Source of the DNA: a virus
Taxonomy: Duplodnaviria; Heunggongvirae; Uroviricota; Caudoviricetes
IMG/VR virus record: IMGVR_UViG_2667527582_000007
Strand: one strand, 5' to 3'
DNA: 64,000 bases
How positions within the stretch are numbered: position 1 is the stretch's first letter; each line of letters starts with the position of its first letter. Of this stretch, positions 1 through 64,000 are shown in pieces. A program made the position numbers and the translations under genes. The notes under the pieces are model-generated. The model worked only from the letters and a program-made list of their open reading frames with translations. It made no database searches and was not told the origin of the DNA.

Positions 1-65
1 AGATGGTGCAGTCAGGCCGCCCGTTGAAGCAGGAACCCACCGAAATGATTCAGGCGACAGCCTGA
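1..65 (+). CDS. IS200/IS605-family TnpB (OrfB) C-terminal fragment
   Basis: Translation ends ...[20 protein letters not shown], identical to the end of ORF 42421..43134; contig edge at N run 87-96. Confidence 0.7.
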   Translation, partial: MVQSGRPLKQEPTEMIQATA

Positions 66-96
66 ACGTAGCAGGGATCCACGTCNNNNNNNNNNC

Positions 97-205
97 GCCA
101 TCACGTCGGCAAACATCGACCGTCTGCGTTTTACTTTCGGCGTGCAGGCACTGGTGGAAACCACCTCAAAGGGGGACAGGAATCCATCGGAAGTCCGCCT
201 GCTGG
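97..205 (+). CDS. J: Lambda-like tail tip protein J, internal fragment
   Basis: Translation TPITRTITSANIDRLRFTFGVQALVETTSKGDRNPSEVRLL recognisable as lambda J N-terminal region. Confidence 0.8.
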
Positions 206-215
206 NNNNNNNNNN

Positions 216-569
216 CACCAGTCGCTGCGTGAGGGTTTTATCGGCCTGGCTGGGTGTCGCCTCGCCGGAAGGATGGTTATGCGCCAGTATTACTGCTGCG
301 GCATTGAAGTGCAGAGCACGTTTGACCACTTCCCGGGGATGCACCTCAGTACGGTTAATCGTGCCGGTGAAGAGCGTTTCATGGGCAATCAACTGATTCT
401 GGTTGTCCAGATACAACGCCCGGAACTCTTCCCGCTCAAGTGCGGCCATATGCAGTCTCAGCCATTCACGGACAGCGTGTGAGGAGGTGAAGGCCACCCC
501 AGGTTCATGCAGGTGCCGGTCCAGCGCCCTGAGCGCCCGCTGAATGAGACGCCGGTCCTGTGGCGTCAT
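216..569 (-). CDS. RadC-like JAB-domain protein (YeeS/YkfG/YfjY family), N-terminal part
   Basis: ORF 12..569; HNHPSG JAB/MPN motif; typical of CP4-type cryptic prophages; truncated by N run. Confidence 0.7.
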
Positions 570-599
570 CTCGCCGGGTAAAAAGGAAANNNNNNNNNN

Positions 600-745
600 A
601 CATCAAATAAAACAAAAGGCTCAGTCGGAAGACTGGGCCTTTTGTTTTATCTGTTGTTTGTCGGTGAACACTCTCCCAACCAGGACAAATCCGCCGGGAG
701 CGGATTTGAACGTTGCGAAGCAACGGCCCGGAGGGTGGCGGGCAG
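600..745 (+). terminator. rRNA-operon T1-type terminator region
   Basis: Near-identical to the rrnB T1 terminator sequence (aaggctcagtcg-aagactgggcctt hairpin, ggagggtggcgggcag). Confidence 0.7.
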
Positions 746-755
746 NNNNNNNNNN

Positions 756-883
756 CGACACGCCGATCACCCGGACCATCACGTCGGCAAACATTGACCG
801 ACTGCGTTTTACCTTCGGTGTGCAGGCACTGGTGGAAACCACCTCAAAGGGGGACAGGAATCCATCGGAAGTCCGCCTGCTGG
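756..883 (+). CDS. J: J internal fragment (second copy)
   Basis: Same peptide as 97-205. Confidence 0.8.
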
Positions 884-893
884 NNNNNNNNNN

Positions 894-1272
894 GCAAAAA
901 GTGAACTTTTGATGATCTTTCCCTGGCCGTTGACTCGATTGCCGTAGCTCGAACGCAAGCACTCTTATCATTCAATGCCATATTGTTCAAAATATTAAAA
1001 ACATTATCTTCGCATTTTTTGCAAATTTTTATTTGCCCGAGTATAAATGCTCCGATATCTCTACGGATATAATTTTTATCAGAGCAGAACTCAATTGCCA
1101 ATCTAACAGCGTCTTGCCCACCTCTTAACTGTAATACTCTGGCAGATGAAATCCTTTTCAAGGAATTGTGATCATCAAGTAAGCGAAATAATTCATCATC
1201 ATTTAGTTTCTTACATTGATTATATAAACCATACTCTTTACTTGCCTTTCTTTTCTGGTATGTATTTGACAT
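894..1272 (-). CDS. HEAT-repeat protein N-terminal fragment (YibA-like, Rhs-associated)
   Basis: ORF 844..1272 with HEAT/PBS-lyase-like repeats; identity recalled, not verified. Confidence 0.45.
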
Positions 1273-1292
1273 TGCAGGAACCNNNNNNNNNN

Positions 1293-1400
1293 CTTATCGT
1301 TGGCGTCCTTCCACTCTTTCGAAAACTCATCCAGTTTGCTGGCGTTATCCTCCGTCAGGTCGACTTTTTCCAGCAGCTCCTTGCCGAGATGGGATTCGGT
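1293..1400 (-). CDS. J: J C-terminal repeat-region fragment
   Basis: Reverse translation gives [21 protein letters not shown]...EFSKEWKD motif also present in J fragment 46888-47920. Confidence 0.7.
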
Positions 1401-1410
1401 NNNNNNNNNN

Positions 1411-1789
<379 letters not shown>

Positions 1790-1799
1790 NNNNNNNNNN

Positions 1800-1897
1800 T
1801 GAGCTGCTGCACCATATTCCTGAACAACTGAGTAAACGAGAGAGGTACACCGACAAATGGCAGCGACGCACACACTCCCTCTGGCGTCACCGGGCAT
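1800..1897 (+). CDS. K: Tail assembly protein K C-terminal end overlapping start of I (ATG at 1857)
   Basis: ...ELLHHIPEQLS matches K end in ORF 48508..49590; MAATHTLPLASPG is the lambda I N-terminus. Confidence 0.7.
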
Positions 1898-1907
1898 NNN
1901 NNNNNNN

Positions 1908-2086
1908 TGCTGCATTTCCTCTTCTTATTTTGCAGTCGTCTTCATTCATTACCACGTCCAGACGCCAGTGCAGCTTATTCTCCACGTGCCAGTGATTTCG
2001 GATCGCTGTGGCGAATTTCTCAGCGGTTAAATCAGCAGAACTGATATAATATCTGACCGTCATTTCTGGCTCTTTCTTTTGTTCTG
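1908..2086 (-). mobile_element. ISAs1-family (H-repeat-associated, YhhI-like) transposase internal fragment
   Basis: Minus-strand translation [52 protein letters not shown]. Confidence 0.75.
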
Positions 2087-2096
2087 NNNNNNNNNN

Positions 2097-2299
2097 GCGG
2101 GCAGGGCGATGTCGGTTTCACCGGGAAGGACCTTTGCACCGAGCAGCGGATTGACCGGATGGCCGGACGTCACCCCGCCGGGGCACACCGAACAGGCCAC
2201 GCCGGTGGGGGCACCGATGCGTACCCCGGCTGAACCCTGGACAATGCTACCGCCATACTGCGTCATGTCGCCCTGACGCGCCGCCGGTTTTCCGCTCAT
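2097..2299 (-). CDS. Rhs protein N-terminus (PAAR-like region)
   Basis: ORF 2060..2299 begins MSGKPAARQGDMTQYGG...VCPGG, the conserved Rhs N-terminal domain. Confidence 0.75.
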
Positions 2300-2344
2300 C
2301 TGCTCATCCTTGTTTTATCGGGTTATTTGTCTGCNNNNNNNNNN

Positions 2345-2790
2345 CGCCAGGTCGTGCCAGAAAGTCATGGCAAACTGCGCGAGCGTCATATAGCCGCCTT
2401 GTTGTAATGACAACATTTTGCGGCTATTCTTGAAGTGTCTGGTTTCAAGATTAGCCCCCGTTTTGTTGTCAGGTTTTACCTCTCAACGTGCGGGGGTTTT
2501 CTCTTTCCAGCAACCAATGCCACCAGGGATAAAGCCCCCGCAACATTGCGCCTCACCGGATAATTCCGGCTTGGTGTGGATACTACTTCTCAATTCATCT
2601 TCACTTCATCCCTGAAATGTTTGCAATAAAGAGTACATTCCGGCTTTTCAACAGCTGTTGCAGTCGTTTCATGAGTGCTCTGGATGATGCTTCCAGCTCG
2701 GGTTGCCAATATTTACTTGTGGAAGAGATAAAGACAAAAATGGCCGCAGGCTGTTACCCCTGCGGCCGGTTTCGGGCGCATATTGCCATC
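2345..2790. repeat. LDR (long direct repeat) unit: ldr toxin 5' end (2345-2389, minus) plus leader / rdl antisense region
   Basis: Minus strand encodes MTLAQFAMTFWHDLA; same repeat recurs at 5585-5965 and 42348-42543. Confidence 0.75.
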
Positions 2791-2800
2791 NNNNNNNNNN

Positions 2801-3036
2801 TTGGGCAGAATATTTAATTGCGGATTCGTTTGAGAGTTTACGGACTTTTGAAAAGTGATGGTGGTGGGGGAAGGATTACTCAGCGCTGCGCGCTTCGCCC
2901 TTCGGGTCGTTGCCTGCGGCAACGCTCTCTCGCTGGCGCTCGAGTCGAACCTTGGTCGAAGCTTCTCATCCTTCCCCGCATGGGCAGAATATTTAATTGC
3001 GGATTCGTTGGGAAGTTCAGGGACTTTTGAAAGTGA
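2801..3036 (-). repeat. tyrT-operon 3' repeat unit (rtT-like) with tRNA-like 3' end
   Basis: Direct repeat gggcagaatatttaattgcggattcgtt...gtgatggtggtgggggaaggatt at 2803-2880 and 2982-3058. Confidence 0.6.
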
Positions 3037-3099
3037 TGGTGGTGGGGGAAGGATTCGAACCTTCGAAGTCGATGACGGCAGATTTACAGTCTGCTCCCT
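3037..3099 (-). tRNA. tRNA-Tyr (GUA), 3' 63 nt; 5' end lost in N run
   Basis: Reverse complement matches the tRNA-Tyr anticodon arm, long variable arm and acceptor 3' end. Confidence 0.85.
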
Positions 3100-3109
3100 N
3101 NNNNNNNNN

Positions 3110-3259
3110 AACCACGCGTGACCCCACGCGCATTTCACCGTACAGAACAGGCAGAACATTGCCCTGGGCAACCATGTTATCCAGTGAGGAGAAATAGGTG
3201 TTCTGTTTGCCGTTATCCGTTGTCTGTGTACGGGGAGTTCTGGCTTTCGGTGCCAGCAT
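3110..3259 (-). CDS. I: Tail assembly protein I, C-terminal fragment
   Basis: ...APKARTPRTQTTDNGKQNTYFSSLDNMVAQGNVLPVLYGEMRVGSRVV. Confidence 0.8.
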
Positions 3260-3277
3260 CTGCGCCANNNNNNNNNN

Positions 3278-3432
3278 TCCCGATTACAGACAAACCTGGA
3301 AAGTGAAACATAAATTGTCGGATATTCTACTGTTGACTATTTACGCTGTCGTTTCTGGTGCAGAAGGCTGGGAAGATATAGAGGATTTTGGGGAAACACA
3401 TCCCGATTTTTTGAAGCAATATGGTGATTTTG
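3278..3432 (+). mobile_element. ISAs1-family transposase N-terminal fragment
   Basis: [44 protein letters not shown]. Confidence 0.75.
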
Positions 3433-3442
3433 NNNNNNNNNN

Positions 3443-3935
3443 AACTGCGTGTTACGTTCGCCCTGGACTGTTGCGATCGTGAAGCCATAGACTGGGCCGC
3501 AAGCACGGGAGGTTACGATAAAGCGACAGTGCAGGATGTCATGTTAGGAGCGATAGAAAAACGCTTTGGCGATAAAGTACCGGAACAGTCCATCCAGTGG
3601 CTGACAGATAACGGTTCAGCGTATAGAGCGCATGAAACATGGCAGTTCGCCAGAGAGTTGAATCTGGAGCCCTGCACAACGGCAATCAGCAGTCCTCAGA
3701 GTAATGGAATGGCAGAAAGGTTCGTGAAAACGATGAAGGAAGACTACATCGCGTTCATGCCGAAACCGAATGTAAGAACGGCATTGCATAATCTTGCAGT
3801 GGCGATCGATCATTACAATGAAAACCATCCGCACAGTGCGTTGGGTTATCGCTCTCCGCGAGAATATCGACGTCAGCGGGTAACGTTAACTTAAGATACA
3901 CCCCCTGTCTGGAAATAAGGGGGCAAGAACAATGA
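3443..3935 (+). mobile_element. IS3-family (IS2-group) transposase OrfB C-terminal half plus right terminus
   Basis: ORF 3421..3894 resembles IS2 InsD C-terminus (DDE region, ...[14 protein letters not shown]); IS2-like end tgtctggaaataagggggcaa. Confidence 0.65.
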
Positions 3936-4688
3936 TCAGATTCCCTGGTGAGTAAGAATTTTACTTTCTGAACTCCTCTGAGAGTATTGACTTGGAGAAA
4001 CACCAAAATAACGTCTAAATACATAAGTAAAGTATGAGACACTGGCATAACCACAGACCTTAGCTACTTTACTAATAGGATAACAACGAGTGCTGAGTAA
4101 ATATTCAGCCATTTGCATCCTTTCATCAAGTATGATCTTACTGAATGATACCCCCTCTTCTTTCAATTTCCTCTTTAGTAAACTTTCGCTGAGATATAAT
4201 CTTGATGATATATCCTTAAGACGCCATGGTGCAGATAAATCCGTATGAATAATCGTTTTAACTTTAGCCTCTGTGCTTTTCAAACATTCAAACAGAAATA
4301 CTCCAAATTGTTTTTCAGAAGAAAATGCAGAGAGACATGTAAAAGCAATAGACTCATCAAAAATTTCTATGTATTCAGCACAGTGATTAGCCCAACTAAT
4401 TAATCCTTTAATTAAACTGAAGTCAGCAAAGTTTATTTTTAAATAAGATGGATATTCCCTACAATCAGAAATATCCCTTAAGTTATTAGCTTTCAAATAG
4501 CGACTAATAAACTCAGCGCCAAAATCCGCCACTATCACTCTTTCAGGATATGTCAGGAAAAAATCTCTAGAGCTAGAGTCGACAAGTACAGATGAACCTC
4601 TCTCCAGAAACACACTCTCTTTTCCGAAATAAACATCAAAGGACTCCAAAATCAATATAACTGAACATGTAGTTGCCATATCATCCAC
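3936..4688 (-). CDS. AraC/XylS-family transcriptional regulator (AppY/GadX-like), AT-rich
   Basis: 250-aa ORF with C-terminal AraC HTH (…GYASVSYFTYVFRRYFGVSPSQY); ~570-bp AT-rich upstream region. Confidence 0.7.
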   Translation of the reverse strand: MDDMATTCSVILILESFDVYFGKESVFLERGSSVLVDSSSRDFFLTYPERVIVADFGAEFISRYLKANNLRDISDCREYPSYLKINFADFSLIKGLISWANHCAEYIEIFDESIAFTCLSAFSSEKQFGVFLFECLKSTEAKVKTIIHTDLSAPWRLKDISSRLYLSESLLKRKLKEEGVSFSKIILDERMQMAEYLLSTRCYPISKVAKVCGYASVSYFTYVFRRYFGVSPSQYSQRSSESKILTHQGI

Positions 4689-5263
4689 CCAACTTAACTG
4701 AAACCAGGATGAAGTATATGCATATAAAGTTCACTTTGCCAAACGTCAGTATAAAAAACCACATAAAAAATAGGGTGTGATAAAAAATACCGTAACAATA
4801 AAGCAAAGGATTATAAATTCCGTTACAGTTACAAATGATACTCAAGAAACAATTCCTTAGGAAAAACTTATTTACAGCCAATAAGTAAGACACTTATATG
4901 ATATCAAGTTTTCATAAAACATAACTAGGCTAAATAGCTGCGCCTAATACCGCTACACTTTTGCCAGCCCATGTTTGCCTCCGGGTATTGACCCCTTCTC
5001 TACGCAACTTCAGTTCCCACCACCAACTTTGCGGCAGCTTTGTAGGATCAATGTCTAAAAGAATAATGGTGACCGATAAGAAAACGACTGAATAACTGCA
5101 AATTTTCGCTCAAAACCTTCCTGTCAGATCCATAGCGAATCAAGTGCTGAATGTCACAGTATCGAACAGAAAACAGTGACGATCTAACCCTTCAAGAATA
5201 TTCTACGATTGTTCTGTTTAGGAAAAGCAAGGCGGGAAGTCGGGAGATAAGTCATTGATAAAG

Positions 5264-5326
5264 TGGCGGAGAGAGGGGGATTTGACCCCCCCGGTAGAGT
5301 TGCCCCTACTCCGGTTTTCGAGACCG
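5264..5326 (-). other. tRNA-Ser(CGA) 3'-half remnant (att-like direct repeat)
   Basis: Matches the 3' ~63 nt of the tRNA-Ser(CGA) copy at 13194-13261 with a small indel in the T-arm, then diverges. Confidence 0.65.
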
Positions 5327-5514
5327 ATGATACAGAGTCGAAAAATCAAAGAGTTAAAAATTTCTCTTGGAATAAATGTCTTAAAATTGTACACGAAAAA
5401 TCAATGAATTACATAACATTAAAGAAGAATATTCCAAGCCTTCTTGAGGCTACCACCTGTTTTCAGGTGTCATTCAGACGTGATTTGCCCCAGATTGGGA
5501 AAGCACGCTTTTTT

Positions 5515-5574
5515 GGTGATGCTGCCAACTTACTGATTTAGTGTATGATGGTGTTTTTGAGGTGCTCCAGTGGC
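5515..5574 (+). mobile_element. IS1 left terminus
   Basis: ggtgatgctgccaacttactgatttagtgtatgatggtgtttttgaggtgctccagtggc. Confidence 0.9.
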
Positions 5575-5837
5575 NNNNNNNNNNCGCCGGCTTGGTGTGG
5601 ATACTACGACTCAATTCATCTTCACTTCATCCCTGAAATGTTTGCAATGAAGAGTGCATTCCGGTTTTTCAACAGCTGTTACAGTCATTTCATGAGTGCT
5701 CTGGATGAGGCTTCCAGCTCGGGTTGCCAATATTTACTTGTGGAAGTGATAAAGACAAAAATGGCCGCAGGCTGTTACCCCTGCGGCCGGTTTCGGGCGC
5801 ATATTGCCATCACGGCAGCCTGACGCCCGTTTTCACC

Positions 5838-5945
5838 TTACTTCCGGTTACGCCACCAGCTGACAATCGCTGCGGTAATAATCCCCGCCAGGATCGGTGC
5901 TGCCAGGTCGTGCCAGAAAGTCATGGCAAACTGCGCGAGCGTCAT
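5838..5945 (-). CDS. ldr: Ldr type I toxin (35 aa) within LDR unit 5585-5965
   Basis: Minus strand encodes MTLAQFAMTFWHDLAAPILAGIITAAIVSWWRNRK*. Confidence 0.8.
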   Translation of the reverse strand: MTLAQFAMTFWHDLAAPILAGIITAAIVSWWRNRK

Positions 5946-5975
5946 ATAGCCGCCTTGTTGTAATGNNNNNNNNNN

Positions 5976-6384
5976 ATCAGGCGGTACAGCCATTCAGGCC
6001 GCTGCGGCGAAATTCCATTTTGCAACCGGAGGATTTACGGGAACCGGCGGCAAATATGAGCCAGCGGGGATTGTTCACCGTGGTGAATTTGTCTTCACGA
6101 AGGAGGCAACCAGCCGGATTGGCGTGGGGAATCTCTACCGGCTGATGCGCGGCTATGCCACCGGTGGTTATGTCGGTACACCGGGCAGTCTGGCTGACAG
6201 CCGGTCGCAGGTGTCCGGGACGTTTGAGCAGAATAACCATGTGGTGATTAACAACGACGGCACGAACGGGCAGATAGGTCCGGCTGCTCTGAAGGCGGTG
6301 TATGACATGGCCCGCAAGGGTGCCCGTGATGAAATTCAGACACAGATGCGTGATGGTGGCCTGTTCTCCGGAGGTGGACGATGA
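5976..6384 (+). CDS. H: Tail tape measure protein H, C-terminal fragment
   Basis: ...GNLYRLMRGYATGGYVGTPGS...DGGLFSGGGR*; stop overlaps M start. Confidence 0.85.
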
Positions 6385-6424
6385 AAACCTTCCGCTGGAA
6401 AGTGAAACCCGGTATGGATGTGGC
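6381..6424 (+). CDS. M: Tail protein M N-terminus
   Basis: MKTFRWKVKPGMDV. Confidence 0.8.
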
Positions 6425-6434
6425 NNNNNNNNNN

Positions 6435-6750
6435 TTGGCCGTAAATAATAATCCTATGCGCTTCACTGATCGCAGTGGTGGTGTGTCCCGCCGTAGAGTT
6501 ATTCTGCATTTTCCTGAGCAGATAGCACCGGAAGAACGCGATCCGCAGCTAAAAGATAAAATTGCTCGAGAACTTGCTGTGATTGTTCGCCAACTCATGC
6601 AACGTTTCTGCGATCCGATGAGCGCCAGAACATTGCTTCAGTCGCAGCAGAATTCTGATGAGGCTCTCACCATCAAGCGTGATGCCGATCCAGCATTTGA
6701 TTTTTGTGGCTATCTTGAGGCATTACCCGACACCAACGGCATGTTTATGG
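6435..6750 (+). CDS. P4-like alpha (primase-helicase) C-terminal region fragment
   Basis: Translation ...RFTDRSGGVSRRRVILHFPEQIAPEERDPQLKDKIARELAVIVRQLM...; family assignment by recall. Confidence 0.5.
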
Positions 6751-6760
6751 NNNNNNNNNN

Positions 6761-7278
6761 ATTCGTCGTGGCCTCGTCACCGTTAATCTGCGTGCCGGTG
6801 CCACCGTTGGTGATGGAACTGTCGCCTTCGTTATTGACGATGGCCTTGTCGCCGTCAATCTGGATACCGATGGACTCCGGATCGGTGACGGTCATGGTGC
6901 CCTTGTTATCCACCGTAGCGCTGTCGCCGGTGATATCAATACCGTGACCGCCGCCGCTGACATCCAGATCGCCGTCCTGAATCACCTTCCCGTTATTGCC
7001 AGCAATTTCCGTACCGGTGGAATCCTTGCCGTCAACGGTGGTTTTGCCGTTGTTGTTTGCCGTGGCGTCATCACCATTAATCTGGGTGCCGGTGCCGCCG
7101 TTGGTGATGGAACTGTCGTCTTCGTTGTTAACAACCGCCTTGTCACCGTCGATCTGGATACCCATGGACTCCGGATCGGTGACGGTCATGGTGCCCTTGT
7201 TATCCACCGTCGCACTGTCGCCGGTGATATCAATCCCGTGACCGCCGCCGCTGACATCCAGATCGCCGTCCTGAATCA
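6761..7278 (-). CDS. Adhesin-like beta-helical tandem-repeat protein fragment (98-aa / 294-bp period)
   Basis: Repeats KVIQDGDLDVSGGGHGIDITGDSATVDNKGTMTVTDPES.GIQIDGDKA.VNNE...; family uncertain. Confidence 0.45.
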
Positions 7279-7288
7279 NNNNNNNNNN

Positions 7289-7788
7289 GGCTGATTGTTC
7301 TGACGTTTTCGCCGCACCGGCACTGGTAGCTGCCACGCTTTTTGAGGACTCTGCAGCGGCAGCACTTTTTGAGGCTTCAGTGGCCTTTGTTGATGCCGTT
7401 CCTGCGCTGGAAGACGCTGACTGAGCCGACGAAGCGGCCTGTCCGGCTGACGTGCTGGCTGCACGTGCTGAGCCTGTAGCATCAGTCGCATGGGTTGCCG
7501 CCTCACGGGCTGATGTGCCGGCATCGCTGGCTGACTTCTTCGCGGCTGCCGTGTCCTGTGCCACTGCGGACGCGTTACGCGCCACCTCTTCCACCATCAG
7601 TTCAAAGCGGCGCAGTGCCTCCGGACGGGCATCATCCTCCGTCATGGCACCGAGAAAATCATTCAGCGTACCGGGTTGAGAATCTTCATACACGGTGATG
7701 GTCCCGGCATGTGACGGCGGGAATCCTTCCACCAACAGAATAACGCTGTACTGACCGTACTCAACGTCCATGCTGTAACGCCCGGCTT
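7289..7788 (-). CDS. stf: Side tail fiber Stf N-terminal region
   Basis: MDVEYGQYSVIL..GFPPSHAGTITVYEDSQPGTLNDFL.AMTEDDARPE.LRR.ELMVEEVARNAS... plus Ala/Ser-rich tract. Confidence 0.8.
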
Positions 7789-8359
7789 NNNNNNNNNNGA
7801 ATCCAGATTAAATATCTCATTGCTGATGCTTGATATTGAGCATCTTGCGCGCGGTAAGGGGCTGCGTTGAGATAAGAGCCAGTCATTACAAATACCAGGA
7901 TTTAGCCTCGTATTCGCGGGGCTTTTTATTGTCATTACAAAAGCCACTCCCTACAGAGTGGCTTTGATAATGGTTTATACCCTACACGGGATAACTTAAC
8001 TGATATCCCTTTTAACGGATAAAGGTATTCAAGCCTGACACATCATGCGCTGTATCGTCGCCGTATTCCCGTATTAACAGAGACCGTAGCCCGACGGGGA
8101 ACTCCTTCTGCGAGAGTGTGCGGGAATAATCAAAAACGATGCACACCGGGTTTTTACCGCGTTTATGGTTCGCGGGTTTGTCCCTCATGCTCGCCAGTCC
8201 TGTGCGGGGGTGGAAGAAACAGGACACTTACACAGATTCTTGTGGGCACGATGCTATGCCTTTCTGGATTATCCCGATGCCATTCATGCAAGGCGTTGTA
8301 TCAGACGTTCGTCAGAGCTGTCAGGCTGACGGGTCCTCCCGGTGGGGTGGCCTGCCACG

Positions 8360-8371
8360 GGGCGGGAGCGT
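8360..8371 (+). other. cosN-like cohesive-end site (variant) within lambdoid right-end/left-end junction
   Basis: gggcgggagcgt followed by cgcgggttttcgctatttatgaaaattttccggtttaaggcg as at the lambda left end. Confidence 0.6.
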
Positions 8372-8548
8372 CGCGGGTTTTCGCTATTTATGAAAATTTT
8401 CCGGTTTAAGGCGTTTCCGTTCTTCTTCGCCGTAACTTACTGTTTTTATTTAAAACACCCCCTGAAAAGAAAGGAAACGACAGGTGCTGAAAACAGGCCT
8501 TTTGGCCTCTGTCGTTTCCTTTCTCTGTTTTTGTCCGTGGAATGAACA

Positions 8549-8598
8549 ATGGAAGTCAACAAAAAGCAGCTGGCTGACATTTTCGGTGCGAGTATCCG
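8549..8598 (+). CDS. nu1: Terminase small subunit Nu1 N-terminus
   Basis: MEVNKKQLADIFGASI... Confidence 0.8.
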
Positions 8599-8608
8599 NN
8601 NNNNNNNN

Positions 8609-8792
8609 CGATGTTGGTATTCCCCTCACTGTCCAGCACCGGCGTACTGTTCAGCAGTACGCTTTTTAATCCATCCACCGGACCTTCAATCGGCCCTTCA
8701 CTGATGGCGTCTATCACGCTCAGCATCTGGGATGATTTCAGGTTGTCCTTCGCTTCGCGCGGGGTATGCCCCTTACTGCTGCCTTTACCCAT
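8609..8792 (-). CDS. J: J N-terminus (start at 8792)
   Basis: MGKGSSKGHTPREAKDNLKSSQ.LSVIDAISEGPIEGPVDGLKSVLLNSTPVLDSEGNTNI. Confidence 0.85.
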
Positions 8793-8852
8793 TCGTCACG
8801 CTCCATAAACGACAAAACCGCCCGCAGGCGGTTTCACATAAAATGTTTTGCA

Positions 8853-9386
8853 TCAGCGACCAATCACCACAACCTGACCACCGTCCCCTTCGTCTGCCGT
8901 GCTGATTTCCTGAGATACCACCCGCGACCCCACGCGCATTTCACCGTACAGAACGGGCAGAACATTGCCCTGGGCAACCATGTTATCCAGTGACGAGAAA
9001 TAGGTGTTCTGTTTGCCGTTATCTGTACTTGCTGCCGTGGGCGTCCTGGCTTTCGGTGCCAGCATCTGCGCCACTCCGCCCAGGATCATACTGGCCCCTG
9101 CCGCATACATGCCCGATACAGCCGCGGCACCCAGCCAGCCCACAGGGTTCCACCATGCCACCGCAATCAGCGCCGCCCCCAGCACCACCTGAAACACACC
9201 GCCACTTTTAGCTCCCGCCAGACGCGGCACGATGTGGATCACGGCACCATTTGCCAGCGGCTCATTAAGACGGGCAGACAATTCGGTTTCACCTGCATCA
9301 CGCCCGGCAATGCGTACCTGGTACCAGCCGTCGCTCAGTTTCTGACGAAACGCCGGGTTCTGCATGGCCAGCGCCCGGATGGCTTN
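8853..9386 (-). CDS. I: Tail assembly protein I, C-terminal ~177 aa
   Basis: ...AFRQKLSDGWYQVRIAGRD...MVAQGNVLPVLYGEMRVGSRVVSQEISTADEGDGGQVVVIGR*. Confidence 0.85.
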   Translation of the reverse strand, partial: XAIRALAMQNPAFRQKLSDGWYQVRIAGRDAGETELSARLNEPLANGAVIHIVPRLAGAKSGGVFQVVLGAALIAVAWWNPVGWLGAAAVSGMYAAGASMILGGVAQMLAPKARTPTAASTDNGKQNTYFSSLDNMVAQGNVLPVLYGEMRVGSRVVSQEISTADEGDGGQVVVIGR

Positions 9387-9396
9387 NNNNNNNNNT

Positions 9397-9932
9397 ATAT
9401 TGAACGGGCGCGGCGGCAGGTTATCCACCACCACCGAGGCCAGATACTGCGAGGTGGTTTTGCCCTTAATGGTGATGTCTTTTTCCGTCACCCAGCCACC
9501 ATTACGCTGTATCTGAACCAGCAGGCGGACTTCCGACGGATTCCGGTCCCCCTTTGAGGTGGTTTCCACCAGTGCCTGTACACCGAAGGTAAAGCGCAGA
9601 CGGTCGATGTTTGCAGACGTAATGGCCCGGGTGATCGGCGTGTCATATTTCACTTCCGTACCCAGCACCGTCTCGGAGCCGGAGGATTCAAATCCCTCCG
9701 GCGGTGACTGCTCCTGCTCACCGGTCCGGAACACCACCGTGACGCCGGATATATTGGTATTCCCCTCACTGTCCAGCACCGGCGTACTGTTCAGCAGCAC
9801 GCTTTTTAATCCGTCCACCGGACCTTCAACCGGCCCTTCGCTGATGGCATCGATCACACTCAGCAGCTGCGTGGACTTCAGGTTGTCCTTCGCTTCGCGC
9901 GGGGTATGCCCCTTACTGCTGCCTTTACCCAT
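9397..9932 (-). CDS. J: J N-terminal ~178 aa (second allele)
   Basis: ORF 8853..9932 N-terminal part. Confidence 0.85.
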
Positions 9933-9950
9933 TCCTCACGNNNNNNNNNN

Positions 9951-10552
9951 TGTCAGCTCAATCCGAGACGGCGCTGCCGGTGCGGCAATCCGGAACGATA
10001 CCGATGCCGGATCGCCCTGCTGTCCCCACGCATTTACCGCCCGGACAGTCAGCCTGTAGTTCCCCAGCGCCAGCTGCGTGAAGCGGTATGTGGTTTCCGT
10101 CGTCCGGGCCGTGCTGACCAGCCGCTCACTGCCATCGTCCGCTGCCACGGTCAGGCGAAGCAGGAAGCTCACCCCCTTCACCACCTTCGGCGTGTCCCAG
10201 CGCGCCAGCACCTGATATTCCCCGCTGTCTGCGGTGACTTCGACAGTCAGGTGCTGCACCGCGGGCGGCGTGACGCCATTCACCGTGCCGCTCAAGTCGC
10301 CGTCAAAGTGCGCCCCGTTATCCACGATGGCTTCTTTTTCGGGTACATGCTGCACGGCGGTGATGGCATACGTGCCGTCGTCGTTCTCACGGATACTCAC
10401 GCAGCGGAACAGGCGCTGGCGCAACGTCGGCAACTTCAGCCCCCACACGCTGTACTCGGCAACGCCGTCAGGAACACGGCTCACTTTTACCTTCACGCCG
10501 TCGGTGACGGACTGGACCTCCACGCTGACCGGATTGCCACTTCCGTCAACCA
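9951..10552 (-). CDS. J: J central fragment
   Basis: ORF 9936..10523 ...EVQSVTDGVKVKVSRVPDGVAEYS...[37 protein letters not shown]. Confidence 0.85.
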
Positions 10553-10562
10553 NNNNNNNNNN

Positions 10563-10939
10563 TCCCTCCAGCGTGTTTTATCTCTGCGAACATAATGCCT
10601 GCGTCATCCGCCAGCAGGAGCTGGACTTCACTGATGCCCGTTATATCTGCGAAAAGACCGGGATCTGGACCCGTGATGGCATTCTCTGGTTTTCGTCATC
10701 CGGTGAAGAGATTGAACCGCCTGACAGCGTGACCTTTCACATCTGGACGGCGTACAGCCCGTTCACCACCTGGGTGCAGATTGTCAAAGACTGGATGAAG
10801 ACGAAAGGGGATACGGGAAAACGTAAAACCTTCGTGAACACCACGCTCGGTGAGACGTGGGAAGCGAAAATCGGCGAACGTCCGGATGCTGAAGTGATGG
10901 CAGAGCGGAAAGAGCATTATTCAGCGCCCGTTCCTGACC
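10563..10939 (+). CDS. A: Terminase large subunit A, internal fragment
   Basis: ...SSVFYLCEHNACVIRQQELDFTDARYICEKTGIWTRDG...KEHYSAPVPD. Confidence 0.85.
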
Positions 10940-10949
10940 NNNNNNNNNN

Positions 10950-11944
10950 TCTGACCGGCAAACTTATCCGCAGCGAGGATGAGGGGCTGGTCACCCACTG
11001 GCACTATGACGAAGCAGACCGCCTCACGCACCGCACCGTGAATGGCGAAACCGCAGAGCGGTGGCGGTATGACGAACGCGGCTGGCTGACAGACACCAGC
11101 CATATCAGCGAAGGGCACCGGGTGGCGGTGTATTACGGATATGATGAGAAAGGCCGGCTGACCGGTGAGCGTCAGACGGTGCATCATCCGCAGACGAATG
11201 AACTGCTCTGGCAGCATGAGACCAGACATGCGTACAACGCACAGGGACTGGCGAACCGCTGTATACCGGACAGCCTGCCCGCCGTGGAATGGCTGACCTA
11301 CGGCAGCGGCTGGCTGGCAGGCATGAAGCTCGGCGACACACCGCTGGTGGATTTCACCCGCGACCGCCTGCACCGGGAAACGCTGCGCAGCTTCGGTCGT
11401 TATGAACTCACCACCGCTTACACCCCTGCCGGGCAGTTACAGCGTCAGCACCTGAACAGCCTGCAGTATGACCGCGATTACACCTGGAACGACAACGGCG
11501 AACTCATCCGCATCAGCAGCCCGCGCCAGACCCGGAGTTACAGCTACAGCACCACCGGCAGGCTGACCGGCGTTCACACCACCGCAGCGAATCTGGATAT
11601 CCGCATCCCGTATGCCACGGACCCGGCGGGCAACCGCCTGCCCGACCCGGAGCTGCACCCGGACAGCACCCTCAGCATGTGGCCGGATAACCGTATCGCC
11701 CGTGACGCGCACTATCTTTACCGGTATGACCGTCACGGCAGGCTGACGGAGAAAACCGACCTCATCCCGGAAGGGGTTATCCGCACGGATGATGAGCGCA
11801 CCCACCGGTACCATTACGACAGTCAGCACCGGCTGGTGCACTACACGCGGACACAATATGCAGAGCCGCTGGTCGAAAGCCGCTATCTTTACGACCCGCT
11901 GGGCCGCAGGGTGGCAAAACGGGTATGGCGACGTGAACGGGACC
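10950..11944 (+). CDS. Rhs core (YD-repeat) fragment
   Basis: ...[46 protein letters not shown]...[20 protein letters not shown]. Confidence 0.85.
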
Positions 11945-11954
11945 NNNNNNNNNN

Positions 11955-12184
11955 CGACCAGAGCGGAACGGTAAACGGTGTCACGCCGCCAGCGGTGCAG
12001 CACCTGACCGCAGAAGTCACCGCAGACAGCGGGGAATACCAGGTGCTGGCGCGCTGGGACACGCCGAAGGTGGTGAAGGGCGTGAGTTTCCTGCTTCGCC
12101 TGACCGTGGCAGCGGATGACGGCAGTGAGCGGCTGGTCAGCACGGCCCGGACGACGGAAACCACATACCGCTTCACGCAGCTGG
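11955..12184 (+). CDS. J: J central fragment
   Basis: SGTVNGVTPPAVQHLTAEVTADSGEYQVLARWDTPKVVKG... Confidence 0.8.
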
Positions 12185-12194
12185 NNNNNNNNNN

Positions 12195-12366
12195 ACCCGG
12201 AACTCTTCCCGCTCAAGCGCGGCCATATGCAGTCGCAGCCATTCACGTACGGCGTGGGTAGAGGTGAAGGCTACGCCGGGCTCATGCAGGTGGCGGTCCA
12301 GAGCCCTGAGCGCCCGCTGAATGAGACGCCGGTCCTGTGGCGTCATCTCGCCGGGTAAAAAGGAAA
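12195..12366 (-). CDS. RadC-like protein N-terminal fragment (second copy)
   Basis: ...MTPQDRRLIQRALRALDRHLHEPGVAFTSTHAVREWLRLHMAALEREEFR. Confidence 0.65.
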
Positions 12367-12376
12367 NNNNNNNNNN

Positions 12377-12548
12377 CCTGGGTAGCCGAAACTCCACTTC
12401 AGTTCTGGCATAAACTCAAAGTTCATCCCGTAGCTGGAGGCAACCAGCGTTGGCGGCAGGAACACGACGGATACCACCGAGAAAATTTTGATGATGCGGT
12501 TCTGCTCGATGTTGATAAAACCCATTGCCGCCTGCATCAGGAAGTTCA
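12377..12548 (-). CDS. corA: CorA Mg2+ transporter C-terminal fragment (divergent second allele)
   Basis: ...[46 protein letters not shown]; ~5% nt different from 36961-37130. Confidence 0.8.
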
Positions 12549-12591
12549 NNNNNNNNNNCAGTCATCTTACTTTTTTTGATATCGCCTCGTT

Positions 12592-12678
12592 TGGTGCGAG
12601 GGGGGGGACTTGAACCCCCACGTCCGTAAGAACACTAACACCTGAAGCTAGCGCGTCTACCAATTCCGCCACCTTCGC
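12592..12678 (-). tRNA. tRNA-Leu (CAG)
   Basis: Reverse complement gcgaaggtggcggaattggtagacgcgctagcttcaggtgttag...ctcgcacca. Confidence 0.9.
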
Positions 12679-12706
12679 CCAGTGCGAGCAATATCAACGT
12701 GGTTTT

Positions 12707-12769
12707 TGGTGCGAGGGGGGGGACTTGAACCCCCACGTCCGTAAGGACACTAACACCTGAAGCTAGCGC
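12707..12769 (-). tRNA. tRNA-Leu (CAG), partial second tandem copy
   Basis: Same 3' sequence; truncated by N run. Confidence 0.8.
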
Positions 12770-12779
12770 NNNNNNNNNN

Positions 12780-13183
12780 TGCAGATTTTTGTGACGCTGC
12801 AGCATTCGTTTCTGACGTTTTCGCCGCACCGGCACTGGTAGCCGCCGCGCTTTTTGAGGACTCTGCAGCGGCAGCACTTTTTGATGCTTCAGTAGCCTTT
12901 GTTGATGCCGTTCCTGCGCTGGAAGACGCTGACTGAGCCGACGTCGCGGCCTGCCCGGCTGATGTGCTGGCTGCACGTGCTGAGCCTGCAGCATCAGTCG
13001 CATGGGTTGCCGCCTCACGGGCTGATGTGCCGGCATCACTGGCTGACTTCTTCGCGGCTGCCGTGTTCTGTGCCACTGCGGACGCGTTACGCGCCACCTC
13101 TTCCACCATCAGTTCAAAACGGCGCAGTGCCTCCGGACGGGCATCATCCTCCGTCATGGCACCGAGAAAATCATTCAGCGTAC
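12780..13183 (-). CDS. stf: Stf N-terminal region fragment
   Basis: ...TLNDFLGAMTEDDARPEALRRFELMVEEVARNASAVAQNTAAAKKSASDAGTS... Confidence 0.8.
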
Positions 13184-13193
13184 NNNNNNNNNN

Positions 13194-13261
13194 ACCCCCG
13201 GTAGAGTTGCCCCTACTCCGGTTTTCGAGACCGGTCCGTTCAGCCGCTCCGGCATCTCTCC
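13194..13261 (-). tRNA. serU: tRNA-Ser (CGA), 5' 68 nt; 3' end lost in N run
   Basis: Reverse complement ggagagatgccggagcggctgaacggaccggtctcgaaaaccggagtaggggcaactctaccgggggt. Confidence 0.85.
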
Positions 13262-13354
13262 GTTCAGATGGTTGCCATGATGCCAGGAAATTTGGCATTT
13301 TAACAGTCCCTGTCCGTGCAATTTTGTTCAAGTGACGAGTTTGCGAGCAAAACG

Positions 13355-14152
13355 ATGATTAAGTGGCCCTGGAAAGTACAAGAATCAGCACATCAAACTG
13401 CCCTTCCCTGGCAGGAAGCACTATCGATCCCCCTTTTAACGTGTCTGACGGAACAGGAACAAAGCAAATTAGTCACTCTTGCCGAACGTTTTTTACAGCA
13501 AAAGCGGCTTGTTCCTTTACAGGGCTTTGAACTGGATTCATTAAGAAGCTGCCGGATAGCACTTCTATTTTGCCTACCCGTTCTGGAGTTAGGACTGGAA
13601 TGGCTGGATGGTTTTCATGAAGTCTTAATTTATCCTGCGCCATTTGTGGTCGATGATGAATGGGAAGACGATATCGGTCTGGTGCATAACCAACGTATTG
13701 TTCAGTCAGGTCAGAGCTGGCAGCAAGGGCCTATCGTTTTGAACTGGTTGGATATACAAGATTCTTTTGATGCTTCTGGTTTTAACCTGATTATTCATGA
13801 AGTCGCTCATAAGCTGGACACCCGTAACGGCGATCGCGCCAGCGGAGTTCCCTTTATTCCGTTGCGTGAGGTTGCTGGCTGGGAACACGATCTTCATGCT
13901 GCAATGAACAACATTCAGGAAGAAATCGAATTGGTTGGCGAGAATGCGGCGAGCATTGATGCTTATGCAGCCAGCGATCCTGCTGAATGTTTTGCCGTAC
14001 TTTCTGAATATTTCTTTAGCGCCCCAGAACTTTTTGCTCCTCGTTTCCCTTCATTGTGGCAACGTTTCTGCCAATTTTATCAACAAGATCCTTTGCAGAG
14101 ACTGCATCACGCTAATGATACAGACTCGTTTTCGGCGACGAATGTTCATTAA
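13355..14152 (+). CDS. mtfA: MtfA (Mlc titration factor A, zinc peptidase)
   Basis: 265-aa [12 protein letters not shown]... with IIHEVAH motif; adjacent to tRNA-Ser/Asn. Confidence 0.8.
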
Positions 14153-14252
14153 TTAACAACTTTGCAGATTAATTAACCAATTGAAATGACTTATGAAATT
14201 TAGTGTTGACAGACAAGGTACCGCTAAGTAATATTCGCCCCGTTCACACGAT

Positions 14253-14328
14253 TCCTCTGTAGTTCAGTCGGTAGAACGGCGGACTGTTAATCCGTATGTC
14301 ACTGGTTCGAGTCCAGTCAGAGGAGCCA
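14253..14328 (+). tRNA. tRNA-Asn (GUU)
   Basis: tcctctgtagttcagtcggtagaacggcggactgttaatccgtatgtcactggttcgagtccagtcagaggagcca. Confidence 0.9.
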
Positions 14329-14337
14329 AATTCCTGA

Positions 14338-14366
14338 AAAGCCCGCTTTTATAGCGGGATTTTTGC
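14338..14366 (+). terminator. Rho-independent terminator after tRNA-Asn
   Basis: agcccgc-ttttata-gcgggat hairpin followed by ttttt. Confidence 0.6.
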
Positions 14367-15316
14367 TATATCTGATAATCAATTTCCTCTTCACTGCTTT
14401 CCATCACCTGCCGCTTGATATCCTCAACTGACAGTCCTGCATTACAAAGTTCCAGAAAGCGCCAGACATAGTTACGCTGAAGTTGTCCTCGCTTCAGTCC
14501 CAACCAGACAGTATTAGCATCAAAAAGATGCCGCGTATCCAGGCGGATTAAATTCTCTTCCTCTTGTTCGCCACTGGATTGCTCGGCAACTAATCCGATC
14601 CCAAGCCCAAGAGCAACATAGGTTTTAATGACATCAGAATCCTGCGCACTTAATACAATATCTGCCAGCAAACCTTTGCGGGCAAATGCGTCATCAATAC
14701 GTGAGCGCCCCGTAATCCCCTGTCGGTAAGTGATTAACGGCCACTTCGCTATTGATTCCAGCGTCAATGGTGAAATTTGCGTCAAGGGATGATCGTGTGG
14801 AACAAGCAAACTATGGTGCCAACGAAACCACGGGAAGGCGACGAGCTGCGGGTCATTACTCAAACGCTCGCTGGCGATACCAATATCAGCTTCGCCATTT
14901 TGCAACAATGTCGCAATTTCCTGTGGCGTCCCCTGGATTAGCTCGAGCCGAACCTCCGGGAAAAGTTCGCGAAAAGCTTTAATGACCTCTGGCAAGCTAT
15001 AACGTGCCTGAGTATGCGTCGTTGCAATAGTGAGAACGCCAGACGTATCGTTGGTAAACAGGTCTGCAAGCCGACGAACATTACTGGCTTCATTCAGAAT
15101 ACGTTCTGCAATGACCAGTAATGCTTTGCCCGGTTCAGTCATGCCCAGCAGTCGCTTACCTCGTCGAACAAATATTTCGATGCCAAGTTCATCCTCCAGT
15201 TCCCGAATATGACGGCTGACGCCTGACTGTGAGGTAAAAAGCATATTCGCAACCTCTGTCAGGTTGTAATCCTGACGTGCAGCCTCGCGGATTATCTTTA
15301 GTTGTTGGAAATTCAC
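14366..15316 (-). CDS. cbl: Cbl, LysR-type regulator
   Basis: 316-aa ORF MNFQQLKIIREAARQDYNLTEVANMLFTSQSGVSRHIRELE... Confidence 0.85.
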   Translation of the reverse strand: MNFQQLKIIREAARQDYNLTEVANMLFTSQSGVSRHIRELEDELGIEIFVRRGKRLLGMTEPGKALLVIAERILNEASNVRRLADLFTNDTSGVLTIATTHTQARYSLPEVIKAFRELFPEVRLELIQGTPQEIATLLQNGEADIGIASERLSNDPQLVAFPWFRWHHSLLVPHDHPLTQISPLTLESIAKWPLITYRQGITGRSRIDDAFARKGLLADIVLSAQDSDVIKTYVALGLGIGLVAEQSSGEQEEENLIRLDTRHLFDANTVWLGLKRGQLQRNYVWRFLELCNAGLSVEDIKRQVMESSEEEIDYQI

Positions 15317-15417
15317 GGTAAACTCCGGGCAGTTCAGATTTCCCGTTATTGTTAAAGTCTAATGCCCGGCATAACAAATAATAAAAACCCGCATCTTATT
15401 CCATCCCGATATAACAC

Positions 15418-16335
15418 TTAGCTCACCAATTGCCACTGCCTTTTTTCCATCACTGGAGAACTAATCACTGACATTAACAACTCTTTCACTGCCTGTGCCT
15501 GTGGCGATAAGTTCGCTCTGGCGGGTAAATTTAATGACAAAGAGAGACTCATGGAAGGAGTGGTAATGCGTGACATCCACCCATTTACTGCGCCACATAA
15601 CGAACGCGCGGCCGATTCGGGTAATACTGCAACGCCCATGCCGCTGGCAATCGCTGCGGTAAGCGTGGCAATAGACTCAATTTCACCAATAACTTTTGCC
15701 GTGAGTCGCCGTAGGGAAAAAGCCTCATCAACACGAAGTCTAATAGCACTGTAATCACTGGGGAGAAAGAGGTTCATTTGCGCAATAGCATTCACATTAA
15801 CGCTTTGCCCCGGGCAATCTTGAGTTCCTACCAGAAAAAGATCTTCTTTCAGCAAAGCCTGACTGGATACACCAGCCACAGGGGAATGCTCATAAATCAC
15901 CGCCATATCGAGTTGGTGATTTATCAATTTTTCGTTAAGCACTGCACCACTATTTTCATGAAGATAGATAACGATCTCCGGAAATTCAGCGCGAACCGCC
16001 TGTAATAAGGGCATGGTGATGGATGACGCAGCGGTTCCTGGTGCAAAGCCAATCGAGACTTGCCCCGATAATGCCTGACCAACGTTATGCACCGCCAGTT
16101 GGGCCTGTTCACACTGACGTAAAATGGCCCGCGCATGGGTATAGAGAATTTTTCCGGCGTCTGTTGGTGTAACGCCCCGCTTTGTACGGATCAAAAGTTG
16201 TTGATTTAACTCACCTTCCAGTGTGGCAACCTGCTGGCTGAGCGCTGGTTGTGCGATATGCAATACTTCAGCAGCCTGGGTCAGGCTACCAATATCTACA
16301 ATTTTTACGAAGTATTTCAGGCGTCTGAAGTTCAT
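15418..16335 (-). CDS. nac: Nac, nitrogen assimilation control LysR-type regulator
   Basis: MNFRRLKYFVKIVDIGSLTQAAEVLHIAQPALSQQVATLEGELNQQLL...; downstream of cbl as in E. coli. Confidence 0.85.
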   Translation of the reverse strand: MNFRRLKYFVKIVDIGSLTQAAEVLHIAQPALSQQVATLEGELNQQLLIRTKRGVTPTDAGKILYTHARAILRQCEQAQLAVHNVGQALSGQVSIGFAPGTAASSITMPLLQAVRAEFPEIVIYLHENSGAVLNEKLINHQLDMAVIYEHSPVAGVSSQALLKEDLFLVGTQDCPGQSVNVNAIAQMNLFLPSDYSAIRLRVDEAFSLRRLTAKVIGEIESIATLTAAIASGMGVAVLPESAARSLCGAVNGWMSRITTPSMSLSLSLNLPARANLSPQAQAVKELLMSVISSPVMEKRQWQLVS

Positions 16336-16661
16336 GTTGCCTCCGGTTTTTAAGAATCGGCCCAAGTGCCGCCATTACTTACAACCAGATTGCAAGATGC
16401 TTGCCAGTTTTATTTTGGTGTTGATGTACAAGCTAACCAACTGTCAAATAAGAGATTATGATAGATTCGTCATTTGCTCCTTTAATCAGCTGTCGCGTTC
16501 CCCTGCCCTATAAAAGGAGGGTATGCACCACGATGGTTCATTACCCAATAAGATTGAAAGCTCACCACTTTGTTGAAATTGACAGCAAACAAACAAAAAA
16601 ATGCATTTCACCCTTTGACATCACCATGCACTGCCATTAATATGCGCCCCGTTCACACGAT

Positions 16662-16708
16662 TCCTCTGTAGTTCAGTCGGTAGAACGGCGGACTGTTAAT
16701 CCGTATGT
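16662..16708 (+). tRNA. tRNA-Asn (GUU), 5' 47 nt; truncated by N run
   Basis: Same sequence and upstream flank as 14253-14328. Confidence 0.8.
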
Positions 16709-16718
16709 NNNNNNNNNN

Positions 16719-17002
16719 CGCCCGTGCCTTTTCCCGCGAGGTTGAAGCGGCATGGAAAGAGTTTGCCGAGGATGACTGCTGCTGCATTGACGTTGAGCGA
16801 AAACGCACGTTTACCATGATGATTCGGGAAGGTGTGGCCATGCACGCCTTTAACGGTGAACTGTTCGTTCAGGCCACCTGGGATACCAGTTCGTCGCGGC
16901 TTTTCCGGACACAGTTCCGGATGGTCAGCCCGAAGCGCATCAGCAACCCGAACAATACCGGCGACAGCCGGAACTGCCGTGCCGGTGTGCAGATTAATGA
17001 CA
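16719..17002 (+). CDS. B: Portal protein B, internal fragment
   Basis: ...ARAFSREVEAAWKEFAEDDCCCIDVERKRTFTMMIREGVAMHAFNGELFVQATWDTSSSRLFRTQFRMVSPKR... Confidence 0.85.
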
Positions 17003-17012
17003 NNNNNNNNNN

Positions 17013-17231
17013 TGCCTGAGTGTTCCCCAGCACCATCGTGTTGTCCGGAAGGAAGTTCTTTTTGACGTCGTTTTCCACGTACTGTCCGGAATACACGACG
17101 ATCGCCGTATCGCCATACATCCCCTTATAGGACACCGCTTCGCCCAGGTCTTTTACCGCTGTCTCCAGCTCGGAATTAGAGCCGCGACGGGTATCCAGCT
17201 TCTCCTTGACGGCTTTGAAGGAACGGAACAG
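17013..17231 (-). CDS. E: Major capsid protein E, internal fragment
   Basis: ...GWALFRSFKAVKEKLDTRRGSNSELETAVKDLGEAVSYKGMYGD... Confidence 0.85.
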
Positions 17232-17241
17232 CGCCCAGCCT

Positions 17242-17469
17242 NNNNNNNNNNCGTGGTGCGTAACGGTAAAAGTACTGCCGGACATCAGCGTTATCTCTGC
17301 TCTCACTGCCGTAAAACATGGCAGCTACAGTTCACTTACACCGCCTCTCAGCCCGGTACACACCAGAAAATTATTGATATGGCCATGAATGGCGTCGGAT
17401 GTCGTGCCAGTGCACGCATTATGGGCGTTGGCCTCAACACGGTTTTACGTCACTTAAAAAACTCAGGCC
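17242..17469 (+). mobile_element. insA: IS1 InsA fragment
   Basis: ...[71 protein letters not shown]. Confidence 0.9.
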
Positions 17470-17479
17470 NNNNNNNNNN

Positions 17480-17724
17480 TCCGGCGGTAAAGAATGATCC
17501 GGCAATGGCGGCTGCTCCCAGGACAATCTGGAATACGCCCCCTGACTTGGCCCCGGCGACTCTGGGAACAATATGAATCACAGCGCCGTCAGGCAGAACC
17601 TCATGTAACTGCGCCGTCAATCCGGACGTGCTGACATCCCGCCCGGCAATCCGTACCTGATACCAGCCGTCGCTCAGTTTCTGACGAAACGCCGGGTTCT
17701 GCATGGCCAGCGCCCGGATGGCTT
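17480..17724 (-). CDS. I: Tail assembly protein I, internal fragment (lambda-identical allele)
   Basis: MQNPAFRQKLSDGWYQVRIAGRDVSTSGLTAQLHEVLPDGAVIHIVPRVAGAKSGGVFQIVLGAAAIAGSFFTAG. Confidence 0.85.
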
Positions 17725-17734
17725 NNNNNNNNNN

Positions 17735-18279
17735 CGTGTATCAAGACTTGAAAACGCTACCAGTGCTACACAGATACCTAACGACAACAGGAAAAAAAAC
17801 CATACCCAAAAGGTAGTGAATCGTTTGCTTTTAACTGGGGATTGTTCAGGTGGCGTTGCGGTGTTTTGAATGTTAAGACTGTGGGAGGGAGAATCTGTGG
17901 CAGGAACCGCCTCTGGTATAGGGGGAGGCGAAGATAGCATTATTTCCTCTCCCTCTTCTTCGCTGTACCAGATAACCGGCACCATTAATTTATAGCCGCG
18001 CTTTGGTACAGTAGCGATATAGACAGGACTATCTTCATCATTATCTTTTAATGACTTACGTAGTTCTGAGATACTCTGCGTCACAACGTGATTGGTGACA
18101 ATACTTCTCTTCCAGACATTATCGATAAGTTCATCCCTGCTAAGTACTTCGCCACTGTGTTGAGCAAAGAAAACCAGAAGATCGATTAATCTCGGCTCAA
18201 GGGTAAGTTGACGCCCATTGCGGCTAATTTGGTTTATGGACGGAGTAACAAGCCATTCGCCAACGCGAACTACAGGTTG
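17735..18279 (-). pseudogene. cadC: cadC 5' portion, interrupted at codon 2-3 by IS1
   Basis: Minus strand reads QPVVRVGEWLVTPSINQISRNGRQLTLEPRLIDLLVFF...TTFWVWFFFLL; the start codon is replaced by the IS1 terminus at 18280. Confidence 0.7.
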
Positions 18280-18340
18280 GGTGATGCTGCCAACTTACTG
18301 ATTTAGTGTATGATGGTGTTTTTGAGGTGCTCCAGTGGCT
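18280..18340 (+). mobile_element. IS1 left terminus abutting cadC
   Basis: ggtgatgctgccaacttactgatttagtgtatgatggtg... Confidence 0.9.
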
Positions 18341-18350
18341 NNNNNNNNNN

Positions 18351-18496
18351 GTTGAAGGTCCGGTGGATGGATTAAAAAGCGTGCTGCTGAACAGTACGCC
18401 GGTGCTGGACAGTGAGGGGAATACCAACATCACCGGTGTCACGGTGGTGTTCCGGGCTGGTGAGCAGGAGCAGACTCCGCCGGAGGGATTTGAATC
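18351..18496 (+). CDS. J: J N-terminal fragment
   Basis: VEGPVDGLKSVLLNSTPVLDSEGNTNITGVTVVFRAGEQEQTPPEGFE. Confidence 0.8.
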
Positions 18497-18506
18497 NNNN
18501 NNNNNN

Positions 18507-18869
18507 TGCCACATCCGGGGAAGCGGGGATAACTTCATTCCCGTCCGGGCCAAAGCGGACGCCTCCGGCAAGCCCTGCCGCTTTCTGCATCAGCACATCA
18601 TCTTCAGGCTCTTCGTCAGCCTCACGCCGGTTCAGCAGACTGAAATCCAGCGGATGCATCTCCGGATCGCTGAAAAACAGGCTGAGCACGGTGTACGTCA
18701 GCCCGGAAAAGTGCATATCCAGCAGAACATCATGAAAATAATGGGTACTGTAAAAGCGGTGCCAGTCGGCATACTCCGTGGATGACATCCCGGCAAGCAT
18801 GGCACGCCAGTCGGGTCGCCCCATCTCACGCGCCAGTTTCAGGGCAAAACTCAGCTCACCGTCGAACAC
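18507..18869 (-). CDS. T: Tail assembly protein T region (G-T frameshift extension), partial
   Basis: ORF 18372..18869 ...MAGMSSTEYADWHRFYSTHYFHDVLLDMHFSGLTYTVLSLFFSDPEMHPLDFSLLNRREADEE... Confidence 0.75.
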
Positions 18870-19273
18870 TTTCCCGCAGAAACAGGCTCTGCAGGCCCGG
18901 CGTCCTCTGCCTGTTCAGGAGCATCATTCACCACAAACTCATACATACCGGACAGCCGGTACACCACGTTTTCAGCATGAGAAATTGCCTCTGTAGGCCA
19001 GGTGGTAAGCACTTCCTGCTCAATCTGTTTAACGGCTTCATTCATGGAAGGCTGCTTTGTCTTCTGCGGATGGTTATGCCACAGGGACATCGCTACCACA
19101 AAAGCACCGGTTCTGATGGCGTCTTCTACAGTAAACTTCCGGTTGCTGTCTGACTCCGCCTGTTCTGCCTGCCGTTTCATCAGGGCGAGATGCTCAATAC
19201 GCTGCAGGGCTGACAGTTCAGAAAGCGTGACGGTCACACCGTTATGTTCAAATGATTCGGTTTTCAGGAACAT
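18851..19273 (-). CDS. G: Tail assembly chaperone G
   Basis: 140-aa ORF MFLKTESFEHNGVTVTLSELSALQRIEHLALMKRQAEQAESDSNRKF... Confidence 0.85.
   Translation of the reverse strand: MFLKTESFEHNGVTVTLSELSALQRIEHLALMKRQAEQAESDSNRKFTVEDAIRTGAFVVAMSLWHNHPQKTKQPSMNEAVKQIEQEVLTTWPTEAISHAENVVYRLSGMYEFVVNDAPEQAEDAGPAEPVSAGKCSTVS
18869..18875 (-). promoter_or_regulatory. G GGA AAG slippery heptamer for the G-T programmed -1 frameshift
   Basis: Minus strand ...ctg cgg gaa agt gtt cga cgg tga at the G 3' end. Confidence 0.7.
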
Positions 19274-19288
19274 CGCTGACTCTCCGGA

Positions 19289-19677
19289 TTAACTGGCGGT
19301 GACGTTGATTTCTGCAACCGCAGCAAGTTCACCATTACCGGATACGACCGGAATGTTGACCTTGCCTGCAGCAACACCTTTCACGGTGATGGTCATACCA
19401 CTGACCGACACGGTGGCTTTTGTTTTATCCGCAGACACCGCACGGAAGCTCTTGTCGGTTGCGCCCTCCGGCTGGAATGCCACGGTCAGTGTGGTGCTCT
19501 GCCCTTTCACTACGGAAGCACTGGCGGGTGTCACCGTCATGCCGGTTGTCGCCGTCACCGTGCTGCGATCTTCTGCCATCGACGGACGTCCCACATTGGT
19601 GACCTTCACCGTGCGGGTGATCACTTCCTTCGCCGTCACCGCCTTACCGATACTGCTGACCCAGCCACGGAACACAT
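19289..19677 (-). CDS. V: Major tail protein V, C-terminal part
   Basis: ...[42 protein letters not shown]...[18 protein letters not shown]. Confidence 0.85.
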
Positions 19678-19754
19678 NNNNNNNNNNCGTTCGTGTCCGT
19701 AAAACTGGCGTAATCATGGCCCTTCGGGGCCATTTTCTCTCTGTGGAGGAGTCC

Positions 19755-20150
19755 ATGACGAAAGATGAACTGATTGCCCGTCTTCAGGTGCTGGGTGAGC
19801 AACTGAACCGTGATGTCAGCCTGACGGGGACGAAAGAAGAACTGGCACTCCGTGTGGCAGAGCTGGAAGAGGAGCTTGATGACACGGATGACGCTGCCGG
19901 TCAGGACACATCTGTCAGCCCGGAAAATGCGCTGACCGGACATGAAAATGAGGTTGTATCAGCGCAGCCGGATACCGTGATTGATACGGCTGATCTGGTC
20001 ACGGTTGTGGCACTGGTGACGCTGCATACTGATGCACTTCACGCCACGCGGGATGAGGCTGTGGCATTTGTGCTGCCGGGAACGGCGTTTCGTGTCTCTG
20101 CCGGTGTGGCAGCCGAAATGACAGAACATGGCCTGGCCAGAATGCAATAA
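19755..20150 (+). CDS. FI: DNA-packaging protein FI
   Basis: MTKDELIARLQVLGEQLNRDVSLTGTKEELALRVAELEEELDDTD...; preceded by E stop and atggcccttcggggccat hairpin. Confidence 0.85.
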   Translation: MTKDELIARLQVLGEQLNRDVSLTGTKEELALRVAELEEELDDTDDAAGQDTSVSPENALTGHENEVVSAQPDTVIDTADLVTVVALVTLHTDALHATRDEAVAFVLPGTAFRVSAGVAAEMTEHGLARMQ

Positions 20151-20161
20151 CGGGAGGCGCT

Positions 20162-20515
20162 GTGGCTGATTCCGATAACCTGTTCGATGCTGCCATTGCC
20201 CGCGCCGATGAAACGATACGCGGGTACATGGGAACGTCAGCCACCATGACATCCGGTGAGCTGTCCGGTGCTGTGATACGTGGTGTTTTTGATGACCCTG
20301 AAAATATCAGCTATGCCGGACAGGGGGTGCGCGTTGAAGGCTCCAGCCCGTCCCTGTTTGTCCAGACTGATGATGTGCGGCAGCTGCGGCGTGGAGACAC
20401 ACTGACCATCGGCGAGGAAAACTTCTGGGTGGACCGGATTTCGCCGGATGATGGCGGAAGCTGTCATCTCTGGCTTGGGCGGGGCGTACCGCCTGCCGTT
20501 AACCGTCGCCGCTGA
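20162..20515 (+). CDS. FII: Head-tail joining protein FII
   Basis: 117-aa ORF MADSDNLFDAAIARADETIRGYMG... Confidence 0.85.
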   Translation: MADSDNLFDAAIARADETIRGYMGTSATMTSGELSGAVIRGVFDDPENISYAGQGVRVEGSSPSLFVQTDDVRQLRRGDTLTIGEENFWVDRISPDDGGSCHLWLGRGVPPAVNRRR

Positions 20516-20526
20516 AAGGGGGATGT

Positions 20527-21105
20527 ATGGCCATAAAAGGTCTTGAGCAGGCCGTTGAAAACCTCAGCCGTATCAGCAGAACGGCGGTGCCCGGTGCCGC
20601 CGCAATGGCCATTAACCGCGTTGCTTCATCCGCGATATCGCAGTCGGCGTCACAGGTTGCCCGTGAGACAAAGGTACGCCGGAAACTGGTAAAGGAAAGG
20701 GCCAGGCTGAAAAGGGCCACGGTCAAAAATCCGCAGGCCAGAATCAGGGTTAACCGGGGGGATTTGCCCGTAATAAAGCTGGGTAACGCGCGGATTGTCC
20801 TGTCCCGACGCAGGCGTCGTAAAAAGGGGCAGCGTTCAGCCCTGAAAGGTGGCGGCAGCGTGCTTGTGGTGGGAAACCGTCGTATTCCCGGCGCGTTTAT
20901 TCAGCAACTGAAAAATGGCCGCTGGCATGTCATGCAGCGTGTGGCCGGGAAAAACCGTTACCCCATTGATGTGGTGAAAATCCCGATGGCGGTGCCGCTG
21001 ACCACGGCGTTTAAACAGAATATTGAGCGGATACGGCGTGAGCGTCTTCCGAAAGAGCTGGGCTATGCGCTGCAGCATCAACTGAGGATGGTAATAAAGC
21101 GATGA
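20527..21105 (+). CDS. Z: Tail completion protein Z
   Basis: 192-aa ORF MAIKGLEQAVENLSRIS... Confidence 0.85.
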   Translation: MAIKGLEQAVENLSRISRTAVPGAAAMAINRVASSAISQSASQVARETKVRRKLVKERARLKRATVKNPQARIRVNRGDLPVIKLGNARIVLSRRRRRKKGQRSALKGGGSVLVVGNRRIPGAFIQQLKNGRWHVMQRVAGKNRYPIDVVKIPMAVPLTTAFKQNIERIRRERLPKELGYALQHQLRMVIKR

Positions 21106-21280
21106 AACATACTGAACTCCGTGCAGCCGTACTGGATGCACTGGAGAAGCATGACACCGGGGCGACGTTTTTTGATGGTCGCCCCGCTGTTTTTGATGAG
21201 GCGGATTTTCCGGCAGTTGCCGTTTATCTCACCGGCGCTGAATACACGGGCGAAGAGCTGGACAGCGATACCTGGCAGGC
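21102..21280 (+). CDS. U: Tail terminator U, N-terminal fragment
   Basis: MKHTELRAAVLDALEKHDTGATFFDGRPAVFDEADFPAVAVYLTGAEYTGEELDSDTWQ. Confidence 0.85.
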
Positions 21281-21290
21281 NNNNNNNNNN

Positions 21291-22062
21291 GTATGCCGCC
21301 ACCATTGAAAGTGAGCTGGATACGCAGTCAGCGATGGATTTTATTCTGGGCGCGAACAGTAAGGAGCAGCGGGAAAGGCTGACGGGCTGGATTGGTGAAA
21401 TTGCCGCGTATTACGCCGCAGCACCGGTCCGTCTGGGAGGCGCAAAAGTGCCGCACCTGATGCCGGGGGACTCACTGAACCTGCAGACGGCTCAGGACAC
21501 GGATAACGGCTACTCCGTGTTTGAGCAGTCACTGTTGCGGTATATCGCTGCCGGGCTGGGTGTCTCGTATGAGCAACTTTCCCGGAATTACGCCCAGATG
21601 AGCTACTCCACGGCACGGGCCAGCGCGAACGAGTCGTGGGCGCACTTTATGGGGCGGCGAAAATTCGTCGCATCCCGTCAGGCGAGCCAGATGTTTCTGT
21701 GCTGGCTGGAAGAGGCCATCGTTCGCCGCGTGGTGACGTTACCTTCAAAAGCGCGCTTCAGCTTTCAGGAAGCCCGCAGTGCCTGGGGGAACTGCGACTG
21801 GATAGGCTCCGGTCGTATGGCCATCGATGGTCTGAAAGAAGTTCAGGAAGCGGTGATGCTGATAGAAGCCGGACTGAGCACCTACGAGAAAGAGTGCGCG
21901 AAACGCGGTGACGACTATCAGGAAATTTTTGCCCAGCAGGTCCGTGAAACGATGGAGCGCCGCGCAGCTGGTCTTAAACCGCCCGCCTGGGCGGCTGCGG
22001 CATTTGAATCCGGGCTGCGACAATCAACAGAGGAGGAGAAGAGTGACAGCAGAGCTGCGTAA
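21291..22062 (+). CDS. B: Portal protein B, C-terminal part
   Basis: ...AATIESELDTQSAMDFILGANSKEQRERLTGWIGEIAAYY...EEEKSDSRAA*. Confidence 0.85.
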
Positions 22063-23362
22063 TCTCCCGCATATTGCCAGCATGGCTTTTAATGAGCCGC
22101 TGATGCTTGAACCCGCCTATGCGCGGGTTTTCTTTTGTGCGCTTGCAGGCCAGCTTGGGATCAGCCGCCTGACGGATGCAGTATCCGGCGACAGCCTGAC
22201 TGCCGGAGAGGCACCCGCGGCGCTGGCGTTATCCGGTGATGATGACGGACCACGACAGGCCCGCAGTTATCAGGTCATGAACGGCATCGCCGTGCTGCCG
22301 GTGTCCGGCACGCTGGTCAGCCGGACGCGGGCGCTGCAGCCGTACTCGGGGATGACCGGTTACAACGGCATTATCGCCCGTCTGCAACAGGCTGCCAGCG
22401 ACCCGATGGTGGACGGCATTCTGCTCGATATGGACACACCGGGCGGAATGGTGGCGGGAGCATTTGACTGCGCTGACATCATCGCCCGTGTGCGTGACAT
22501 AAAGCCGGTATGGGCGCTGGCCAATGACATGAACTGCAGCGCAGGTCAGCTGCTTGCCAGTGCCGCCTCCCGGCGTCTGGTCACGCAGACCGCCCGGACA
22601 GGCTCCATCGGCGTCATGATGGCTCACAGTAATTACGGCGCTGCACTGGAGAAACAGGGCGTGGAAATCACGCTGATTTACAGCGGCAGCCATAAGGTGG
22701 ATGGCAACCCCTACAGCCATCTACCGGATGATGTCCGGGAAACATTGCAGTCCCGGATGGATGCAACCCGCCGGATGTTTGCACAGAAGGTGTCGGCATA
22801 TACCGGCCTGTCCGTGCAGGCTGTGCTGGATACCGAGGCTGCAGTGTACAGCGGTCAGGAGGCCATTGATGCCGGACTGGCTGATGAACTTGTCAACAGC
22901 ACCGATGCGATCACCGTTATGCGTGATGCACTGGATGCACGTAAATCCCGTCTCTCAGGAGGGCGAATGACCAAAGAGACTCAATCAACAACTGTTTCAG
23001 CCACTGCTTCGCAGGCTGACGTTACTGACGTGGTGCCAGCGACGGAGGGCGAAAACGCCAGCGCGGCGCAGCCGGACGTGAACGCGCAGATCACCGCTGC
23101 GGTTGCGGCAGAAAACAGCCGCATTATGGGGATCCTCAACTGTGAGGAGGCTCACGGACGCGAAGAACAGGCCCGCGTGCTGGCAGAAACCCCCGGTATG
23201 ACCGTGGAAACGGCCCGCCGCATTCTGGCAGCTGCACCACAGAGTGCACAGGCGCGCAGTGACACTGCGCTGGATCGTCTGATGCAGGGGGCACCGGCAC
23301 CGCTGGCTGCAGGTAACCCGGCATCTGATGCCGTTAACGATTTGCTGAACACACCAGTGTAA
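22043..23362 (+). CDS. C: Head protease / minor capsid protein C (GTG start)
   Basis: MTAELRNLPHIASMAFNEPLMLEPAYARVFFCALAGQLG...NDLLNTPV*. Confidence 0.85.
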   Translation: MTAELRNLPHIASMAFNEPLMLEPAYARVFFCALAGQLGISRLTDAVSGDSLTAGEAPAALALSGDDDGPRQARSYQVMNGIAVLPVSGTLVSRTRALQPYSGMTGYNGIIARLQQAASDPMVDGILLDMDTPGGMVAGAFDCADIIARVRDIKPVWALANDMNCSAGQLLASAASRRLVTQTARTGSIGVMMAHSNYGAALEKQGVEITLIYSGSHKVDGNPYSHLPDDVRETLQSRMDATRRMFAQKVSAYTGLSVQAVLDTEAAVYSGQEAIDAGLADELVNSTDAITVMRDALDARKSRLSGGRMTKETQSTTVSATASQADVTDVVPATEGENASAAQPDVNAQITAAVAAENSRIMGILNCEEAHGREEQARVLAETPGMTVETARRILAAAPQSAQARSDTALDRLMQGAPAPLAAGNPASDAVNDLLNTPV

Positions 23363-23371
23363 GGGATGTTT

Positions 23372-23498
23372 ATGACGAGCAAAGAAACCTTTACCCATTA
23401 CCAGCCGCTGGGCAACAGTGACCCGGCACATACGGCAACCGCGCCCGGCGGATTGAGTGCGAAAGCGCCTGCAATGACCCCGCTGATGCTGGACACCT
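23372..23498 (+). CDS. D: Head decoration protein D, N-terminal fragment
   Basis: [42 protein letters not shown]. Confidence 0.85.
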
Positions 23499-23581
23499 NN
23501 NNNNNNNNAGGGCTAAATTAAACAGGCCTGAGGGATTGGCAGAACCGATCCTCAACTTTGCTTATGGCTGGNNNNNNNNNN

Positions 23582-23940
23582 TAATAACGGGAAAGTTATC
23601 CAGGACGGCGATCTGGATGTCAGCGGCGGCGGTCACGGTATTGATATCACCGGTGACAGCGCGACGGTAGATAACAAGGGCACCATGACCGTTACCGATC
23701 CGGAGTCCATCGGTATCCAGATTGACGGCGACAAGGCGGTTGTTAATAACGAAGGCGAGAGCACCATCACCAACGGCGGCACCGGCACGCAGATTAACGG
23801 TGACGACGCCACGGCGAATAACAGCGGCAAAACCACCGTTGACGGCAAGGATTCCACTGGCACGGAAATCAACGGCAATAACGGGAAAGTGATTCAGGAC
23901 GGCGATCTGGATGTCAGCGGCGGCGGTCACGGTATTGATA
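23582..23940 (+). CDS. Adhesin-like tandem-repeat protein fragment (plus-strand copy)
   Basis: Same 98-aa repeat as 6761-7278. Confidence 0.45.
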
Positions 23941-23950
23941 NNNNNNNNNN

Positions 23951-24216
23951 ATCTTCTGAGCCTGCTGTCGGCCTTTGAGGTCGTGGTATAGATGACGGAT
24001 GGCTGGCCGCTGTATGAATCACGCCTGAAGGGAAAGCTGCACGTTATCAGCAAGCGTTACACTCAGCGCATTGAGCGACATAATCTGAATCTGAGACAAC
24101 ATCTGGCAAGGCTGGGACGGAAGTCACTGTCGTTCTCAAAATCGGTGGAGCTGCATGACAAAGTCATCGGGCATTATCTGAACATAAAACACTATCAATA
24201 AGTTGGAGTCATTACC
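23951..24216 (+). mobile_element. IS1 3' portion (InsB C-terminus and right terminus)
   Basis: ...[69 protein letters not shown]; end ...aagttggagtcattacc. Confidence 0.9.
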
Positions 24217-24289
24217 ATTAGTGCGTTCTCAACAATGCACAGTCTGGTCATCGGACAGATCAAGACGGATGAGAAATCTNNNNNNNNNN

Positions 24290-24753
24290 GATTGGTCTAA
24301 ATTTGTCGACGTTATCAGTATGCTGAGCGTTCCAGTCATGACCTGTTAATGTTGCGATTCCTGAGTTAGCTGTAATTAACCCAGACGCTTTAAGATTTTG
24401 CACATCAATTCTGTCGTTTGCGAAATTATATGAAATTGCGTTACTAACGCTTCCGGCATCATCATAATCGCGTTTCTGAATAAACCAGTCGCCAGCATTA
24501 GCAATGAGAGTATAAGTAGGCGTGTTAGCCGGGCGATCTGTTTCATTAAATCTTATTGCCGGGTTAGCACTATTTATTTGTAAAGGTTTTTCGACCGTTG
24601 ATTTCAGTATCGCACTATCTACAATTAAATTACCTTCTGAGGTAAAGTCTAGATATTTTGTAGCACCAGCTGAACCACCGTATGTAAATCTTATTGTTAA
24701 TCGACCTTGCTCATTTGGAAAAGTCTGAACATACATATCAGCGGCAAGGCGCA
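24290..24753 (-). CDS. Phage tail fiber C-terminal region fragment
   Basis: ...RLAADMYVQTFPNEQGRLTIRFTYGGSAGATKYLDF...DWFIQKRDYDDAGSVSNAISYNFANDRIDVQNLKASG... Confidence 0.65.
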
Positions 24754-24808
24754 NNNNNNNNNNACTTAAAGCTTGCACCAAGTCTAGGGCGGTAATGACT
24801 CCAACTTA

Positions 24809-24852
24809 TTGATAGTGTTTTATGTTCAGATAATGCCCGATGACTTTGTCAT
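24809..24852 (-). mobile_element. IS1 right terminus (inverted orientation)
   Basis: ggtaatgactccaacttattgatagtgttttatgttcagataatg. Confidence 0.85.
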
Positions 24853-24862
24853 NNNNNNNNNN

Positions 24863-24955
24863 TCACGGTGGTGGTGAACACGGTGGCATCTGAAAATCCG
24901 GATGAAGCCGGGCGTTACAGCATGGACGTTGAGTACGGTCAGTACAGCGTTATTC
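24863..24955 (+). CDS. stf: Stf N-terminal fragment
   Basis: ...TVVNTVASENPDEAGRYSMDVEYGQYSVI. Confidence 0.75.
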
Positions 24956-24965
24956 NNNNNNNNNN

Positions 24966-25087
24966 CGGTAACTATGAGTTCCCACAACCGCTGCACGATG
25001 CGCTGGATAAATTCCAGGCCGACACCGGTATCGACATCGACATGCACATCGACGCTGCCAGCGGTGGCTTCCTGGCACCGTTCGTCG
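24966..25087 (+). CDS. Glutamate decarboxylase (GadA/GadB) internal fragment
   Basis: [40 protein letters not shown]; paralog not distinguishable. Confidence 0.8.
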
Positions 25088-25097
25088 NNNNNNNNNN

Positions 25098-26168
25098 CTT
25101 TTTGGTCTTGCCAGTTTGCGTTTTCAGGGTGACCAACATTTGCTGGATATTGCCTTCTGGTGCAACGAAAAAGGGGTCAGCGCCCGTCAGCAGCTTAGCG
25201 TTCAGCAACAAAATGGTATCTGGACATTAGTTCAAAGCGAAGAGGCGGAGATCCAACCACGCAGCGACGAAAAACGCATTCTGAGTAATGTTGCTGTACT
25301 GGAAGGTGCGCCGCCGCTATCGGAACACTGGCAACTGTTCAACAATAACGAAGTCCTGTTCAATGAAGCCCGTACCGCTCAGGCGGCGACGGTGGTCTTT
25401 TCTTTACAGCAAAATGCGCAAATCGAGCCACTGGCCCGCAGCATTCATACCCTGCGTCGCCAGCGCGGTAGTGCGATGAAAATCCTCGTGCGGGAAAATA
25501 CCGCTAGCCTGCGCGCCACCGATGAACGTTTGTTATTGGCCTGCGGTGCAAATATGGTTATTCCGTGGAATGCGCCACTCTCCCGTTGTCTGACGATGAT
25601 CGAAAGCGTGCAAGGGCAGAAGTTTAGTCGCTATGTGCCGGAAGATATCACTACCTTGCTGTCAATGACCCAGCCGCTCAAACTGCGTGGTTTCCAGAAG
25701 TGGGATGTGTTCTGTAATGCCGTCAACAACATGATGAATAACCCTCTATTACCTGCCCACGGTAAAGGCGTTCTGGTTGCCCTACGTCCGGTACCGGGTA
25801 TCCGCGTTGAACAAGCCCTGACGCTGTGTCGCCCTAACCGTACCGGCGATATCATGACCATTGGCGGTAATCGGCTGGTGCTGTTTCTCTCATTCTGTCG
25901 GATTAACGATCTGGATACCGCGTTGAATCATATTTTCCCATTGCCTACTGGCGACATTTTCTCAAACCGTATGGTCTGGTTTGAAGATGATCAAATCAGT
26001 GCCGAGCTGGTGCAGATGCGCTTGCTTGCCCCAGAACAATGGGGCATGCCGCTGCCTTTAACGCAAAGTTCTAAACCGGTCATCAATGCCGAGCACGATG
26101 GTCGCCACTGGCGACGAATACCAGAACCCATGCGACTGTTAGATGATGCTGTGGAGCGCTCATCATGA
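25098..26168 (+). CDS. bcsE: BcsE (cellulose biosynthesis, c-di-GMP binding), C-terminal ~356 aa
   Basis: ...[32 protein letters not shown]...[18 protein letters not shown]. Confidence 0.85.
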
Positions 26169-26356
26169 TGACCATCAGCGATATCATTGAAATTATTGTC
26201 GTTTGCGCACTGATATTTTTCCCGCTGGGCTATCTGGCGCGGCACTCTTTGCGACGCATTCGCGACACCTTACGTTTGTTCTTTGCTAAACCTCGTTATG
26301 TTAAACCGGCCGGGACGTTACGCCGCACGGAAAAAGCCAGGGCAACCAAAAAATGA
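26165..26356 (+). CDS. bcsF: BcsF small membrane protein
   Basis: 63-aa [34 protein letters not shown]... Confidence 0.85.
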
Positions 26357-28032
26357 CTCAATTTACGCAAAATACCGCCATGCCTTCTTCCCTCTGGCAA
26401 TACTGGCGCGGCCTTTCCGGCTGGAACTTCTATTTTCTGGTTAAGTTCGGCCTGTTGTGGGCGGGATATCTTAACTTCCATCCGCTCCTCAATTTGGTGT
26501 TTGCCGCGTTTCTGCTGATGCCCCTTCCGCGCTACAGCCTGCATCGCTTGCGCCACTGGATTGCCCTGCCGATCGGCTTTGCTTTGTTCTGGCATGACAC
26601 CTGGTTGCCTGGCCCGGAAAGCATAATGAGCCAGGGTTCGCAGGTGGCGGGGTTCAGTACCGATTATTTAATCGACCTTGTCACACGCTTTATTAACTGG
26701 CAGATGATTGGGGCCATTTTTGTTTTATTAGTGGCCTGGTTATTCCTGTCACAATGGATTCGCATTACCGTTTTTGTGGTTGCCATACTGCTATGGCTGA
26801 ACGTACTTACCCTGGCGGGACCAAGTTTCTCCTTGTGGCCAGCCGGACAACCGACGACCACTGTAACAACGACGGGTGGTAACGCAGCGGCAACCGTTGC
26901 GGCGACGGGTGGCGCACCGGTAGTGGGTGATATGCCCGCACAAACTGCACCGCCAACAACGGCGAACCTTAACGCCTGGCTGAATAATTTCTATAACGCG
27001 GAGGCGAAACGTAAATCGACCTTCCCGTCTTCGCTGCCCGCTGATGCTCAGCCATTTGAACTACTGGTGATTAACATCTGTTCGCTTTCCTGGTCGGATA
27101 TAGAAGCCGCCGGGTTGATGTCGCATCCACTGTGGTCGCATTTCGATATTGAGTTCAAGAACTTTAACTCCGCCACCTCCTACAGTGGCCCGGCGGCGAT
27201 CCGTTTACTGCGCGCCAGCTGCGGGCAGACTTCGCACACTAATCTGTATCAACCGGCAAATAACGACTGCTATCTGTTTGATAACCTTTCGAAACTGGGC
27301 TTTACCCAGCACCTGATGATGGGACATAACGGCCAGTTCGGCGGTTTTTTGAAAGAAGTTCGCGAAAATGGCGGCATGCAGAGCGAATTGATGGATCAAA
27401 CAAATCTGCCGGTTATTTTGCTGGGCTTTGATGGTTCGCCGGTTTATGACGATACCGCTGTGCTTAACCGCTGGCTGGACGTTACCGAAAAAGATAAAAA
27501 CAGCCGTAGTGCCACGTTCTACAACACGCTTCCACTGCATGACGGCAACCATTATCCGGGGGTCAGCAAAACAGCGGATTACAAAGCGCGGGCGCAGAAA
27601 TTCTTTGATGAACTGGACGCCTTCTTTACTGAACTTGAGAAATCGGGTCGTAAAGTGATGGTGGTCGTGGTGCCGGAACACGGCGGCGCGCTGAAGGGCG
27701 ACAGAATGCAGGTATCTGGCCTACGTGATATCCCTAGCCCGTCTATCACCGACGTCCCCGTTGGGGTGAAATTCTTCGGCATGAAGGCACCGCATCAGGG
27801 GGCACCGATTGTCATCGAACAACCGAGCAGCTTCCTGGCTATCTCCGATCTGGTGGTTCGCGTTCTCGATGGCAAGATTTTCACCGAAGACAATGTTGAC
27901 TGGAAAAAACTCACCAGTGGGTTGCCACAAACAGCACCGGTCTCCGAGAACTCAAATGCAGTAGTTATTCAATACCAGGATAAACCGTACGTTCGCCTGA
28001 ACGGCGGCGACTGGGTGCCTTACCCGCAGTAA
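26353..28032 (+). CDS. bcsG: BcsG (cellulose phosphoethanolamine transferase)
   Basis: 559-aa [50 protein letters not shown]... Confidence 0.85.
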
Positions 28033-28118
28033 GAACGAAAAAGGCCGCAGAGTTTCCCCCCTGCGGCCTGGTCCGGGCGCAAATTGCCATTACGGCAGCC
28101 TGACGCCCGCATGGCACG

Positions 28119-28226
28119 TTACTTCCGCTTGTTCAGCCAGTTCACGATCATACTGGCAAGAATACCAGCAATGACCGGAGCCGCTAAATCATGCCAGAAG
28201 GCCATGCCCAGTTCTGCGAGCGTCAT
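28119..28226 (-). CDS. ldrD: LdrD-type type I toxin (35 aa), copy 1
   Basis: MTLAELGMAFWHDLAAPVIAGILASMIVNWLNKRK*. Confidence 0.8.
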   Translation of the reverse strand: MTLAELGMAFWHDLAAPVIAGILASMIVNWLNKRK

Positions 28227-28601
28227 ATAGCCGCCTGTATTGTAATGACAACGTTTCGCGGCTATTCTTGTATTGTTTGGATGCAAGAATGGCCCCCGTG
28301 GTGTTGTCAGGTGCATACCTGCAACGTGCGGGGGTTTTCTCTCTCCAGCAACCAATGCCACCAGGGATTAAGCCCCCGCAACATTGCGCCTCACCGGAAT
28401 CCTTCCGGCTTGACGCTGATTCTACGACTGTTTTTCTGTTCCGGAATCCGTCTCATCTTCACTCTGTGCTGCGCATTCCGCAGAATATTATCCGCTTGCA
28501 ACCGTTGCATTTTTCTTACGAAAAAGGCCGCAGAGTTTCACCCCTGCGGCCTGGTCCGGGCGCAAATTGCCATTACGGCAGCCTGACGCCCGCATGACAC
28601 G

Positions 28602-28709
28602 TTACTTCCGCTTATTCAGCCAGTTCACGATCATACTGGCAAGAATGCCAGCAATGACCGGAGCCGCTAAATCATGCCAGAAGGCCATGCCCAGTTCTGC
28701 GAGCGTCAT
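28602..28709 (-). CDS. ldrD: LdrD-type type I toxin (35 aa), copy 2 (tandem LDR duplication, 483-bp period)
   Basis: Identical peptide; the flanking leader region also repeats. Confidence 0.8.
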   Translation of the reverse strand: MTLAELGMAFWHDLAAPVIAGILASMIVNWLNKRK

Positions 28710-28858
28710 ATAGCCGCCTGTGTTGTAATGCCAACGTTTCGCGGCTATTCTTGAGTTGTTTGGGTTCAAGATTAGCCCCCGTGATGTTGTCAGGTGCATA
28801 CCTGCAACGTGCGGGGGTTTTCTCTCTCCAGCAACCAATGCCACCAGGNNNNNNNNNN

Positions 28859-29159
28859 CGCCGGTTTTAAGGGATTAATTACTTCAAAAGTAAAATCTCG
28901 CCCGCAATGTTGTGACGATGACGCGATGATCATTTGCGGGTGCATGGCCCGTCTGAAAAAGAACAACAGCGATTTGCACGATTTATTAGTAGATTATTAT
29001 GTAGTCGGTATGACATTCATGTCACTGGCAGGTAAGCATTGCTGCTCTGATGGTTATATCGGGAAAAGGTTACAGAAGGCTGAGGGCATAATTGAAGGGA
29101 TGTTAATGGCATTAGATATCCGGTTAGAGATGGATATCGTTGTTAATAACTCTAATTAA
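28859..29159 (+). CDS. Hypothetical Cys-rich small protein (C-terminal ~100 aa), convergent with porin
   Basis: ORF 28794..29159 ...[19 protein letters not shown]...[14 protein letters not shown]...; function unknown. Confidence 0.35.
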
Positions 29160-29185
29160 TACGCCAATTATTTACTAAAAGTTAT

Positions 29186-29325
29186 TAAAAATGGGGCGTT
29201 GAGACGCCCCCAAAAATAAAGGGTAATATATAACAGAAGGTTTATATAGTTAGAAGCAAGGTTGTGCTCCTAAAGGAAGTGGCTTGAGGGAGCCACTTAT
29301 ATGTTGGGGAGGCAAAGCCTCCCGC
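29186..29325. terminator. Cluster of three hairpins between convergent genes
   Basis: ggggcgttgagacgcccc, aagtggcttgagggagccactt, gggaggcaaagcctccc. Confidence 0.5.
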
Positions 29326-29347
29326 AACATATCTTTTAGTAATCAAA

Positions 29348-30013
29348 TTAGAACTGGTAAACCATACCTACAGCAACGATATCATCGGTAGCAACGCCAG
29401 ATGCTTTCGTGAAATCGCTCTTATCAATCAGGTTGATTTTGTAATCAACAAAAGTGGACATATTTTTGTTGAAGTAATAGGTTGCACCTACATCAATATA
29501 TTCAACCAAGTCCTGATCACCCCACGCACCCAAGTCTTTTCCTTTAGATTGCAGGTAAGCAACGGACGGACGCAGACCGAAGTCGAACTGATATTGTGCA
29601 ACTACTTCGAAGTTTTGTGCTTTGTTGGCAATATGGTTATTACCAAAAACAGTCATGTTCTGGGTTTCAGAATAGGTGGTAGCCAGATAGATGTTGTTCG
29701 CATCATATTTCAGACCAGCTGCCCATACTTCAGCATTTTGACCAGATGCATTCAGGCTGTTGTTACCGTAGATAACCTGATTATTAGTGCGGTCAGATTT
29801 AGCATAGGTTGCACCTACACCGAATCCTTCATACTCATAAGTAGTGGAGAAACCGAAACCATCACCATTAGCTTCAGTTACGTCAGTGCGGTCATTTTTA
29901 CCCTGATACTGAGCAGCAAAGTTCAGACCATCAACCAGACCAAAGAAGTCATTGTTACGATAAGTTGCAACACCTGTGGTGCGACCAGTCATGAATACAT
30001 CTGTTTGGGTCCA
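29348..30013 (-). CDS. General porin (NmpC/Lc/OmpD-like), C-terminal ~220 aa
   Basis: ...[25 protein letters not shown]...[10 protein letters not shown]...[38 protein letters not shown]. Confidence 0.8.
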
Positions 30014-30282
30014 NNNNNNNNNNNNNNNNNNNNNNNNNNNNNNNNNNNNNNNNNNNNNNNNNNNNNNNNNNNNNNNNNNNNNNNNNNNNNNNNNNNNNNN
30101 NNNNNNNNNNNNNNNNNNNNNNNNNNNNNNNNNNNNNNNNNNNNNNNNNNNNNNNNNNNNNNNNNNNNNNNNNNNNNNNNNNNNNNNNNNNNNNNNNNNN
30201 NNNNNNNNNNNNNNNNNNNNNNNNNNNNNNNNNNNNNNNNNNNNNNNNNNNNNNNNNNNNNNNNNNNNNNNNNNNNNNNNNN
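30014..30282. other. Assembly gap (269 N)
   Basis: Run of N. Confidence 1.
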
Positions 30283-31140
30283 CTTTTTTCTCAGCTATCG
30301 TCCTCTTATTTTGCCGTTACATTTCTTTTTGCACTCTAATGATTAATTTACAATAATAATATCGGTAATTATTGAGTAATAATAAATTGATTATTGCAAA
30401 TGTAATTTAATTCCATCTTCGCGTTATATTCCAATCTTTAATCTCCGCATGGAACAAGTTGCATGCGTGACTATATTAAGACAACTTATAACCACCAAAA
30501 CATTTGCTTTGCAAGCAAAAACAGTGACCATTGACTCTAAGAAAATTCCGATCTATTGTTAGGATCATCAAAGTTACTTAACAGTATTCCGAAATGAAAA
30601 TACAAAGCAAGCTAATTGTCTTATTAAACATTATCATTGCATTTATATTATTTGAGCTTTTAGCTCAAAAATTTGGTTTGAGTACATTATTTTAAAGCAA
30701 GATAAACAATATCGGGCACTCTAGTTTTTATAATTAACAATTAAACGTCCATAAAATGTTATTTACTTTTCTTCGCTATTGTCATATCTTAATATTGTGG
30801 CTTACGCCACTCTACTTTCATCACATTTTGTACGTTTATGTACTCGCCATGAAGCTCTTTCATGGCGATTTTTTATTCTTAATCCAAGAACATACTCCCT
30901 ACCTATAGCAAAATCACTTTTTTAACAAAAGAATAACGTATTTAGGTAATCATTACGAATTTACCCTATAGGTGCTACTGGCCATTCAATATCCGGTGCT
31001 ACTGATGTATCAACACTGTTCAGCAACACCCGATATGTCTTCCATGCCGTCAGTAACGATGTCTCTTCCTCCGTTGCGATCTCCAGCTCAGCAACAGTCT
31101 GAACGTACCAGGAACAGCCTCCTTCAGGGCTTGAAGGATA

Positions 31141-31466
31141 TCAATGTTCGCTTCCTGTTAACTGCCGGACAAGTGCAACCAGTTCGCTTACCTGATTTTC
31201 CAGAGTGCTGATCCGGGTGCCTGCTGTTGCCAGATTTTGACGTAGCGTTGTGTTTTCCTCTTCCAGCGCGGTAACGCGATCATCTGTTTCACGGGCGACC
31301 TGAACAAGTAACCCCGTCACGGCGGCGTAGTCAACATTCAGATAACGTGTTTCTTCACGTAATTCATTGCCGTCAACCGTTGGTCCCTGCAACTCTTCAC
31401 CGTAATGAGTAAACGATCCCACAGCTTCTGGTATCGCCTCCATTACTTCCTGTGCAATAACGCCAG
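31141..31466 (-). CDS. Phage tail fiber/tailspike C-terminal intramolecular chaperone (peptidase S74-like) domain
   Basis: GVIAQEVMEAIPEAV...YLNVDYAAVTGLLVQVARE...LEEENTTLRQNL motif typical of S74 auto-chaperone domains. Confidence 0.55.
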
Positions 31467-31476
31467 NNNNNNNNNN

Positions 31477-31820
31477 GTGCCTGGCACACGCGTTTGATGG
31501 AAGACGGCGTTCAGGCAATGCGCGATTATCTTGCCGGACTGGATATCGCTTCGCCAGAGCATCAGGTTCTGATGAACGTAACAGCAAAAAGCGAGGTCGC
31601 TCCGTCAATTATCAAAGAAAATCTCTCATTACACTTAACTCATACGGTGAAATGGACTGAATCTCTCGATACATTTCTGAATATGCCAACCCCGGTAGCT
31701 TTCCTTGAAATAAGTAATAAGCCCTATTTGGGGAATATGTTAAATGATTTTGCTGGCGTGGATCAGCAACGAGTTATGCATTGTCGTAAAGCATTTAGTG
31801 ATGCAAAGGTATTCAAATGA
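31477..31820 (+). CDS. YmdE-like malonyl-CoA-ACP transacylase-like fragment
   Basis: ORF 31494..31820; context upstream of ycdU and tRNA-Ser(GGA). Confidence 0.45.
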
Positions 31821-32803
31821 TTCCTGATTATTTAACTTTTATTCGCTTTCAGGATAAACGAAATCTGATATACATTTATGCTATTGGACTTATTCTGATA
31901 GGCTTTTATTGGAAGAATGCAGGGTTTACTTTTCCATCAGAGGATATTGGTGTAGTTAGTGGGATTCTGGCTCTGGTGCTGTATAATTTTATTTTTGATC
32001 TCAAGGCGTACTGGGCTTATAAATGCGTCACGAAGAATATCGATTTTTCGTGGTTTAAGAAAAAGCAGAACCACAAAATAGAATTATTTCTTACACAACC
32101 TCTGGTGGCAGGATTTCTGTCGTTAATCATGTTGAGTGCAATGAGTTGGGGGCTATACCAGCTTCTACCCTCGTTATATGCGCTGTTCCTGATTTCGTTA
32201 CTTGGGCCGTTGGTCATCTTTCTGCTGTTTCGGATGATCCGCACCAGTTATGTCAAGCAGGTCGCTATTTCAGTAGCGAAAAAAGTAAAATATAAAAGTC
32301 TGACTCGCTATGTGCTGCTTTCGGTGTGCATCTCAACGGTTGTTAACCTGCTTACTATCAGCCCGTTGCGTAACAGTGATTCTTTTGTGACAGAGGGGCA
32401 GTGGTTAACGTTTAAATCGATAATTGCATTGCTCATTCTTTGTGGCGTAGTGTTGGCGATTAATCTGTTTTTTCTGCGCTTCTCCAAGCGGTACGCTTTT
32501 CTGGGCAGGCTTTTTTTGCAGGAAATCGATCTGTTTTTCTCCAGTGAAAATGCGTTGTCGACCTTTTTTGCCAAGCCGCTTTGGCTTCGGTTATTCATAT
32601 TGCTGGTTATTGAAGTGATGTGGATTACGCTAGTGTCGGTATTGGCAACGCTTGTGGAATGGCGGATTTGGTTTGAAGCCTATTTTTTACTCTGCTATGT
32701 ACCGTGCTTAATTTACTATTTTTTCTATTGTCGATTCCTCTGGCATAACGATTTTATGATGGCATGTGACATGTATTTCCGTTGGGGGCATTTTAATAAG
32801 TGA
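31817..32803 (+). CDS. ycdU: Inner-membrane protein YcdU-like (328 aa, polytopic)
   Basis: 328-aa hydrophobic ORF followed by tRNA-Ser(GGA), as at the E. coli ymdE-ycdU-serX locus (recalled). Confidence 0.55.
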
Positions 32804-33177
32804 GGAAGTGATAGGAAGTGACCAGATAATACATATATGTTCTGTACTCTCTTGCGCATTTTGATTGTTGACTGAGTAACCAGACAGTTGATGTGCACGA
32901 TTTCCCCTCGCCCTAACAGACGTGGGCGGGGGTACCCGGTGTGTGCAATATACGAAAAAAAAGCCCGTACTTTCGTACGAGCTCTTCTTTAAATATGGCG
33001 GTGAGGGGGGGATTGACTCGCTTCGCTCGCCCTGCGGGCAGCCCGCTCACTGCGTTCACGGTCTGTCCAACTGGCTGTCGCCAGTTGTCGACCCCCGGTC
33101 GGGGCTTCTCATCCCCCCCGGTGTGTGCAATATACGAAAAAAAAGCCCGTACTTTCGTACGGGCTTTTTTTTAAATA

Positions 33178-33233
33178 TGGCGGTGAGGGGGGGATTCGAA
33201 CCCCCGATACGTTGCCGTATACACACTTTCCAG
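33178..33233 (-). tRNA. serX: tRNA-Ser (GGA), 3' 56 nt; truncated by N run
   Basis: tggcggtgagggggggattcgaacccccgatacgttgccgtatacacactttccag. Confidence 0.85.
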
Positions 33234-33243
33234 NNNNNNNNNN

Positions 33244-33505
33244 TGTCGGCAACCTGTACCGCCTGATGCGGGGCTATGCGGAAGGTGGTTATGTGGGCGG
33301 TGCCGGAAGTCCGGCGCAGATGCGGCGGGCTGAAGGCATTAATTTTAATCAGAACAATCACGTGGTGATTCAGAACGACGGTACGAATGGTCTGCCAGGT
33401 CCACAGATGATGAAGGCGGTGTATGACATGGCCCGCAAGGGTGCCCGTGATGAAATCCAGGCACAGATGCGCGATGGTGGTCTGTTCTCCGGAGGTGGAC
33501 GATGA
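33244..33505 (+). CDS. H: Tape measure protein H, C-terminal fragment (second allele)
   Basis: ...GNLYRLMRGYAEGGYVGGAGSPAQMRRAEGINFNQNNHVVIQNDGTNG...DGGLFSGGGR*. Confidence 0.8.
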
Positions 33506-33655
33506 AAACCTTCCGCTGGAAAGTGAAACCCGGTATGGATGTGGCTTCGGTCCCTTCTGTAAGAAAGGTGCGCTTTGGTGATGGCTATTCTCAGCGAGCG
33601 CCTGCCGGGCTGAATGCCAACCTGAAAACGTACAGCGTGACGCTTTCTGTCCCCC
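33502..33655 (+). CDS. M: Tail protein M, N-terminal fragment
   Basis: MKTFRWKVKPGMDVASVPSVRKVRFGDGYSQRAPAGLNANLKTYSVTLSVP. Confidence 0.85.
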
Positions 33656-33665
33656 NNNNNNNNNN

Positions 33666-33841
33666 ACGCCGCCAGCTTGCGTACAAGCAGCTCTGGCGTG
33701 GTGGTCAGGTGCTTGCTGTTCCGCCAGCGTACACAAGCCAGCGTTGCGTGTGCTGTGGTCATACAGCGAAAGAAAATCGCCTGTCACAAAGTAAATTCAG
33801 ATGCCAGGTATGTGGATATACAGCGAACGCCGATGTAAATG
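33666..33841 (+). CDS. TnpB (IS200/IS605 OrfB) zinc-finger region fragment
   Basis: ...[58 protein letters not shown]. Confidence 0.7.
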
Positions 33842-33927
33842 NNNNNNNNNNTACCATTTGACCGGAATGTGAATATTTATGGTGGGCTATTGGCAAAAAA
33901 ATATCTGGAAAGTAGATCGCAGAAAAT

Positions 33928-33960
33928 AAAAAAACCTGCTGGTGAGGCAGGTTCTTTTAT
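33928..33960 (+). terminator. Rho-independent terminator
   Basis: acctgc-tggtga-ggcaggt hairpin followed by tcttttatttac. Confidence 0.55.
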
Positions 33961-34275
33961 TTACTACTTTGATGTTAAGTTACTGATAGTGCAACATGGC
34001 ATCTCAACGAACGAATTATAACCACCTCTGGACAGTGTTGCAATTAAGATAATGAGATTTATAATCCTGACTGTTGGGAAGTTGCGCCGGATCGAACCCA
34101 TTTCAAGTCCTGGCTACCGGACGGGTGGTGCCGCAGGTAGTGCTCTGATCCGGAGTGCAACATGGCGACTCAACAAACGTAAACCAGTATCGACAGGCAG
34201 TGTAAGGTGCTGGTGTTGCGCTCCTTAATAAGGAGAGCGGATGGACACGCTGACACAAAAGTTAANNNNNNNNNN

Positions 34276-34776
34276 ACCGCCGGACTGCGTGATGTTGTTC
34301 GCCACACTGCGGCCCATATCCACTTCAACCGGCTCGAAGGCTTCACCGGTCATGGTGTATTTGCCCTTAAGCACGGCAGAAACTGCCTGCATCTCTTCGA
34401 CCTGAGCAATGGCCAGCTCTTCGTCTCGCATGTTCTGCAGGATGATGCGACGGCGGCGGTAAGCCGGGTCCGCCAGATTCTGTGGATCTTCATCCGGCAG
34501 GCGACGCAGGGTCATCTGCGGATTCACCTCATGCTTGGGCTTGACATATCCCGGTGTAAATTCAGAGGTGGATCCGCCACGGGAACGGATAACCTCACCG
34601 GAAACAATCGGCGAAACGTACAGCGCCATGTTTACCAGTCCCGGAATTTGTGAGAGATAGACTTTCTCCGTAGTGAAGGGATAGCTCTCACGGAAAAAGA
34701 GACGCAGAAACAGCGGATCAAACTTAAATTTCTGCTCATTTGCCGCCAGCAGCTGGGCGGTTGTGTACATCGACAT
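34276..34776 (-). CDS. E: Major capsid protein E, N-terminal ~167 aa
   Basis: MSMYTTAQLLAANEQKFKFDPLFLRLFFRESYPFTTEKVYLSQIPGLVNMALYVSPIVSG... Confidence 0.85.
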
Positions 34777-34831
34777 AAAAAAATCCCGTAAAAAAAGCCG
34801 CACAGGCGGCCTTTAGTGATGAAGGGTAAAG

Positions 34832-35164
34832 TTAAACGATGCTGATTGCCGTTCCGGCAAACGCGGTCCGTTTTTTCGTCTCGTCGCTGGCAGCCTCCGG
34901 CCAGAGCACATCCTCATAACGGAACGTGCCGGACTTGTAGAACGTCAGCGTGGTGCTGGTCTGGTCAGCAGCAACCGCAAGAATGCCAACGGCAGCACCG
35001 TCGGTGGTGCCATCCCACGCAACCAGCTTACGGGTGGAGGTGTCCAGCATCAGCGGGGTCATTGCAGGCGCTTTCGCACTCAATCCGCCGGGCGCGGTTG
35101 CGGTATGAGCCGGGTCACTATTGCCCAGCGGCTGGTAATGGGTAAAGGTTTCTTTGCTCGTCAT
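34832..35164 (-). CDS. D: Head decoration protein D
   Basis: [27 protein letters not shown]...GTAISIV*. Confidence 0.85.
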
Positions 35165-35194
35165 AAACATCCCTTACACTGGTGNNNNNNNNNN

Positions 35195-35966
35195 TTAAGG
35201 TCTAGACATTTTGTAGCACCAGTTGAACCACCGTATGTAAACCTTATTGTTAATCGACCTTGCTCATTTGGAAAAGTCTGAACATACATATCAGCGGCAA
35301 GGCGCACAGTGTTGTCATTTGCTAACAGCCTCGTATGGAGCATTCCGCCAGTAGTGTATGCGCCAGTAGAATCACTATATCTATCAAGAAATAGACTGTT
35401 AAGTTGAGGGCTGTTATCCCTGCCTAATCCAAGATTAGTTCTTGCACCATCAATAGTTGCCGCACCAGTACCACCATGAGAAACATCAAGTGGTATCCAT
35501 TTTTTTTGTGTGTCGCTGTAACAACCCCATGATGAGGCGGTTAAACCAAGTCGCATGGATTTATCATGATTATATAACCATGTTTCGCTATTCCATTGGT
35601 CAAGACGGTCAACTTCATCCTTTCTTGCGTGACGTGTCCATTGCGGGCCTGTGGCGCTCGACCAGCGATAGGTATACAGGGATCTTGAATTCCAACCCTG
35701 GAATATACCCGCATATGTAGGAGAACCATCGCAACCGCTAATAAAGCCTGTTAAGTACGACTCACCTGAAGCAATGGACGGAAAACCAGTGGCTGCTTCA
35801 CGAATACGCATAAATCCGATATACCCTGATGGGTTGCCGGAAATATCAGGACAATCACGCGGAGCTGAGCCAAGACCGATATTACCCCCAACAATTACTT
35901 GCGCCTGGTTGCGATAATTAAGTGCGTCCGCCGCAGATTTCGCCGCGTTTGTTTCACTGGATTTAG
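35195..35966 (-). CDS. Phage tail fiber C-terminal region
   Basis: ORF 35161..36189 ...NYRNQAQVIVGGNIGLGSAPRDCPDISGNPSGYIGFMRI...HGGTGAATIDGARTNLGLGRDNS... Confidence 0.65.
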
Positions 35967-35976
35967 NNNNNNNNNN

Positions 35977-36257
35977 CCCCTTCTGTAAGAAAGGTGCGCT
36001 TTGGTGATGGCTATTCCCAGCGAGCGCCTGCCGGGCTGAATGCCAACCTGAAAACGTACAGCGTGACGCTTTCTGTCCCCCGTGAGGAGGCCACGGTACT
36101 GGAGTCGTTTCTGGAAGAGCACGGGGGCTGGAAAGCCTTTCTGTGGACGCCGCCTTATGAGTGGCGGCAGATAAAGGTGACCTGCGCAAAATGGTCGTCG
36201 CGGGTCAGTATGCTGCGTGTTGAGTTCAGCGCAGAGTTTGAACAGGTGGTGAACTGA
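35977..36257 (+). CDS. M: Tail protein M, C-terminal fragment
   Basis: ...RFGDGYSQRAPAGLNANLKTYSVTLSVPREEATVLESFLEEHGGWKAFLWTPPYEWRQIKVTCAKWSSRVSMLRVEFSAEFEQVVN*. Confidence 0.85.
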
Positions 36258-36950
36258 TGCAGGATATCCGGCAGGAAACACTGAATGAATGCACCCGTGC
36301 GGAGCAGTCGGCCAGCGTGGTGCTCTGGGAAATCGACCTGACAGAGGTCGGTGGAGAACGTTATTTTTTCTGTAATGAGCAGAACGAAAAAGGTGAGCCG
36401 GTCACCTGGCAGGGGCGACAGTATCAGCCGTATCCCATTCAGGGGAGTGGTTTTGAACTGAATGGCAAAGGCACCAGTACGCGCCCCACGCTGACGGTTT
36501 CTAACCTGTACGGTATGGTCACCGGGATGGCGGAAGATCTGCAGAGTCTGGTCGGCGGAACGGTGGTCCGGCGTAAGGTTTACGCCCGTTTTCTGGATGC
36601 GGTGAACTTCGTCAACGGAAACAGTGACGCCGATCCGGAGCAGGAGGTGATCAGCCGCTGGCGCATCGAGCAGTGCAGCGAACTGAGCGCGGTGAGTGCC
36701 TCTTTTGTACTGTCCACGCCGACGGAAACGGACGGCGCTGTTTTTCCGGGACGTATCATGCTGGCCAACACCTGCACCTGGACCTATCGCGGCGATGAGT
36801 GCGGTTATCACGGTCCGGCGGTCGCGGATGAATATGACCAGCCAACGTCCGATATCACGAAGGATAAATGCAGCAAATGCCTGAGTGGCTGTAAGTTTCG
36901 CAATAACGTCGGCAACTTTGGCGGCTTCCTTTCCATTAACAAACTTTCGC
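36257..36950 (+). CDS. L: Tail protein L (last residue lost in N run)
   Basis: MQDIRQETLNECTRAEQSASVVLWEIDLTEVGGERYFFCNEQNEKGEPVTWQGRQYQPYPIQGSG... Confidence 0.85.
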
Positions 36951-36960
36951 NNNNNNNNNN

Positions 36961-37841
36961 GCAGGGTAGCCGAAGCTCCACTTCAGTTCTGGCATAAACT
37001 CAAAGTTCATGCCATAGCTGGAAGCAACGAGCGTCGGCGGCAGGAATACCACGGATACCACCGAGAAGATTTTGATGATGCGGTTCTGCTCGATGTTGAT
37101 AAAACCCATTGCCGCCTGCATCAGGAAGTTCACCTTCTGGAACAGGGATTCGTTATGCGGCAGCAGGGATTCGATATCTCGCAGGATTTCACGCGCCTGC
37201 TCCAGTTGCCCACCCGGTAAACGCGCTTTACGCACCAGGAAGTTGAGCGCGCGCTGGGTATCCATCAGACACAGGCGAACTTTCCAGCCGATATCTTCCA
37301 GTTCCGCCAGAGTGGAGAGCGCCTCGTCGTACTCATCGCCCTGATGCCCTTCCATAATCACCCGGCTCAACTGCTCCAGGTCGCTATAGATATTTTCAAT
37401 TTCATCTGCCAACTGTTCGATTTTGGTTTCGAACAGATCCAGCAGCAACTCGTAGGCGTTACCGTCTACCATCGACTGGCTACGGGCACGCATACGATAC
37501 AGACGAAAAGCGGGCAGTTCACGCTCACGCAGAGTAAACAGACGACCATCACGGATGGTAAATGCCACAGTGGAGTTACCGGCGTGATCTTCCGCATCTT
37601 CAAAGAAGAAGAAGGAGTGAATATGCAGGCCGTCGTCGTCTTCAAAGAAACGTGCCGATGCTTCGATGTCTTCCAGTTCCGGGCGGGTTGCCAGGCTCTG
37701 ACCAAGTTCAGATTGTACGCGCAGTCGCTCGTCGTCGTCCGGTTCGACAAGATCAATCCATACTGCATTTACAAGGGGTTGTGACTCTTCGACTTCCAGC
37801 CGGGTCAGTCGGTTATTTTCCAGTTGAAATGCGCTCAGCAT
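36961..37841 (-). CDS. corA: CorA Mg2+/Co2+ transporter (N-terminal 293 aa; C-terminal TM region lost in N run)
   Basis: [58 protein letters not shown]...[17 protein letters not shown]. Confidence 0.9.
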
Positions 37842-38210
37842 GACCGGGACTCCCAATGCTTAAAATATCGGACAGTTCGGTGGGCACACAGAAACAAATT
37901 GGGTTTCAGACCATTAAACAGCCTGACTCAGCGCGACGGGAAAAATTGAGGTCGCTGACAACCGCTAAGGCTATCAGCAAAAAGGGATAGCCTTAGGAGT
38001 TGATCCTGGATGACAGGATAGTGAGCCAGTATCTACTGGGTGTGTCCAAGGCGAATGTCCTCTTAGAGTGATCGTGCGCGCATGTTACGCCAGCAAAATT
38101 TTGCCGTCAACACGCAACAGAACACCACAGAACAATAGTTGAACTTCGCGCTTTTTGGTACTCGTCAAGGTCGCTAACAGGATAAAAAAATCCCACATCC
38201 AGGACCTATA

Positions 38211-38498
38211 ATGGCGCATCAGCTACTCATTGGTAAAGGAATGATCACCTTGAATCTCAAACGGATTTTTCTCGCCCTCACCTTACTTCCCTTGTTTGCT
38301 GTTGCCGCTGATGATTGCGCACTCTCAGATCCGACGCTGACCGTACAGGCGTATACCGTTAATCCTCAAACAGAGCGGGTGAAAATGTACTGGCAAAAAG
38401 CCAATGGCGAAGCGTGGGGAACGTTACATGCTCTGCTGGCGGATATTAATAGTCAGGGTCAGGTGCAGATGGCGATGAACGGCGGCATCTATGATGAA
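38211..38498 (+). pseudogene. YigE-like (DUF2233) N-terminal 96 aa, truncated by IS1
   Basis: ORF 38211..38525 runs into the IS1 terminus (GDAANLLI* is IS1-encoded); divergent from corA. Confidence 0.5.
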
Positions 38499-38560
38499 GG
38501 TGATGCTGCCAACTTACTGATTTAGTGTATGATGGTGTTTTTGAGGTGCTCCAGTGGCTT
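38499..38560 (+). mobile_element. IS1 left terminus
   Basis: ggtgatgctgccaacttactgatttagtgtatgatggtgtttttgaggtgctccagtggctt. Confidence 0.9.
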
Positions 38561-38570
38561 NNNNNNNNNN

Positions 38571-39059
38571 GCCGGGACGCTCAACAATGTCACGATTAAC
38601 GAGAACTGTCGGGTTCTGGGAAAACTGTCCGCGAACCAGATTGAAGGCGATCTCGTTAAAACAGTGGGCAAAGCTTTCCCCCGGGACTCCCGTGCACCGG
38701 AGCGGTGGCCATCAGGGACCATTACCGTCAGGGTTTATGACGATCAGCCGTTTGACCGGCAGATTGTTATTCCCGCGGTGGCGTTTCGTGGCGCTAAACA
38801 TGAGCGGGAGAATAACGATATTTATTCGTCATGCCGCCTGATAGTGAAGAAAAACGGTGCTGAAATTTATAACCGTACCGCGCTGGATAATACGCTGGTT
38901 TATACAGGTGTTATTGATATGCCTGCTGGTCGCGGTCACATGACGCTGGAGTTTTCGGTATCAGCGTGGCTGGTAAATGACTGGTATCCCACAGCCAGTA
39001 TCAGCGATTTGCTGGTTGTGGTGATGAAGAAATCCACAGCAGGTATCACGATTAGCTGA
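38571..39059 (+). CDS. J: J C-terminal (receptor-binding) region
   Basis: ...[30 protein letters not shown]...[43 protein letters not shown]...STAGITIS*. Confidence 0.75.
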
Positions 39060-39127
39060 ATTTTCATAACCCATATGCGGGCGCCATTTCTGGCGCCTTT
39101 TTTATTGCAGAAAAGCGAGAGGTAATT

Positions 39128-39704
39128 ATGCGTAAACTTTATGCCGCCATTTTGTCCGCAGCCATCTGTCTGGCCGTATCCGGTGCGCCTGCATGGGCGT
39201 CTGAACATCAGTCCACGCTGAGCGCGGGCTATCTTCATGCCTCGACGAACGTTCCCGGCAGCGATGATCTGAACGGGATTAACGTGAAATACCGTTATGA
39301 GTTTACGGACACACTAGGGCTGGTGACGTCATTCAGCTATGCAGGAGACAAGAATCGCCAGCTGACCCGTTACAGCGATACCCGCTGGCATGAAGATTCC
39401 TTACGTAACCGCTGGTTCAGCGTGATGGCGGGGCCGTCTGTACGCGTGAATGAATGGTTCAGCGCGTATGCGATGGCGGGTGTGGCTTACAGCCGTGTGT
39501 CGACTTTCTCCGGGGATTATCTCCGCGTAACTGACAACAAGGGGAAAACGCACGATGTGCTGACCGGAAGTGATGACGGTCGCCACAGCAACACGTCTCT
39601 GGCGTGGGGAGCTGGCGTGCAGTTTAACCCGACCGAATCGGTGGCCATTGATATTGCTTATGAAGGCTCCGGCAGTGGCGACTGGCGCACTGACGGTTTC
39701 ATCG
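39128..39704 (+). CDS. lom: Lom outer-membrane protein (Ail/PagC family), nearly complete
   Basis: MRKLYAAILSAAICLAVSGAPAWASEHQSTLSAGYLHASTNVPGSDDLNGINVKYRYEF... Confidence 0.85.
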
Positions 39705-39714
39705 NNNNNNNNNN

Positions 39715-40097
39715 TGGCATGCTGGCCACCGGCTTTCCGTAGACGGATGCCCCTTTAATGGGGATCACCCGGAACAGCCCATGTTTTTTCGAGCGTTCAT
39801 ACACAATGGTCGGGTCAATCCCGCCAGTATCCCAGCAGATACGGGATACCGACATTTCTGCACCATTCCGGCGGGTATAGGTTTTATTGATGGCCTCATC
39901 CACACGCAGCAGCGTCTGTTCATCGTCGTGGCGGCCCATAATAATCTGCCGATCTATCAGCCAGCTTTCCTCACCCGGCCCCCATCCCCATACGCGCATT
40001 TCGTAGCGATCCAGCTGGGAGTCGATACCGGCGGTCAGGTAAGCCACACGGTCAGGAACGGGCGCTGAATAATGCTCTTTCCGCTCTGCCATCACTT
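39715..40097 (-). CDS. A: Terminase large subunit A, internal fragment
   Basis: ...RVAYLTAGIDSQLDRYEMRVWGWGPGEESWLIDRQIIMGRHDDEQTLLRVDEAINKTYTRRNGAEMS...GKPVASMP. Confidence 0.85.
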
Positions 40098-40115
40098 NNN
40101 NNNNNNNTCTTTTTT

Positions 40116-40200
40116 GCGGGAGTGGCGAAATTGGTAGACGCACCAGATTTAGGTTCTGGCGCCGCAAGGTGTGCGAGTTCAAGTCTCGCCTCCCGCACCA
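40116..40200 (+). tRNA. tRNA-Leu (UAG)
   Basis: gcgggagtggcgaaattggtagacgcaccagatttaggttctggcgccgcaaggtgtgcgagttcaagtctcgcctcccgcacca. Confidence 0.9.
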
Positions 40201-40223
40201 TTCACCAGAAAGCGTTGTACGGA

Positions 40224-40298
40224 TGGGGTATCGCCAAGCGGTAAGGCACCGGTTTTTGATACCGGCATTCCCTGGTTCGAATCCAGGTACCCCAGCCA
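40224..40298 (+). tRNA. tRNA-Gln (UUG)
   Basis: tggggtatcgccaagcggtaaggcaccggtttttgataccggcattccctggttcgaatccaggtaccccagcca. Confidence 0.9.
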
Positions 40299-40332
40299 TC
40301 TTCTTCGAGTAAGCGGTTCACCGCCCGGTTAT

Positions 40333-40396
40333 TGGGGTATCGCCAAGCGGTAAGGCACCGGTTTTTGATACCGGCATTCCCTGGTTCGAATCCAGG
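40333..40396 (+). tRNA. tRNA-Gln (UUG), 5' 64 nt; truncated by N run
   Basis: Identical to 40224-40287. Confidence 0.85.
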
Positions 40397-40406
40397 NNNN
40401 NNNNNN

Positions 40407-41129
40407 ATATCAGTTAATTATTGCAGCGGACCGCGATCTGAATGGTTCAGGCCAGAACAGGGCGGAAGCTGCTGCAAAAGCGTGTCAATGTGACATTGTC
40501 CTGCCACCGGTTTTTGGTGACTGGAATGATGCGCTTGCCCATTACGGAGAGGAATCCACCCTGAAGGCAATTCTTGAGGCTTTGAAGCCACATAACGCCA
40601 GTCCTTTCGACACGATGAGTGAAGCAGAATTCACAGCGATGAGTGTCAGCGAAAAAGCTCAGAGGGTTCGGGAGCATTACAGGGATGCGCTGGCGGTTGA
40701 TCCGAACGGGCAGCTTTTATCCCGCTATGAGTCTGGGGCGTGGAAAGTGATTTCTCAGTCTGATTTTGCCCGAGATGTCGCAGCCCTTTTCCAGCGCCTC
40801 GGTGCACCGTTTTCCTCAGGAAAAATTGCCTCACTGGTGGAAACATTAAAGTTAATTGTTCCGCAGCAGCAAAATCCGGCACGTCATCTGATCGGTTTTC
40901 GTAATGGCGTCCTCGATACGCGAACAGGGCTGTTTAGTCCACACTTTAAAGAGAACTGGCTACGTACCCTGTGTGAAGTCGATTTCACGCCACCGGTAAA
41001 TGGGGAAACGCTTGAAACTCATGCCCCGGCATTCTGGCGATGGCTGGACAGGGCCGCCGGGCACGAGCCAGCAAAACGCGACATTATTCTCGCAGCGCTG
41101 TTTATGGTGCTGGCGAACCGCTATGACTG
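40407..41129 (+). CDS. P4-like alpha primase-helicase, central fragment
   Basis: ...QLIIAADRDLNGSGQNRAEAAAKACQCDIVLPPVFGDWNDALAHYGEESTLKAILEALKPHNASPFDTMSEAEF...; overlaps the C-terminal end of 56303-57040. Confidence 0.55.
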
Positions 41130-41141
41130 NNNNNNNNNNGT

Positions 41142-42035
41142 GGAAACTGGTTTATTCATAAAAGCGATTATGATGATGCCGGAAGCACCAGCACCGCAAT
41201 TTCATATAATTTTGCAAACGACAGACTTGATGTGCAAAATCTTAAAGCGTCTGGCTTTATTGCAACCGGATCAGGTATATCAACGATAACAGGTCAGGAC
41301 TGGAACGCCCAACACACCGATAATATACAAAAATTTAAACCGATCTCAGGCGGTGCAAACGGCCCCGCTGGTTCTATGAACCTCGGCGGCATACATGTTC
41401 AATTTAGTAAAAATTACGCTGTACAGTTCGGAGGTCGAAATTCCGGTTTTTGGGGAAGAACAATTGAGGCAGGGACGATTCAGGAATGGAAGAAATTACT
41501 AACAGTAGACGATCTCAATTCATCTACCGATCTTGCTGTCAGGTCATTAACCACATCTAACCCGGTAAAATCTGGCGGAGGGCGAATTGATGTCCTTGGA
41601 AGCACGTCAGACTATAGCAAAATGGATTGCTTTGTACGTGGGTTTGATAGCACCGGTAATTCTCTCGCGTGGGCGTTGGGTTCATCAGTCGGCGTAAGTA
41701 AGATGCTGTCGCTAAAAAATTTCTTTAGCGGAGCTGAGATACTGTTAAATGGTAATGACGGCGCGGTTCAACTCAAAACAGGTGCTGTTAACGGGGCTAA
41801 AGCGCAGACGCTCACTATCAACAAGGATGAGGTTAACTCAACCGTTGATTTAACCCTTACAAAGCAATCAGGGACTGGTAATCGTTTTGTTTTACAGAAC
41901 TCAGGTAATGCAGAACTACCGTTTTCTGTCAGGGTGTGGGGTTCCAGTACTCGACAAAACGTTTTTGAGGTTGGAACGTCTGCTGCGTATCTGTTTTATG
42001 CGCAAAAACGTCAGCAGGCCAGTTGTTTGATGTAA
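41142..42035 (+). CDS. Phage tail fiber C-terminal region
   Basis: ...DWFIHKSDYDDAGSTSTAISYNFANDRLDVQNLKASGFIATGSGISTITGQDWNAQHTDNIQKFKPI... Confidence 0.65.
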   Translation, partial: GNWFIHKSDYDDAGSTSTAISYNFANDRLDVQNLKASGFIATGSGISTITGQDWNAQHTDNIQKFKPISGGANGPAGSMNLGGIHVQFSKNYAVQFGGRNSGFWGRTIEAGTIQEWKKLLTVDDLNSSTDLAVRSLTTSNPVKSGGGRIDVLGSTSDYSKMDCFVRGFDSTGNSLAWALGSSVGVSKMLSLKNFFSGAEILLNGNDGAVQLKTGAVNGAKAQTLTINKDEVNSTVDLTLTKQSGTGNRFVLQNSGNAELPFSVRVWGSSTRQNVFEVGTSAAYLFYAQKRQQASCLM

Positions 42036-42131
42036 ATGGCGCTATTAATTGCACAATGCTGAATCAGTCATCAGACCGCGACCTTAAAGACGATATTCTC
42101 GTTATCAGCGACGCGACGAAANNNNNNNNNN

Positions 42132-42285
42132 GTACTGGTTTTTACAGTTGCTCGATAAAGTCACGCCCTCACAGTGGGCGGCAATAGGTGTGCTGGGTAG
42201 TCTGGTGTTTGGCCTGCTGACGTATCTGACAAATCTTTATTTCAAGATTAAAGAAGACAAGCGTAAGGCTGCACGGGGAGAGTAA
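42132..42285 (+). CDS. Lambdoid S-like holin, C-terminal fragment (EssD-like)
   Basis: ...[50 protein letters not shown]; a new ORF (MTQNYELIVKGIRNFE) starts at 42290. Confidence 0.75.
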
Positions 42286-42347
42286 TTCAATGACTCAAAA
42301 CTATGAACTGATTGTGAAAGGGATCCGCAATTTTGAGNNNNNNNNNN

Positions 42348-42543
42348 TGCCAGGTCGTCCCAGAAAATCATGGCAAACTGCGCGAGCGTCATATAGCCGC
42401 CTTGTTGTAATGACAACATTTTGCGGCTATTCTTGAATTGTTCTGGTTCAAGATTAGCCCCCGTTCTGTTGTCAGGTTGTACCTCTCAACGTGCGGGGGT
42501 TTTCTCTTTCCAGCAACCAATGCCACCAGGGATAAAGCCCCCG
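42348..42543. repeat. LDR unit fragment (ldr 5' end 42348-42392 minus, plus leader region)
   Basis: Minus strand MTLAQFAMIFWDDLA...; same leader sequence as 2401-2540. Confidence 0.7.
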
Positions 42544-42553
42544 NNNNNNNNNN

Positions 42554-43134
42554 CGCTGGCGAGACTTCAGCGACAGTTAAGCCGCAAGGTCAAATTCAGC
42601 AACAACTGGCAGAAGCAGAAACGCAAAATACAGCGACTGCATTCCTGTATCGCAAATATCCGCAGGGACTACCTTCACAAAGTCACAACGGCCGTCAGCA
42701 AAAACCACGCAATGATAGTCATTGAGGATTTGAAGGTCAGCAACATGTCAAAGTCAGCAGCGGGTACGGTCAGCCAGCCGGGGCGCAATGTCCGGGCAAA
42801 ATCAGGTTTAAACCGTTCGATACTGGATCAGGGCTGGTATGAAATGCGCCGCCAGCTTGCGTACAAGCAGCTCTGGCGTGGCGGTCAGGTGCTTGCTGTT
42901 CCGCCAGCGTATACAAGCCAGCGTTGCGCGTACTGTGGTCATACAGCGAAAGAGAACCGCCTGTCACAAAGTAAATTCAGATGCCAGGTATGTGGATATA
43001 CAGCGAACGCCGATGTAAATGGCGCTCGTAACATTTTAGCGGCGGGGCACGCCGTTCTTGCCTGTGGAGAGATGGTGCAGTCAGGCCGCTCGTTGAAGCA
43101 GGAACCCACCGAAATGATTCAGGCGACAGCCTGA
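42554..43134 (+). CDS. TnpB (IS200/IS605 OrfB), C-terminal ~193 aa
   Basis: ORF 42421..43134 with zinc-finger CxxC...CxxC; no tnpA on this block. Confidence 0.75.
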
Positions 43135-43164
43135 ACGTAGCAGGGATCCACGTCNNNNNNNNNN

Positions 43165-43205
43165 CCAGATAATAGTGTTGCAAATAAAACAGATTTTTTA
43201 AACAT
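43165..43205 (-). CDS. rclB: RclB (YkgI) N-terminus, downstream of rclA
   Basis: Minus strand MFKKSVLFATLLSG... after a hairpin tcagacgccagaacaaatattctggcgtctga. Confidence 0.5.
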
Positions 43206-43313
43206 ATAAAATACCATCAATGAAGTGATTAAGAAGTTATAGAGTAACAGAGAATTAATAAGATTCTTTTCTCTGAGACGCCAGAATATTTGTTCTGGCG
43301 TCTGATTTTGAGT

Positions 43314-44639
43314 TTATTTGACTAATGAAAATAGATCATTGAGTGATTCGCTCATCGACGGATGAGTAAATATCTGATCGCGTAATATGCTATAAGGCAG
43401 CCCGGCATCCATCACCATTTTCACTATATTGATCATCTCGTGGGAGTCAACACACAGCAGTGATGCCCCTAATATACGTTGGGTTTTATTATCAACAATC
43501 GCTTTTAATACCCCACGGGTATCGTTCATCACTCTGGCGCGCGGAATTGCAGCTACAGGCAATGTCACCACCTGAATATCAGCACCACTCTCTCTGGCTT
43601 GTTCTTCTGTCATACCAACCCTGGACAGGGGCGGTGTCATAAATACGGAATAAGGCACATTTTTCCGATCATCAGTACTACGTTTGCCTTCACCCAGTAA
43701 CTCATCACGTACAATGCGGTAATCATCCAGTGATATGTAAGTAAATTGCAGCCCGCCGGTAACATCTCCCATCGCCCAAATATTGTCTGCGGTGGTATGT
43801 AATCGCTTGTCAACGACAATTGCCCCGCGCTCGTTTACTGCGATACCGGCATTTTCTGGATGTAACGAAGCGGTAGCCGGTTGACGACCGGAAGCTATTA
43901 ACAGTGCATCCACCGCCAGTTGGGCGTGCTCGCTATGCACTTGCACTTGATTTTCATGGTGACTGATTCGCTCCACATGGGCATTGAGGATAATATCGAC
44001 GCCCTGATCGCGTAAAATCGTCGCGATATTATCAGCAATATCCCGATCTTCCCGAGGCAAAAACAGCGAAGCTGACTCTAAAATGGTTACTTTGCTGCCA
44101 AAATTAGCGAACATAGAGGCGAACTCAACGCCAATATATCCGCCGCCCAAAATACCTAAATGCCCAGGCAATTCTTTTAGATTAAGTAATCCGGTGCTGT
44201 CATATACACCAGGTGTGGTGGTAATTCCAGGAATTGGCGGAACCACGGCTTGTGCACCGGTATTAATAAAAATTTTCTCGCCATGAATCTCCAGATTTCC
44301 CTCAGGCCGATGAACACGCAGGCTATGATTATTGATAAACTCCGCCTGGCCGTCGATCACGTCGATATTGGGCATATCCGCAAGATTATGAAAATTCTTA
44401 TTACGTAAAAAATTAACCACTTCATTTTTACGCTGTATGGCACGGACAAAATCTGTGTGCTGCTGTGCGTCATGAACCAATGTTTTGGTTGGGATACAGC
44501 CGATATTAATACAGGTCCCGCCATACATTGCATTTGATTGTTCGATGAGAGCCACACGCCAACCTGCTTTTGCCAGCGTGACGGCTAATGTTTTTCCAGC
44601 CTTGCCAAAACCAATAATAACTGCCTGATATTTATTCAT
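43314..44639 (-). CDS. rclA: RclA (YkgC) pyridine nucleotide-disulfide oxidoreductase
   Basis: 441-aa ORF MNKYQAVIIGFGKAGKTLAVTLAKAGWRVALIEQS...GGTCINIGCIPTK... Confidence 0.75.
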   Translation of the reverse strand: MNKYQAVIIGFGKAGKTLAVTLAKAGWRVALIEQSNAMYGGTCINIGCIPTKTLVHDAQQHTDFVRAIQRKNEVVNFLRNKNFHNLADMPNIDVIDGQAEFINNHSLRVHRPEGNLEIHGEKIFINTGAQAVVPPIPGITTTPGVYDSTGLLNLKELPGHLGILGGGYIGVEFASMFANFGSKVTILESASLFLPREDRDIADNIATILRDQGVDIILNAHVERISHHENQVQVHSEHAQLAVDALLIASGRQPATASLHPENAGIAVNERGAIVVDKRLHTTADNIWAMGDVTGGLQFTYISLDDYRIVRDELLGEGKRSTDDRKNVPYSVFMTPPLSRVGMTEEQARESGADIQVVTLPVAAIPRARVMNDTRGVLKAIVDNKTQRILGASLLCVDSHEMINIVKMVMDAGLPYSILRDQIFTHPSMSESLNDLFSLVK

Positions 44640-44694
44640 GATGATTTCCTGTCGAAACGCGTTCATTTGACATTATGACTATAGGACGCAAAAG

Positions 44695-44763
44695 GTGACG
44701 CTGCCAACTTACTGATTTAGTGTATGATGGTGTTTTTGAGGTGCTCCAGTGGCTTCTGTTTCT
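44695..44763 (+). mobile_element. IS1 left terminus, 55 bp upstream of the rclA start codon
   Basis: ggtgacgctgccaacttactgatttagtgtatgatggtgtttttgaggtgctccagtggcttctgtttct. Confidence 0.85.
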
Positions 44764-44928
44764 NNNNNNNNNNCTTGTCACCGGAATGGCTGTTCTTCAG
44801 GATTGCTACGAAAAACCTGCCAATGCTCAATGTGAGCAACTGGTTTCCCTGATTTATCTGATGACAGAGCAGCTTGATGGCGTGGTACAGCGTTGCCAGG
44901 ATGACCTGATGAACATGGAGGTGGTGCA

Positions 44929-45252
44929 ATGAAATCACGCACTCTTTCCCTTTCACTTCGGGTAGCGTTGTATCGCCGCGCGGTAGCCTGCGCATGGCTG
45001 AGTGCCTGCCATCAGCAAAACCGCCACCTGCAGCTGACTCTGGATGAAATTGAAACCGCTATTGCCCGTGAGCTTGAAGGATTTTATCTGCGACAGCACG
45101 GGCAAACAAAAGGCATGGAAATCGCCTGCGCCCTGCTTTCAGACCTGATGGAATCCGGCCCTCTAATGTCCTGTCCCGCACTCTCCCAGCTCGGAATAGC
45201 CGTAATGGATGAGTTATGCGTCCGTCACATCAAAAAGCCGGTTTTACACTGA
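44929..45252 (+). CDS. Hypothetical small protein upstream of P4-like primase
   Basis: 107-aa [54 protein letters not shown]... Confidence 0.4.
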
Positions 45253-45266
45253 GGGAGAACTGCATC

Positions 45267-46008
45267 ATGTCAGGAATGAAAGTCAGTCAGGCCGTGAAGG
45301 CTGCCCGCGGTCACTGGGCTCAGATTCTGCCAGCGCTGGGCGTGAATATATTGAAAAATCGCCATCAGCCTTGTCCGGTCTGTGGCGGTAAAGATCGTTT
45401 TCGCTTCGACGATCAGGAAGGACGCGGAACATGGTTCTGCAATCAGTGCGGAGCCGGGGATGGTTTAGCGCTTGTCACCAGGGCACTGAATGTGGATATC
45501 AGTGAAGCAGCTGACAGGATACATGGACTGACACATGGTCTCTCTATAGCTAATTCCGAAGTCAAGACGTTAACCGCCGATGCCGATAGCGGGAAAGATG
45601 CAGCGGCAGCACTTGCCGCGCGACTGCTGCAAGCCTCGCGTGAATCTGCCGGAAACACTTATCTTACACATAAAGGTTTCCCGGAGCATATTTGCCATGA
45701 GCTGACTTCAGATCATAAAACCGGTGGGGTGATGTTCCGCCCCGGTGATTTGATCGTCCCGCTCTATAACACTGACGGGGTGCTGGTGAATATTCAGCTT
45801 ATCAGTGGCAATGGTAGCAAGTGTTTTCTTAAAGGGGGTCAGGTTAAGGAGGCCTATCATCTGATAGAAGGGAGCGGGAGTTCAGTAAGAAGGATGTGGA
45901 TTGCGGAAGGCTACGCCACGGCGCTTACCATTCATCATCTGACAGGAGAAGCCGTCATGGTGGCATTTTCGGCGGTCAACTTTCTTTCTCTGGCCAGCGT
46001 TGCCCATA
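45267..46008 (+). CDS. P4-like alpha primase, N-terminal zinc-binding/TOPRIM region
   Basis: MSGMKVSQAVKAARGHWAQILPALGVNILKNRHQPCPVCGGKDRFRFDDQEGRGTWFCNQCGAGDGL... Confidence 0.6.
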
Positions 46009-46018
46009 NNNNNNNNNN

Positions 46019-46674
46019 ATCATTTGCTAACAGTCTCGTATGGAGCATCCCGCCAGTAGTGTATGCGCCAGTAGAATCACTAGTCCTATCGAGAAATAGA
46101 CTATTAAGCTGAGGGCTGTTATCCCTGCCTAATCCAAGATTAGTTCTGGCACCATCAATAGTTGCCGCGCCAGTGCCACCATGAGAAACATCAAGCGGTA
46201 TCCATTTTTTTTGTGTATCGCTGTAACAACCCCATGATGAGGCGGTTAAACCCAGGCGCATGGATTTATCATGGTTATATAACCATGTTTCGCTATTCAA
46301 TTGGTCAAGACGGTCCACTTCATTTTTGCGAGCGTGGCGTGTCCATTGCGGGCCTATTGTCGGACTCCAGCGATAGGTATAAAGCGAGCGAGTAGTCCAT
46401 CCCTGAAATACACCTGTATACGCTGGTGTTCCATCTACCTGACTAATAAAACCAGTAAGATTACCTTCGCCTGATGCAATAGACGGAAAACCTGTTGCGG
46501 AAGCAAAAATGCGCATAAAGCCAATATAACCGGATGGATCACCGGAAATATCAGGACAATTGCGCGGTGATGATCCCAAACCGATGTTAGCACCAACAAT
46601 ACCCTGAGCATGGTTGCGATAATTAAGTGCGTCCGCCGCAGATTTCGCCGCGTTTGTTTCACTGGATTTAGCAT
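46019..46674 (-). CDS. Phage tail fiber C-terminal region (further copy)
   Basis: ORF 45935..46579 ...RNCPDISGDPSGYIGFMRIFASATGFPSIASGEGNLTGFIS... Confidence 0.65.
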
Positions 46675-46750
46675 NNNNNNNNNNGCGGGGAGCGGGCTTT
46701 CGTAATCTTGCCTTGGATCAAATACTCCTTACATAATTAAGGAGAACAAA

Positions 46751-46877
46751 ATGGAACTTAAAAAATTGATGGAACATATTTCTGTTATCCCCGATTACAG
46801 ACAAGCCTGGAATGTGGAACATAAATTATCGGATATTCTACTGTTGACTATTTGTGCCGTTATTTCTGGTGCAGAAG
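46751..46877 (+). mobile_element. ISAs1-family transposase N-terminus with RBS
   Basis: aaggagaacaaaATG; [42 protein letters not shown]. Confidence 0.8.
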
Positions 46878-46887
46878 NNNNNNNNNN

Positions 46888-47329
<442 letters not shown>

Positions 47330-47339
47330 NNNNNNNNNN

Positions 47340-47920
<581 letters not shown>

Positions 47921-47943
47921 NNNNNNNNNNGAAGAAACAATCT

Positions 47944-48020
47944 GGCTACGTAGCTCAGTTGGTTAGAGCACATCACTCATAATGATGGGGTCACAGGTTC
48001 GAATCCCGTCGTAGCCACCA
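47944..48020 (+). tRNA. tRNA-Met (CAU, elongator)
   Basis: ggctacgtagctcagttggttagagcacatcactcataatgatggggtcacaggttcgaatcccgtcgtagccacca. Confidence 0.9.
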
Positions 48021-48067
48021 AATTCTGAATGTGTCGAATATGTTCGGCAAATTCAAAACCAATTTGT

Positions 48068-48129
48068 TGGGGTATCGCCAAGCGGTAAGGCACCGGATTC
48101 TGATTCCGGCATTCCGAGGTTCGAATCCT
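48068..48129 (+). tRNA. tRNA-Gln (CUG), 5' 62 nt; truncated by N run
   Basis: tggggtatcgccaagcggtaaggcaccggattctgattccggcattccgaggttcgaatcct. Confidence 0.85.
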
Positions 48130-48139
48130 NNNNNNNNNN

Positions 48140-48357
48140 AACTTTTCCGTTATTACCGTTGATTTCCGTACCGGTGGAATCCTTGCCGTCAACGGTGGTT
48201 TTGCCGTTGTTGTTTGCCGTGGCGTCATCACCGTTAATCTGCGTGCCGGTGCCACCGTTGGTGATGGCGCTCTCGCCTTCGTTGTTAACAACCGCCTGGT
48301 CGCCGTCAACCTGGATACCGATGGACTCCGGATCGGTGACGGTCATGGTGCCCTTGT
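48140..48357 (-). CDS. Adhesin-like tandem-repeat protein fragment (further copy)
   Basis: Same repeat family as 6761-7278. Confidence 0.4.
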
Positions 48358-48367
48358 NNNNNNNNNN

Positions 48368-48599
48368 CACATAGGCGTTTGCCTTACGCGCGGTCGTGTC
48401 AGCCAGTAGCGGCAGCAGCTCTTCTTTTTCAGTAATCAGCCCGGCCAGTTCTGTGGCTGTTTCCTGTTGTTCCAGATACTCAGCCCGAAGAGCTTTCATC
48501 TCCGGTGTTACGATGCCGCCGCTCTGGTTAAGCAATTCCCTGAACTGCGCCCGATTGTCTTTGCTGGCCTGCTCAGTTTCGGTCTGATGCTGGCGCAGA
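48368..48599 (-). CDS. Hypothetical phage protein fragment
   Basis: ORF 48053..48535 (minus) reads ...LNQSGGIVTPEMKALRAEYLEQQETATELAGLITEKEELLPLLADTTARKANAYV; no confident family. Confidence 0.3.
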
Positions 48600-48609
48600 N
48601 NNNNNNNNN

Positions 48610-49052
48610 GCTCAGTTGTTCAGGAATATGGTGCAGCAGCTCGCTGTCACCACAGTAAATGGCGGCATGATTCGGCACCGATGAACCAAAACAGCACAGC
48701 AGCACATCGCCCGGTTGTGCTGATGACAACGGCACCTGATACAGCCCTGTGGCCTCCAGATTATCCAGATAGAGATTCTGACCGTGACGCCACCAGTCAT
48801 CCCCGCGATGAAAATTCGGCATCTCAATCCCCGCCAGATGATAAGCATCCCGGAACAGCGTGTAACAGTCCGTCACCCCGTGCTCAAAGCGCCGCCCGGT
48901 GAGATGCGGCACACAGCGGAACTTATGAATCGCCCCCCGGCAGACCAGCAACCACGGCAAATCACTCTGCACCTGCAGCCGCCGGTCAGCCTCACTCAGC
49001 CAGGGCAGACCACCGGGGTGGCTGTGGACCAGCGCCACAATCTCACCCTGCA
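48610..49052 (-). CDS. K: Tail assembly protein K, C-terminal part (JAB + NlpC/P60)
   Basis: ...GEIVALVHSHPGGLPWLSEADRRLQ...CYTLFRDAYHLAGIEMPNFHRGDDWW...CGDSELLHHIPEQLS. Confidence 0.8.
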
Positions 49053-49070
49053 NNNNNNNNNNACGCTTCG

Positions 49071-49783
<713 letters not shown>

Positions 49784-49926
49784 NNNNNNNNNNCGCTAAG
49801 GTGGAAGCGGTAGTAAAACGTGAAGGATAACGTTGCATCAGCAACGGCCCGAAGGGCGAGACGAAGTCGAGTCATCCTGCACGACCCACCACTAACATAG
49901 TTAGTTGTAGTATCCAGCGTAGTATT

Positions 49927-50002
49927 GGGTGATTAGCTCAGCTGGGAGAGCACCTCCCTTACAAGGAGGGGGTCGGCGGTTCGATCCCGTCATCACCCAC
50001 CA
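49927..50002 (+). tRNA. tRNA-Val (UAC)
   Basis: gggtgattagctcagctgggagagcacctcccttacaaggagggggtcggcggttcgatcccgtcatcacccacca. Confidence 0.9.
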
Positions 50003-50006
50003 CTTC

Positions 50007-50082
50007 GGGTCGTTAGCTCAGTTGGTAGAGCAGTTGACTTTTAATCAATTGGTCGCAGGTTCGAATCCTGCACGACCCACCA
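50007..50082 (+). tRNA. tRNA-Lys (UUU)
   Basis: gggtcgttagctcagttggtagagcagttgacttttaatcaattggtcgcaggttcgaatcctgcacgacccacca. Confidence 0.9.
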
Positions 50083-50115
50083 TCCTGAATGATTAAAGCA
50101 GCATAATCCCGCAAG

Positions 50116-50191
50116 GGGTCGTTAGCTCAGTTGGTAGAGCAGTTGACTTTTAATCAATTGGTCGCAGGTTCGAATCCTGCACGACCCACCA
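50116..50191 (+). tRNA. tRNA-Lys (UUU)
   Basis: Identical sequence. Confidence 0.9.
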
Positions 50192-50337
50192 GTTTTAACA
50201 TCAAACTCAGATGTTAAGCGTGAAGGATAACGTTACGCCAGCAACGGCCCGTAGGGCGAGCGAAGCGAGTCATCCTGCACGAGCCACCAATTTTAAAGAT
50301 TGGTTCCGAGTAGAAATCTTTCAGGTAACACCCATAT

Positions 50338-50413
50338 GGGTCGTTAGCTCAGTTGGTAGAGCAGTTGACTTTTAATCAATTGGTCGCAGGTTCGAATCCT
50401 GCACGACCCACCA
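50338..50413 (+). tRNA. tRNA-Lys (UUU)
   Basis: Identical sequence. Confidence 0.9.
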
Positions 50414-50464
50414 CTAATTACGGTGGGTTCGGTGGAAGTAGTTTGTAGTATCCAGCGCAGTATC

Positions 50465-50528
50465 GGGTGATTAGCTCAGCTGGGAGAGCACCTCCCTTAC
50501 AAGGAGGGGGTCGGCGGTTCGATCCCGT
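50465..50528 (+). tRNA. tRNA-Val (UAC), 5' 64 nt; truncated by N run
   Basis: Identical to 49927-49990. Confidence 0.85.
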
Positions 50529-50582
50529 NNNNNNNNNNTGCCGATCTGACGTATGTCATTACCTATGAAATGTGAGGACGAT

Positions 50583-50718
50583 ATGCCTGTACCAAATCCA
50601 GCAATACCGGTGAAAGGTGCCGGAACCACCCTGTGGGTTTATAACGGGAGCGGCGACCCTTATGCGAACCCGCTTTCAGACGTTGACTGGTCGCGTCTGG
50701 CAAAAGTTAAAGACCTGA
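50583..50718 (+). CDS. V: Major tail protein V, N-terminal fragment (preceded by U 3' end 50539-50573)
   Basis: [45 protein letters not shown]; upstream ...[10 protein letters not shown]. Confidence 0.85.
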
Positions 50719-50728
50719 NNNNNNNNNN

Positions 50729-51207
50729 CTTCGTGGTCGCGGTGGATGCAGAAGTGGCTGCTGATAGTTGTGATGCTGCGGCATTCGTTTCTGACGTTTT
50801 CGCCGCACCGGCACTGGTGGCTGCCGCGCTTTTTGAGGACTCTGCAGCGGCAGCACTTTTTAATGCTTCAGTGGCCTTTGTTGATGCCGTTCCTGCGCTG
50901 GAAGATGCTGACTGAGCAGATGATGCAGCCTGTCCGGCTGACGTGCTGGCGGCACGTGCTGAGCCTGCAGCATCGGTTGCATGGGTTGCCGCCTCACGGG
51001 CAGATGTGCCGGCATCGCTGGCTGACTTCTTTGCGGCTGCCGTGTTCTGTGCCACTGCGGACGCGTTATGCGCCACCTCTTCCACCATCAGTTCAAAGCG
51101 GCGCAGTGCCTCCGGACGGGCATCATCCTCCGTCATGGCACCAAGAAAATCATTCAGCGTACCCGGTTGTGAGTCTTCATACACGGTGATGGTCCCGGCA
51201 TGCGATG
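50729..51207 (-). CDS. stf: Stf N-terminal region fragment (third allele)
   Basis: ...SHAGTITVYEDSQPGTLNDFLGAMTEDDARPEALRRFELMVEEVAHNAS... Confidence 0.8.
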
Positions 51208-51217
51208 NNNNNNNNNN

Positions 51218-51442
51218 TTCCGTTGCGCAGGGTAAGTCACTGTGTGGATTATCATAACGGTAGCGGGTGATATCGCCGTCAGGGGCAGTTTCCTGAATCA
51301 GACGGCCCAATTCATCATATTCCCGGCGTATTTCCAGCCCGTCAGGCCCGGTGGCTGACGTTAACTGGCTGTGGTGGTTATAGTAAAACGCCGATGCCCT
51401 GCCATCCGGCGTGGTGATGCGCGTGATGAGGCCCGTCACCAC
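51218..51442 (-). CDS. Rhs core fragment
   Basis: MVTGLITRITTPDGRASAFYYNHHSQLTSATGPDGLEIRREYDELGRLIQETAPDGDITRYRYDNPHSDLP. Confidence 0.75.
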
Positions 51443-51503
51443 ATCCGGGCTGTACTCTGTTGTCCTGCCTGCGGCATCCGNNNNNNNNNNATTACCTGGC
51501 TAA

Positions 51504-51817
51504 TCAGAACTTATAACCGACACCCACGATGAACCCGTCAGTGCGCCAGTTGCCACTGCCGGAGCCTTCATAAGCGACATCAACGGCCACGGATTCGGTC
51601 GGGTTAAACTGCACGCCAGCTCCCCACGCCAGAGAGGTGTTACTGTGGCGAGCGTCATCACTTCCGGTCAGCACGTCGTGCGTTTTTCCCTTGTTGTCAG
51701 TTACGCGGAGATAATCCCCGGAAAAAGTCGACACACGGCTGTAAGCCACGCCTGCCATCGCATACGCGCTGAACCATTCATTCACGCGTACAGACGGCCC
51801 CGCCATCACGCTGAACC
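51504..51817 (-). CDS. lom: Lom, C-terminal part (second copy)
   Basis: ...FSVMAGPSVRVNEWFSAYAMAGVAYSRVSTFSGDYLRVTDNKGKTHDVLTGSDDARHS...VGVGYKF*. Confidence 0.85.
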
Positions 51818-51880
51818 NNNNNNNNNNCAGGGTATAAGCCATTATCAAGCCCCCCGTAGATAGGCTTTGTAATGACATCT

Positions 51881-52405
51881 TCAATTAATCAGCAGTTCAG
51901 GCTGTGTCACCTGCAAGATGTATTCATGCTCGACAGCCAGGACACGCTTCTCTTTCTTCCGTTCGTTCATTAACCGACTGCCGATCGTACCTTTCAGCTT
52001 TGAGCGTGTTTCTTTGATGGCGTAGCGGTGCTGCATTTCTTCGCCAATTGCCATGCGGCGGCTCAGTTGTTCTGCCATCCAGTTGAATGCTGCGATATAG
52101 CTCTCCTTGATTGCCGCAGCAGCTTTCCCGGTGAACCCCATCACAACCATGATCCAGCCATCTTTCGTCAGGCTGTACATCGGGCGAACCTTGCCCTGCT
52201 CATCGATATAATCAGCCGACGCAAAATTGCGTTGGCTAAACTCACGCGAGCAATCAGCCTTAACCTGCTCGATTTTCCTGAGAACATCACTGTGTCGCTT
52301 GCCGAAGTACTTGGCAATTTTTCTGGATGTGGTAACGACCTCTCCGTTTTTGGCTTGCACCATTTCTCGGAAGTCGAAGGCTGGAATAACTGAATGATTA
52401 TTCAT
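51881..52405 (-). CDS. Phage Rha-family regulatory protein (antirepressor-like)
   Basis: MNNHSVIPAFDFREMVQAKNGEVVTTSRKIAKYFGKRHSDVLRKIEQVKADCSREFSQRNFASADYIDEQGKVRPMY...; RBS aaagg upstream. Confidence 0.65.
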   Translation of the reverse strand: MNNHSVIPAFDFREMVQAKNGEVVTTSRKIAKYFGKRHSDVLRKIEQVKADCSREFSQRNFASADYIDEQGKVRPMYSLTKDGWIMVVMGFTGKAAAAIKESYIAAFNWMAEQLSRRMAIGEEMQHRYAIKETRSKLKGTIGSRLMNERKKEKRVLAVEHEYILQVTQPELLIN

Positions 52406-52901
52406 AGCGTCTTTACCTTTTAGAAAGTGAGCCTGTCTCACAGAAAAGCCGCCCGAGAGAGGTCGCCACCTATAACGGCATTTCTCAGGCTCGCTTACTG
52501 AAAGGCTCTCGTTAATATGCGCGTGAGATGCGCTGTGAAATTCAGATATAAAAAGCCCCGCGAATGCGAGGCTAAATCCTGGTATTTGTAATGAACTGGC
52601 TCTTATCTCAACGCAGCCCCTTACTGCGCGCCAGATGCTCAATATCAAGCATCAGCAATGAGATGTTTAATCTGGATTTACTCCAGAAGTGATCACCACC
52701 CTGTCTACAGAGCCAGATGTGAAGGATGATGAGTAAAATTATCGCTATCATCGAAGGCATTGCGTCCTGATATATTCCTGAAGCGTTCTCAGTGCTGTCT
52801 GGTCTCTGATGATTCCGTCCCGGATACCGAGAACGTTTCGTCCAGCAACTGGAGAGAGTTCGACGGTGGCATCATTGCCCATGCCGGAGGCNNNNNNNNN
52901 N

Positions 52902-53097
52902 CAAGCGTCGCATCAGGCATTGTGCGCCAACTGCCGGATGCGGCGTGAACGCCTTATCCGGCCTACGGTTCGGCACAAACCTGTAGGCATGATAAGACGC
53001 GACAAGCGTCGCATCAGGCATTATGCGCCGACCGCCGGATGCGGCGTGAACGCCTTATCCGGCCTACGGTTCGGCACAAACCTGTAGGCATGATAAG
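52902..53097. repeat. REP/BIME elements (two tandem units)
   Basis: gccggatgcggcgtgaacgccttatccggcctac repeated. Confidence 0.85.
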
Positions 53098-53107
53098 NNN
53101 NNNNNNN

Positions 53108-54231
53108 CATCGATGTGAAACAGTGCTACCCGAACACGGCCCTGGTCGGCGTGCAGGTGGATTCGGAGCAGTTCGGCAGCCAGCAGGTGAGCCGTAATTA
53201 TCATCTGCGCGGGCGCATTCTGCAGGTGCCGTCGAACTATAACCCGCAGACGCGGCAATACAGCGGTATCTGGGATGGAACGTTTAAGCCAGCATACAGC
53301 AACAACATGGCCTGGTGTCTGTGGGATATGCTGACCCATCCGCGCTACGGCATGGGGAAACGTCTTGGTGCGGCGGATGTGGATAAATGGGCGCTGTATG
53401 TCATCGGCCAGTACTGCGACCAGTCAGTGCCGGACGGCTTTGGCGGCACGGAGCCGCGCATCACCTGTAATGCCTGGCTGACCACACAGCGTAAGGCGTG
53501 GGATGTTCTCAGCGATTTCTGCTCGGCGATGCGCTGTATGCCGGTATGGAACGGGCAGACGCTGACGTTCGTGCAGGACCGACCATCAGATAAGGTGTGG
53601 ACCTATAACCGCAGTAATGTGGTGATGCCGGATGATGGCGCACCATTCCGCTACAGCTTCAGCGCCCTGAAAGACCGCCATAATGCCGTTGAAGTGAACT
53701 GGATTGACCCGGATAACGGCTGGGAGACGGCAACAGAGCTTGTGGAGGACTCGCAGGCCATTGCCCGTTACGGTCGTAACGTCACGAAGATGGATGCGTT
53801 TGGCTGTACCAGTCGGGGGCAGGCGCACCGCGCCGGGCTGTGGCTGATTAAAACAGAACTGCTGGAGACGCAGACCGTGGATTTCAGCGTCGGCGCAGAA
53901 GGGCTTCGCCATGTACCGGGCGATGTCATTGAAATCTGCGATGATGACTATGCCGGTATCAGCACCGGCGGGCGCGTGCTGGCGGTGAACAGCCAGACCC
54001 GGACGCTGACGCTCGACCGTGAAATCACGCTGCCATCCTCCGGTACCACGCTGATAAGCCTGGTTGACGGAAGTGGCAATCCGGTCAGCGTGGAGGTTCA
54101 GTCCGTCACCGACGGTGTGAAGGTGAAAGTGAGCCGTGTTCCTGACGGCGTTGCCGGATACAGCATATGGGGGCTGAAGCTGCCGACGCTGCGCCAGCGC
54201 CTGTTCCGCTGTGTGAGTATCCGTGAGAACG
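53108..54231 (+). CDS. J: J central region (~374 aa)
   Basis: ...KQCYPNTALVGVQVDSEQFGSQQVSRNYHLRGRILQVPSNYNPQTRQYSGIWDGTFKPAYSNNMAWCLWDML... Confidence 0.85.
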
Positions 54232-54241
54232 NNNNNNNNNN

Positions 54242-56292
54242 CCCGGTCGCAAAATGGAATTTCGCCGCAGCTGCCTGAATGGCTGTACCGCCTGACGCGG
54301 ATGCGCCGCCACCAACAGCCCCGCCAATGGCGCTGCCGATACTCCCGACAATCCCCACCATTGCCTGCTTAAGCAGAATTTCTGTCATCATGGACAGCAC
54401 GGAACGGGTGAAGCTGCGCCAGTTCTGCTCACTGCCGGTCAGCATCGCTGCCATATTCTGTGCAATACCATCAAAGGTCTGCGTGGCTGCACTTTTTACC
54501 TGCGACATACTGTCCGTGGCGCTCTCTTCCCACTCACTCCAGCCGGACTTCAGGCCTGCCATCCAGTTCCCGCGAAGCTGGTCTTCAGCCGCCCAGGTCT
54601 TTTTCTGCTCTGACATGACGTTATTCAGCGCCAGCGGATTATCGCCATACTGTTCCTTCAGGCGCTGTTCCGTGGCTTCCCGTTCTGCCTGCCGGTCAGT
54701 CAGCCCCCGGCTTTTCGCATCAATGGCGGCCCGTTTTGCCCGTTGCTGCTGTGCGAATTTATCCGCCTGCTGCGCCAGCGCGTTCAGGCGCTCCTGATAC
54801 GTAACCTTGTCGCCAAGTGCAGCCAGCTGGCGTTTGTACTCCAGCGTCTCATCTTTATGCGCCAGCAGGGATTTCTCCTGTGCAGACAGCTGGCGACGTT
54901 GCGCCGCCTCCTCCAGTACCGCGAACTGACTCTCCGCCTTCCACAAATCCCGGCGCTGCTGGCTGATTTTCTCATTTGCTCCGGCATGCTTCTCCAGCGT
55001 CCGGAGTTCTGCCTGAAGCGTCAGCAGGGCAGCATGAGCACTGTCTTCCTGACGATCGCCCGCAGACACCTTCACGCCGGACTGTTTCGGCTTTTTCAGC
55101 GTCGCTTCATAATCCTTTTTCGCCGCCGCCATCAGCGTGTTGTAATCCGCCTGCAGGATTTTCCCGTCTTTCAGTGCCTTGTTCAGTTCTTCCTGACGGG
55201 CGGTATATTTCTCCAGCGGCGTCTGCAGCCGTTCGTAAGCCTTCTGCGCCTCTTCGGTATATTTCAGCTGTGACGCTTCAGTATCGCTCTGCTGCTGCGC
55301 ATTTTTGTCCTGTTGAGTCTGCTGCTCAGCCTTCTTTCGGGCGGCTTCAAGCGCAAGACGGGCCTTTTCACGATCATCCCAGTAACGCGCCCGCGCTTCA
55401 TCGTTAACAAAATAATCATCCTTGCGCAGATTCCAGATGTCGTCTGCTTTCTTAAACGCAGCCTCTGCCTTAATCAGCATCTCCTGCGCGGTATCAGGAC
55501 GACCAATATCCAGCACCGCATCCCACATGGATTTGAATGCCCGCGCTGTCCTGTCTGCCCAGGTCTCCAGCGTGCCCATGTTCTCTTTCAGGCGGCGGGT
55601 CTGGTCATCAAACCCTTTCGTTGCGGCCTCGTTCGCCGCCTGCAATGCCCCGGCTTCATCGCCGGAACGCTGCAACTGAGCAACATACGCAATCTGCTCC
55701 GCCGTCACGTTATGGAACTGGCGTGCCATCGCCGTCAGCCCCGACGTCGGGTCTGTGGTCAGCTTCCCGAAGGCTTCTGCGACCTTGTCCACCTCCACGC
55801 CGGATGCAGAGGAGAAACGCGCCACACTCTGGCTGATGGACGCAATCTGAGCCTCACCGCTTACCCCCGCCTTAACCAGTGCGCTGAGTGACTCGCTGGT
55901 CTGGTTAAACGTCAGCCCTGCCGCCTGCCCGGCTCTGGACAGGACCAGCATACGATCTGCCGTCAGACCCGACTGATTACCGGAAAGGACCAGCGTTTTG
56001 TTGAAATCGGACAGGGTTGAGTTGCCCTGATACCAGGCATACGCCAGCGCACCGGTCGCCACCGCCAGCGAGGTGGCCCCCACCATCGGCAGGTTGATCG
56101 CACCGGCAAGCCCCCTGAACATGGGGATCATCCCGCCGAAGGAGTCCTTCACCTGCCCCCCCTGTTGCAGCAGGATCAGCCACGGACTTTGCCCGCCTGC
56201 AAGCTGCGTGGCCACGTCGGTGAACTGTGCAGGCAGCATACGCATGGCGGCTTTATACTGCCCGACGGAAATCCCCGCTTTCTGTGCAGCCA
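54242..56292 (-). CDS. H: Tape measure protein H (both ends lost in N runs)
   Basis: ORF 54098..56245 ...MLPAQFTDVATQLAGGQSPWLILLQQGGQVKDSFGGMIPMFRGLAGAI...AAAKFHFATG. Confidence 0.85.
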
Positions 56293-56302
56293 NNNNNNNN
56301 NN

Positions 56303-57040
56303 CTCAAAGCCTCAAGAATTGCCTTCCGGGTGGATTCCTCTCCGTAATGGGCAAGCGCATCATTCCAGTCACCAAAAACCGGTGGCAGCACAATGTCACA
56401 CTGACACGCTTTTGCAGCAGCTTCAGCCCTGTTCTGGCCTGAACTATTCAGATCTCGGTCCGCTGCAATAATTAGCTGATACCCCGGATACTTGTTATGG
56501 GCAACGCTGGCCAGAGAAAGAAAGTTGACCGCCGAAAATGCCACCATGACGGCTTCTCCAGTCAGATGATGAATGGTAAGCGCCGTGGCGTAGCCTTCCG
56601 TAATCCACATTCTTCTTACTGAACTCCCGCCCCCTTCTATAAGATGATAGGCCTCCTTAACCTGACCTCCTTTAAGAAAACACTTGCTACCATTGCCACT
56701 GATAAGCTGAATATTCACCAGCTCCCCGTCAGCGTTATAGAGCGGGACGATCAAATCACCGGGGCGGAACATCACCCCACCGGTTTTATGAGCTGAAGTC
56801 AGCTCATGGCAAATATGTTCCGGGAAACCTTTATGTGTAAGATAAGTATTTCCGGCAGATTCGCGCGAGGCTTGCAGCAGTCGCGCGGCAAGTGCTGCCG
56901 CTGCATCTTTCCCGCTATCGGTATCGGCGGTTAACGTCCTGACTTCGGAATTAGCTATAGACAGGCCATGTGCCATTCCATGTATCCTGTCAGCTGCTTC
57001 ACTGATATCCACATTCAGTGCCCTGGTGACAAGCGCTAAA
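56303..57040 (-). CDS. P4-like alpha primase fragment (second allele, minus orientation)
   Basis: ...ALVTRALNVDISEAADRIHGMAHGLSIANSEVRTLTADTDSGKDAAAALAARLLQASRES...QLIIAADRDLNSSGQNRAEAAAKACQCDIVLPP... Confidence 0.55.
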
Positions 57041-57050
57041 NNNNNNNNNN

Positions 57051-57309
57051 ACAGCATTTTGGAATAACCGACACGGGCAGACTTCACCACATTCACCTCG
57101 CGGATGTAGTCGCTGCCCATCGCATTCATGATGGCCCGCTGAAAGGGCAGTGTTTCCCAGCGCCCTTCCTGGTATGCGGATTCTTTCGGGAGATAGTAAT
57201 TAGCATCCGCCCATTCAACGGCGGTCTGTGGCTCCGGCCTGAACAGTGAGCGAAGCCCGGCGCGGACAAAATGCCGCAGCCTGTTAACCTGACTGTTCGA
57301 TATATTCAC
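57051..57309 (-). CDS. A: Terminase large subunit A, N-terminal 86 aa
   Basis: MNISNSQVNRLRHFVRAGLRSLFRPEPQTAVEWADANYYLPKESAYQEGRWETLPFQRAIMNAMGSDYIREVNVVKSARVGYSKML. Confidence 0.85.
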
Positions 57310-57829
57310 TCAGCAACCCCGGTATCAGTTCATCCAGCGCGGCTGCTTTGTTCATGGCTTTGATGATATCCCGTTTCAGGAAATCAACATGTCGGTTTTC
57401 CAGTTCCGGAAAACGCCGCTGCACCGACAGGGGGATCCCGTCGAGAATACTGGCAATTTCACCTGCGATCCGCGACAGCACGAAAGTACAGAATGCGGTT
57501 TCCACCACTTCAGCGGAGTCTCTGGCATTTTTCAGCTCCTGTGCGTCGGCCTGCGCACGCGTAAGTCGATGGCGTTCGTACTCAATAGTCCCTGGCTGGA
57601 GATCTGTCTCGCTGGCCTGCCGCAGTTCTTCAACTTCCCGGCGCAGCTTTTCGTTCTCAATTTCAGCATCCCTTTCGGCATACCATCTTATAACGGCGGC
57701 AGAGTCATAAAGCACCTCATTACCCTTGCCACCGCCTCGCAGAACGGGCATTCCCTGTTCCTGCCAGTTCTGAATGGTACGGATACTCGCACCGAAAATG
57801 TCAGCCAGCTGCTTTTTGTTGACTTCCAT
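57284..57829 (-). CDS. nu1: Terminase small subunit Nu1
   Basis: 181-aa ORF MEVNKKQLADIFGASIRTIQNWQEQGMPVLRGGGKGNEVLYDSAAVIRWYAERDAEIENEKLRREVEELRQ... Confidence 0.9.
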   Translation of the reverse strand: MEVNKKQLADIFGASIRTIQNWQEQGMPVLRGGGKGNEVLYDSAAVIRWYAERDAEIENEKLRREVEELRQASETDLQPGTIEYERHRLTRAQADAQELKNARDSAEVVETAFCTFVLSRIAGEIASILDGIPLSVQRRFPELENRHVDFLKRDIIKAMNKAAALDELIPGLLSEYIEQSG

Positions 57830-58016
57830 TGTTCATTCCACGGCCAAAAACAGAGAAAGGAAACGACAGAGGCCCAAAAGCTCGTTTTCAGCACCTGTCG
57901 TTTCCTTTCTTTTCAGGGGGTATTTTAAATAAAAACATTAAGTTACGACGAAGAAGAACGGAAATGCCTTAAACCGGAAAATTTTCATAAATAGCGAAAA
58001 CCCGCGAGGTCGCCGC

Positions 58017-58028
58017 CCCGTAACCTGT
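58017..58028 (-). other. cosN cohesive-end site (lambda-identical), with flanking cosB/cosQ-like sequence
   Basis: Reverse complement gggcggcgacct; flanks match the lambda left and right genome ends. Confidence 0.75.
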
Positions 58029-58217
58029 CGGATCGCCGGAAAGGACCCGCAAAATGATAATAATTATCATCTGCATGTCACAACGTGCATCTACGCAATC
58101 AAACCACGTCAAATAATCAATTATGACGCAGATATCGTATTAATTGATCTGCATCAACTTAACGTAAAAACAACTTCAGACAATACAAATCAGCGACACT
58201 GAATACGGGACAACCTC

Positions 58218-58451
58218 ATGTCAACGAAGAACAGAACCCGCAGAACAACAACCCGCAACATCCGCTTTCCTAACCAAATGATTGAACAAATTAACATCGC
58301 TCTTGATCAAAAAGGGTCCGGGAATTTCTCAGCCTGGGTCATTGAAGCCTGCCGCCGGAGACTGTGCTCAGAAAAAAGAGTTTCTCCTGAAGCAAACAAA
58401 GAAAAGAGTGACATTACTGAATTGCTCAGAAAACAGATCAGACCAGATTGA
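58218..58451 (+). CDS. Small ribbon-helix-helix-like DNA-binding protein (prophage cos-proximal accessory gene)
   Basis: 77-aa ORF ...RNIRFPNQMIEQINIALDQKGSGNFSAWVIEACRRRL...; fold call from sequence pattern only. Confidence 0.4.
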   Translation: MSTKNRTRRTTTRNIRFPNQMIEQINIALDQKGSGNFSAWVIEACRRRLCSEKRVSPEANKEKSDITELLRKQIRPD

Positions 58452-58492
58452 AGCAATTTAGATAATCGTGCAGACTACGCCCCTCATATCAC

Positions 58493-58918
58493 ATGGAAGG
58501 TACTACAATGGCTCAGGTTGCCATTTTTAAACAAATATTCGATAAAGTGCGAAAAGATTTAAACTGTGAATTGTTTTATTCTGAACTAAAACGTCACAAC
58601 GTCTCACATTATATTTACTATCTAGCCACAGATAATATTCACATCGTGTTAGAAAACGATAACACTGTGTTAATAAAAGGACTTAAAAAGGTTGTAAATG
58701 TTAAATTCTCAAGAAACACGCATCTTATAGAAACGTCCTATGATAGGTTGAAATCAAGAGAAATCACATTTCAGCAATACAGGGAAAATCTTGCTAAAGC
58801 AGGAGTTTTCCGGTGGGTTACAAATATCCACGAACAAAAAAGATATTACTATACCTTTGATAATTCATTACTCTTTACTGAAAACATACAGAGCACATCA
58901 CAAATGTTTCCACACTAA
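58493..58918 (+). CDS. Hypothetical 141-aa prophage protein (possibly DUF1398/YdfO-like)
   Basis: ORF 58493..58918; no recognisable motif; next to the small RHH-like gene. Confidence 0.3.
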
Positions 58919-59154
58919 ACCATAACGTCCGGTTTCTTCTACCCCTGCACCGGACTGGCTGACATGAAGAGCAACCCCGCGTTCAGTTGACGCGTTAATA
59001 ACCCGGTGTGCATCGTTTTTGATTATTCCCGCACACTCACGCAGAAGGAATTCCCCGTCGGGCTACGGTCATGGTTAATGCGGGAATACGGCGACGATAC
59101 AGCGCATGATGTGTCAGGCTTGAATACCTTTATCCGTTAAAAGGNNNNNNNNNN

Positions 59155-59403
59155 GCGACATCCGACGCCATTCATGGCCATATCAATGATTTTCTGGTGC
59201 GTACCGGGCTGAGAGGCGGTGTAAGTGAACTGTAGTTGCCATGTTTTACGGCAATGAGAGCAGAGATAGCGCTGATGTCCGGCAGTGCTTTTGCCGTTAC
59301 GCACCACGCCTTCAGTAGCGGAGCAGGAAGGACATCTGATGGAAATGGAAGCCACGCAAGCACCTTAAAATCACCATCATACACTAAATCAGTAAGTTGG
59401 CAG
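59155..59403 (-). mobile_element. insA: IS1 5' portion (InsA and left terminus), variant sequence
   Basis: Minus strand [67 protein letters not shown]; terminus ...ggtaatgctgccaacttactgatttagtg. Confidence 0.85.
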
Positions 59404-59642
59404 CATTACCCCCTTTCCCTGTTGGAGATATTCCGATATTCACCTATTTATACCAATACCTCCATTCTTCATTAAGGGCTAAGGAGCGGTTTGCTTGAGC
59501 TAGTAGTAACGTCCGTTCCTGGCACAAAGCGGACAGTGATCACCGTTCTTACGACTACTTTCTGACTTCCTTCGTGACTTGCCCTAAGCATGTTGTAATG
59601 CGATACTTGTAATGACATTTGTAATTACAAGAGGTGTAAGAC

Positions 59643-59882
59643 ATGGGTAGCATTAACCTGCGTATTGACGATGAACTTAAAGCGCGTTCTTACGCCGCGC
59701 TTGAAAAAATGGGCGTAACTCCTTCTGAAGCGCTTCGTCTCATGCTCGAGTATATCGCTGACAATGAACGCTTGCCGTTCAAACAGACACTCCTGAGTGA
59801 TGAAGATGCTGAACTTGTGGAGATAGTGAAAGAACGGCTTCGTAATCCTAAGCCAGTACGTGTGACGCTGGATGAACTCTGA
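59643..59882 (+). CDS. relB: RelB antitoxin
   Basis: MGSINLRIDDELKARSYAALEKMGVTPSEALRLMLEYIADNERLPFKQTLLSDEDAELVEIVKERLRNPKPVRVTLDEL*. Confidence 0.9.
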   Translation: MGSINLRIDDELKARSYAALEKMGVTPSEALRLMLEYIADNERLPFKQTLLSDEDAELVEIVKERLRNPKPVRVTLDEL

Positions 59883-60169
59883 TGGCGTATTTTCTGGATT
59901 TTGACGAGCGGGCACTAAAGGAATGGCGAAAGCTGGGCTCGACGGTACGTGAACAGTTGAAAAAGAAGCTGGTTGAAGTACTTGAGTCACCCCGGATTGA
60001 AGCAAACAAGCTCCGTGGTATGCCTGATTGTTACAAGATTAAGCTCCGGTCTTCAGGCTATCGCCTTGTATACCAGGTTATAGACGAGAAAGTTGTCGTT
60101 TTCGTGATTTCTGTTGGGAAAAGAGAACGCTCGGAAGTATATAGCGAGGCGGTCAAACGCATTCTCTGA
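59882..60169 (+). CDS. relE: RelE mRNA-interferase toxin
   Basis: MAYFLDFDERALKEWRKLGSTVREQLKKKLVEVLESPRIEANKLRGMPDCYKIKLRSSGYRLVYQVIDEKVVVFVISVGKRERSEVY... Confidence 0.9.
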   Translation: MAYFLDFDERALKEWRKLGSTVREQLKKKLVEVLESPRIEANKLRGMPDCYKIKLRSSGYRLVYQVIDEKVVVFVISVGKRERSEVYSEAVKRIL

Positions 60170-60240
60170 ACCAAAGCATGACATCTCTGTTTAGCACCGA
60201 AGGTGACACTTCTGCTTTGCGTTGACAGGAGAAGAAGGCC

Positions 60241-60399
60241 ATGAAACTGCCACAAAACACTCTGCTCTGGTGCGTATTAATAGTGTGTCTCACACTGCTG
60301 ATATTCACTTACCTGACACGGAAATCGCTCTGCGAAATCCGATACAGGGACACGAACAGGGAGGTGGCAGCTTTTATGGCTTACGAATCCGCTAAGTAG
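60241..60399 (+). CDS. Hok/Gef-family type I toxin (52 aa) downstream of relBE; not in ORF track (<60 aa)
   Basis: [52 protein letters not shown]; Hok signature ...R.SLCE.R..D...EVAAF.AYE. Confidence 0.65.
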
Positions 60400-60494
60400 C
60401 TAACCCCGGCGGGGGGGAACCCCATAAGCGCTAACTTAAGGGTTGTGGTATTACGCCTGATATGATTTAACGTGCCGATGAATTNNNNNNNNNN

Positions 60495-60802
60495 GTTTAT
60501 CCCGCGTGGCGTGAAGTGCATCAGTATGCAGCGTCACCAGTGCCACGACCGTGACCAGTTCAGCCGTATCCTGAATCACGGTATCCGGCTGCGCTGATAC
60601 CACCTCATTTTCATGCCCGGTCAGCACATTTTCCCGGCTGAGAGGGGTGTCCTGACCGGCAGTTTCATCCGTGTCATCAAGCTCTTCTTCCAGCTCTGCC
60701 ACACGAAGCGCCAGTTCTTCTTTCGTTCCCGTCAAACTGACATCGCGGTTCAGTTGCTCACCCAGCTCCTGAAGACGGGCAATCAGTTCATCTTTCGTCA
60801 TG
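60495..60802 (-). CDS. FI: FI (C-terminus lost in N run), second allele
   Basis: MTKDELIARLQELGEQLNRDVSLTGTKEELALRVAELEEELDDTDETAGQDTPLSRENVLTGHENEVVSAQPDTVI... Confidence 0.85.
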
Positions 60803-60842
60803 AACTCCTCCACAGAGAGAAAATGGCCCCGAAGGGCCATGA

Positions 60843-61260
60843 TTACGCCAGTTGAACGGACACGAACTCATCAGGGTCAGCCAGCAGCATCAGCGGTGCT
60901 GACTGAATCATGGTGAACTCACGCGCCGGATCGCCGGTGGTCACCCAGTTTTTCGGGTAGCGGGCAGAGGCGTTAATACCTTCGCGCTGTGCGTCCGCAT
61001 CCTGAATGCAGCCATAGGTGCGCAGACCGCGAGCCTGAGTGTTCCCCAGCACCATCGTGTTGTCCGGCAGGAAGTTCTTTTTGACGCCGTTTTCCACGTA
61101 CTGTCCGGAATACACGACGATGGCCACATCGCCATACATTCCCTTATAGGACACCGCTTTGCCCAGGTCTTTCACCGCTGTCTCCAGCTCGGAATGAGAG
61201 CCGCGACGGGTATCCAGCTTCTCCTTGACGGCTTTGAAGGAACGGAACAGCGCCCAGCCT
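60843..61260 (-). CDS. E: Major capsid protein E, C-terminal ~138 aa
   Basis: ...MKDLGKAVSYKGMYGDVAIVVYSGQYVENGVKKNFLPDNTMVLGNTQARGLRTYGCIQDADAQREGINASARYPKNW...SVQLA*. Confidence 0.85.
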
Positions 61261-61315
61261 NNNNNNNNNNATCAATGCCCAGGTTACATATAATAATAAG
61301 AGCAATTAACTTAAT

Positions 61316-61642
61316 TTATTTTTTTATAATGCGCTTACTTAATACAAACCATTGAATATACCCTCCTGACAGAAAATAAAGCCATATTATTATCGCCATA
61401 ATATACTTACTATCAATCCTTACGCCAATAATGTCTGATACAGTCCCTATAAATATTAGAGCAATAAAGAATACTATGCCTGTTGGAAAACATATTACCA
61501 TCATTCCATAAGACATGAGACTAATTAACTCGCTCACATCACGAGTGGAGTCTAATAGTGAAAGTCTATGCATGGAAAAGAATAGTATTAAAAGCGATAA
61601 AGCCAGCCATATAGCTCTGAATAAAAAAATAATATATTTCAT
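61316..61642 (-). CDS. Putative Rhs immunity protein (108 aa, ~3 TM helices)
   Basis: ORF 61316..61642; ATG overlaps the toxin TAA (TAATG); hydrophobic; immediately downstream of Rhs C-terminal domain. Confidence 0.55.
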   Translation of the reverse strand: MKYIIFLFRAIWLALSLLILFFSMHRLSLLDSTRDVSELISLMSYGMMVICFPTGIVFFIALIFIGTVSDIIGVRIDSKYIMAIIIWLYFLSGGYIQWFVLSKRIIKK

Positions 61643-62367
61643 TACATCACTCCGGTGAATACAAATCTAATAAAACGTCCAATGTTATTTCCGGAGCACT
61701 TCATCTTACATGTTTCTAAAGAATCATTAGACCAGTCTTGGCAGTTTTTAAATAGCCCTAAATTTATAGGTGTGAATATATCAGGCAATACAGAATAACG
61801 CGGCCTTACCTCTTTAAACTTCCCTTTTAAACAGTTCTCCACACAACTATTATCGGTTTCAACGAGGTCACAACGGCCAGCAGCTTCTTTTGTATCATTA
61901 CTTGCTTTACCTGGCCCCCATAGACCATCTCCTTTTGATTCTCCCCGTTGGTCTTGGCCACCACAAGTATAGTCCCCTTTACCATCTGGGACACAAAGAT
62001 ATTGATGATAGAACGGATTCCCCCATATATCTGGACCGCTTCTTTCACCAGTTCCGCCCATTGAATGCAGTGGCTTAATGCATTTTAGTGTTTCTAATCC
62101 TAATGGATCTATATTTGAGATCGGATTCAACGGATACTGATAAAAATTCCATCCCCCTTTCAGCCCAATCGGATCCTGAGTGATATATCGCCCCTGCAGC
62201 GGGTCATAATAGCGGTGGCGGTTGTAATACAGGCCGGACTCCTCATCATACTGCTGACCCGGCAGGCGAATGAGCTGCTGCAGATGATGCGGGTTCTCAT
62301 CACTCAGCAGGTTGCCCCATTCATCATATTCTGCGCACCACGCTGTTGCCCCTTCCGTGCTGATGAG
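61642..62367 (-). CDS. Rhs C-terminal end: core terminus (…[20 protein letters not shown]…DPLGLE) plus ~150-aa Cys-rich variable toxin domain
   Basis: Conserved Rhs core end and DPxGL boundary, then unrecognised C-terminal domain with ~12 Cys; N-terminus lost in N run. Confidence 0.7.
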
Positions 62368-62377
62368 NNNNNNNNNN

Positions 62378-62700
62378 CCGAATTTCAGGCCAGCGAAGGC
62401 AAGACGGGTTTTATCTTTGGAGGAACCTTGAGATTCAGCGCGGTTGCCTTTGAATTCATATTCCCACTGACCGAAACCAGTCAGTTGATCGTTGATTTGG
62501 GTTTCACCTTTGAAGCCAAGACGGGCATAAGTAGTATCACCATCATCTGCATCATTAGAGGAGAAGTAGTGCTTAGCATTAACTTTCCCGTACAGATCCA
62601 GCTTGTTACTGTCTTTATTATAAATTTCAGCTGCCTGAGCAGACATCGCCATCAGTACTGATGCAGCTACAGCAGAAATTGCCACTGTTAATTTTTTCAT
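62378..62700 (-). CDS. nmpC: General porin (NmpC/Lc-like) N-terminal 108 aa with signal peptide
   Basis: [83 protein letters not shown]... Confidence 0.75.
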
Positions 62701-63287
62701 CGTGAGCCCTTTTTTTGAACTATTATTAAAAAATGATGTCACTGCGCGATAAATATTCATCTAATCAATGTGATTATTTCAAGATGTAAGTTTTGGTTTC
62801 TCATTTGATTTGTGAAGTAGATCTCTATTTTTATCTGAACTTTTTCTATCGAATCCTATTCATGGCTCTTGGCTGAATAAAAATAAATCTATTAGCCAAT
62901 TTATATTAATGGCTGTTATTTATAAGTGCTCTATAATTTGAAGATTCAATTTAAACCAGCTAAAAATAACGCTGGAAATTATTTGTTGGTTATTTGTTGA
63001 GATTTGCTTATGTATTTGTAGTGGTGTTTTCAATACTCGGTAGCATTCTCGCAAATATCATTTAGTGGTTTACGTACGTAAAAAATTGGTTATGCTGTTA
63101 AGAGTGGTTACTTCGTCACACAGCTTAAACCCGCCGTCGAGCGGATTTTTCCATTTTTTGAGTCTCGATATTAGCTGATAACCCAATACCTGAGTTATTC
63201 ACTGACTCCGAGTCTGTTACGTTTCTGCTTTTTTGCGATACGTTGTATTCCCTCAATTTACACCCGCTTTGTCTGCGAGGTGGGGTT

Positions 63288-63503
63288 ATGAAATCCATGG
63301 ATAAGTTAACAACGGGTGTCGCCTATGGCACCTCAGCAGGTAGTGCCGGTTACTGGTTTTTACAGCTGCTCGATAAAGTCACGCCCTCACAGTGGGCAGC
63401 AATAGGTGTGCTGGGTAGCCTGGTATTTGGCCTGCTGACGTACCTGACAAACCTTTATTTCAAGATTAAAGAAGATAAGCGCAAGGCTGCGAGAGGTGAA
63501 TAA
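63288..63503 (+). CDS. essD: Lambdoid S-like holin (EssD-like)
   Basis: [71 protein letters not shown]. Confidence 0.85.
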
Positions 63504-64000
63504 TGCCTCCATCATTACGAAAAGCCGTTGCTGCTGCTATTGGTGGCGGAGCAATTGCTATAGCATCAGTGTTAATTACTGGCCCAAGTGGTAACGATGG
63601 TCTGGAAGGTGTCAGCTACATACCATACAAAGATATTGTTGGTGTATGGACTGTATGTCACGGGCATACAGGAAAAGACATCATGCTCGGTAAAACGTAT
63701 ACCAAAGCAGAATGCAAAGCCCTCCTGAATAAAGACCTTGCCACGGTCGCCAGACAAATTAACCCGTACATCAAAGTCGATATACCGGAAACAATGCGCG
63801 GCGCTCTTTACTCATTCGTTTACAACGTGGGTGCTGGCAATTTCAGAACATCGACGCTTCTTCGCAAAATAAACAAGGGCGATATCAAAGACGCATGTGA
63901 TCAGCTACGTCGCTGGACATATGCTGGCGGTAAGCAATGGAAAGGTCTCATGACTCGTCGTGAGATTGAGCGTGAAATCTGTTTGTGGGGTCAGCAATGA
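63503..64000 (+). CDS. rrrD: Prophage endolysin (lysozyme, RrrD-like)
   Basis: 165-aa [64 protein letters not shown]...; start overlaps holin stop. Confidence 0.85.

Follow-up and report, generated by a model that had tools for sequence, protein, structure and literature searches.

CadC, a membrane-bound one-component activator of the ToxR type, switches on the lysine decarboxylase operon cadBA. In Shigella and enteroinvasive Escherichia coli (EIEC), shutting down cadaverine synthesis is a classic pathoadaptation, as a first-pass annotation of this DNA had pointed out for the cad pathway and as the literature bears out (PMC4156367, PMC5723341, PMC10732612, PMC3739510). In the accounts of Casalino et al. 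2003 given in PMC4156367 and PMC5723341, cadC is the preferred target for this silencing in EIEC, and EIEC strain 6.81 (O115) carries IS1 in cadC. Plasmid-borne cadC restores cadaverine in cadC-defective EIEC where cadBA is intact (PMC4156367, PMC5723341). In Shigella spp., a cad “black hole” and erosion of the cad locus are attributed to Maurelli 1998 and Day 2001 where these are cited in PMC10732612 and PMC4229854, and to Yang 2005 as cited in PMC3739510. Among the lesions cited for reference Shigella genomes, cadA is deleted in Sf301 and Sb227, frameshifted in Sd197, and hit by an insertion sequence (IS) in Ss046.

The locus described here lies in a 64-kb stretch of DNA, hereafter the window, and resembles that of EIEC 6.81 in the IS1 family of the element, in the cadC target, and in the expected loss of cadBA induction and cadaverine. 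The likeness is one of element and gene, and strain 6.81 also has a cadB frameshift. With the eroded cad loci of Shigella it would share a lysine decarboxylase pathway lost via deletion, frameshift, or IS insertion, whereas the reference Shigella lesions cited above hit cadA and the lesion seen in the window concerns only the start of cadC.

The window is composed of 96 short contigs (57 to 3,751 bp) separated by spacers of 10 N; one gap of 269 N lies at positions 30014 to 30282. Several divergent versions of lambdoid genes for tail, head, and host specificity make up most of it, together with Rhs and porin fragments and IS1 pieces, and it looks like the repeat-rich remainder of a short-read assembly; contigs that adjoin each other in such assembly leftovers are not genomic neighbors. 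Positions 17735 to 18340 coincide with a single contig of 606 bp, which has runs of N on both sides (17725 to 17734 and 18341 to 18350), so that the sequence beyond them is uninformative on the cadC locus.

Elements of the IS1 family are about 768 bp long and carry the insA/insB' transposase genes with a programmed frameshift. They prefer AT-rich targets, of which they duplicate 9 bp (sometimes 8 bp), and they promote deletions beginning precisely at the element's end. The minus strand of the contig opens, from 18340 to 18280, with 61 bp that match the insA-proximal (left, IRL) end of IS1 at 100% identity. This feature (18280 to 18340, read on the plus strand) comprises the terminal inverted repeat (GGTGATGCTGCCAACTTACTGAT...), present at the element's end as in members of IS1, and the leader up to approximately insA codon 2, where the contig ends. 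It is identical in 61/61 positions to positions 708 to 768 of the IS1 of E. coli HL15 (L001 4001-4061), the transposase coding sequence of which begins 55 bp from that left end. The IS1 stretch stops at the terminal base of the element: the minus strand reads ...GGCAGCATCACC, corresponding to plus-strand ggtgatgctgcc... at 18280.

Immediately beyond this base, the minus strand from 18279 to 17735 is cadC nucleotides (nt) 7 to 551 (codons 3 to 184), with 545/545 positions identical to HL15 cadC by local BLAST. The junction reads GGCAGCATCACC followed directly by CAACCTGTAG, in place of the ...TTCTATTATGCAACAACCTGTAGTT... of an uninterrupted cadC 5' end, and translation through it gives TLNQ, a stop, and VGSIT running into QPVVRVGEWLVTPSINQ (QPVV...). 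The first-pass annotation had proposed that the ATG-CAA start is replaced by the IS1 end ggtgatgctgccaactta at 18280 and that the minus-strand frame runs from QPVVRVGEWLVTPSINQ, and both statements hold. The IS1 terminus adjoins cadC between codons 2 and 3, in line with the proposed interruption at the second or third codon, and it does so inside one contig and not across a spacer. Exact matches of 61 bp and 545 bp on the two sides are far beyond chance. The element on the contig reads rightwards, away from cadC, in a divergent arrangement in which its left end faces the gene.

The cadC part of the contig matches the CadC equivalog profile NF007540 of NCBIfam (E = 6.3e-82, 276 bits, profile positions 3 to 189), with a score under the 400-bit full-length cutoff because only 181 of 512 residues are present. 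The Pfam domain Trans_reg_C (PF00486) is complete (E = 7e-20, profile positions 1 to 77 of 77) at fragment residues 22 to 98. The fragment spans the winged-helix DNA-binding domain, the linker, and the transmembrane segment, within which it ends together with the contig; the fragment stops at residue 184, and neither the periplasmic pH/lysine-sensing domain (CadC_C1, PF18500) nor an intact full-length open reading frame (ORF) is present. The end of the reading frame at nt 551 simply reflects the end of the contig. Analysis of the contig ends in the window found no consistent k-mer overlap. The cadC piece is a gene remnant and not a functional member of the CadC family. A 41-amino-acid ORF antisense to cadC is kept in the fragment (17870 to 17995, plus strand), at the place where PGAP annotates laoB in the cadC of strain CD09; laoB is the gene of an L-arginine responsive protein (PMC5810103).

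Expression of the remnant from the IS1 side meets several obstacles. Five codons short of the junction, the IS1 end contains an in-frame TAA (18295 to 18297, minus strand), which precludes a fusion translated from IS1 into cadC. Frame analysis, with numbering checked against intact CadC, retrieved no ATG, GTG, or TTG after the junction before the GTG of residue V68 (18082 to 18084, minus strand), which is the first in-frame canonical start codon left in the ORF list and the translation and is followed by the ATGs of M101 and M116. Translation from V68 would omit most of the DNA-binding domain. The sole promoter-like site in the IS1 end (18287 to 18314, plus strand) points into IS1, and no such site facing cadC was found there. 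Given the TAA, the lack of a start before V68, and the lack of a cadC-facing promoter, the DNA-binding domain cannot be made, and the fragment is for this reason a pseudogene whatever lies past either contig end. The sequence itself shows that no functional CadC can be made from this fragment.

The lesion is best explained as an IS1-mediated inactivation of cadC, and direct insertion at nt 7 to 15 is the most likely, and on balance probable, route. In such an event, IS1 would have transposed directly into the 9-bp target CAACCTGTA (cadC nt 7 to 15; 18271 to 18279, minus strand), a site predicted from the target duplication of IS1 that would sit at the downstream edge of an AT-rich region recurrently targeted by IS1 in E. 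coli. The left end of the element is joined to cadC nt 7 in the divergent orientation, and the remaining coding sequence is separated from the promoter, the ribosome-binding site, and the ATG of the gene. From the role of CadC and the complementation data in EIEC, the expected outcome would be that acid and lysine no longer induce cadBA and that cadaverine is no longer produced.

A simple insertion predicts a reciprocal junction in which ...TTCTATTATGCAACAACCTGTA is joined to GGTAATGACTCCAACTTATTGAT with the 9-bp repeat CAACCTGTA, that is, ...ATGCAACAACCTGTA joined to the right end of IS1 (GGTAATGACTCC...) with the 9-bp duplication. Neither this junction nor the duplication was found in the 64-kb window, where the two contigs with the opposite IS1 end have unrelated flanks. 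The rest of cadC and cadBA, which the first-pass annotation had suggested looking for elsewhere in the assembly, are absent from the window as judged by BLAST of the whole HL15 cad region, which retrieved no cadC upstream DNA, no cadC past nt 551, no cadB, and no cadA. Moreover, no 14-mer from the DNA upstream of cadC or from its nt 1 to 15 occurs in the window, and BLAST found no second cadC sequence in it. The earlier description of cadC as interrupted by IS1 thus stands in part: an IS1 end lies at cadC and the start is lost, but the other half of cadC is not found beyond IS1 in the window. With the far half absent and the opposite IS1 ends flanked by unrelated DNA, a deletion or rearrangement at the IS1 end is equally compatible with these observations.

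Such a two-step origin or rearrangement is the chief alternative, though less probable than direct insertion. An IS1 already resident upstream would have promoted an adjacent deletion of the promoter region and the first 6 nt of cadC, or recombination between IS1 copies would have inverted or deleted a segment; the cadC 5' end would then be lost or far away, and not 768 bp upstream, with cadC equally dead. That IS1 promotes deletions starting at its end is established knowledge, and suitable resident copies exist. In 72 of 5,426 complete E. coli genomes, a copy of IS1 lies no more than about 800 bp from the start of cadC, in 31 of them in the same orientation as in the window (probe combining 300 bp from the left end of IS1 with cadC nt 7 to 306) and in 41 in the opposite one (mirror-image probe). 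In the 31 genomes, where the orientation is exactly that of the window copy, IS1 occupies at least 15 different positions, 75 to 302 bp (and approximately 719 bp) before the ATG. Two of them, HL15 (IS1 at L001 3294-4061, upstream of cadC at 4231) and SF10, have a cadC that is 100% identical to the window fragment. The cad region of Shigella is also reported to be heavily rearranged (PMC5723341, PMC3739510). The absence of cadC upstream sequence from the window points the same way, but the window covers no more than 64 kb of the assembly, and the missing piece therefore weighs little.

Elsewhere, IS1 has inserted directly within the first 20 nt of cadC, which speaks against the two-step origin. 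In SRR33870834 (L020), the right end of IS1 adjoins cadC nt 19. As in the window, IS1 lies in the first 20 nt of the cadC ORF, the start codon is removed, and the called product of L020 starts at V68, as one from the window would. Unlike in the window, the element sits 12 bp deeper in the gene and faces the other way, and this difference in site and IS1 orientation marks an independent event. In L020, cadB and cadA are intact downstream, whereas the window carries no sequence of either gene.

Two further explanations survive less well. Capture of an IS1-flanked cadC piece by a plasmid or composite element, with an intact cadC elsewhere in the genome, is improbable. It would fit the short cadC contig with its abrupt end at nt 551, as well as another contig of the same window (43165 to 44763) in which rclA and an IS1 end give a one-piece match of 99.7 to 99.8% to pig-derived E. 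coli plasmids, in a comparison that did not separate chromosomal rclA from IS1 matches. The source may thus carry a plasmid of the pig E. coli type or an IS1-mobilized rclA segment. However, the junction was not found in PLSDB plasmids, where the cadC portion alone matches only very large or mislabelled records, and no second cadC is present in the window. Finally, an assembly chimera of IS1-end and cadC reads, which the extreme fragmentation (96 contigs in 64 kb, some below 100 bp) might suggest, is very unlikely, since IS1 stops exactly at its terminal nucleotide as in true transposition products, a boundary that a random chimera would ignore, and three further contigs in the window end in like manner 60 to 71 bp into the same IS1 end, among them the corA-ysgD-IS1 contig (36961 to 38560), which is found whole in many complete E. 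coli genomes (one-piece match, 99.9 to 100%), showing that the assembler does reproduce true IS1 junctions. The corA-ysgD-IS1 junction is an old, widely inherited IS1 site and serves as a positive control for the IS1-ended contigs here.

Internal IS1 fragments at 17252 to 17469 and 59155 to 59410 are only about 91 to 92% identical to the IS1 of HL15, and so the source holds at least two diverged IS1 types. The contig at 3443 to 5574 carries a remnant of IS2 TnpB and a YdeO-like regulator of the AraC family; it is 100% identical to phylogroup-B1-type strains (99.9% to IAI1), and with its IS1 end at 5515 to 5574 it has no one-piece match in any complete E. coli genome.

The junction itself was not found in the collections searched. 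A 54-bp junction-centered probe had no full-length match in the 5,426 complete RefSeq E. coli genomes, a set from which Shigella chromosomes are absent, and with the 606-bp and 600-bp queries every match of IS1 plus cadC in complete E. coli was a two-piece join. Scans for an exact junction 43-mer retrieved nothing from GTDB species representatives and nothing from JGI metagenome contigs. At the protein level, the 32-amino-acid ORF crossing the junction is not on record by exact lookup. A search with the CadC fragment retrieved many truncated CadC products, none of them diagnostic of this junction, and one with the C-terminal 396 residues of CadC retrieved no representative of the expected truncated lengths. 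Exact lookups of two truncated products (P0233 and P0232) led only to other lesions among the 24 places with the longest contigs for each, and the allele may also exist in shorter public contigs. Because the DNA collections searched contain no Shigella chromosomes, the allele may still be common in Shigella.

Compared with the IS1 copies near cadC in the 72 genomes, the window copy shares the element and the neighborhood, as in HL15 and ATCC 8739, and it shares with the 31 a left end that faces cadC. The 41 genomes with the opposite orientation include ATCC 8739 and ST131 strains, and the closest copy in them lies 43 bp before the ATG. In most of the 72, IS1 lies 43 to 302 bp (in a few approximately 719 bp) before the ATG and the cadC ORF is intact, whereas the window copy removes the ATG and codon 2; in a few (CD09, NR3838, Evo1, CP137705.1, and AH04), IS1 is inside cadC. 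The region upstream of cadC has a GC content of 23 to 38%, in agreement with the preference of IS1 for AT-rich targets. Within this IS1 cluster, the window allele is the one in which the element by chance extends into the first codons.

Lesions of other types also fall in the 5' part of the gene. Products starting at V68, M101, and M116, the expected calls for a 5'-disrupted cadC, are all present in public assemblies. Apparent IS10 ends occur at approximately nt 141 of cadC in two samples (L021 and L022), and apparent IS2 ends occur at nt 254/255 and 343 in several genomes (L025 and L027 to L029), with 17 further places similar to L029; both elements were named from their end sequences and are presumed to be IS10 and IS2. 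In two public loci (L016 and L018), the codon for W11 is TGA or TAG. Other truncated CadC products arise from a frameshift in a T8 run or from fusion to an IS1 right end after about codon 88. In most of loci L013 to L022 where cadB and cadA both lie within the DNA examined, these genes are intact downstream. Independent IS1, IS2-like, IS10-like, and nonsense lesions are thus present within the first 350 nt of cadC in public assemblies, and cadC is a frequent mutational target in E. coli at large. A broader reading can be offered tentatively, in which the cadC 5' end and the AT-rich DNA upstream would be a general hot spot for IS1, and apparently for IS2 and IS10, in strains of all lifestyles, with recurrent silencing or rewiring of cadC beyond Shigella and EIEC and with the window as a non-invasive example.

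The first-pass annotation had taken the lesion to point to a Shigella-like source. Ordinary E. coli often carry IS1 near cadC, so that by itself the lesion says little in favor of such an origin, and nothing in the 64-kb window ties the source to the Shigella/EIEC pathotype. Primer sites of ipaH are absent at up to 3 mismatches within the window, which is part of the assembly. No invasion plasmid (pINV-like) is the top match for window positions 1 to 25000, which match lambdoid phage-plasmids instead. The unique contigs of the window are 99.9 to 100% identical to E. coli of the phylogroup A/B1 type, and its IS inventory consists of IS1, one IS2 remnant common to B1 strains such as IAI1, and an apparent IS605-family (IS609-like) transposase fragment. 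NCBIfam and Pfam scans of the uncharacterized contigs retrieved the IS2 remnant, the YdeO-like regulator, porin fragments, and phage proteins, and nothing Shigella-specific.

Two features of the window leave room for a Shigella or EIEC source. The bcsE'-bcsF-bcsG-ldr contig (25098 to 28848), which starts inside bcsE without repeat sequence, has a best match of 99.6% among the 5,426 complete E. coli genomes, below that of the other unique contigs. The contig at 13194 to 16708 carries mtfA, a tRNA, cbl, nac, and tRNA-Asn, and the order mtfA-tRNA-cbl-nac is present in no complete E. coli genome, in which at most 71% of the contig is found in one place. K-12 presumably has further genes between mtfA and cbl, and the arrangement suggests that recombination between tRNA-Asn genes deleted the genes lying between mtfA and cbl in K-12. 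As lineage markers, BcsG was too conserved to help and YcdU turned out to be a core gene.

The inactivation of cadC by IS1 is a real but ordinary event, of an already known kind, in a well-studied gene. The lesion would predict a strain that is lysine decarboxylase negative or non-inducible, a phenotype that bears on biochemical identification and on typing schemes in which the cad genes separate Shigella and EIEC from E. coli. The wider count across E. coli may be more useful than the single lesion, as the 72 of 5,426 genomes and the independent early lesions of cadC caution against taking a cadC lesion as evidence of a Shigella-like pathogen. If the general hot spot is true, commensal and livestock strains would gain from losing CadC or at least tolerate it, and a disrupted cadC would be an unreliable sign of invasiveness.
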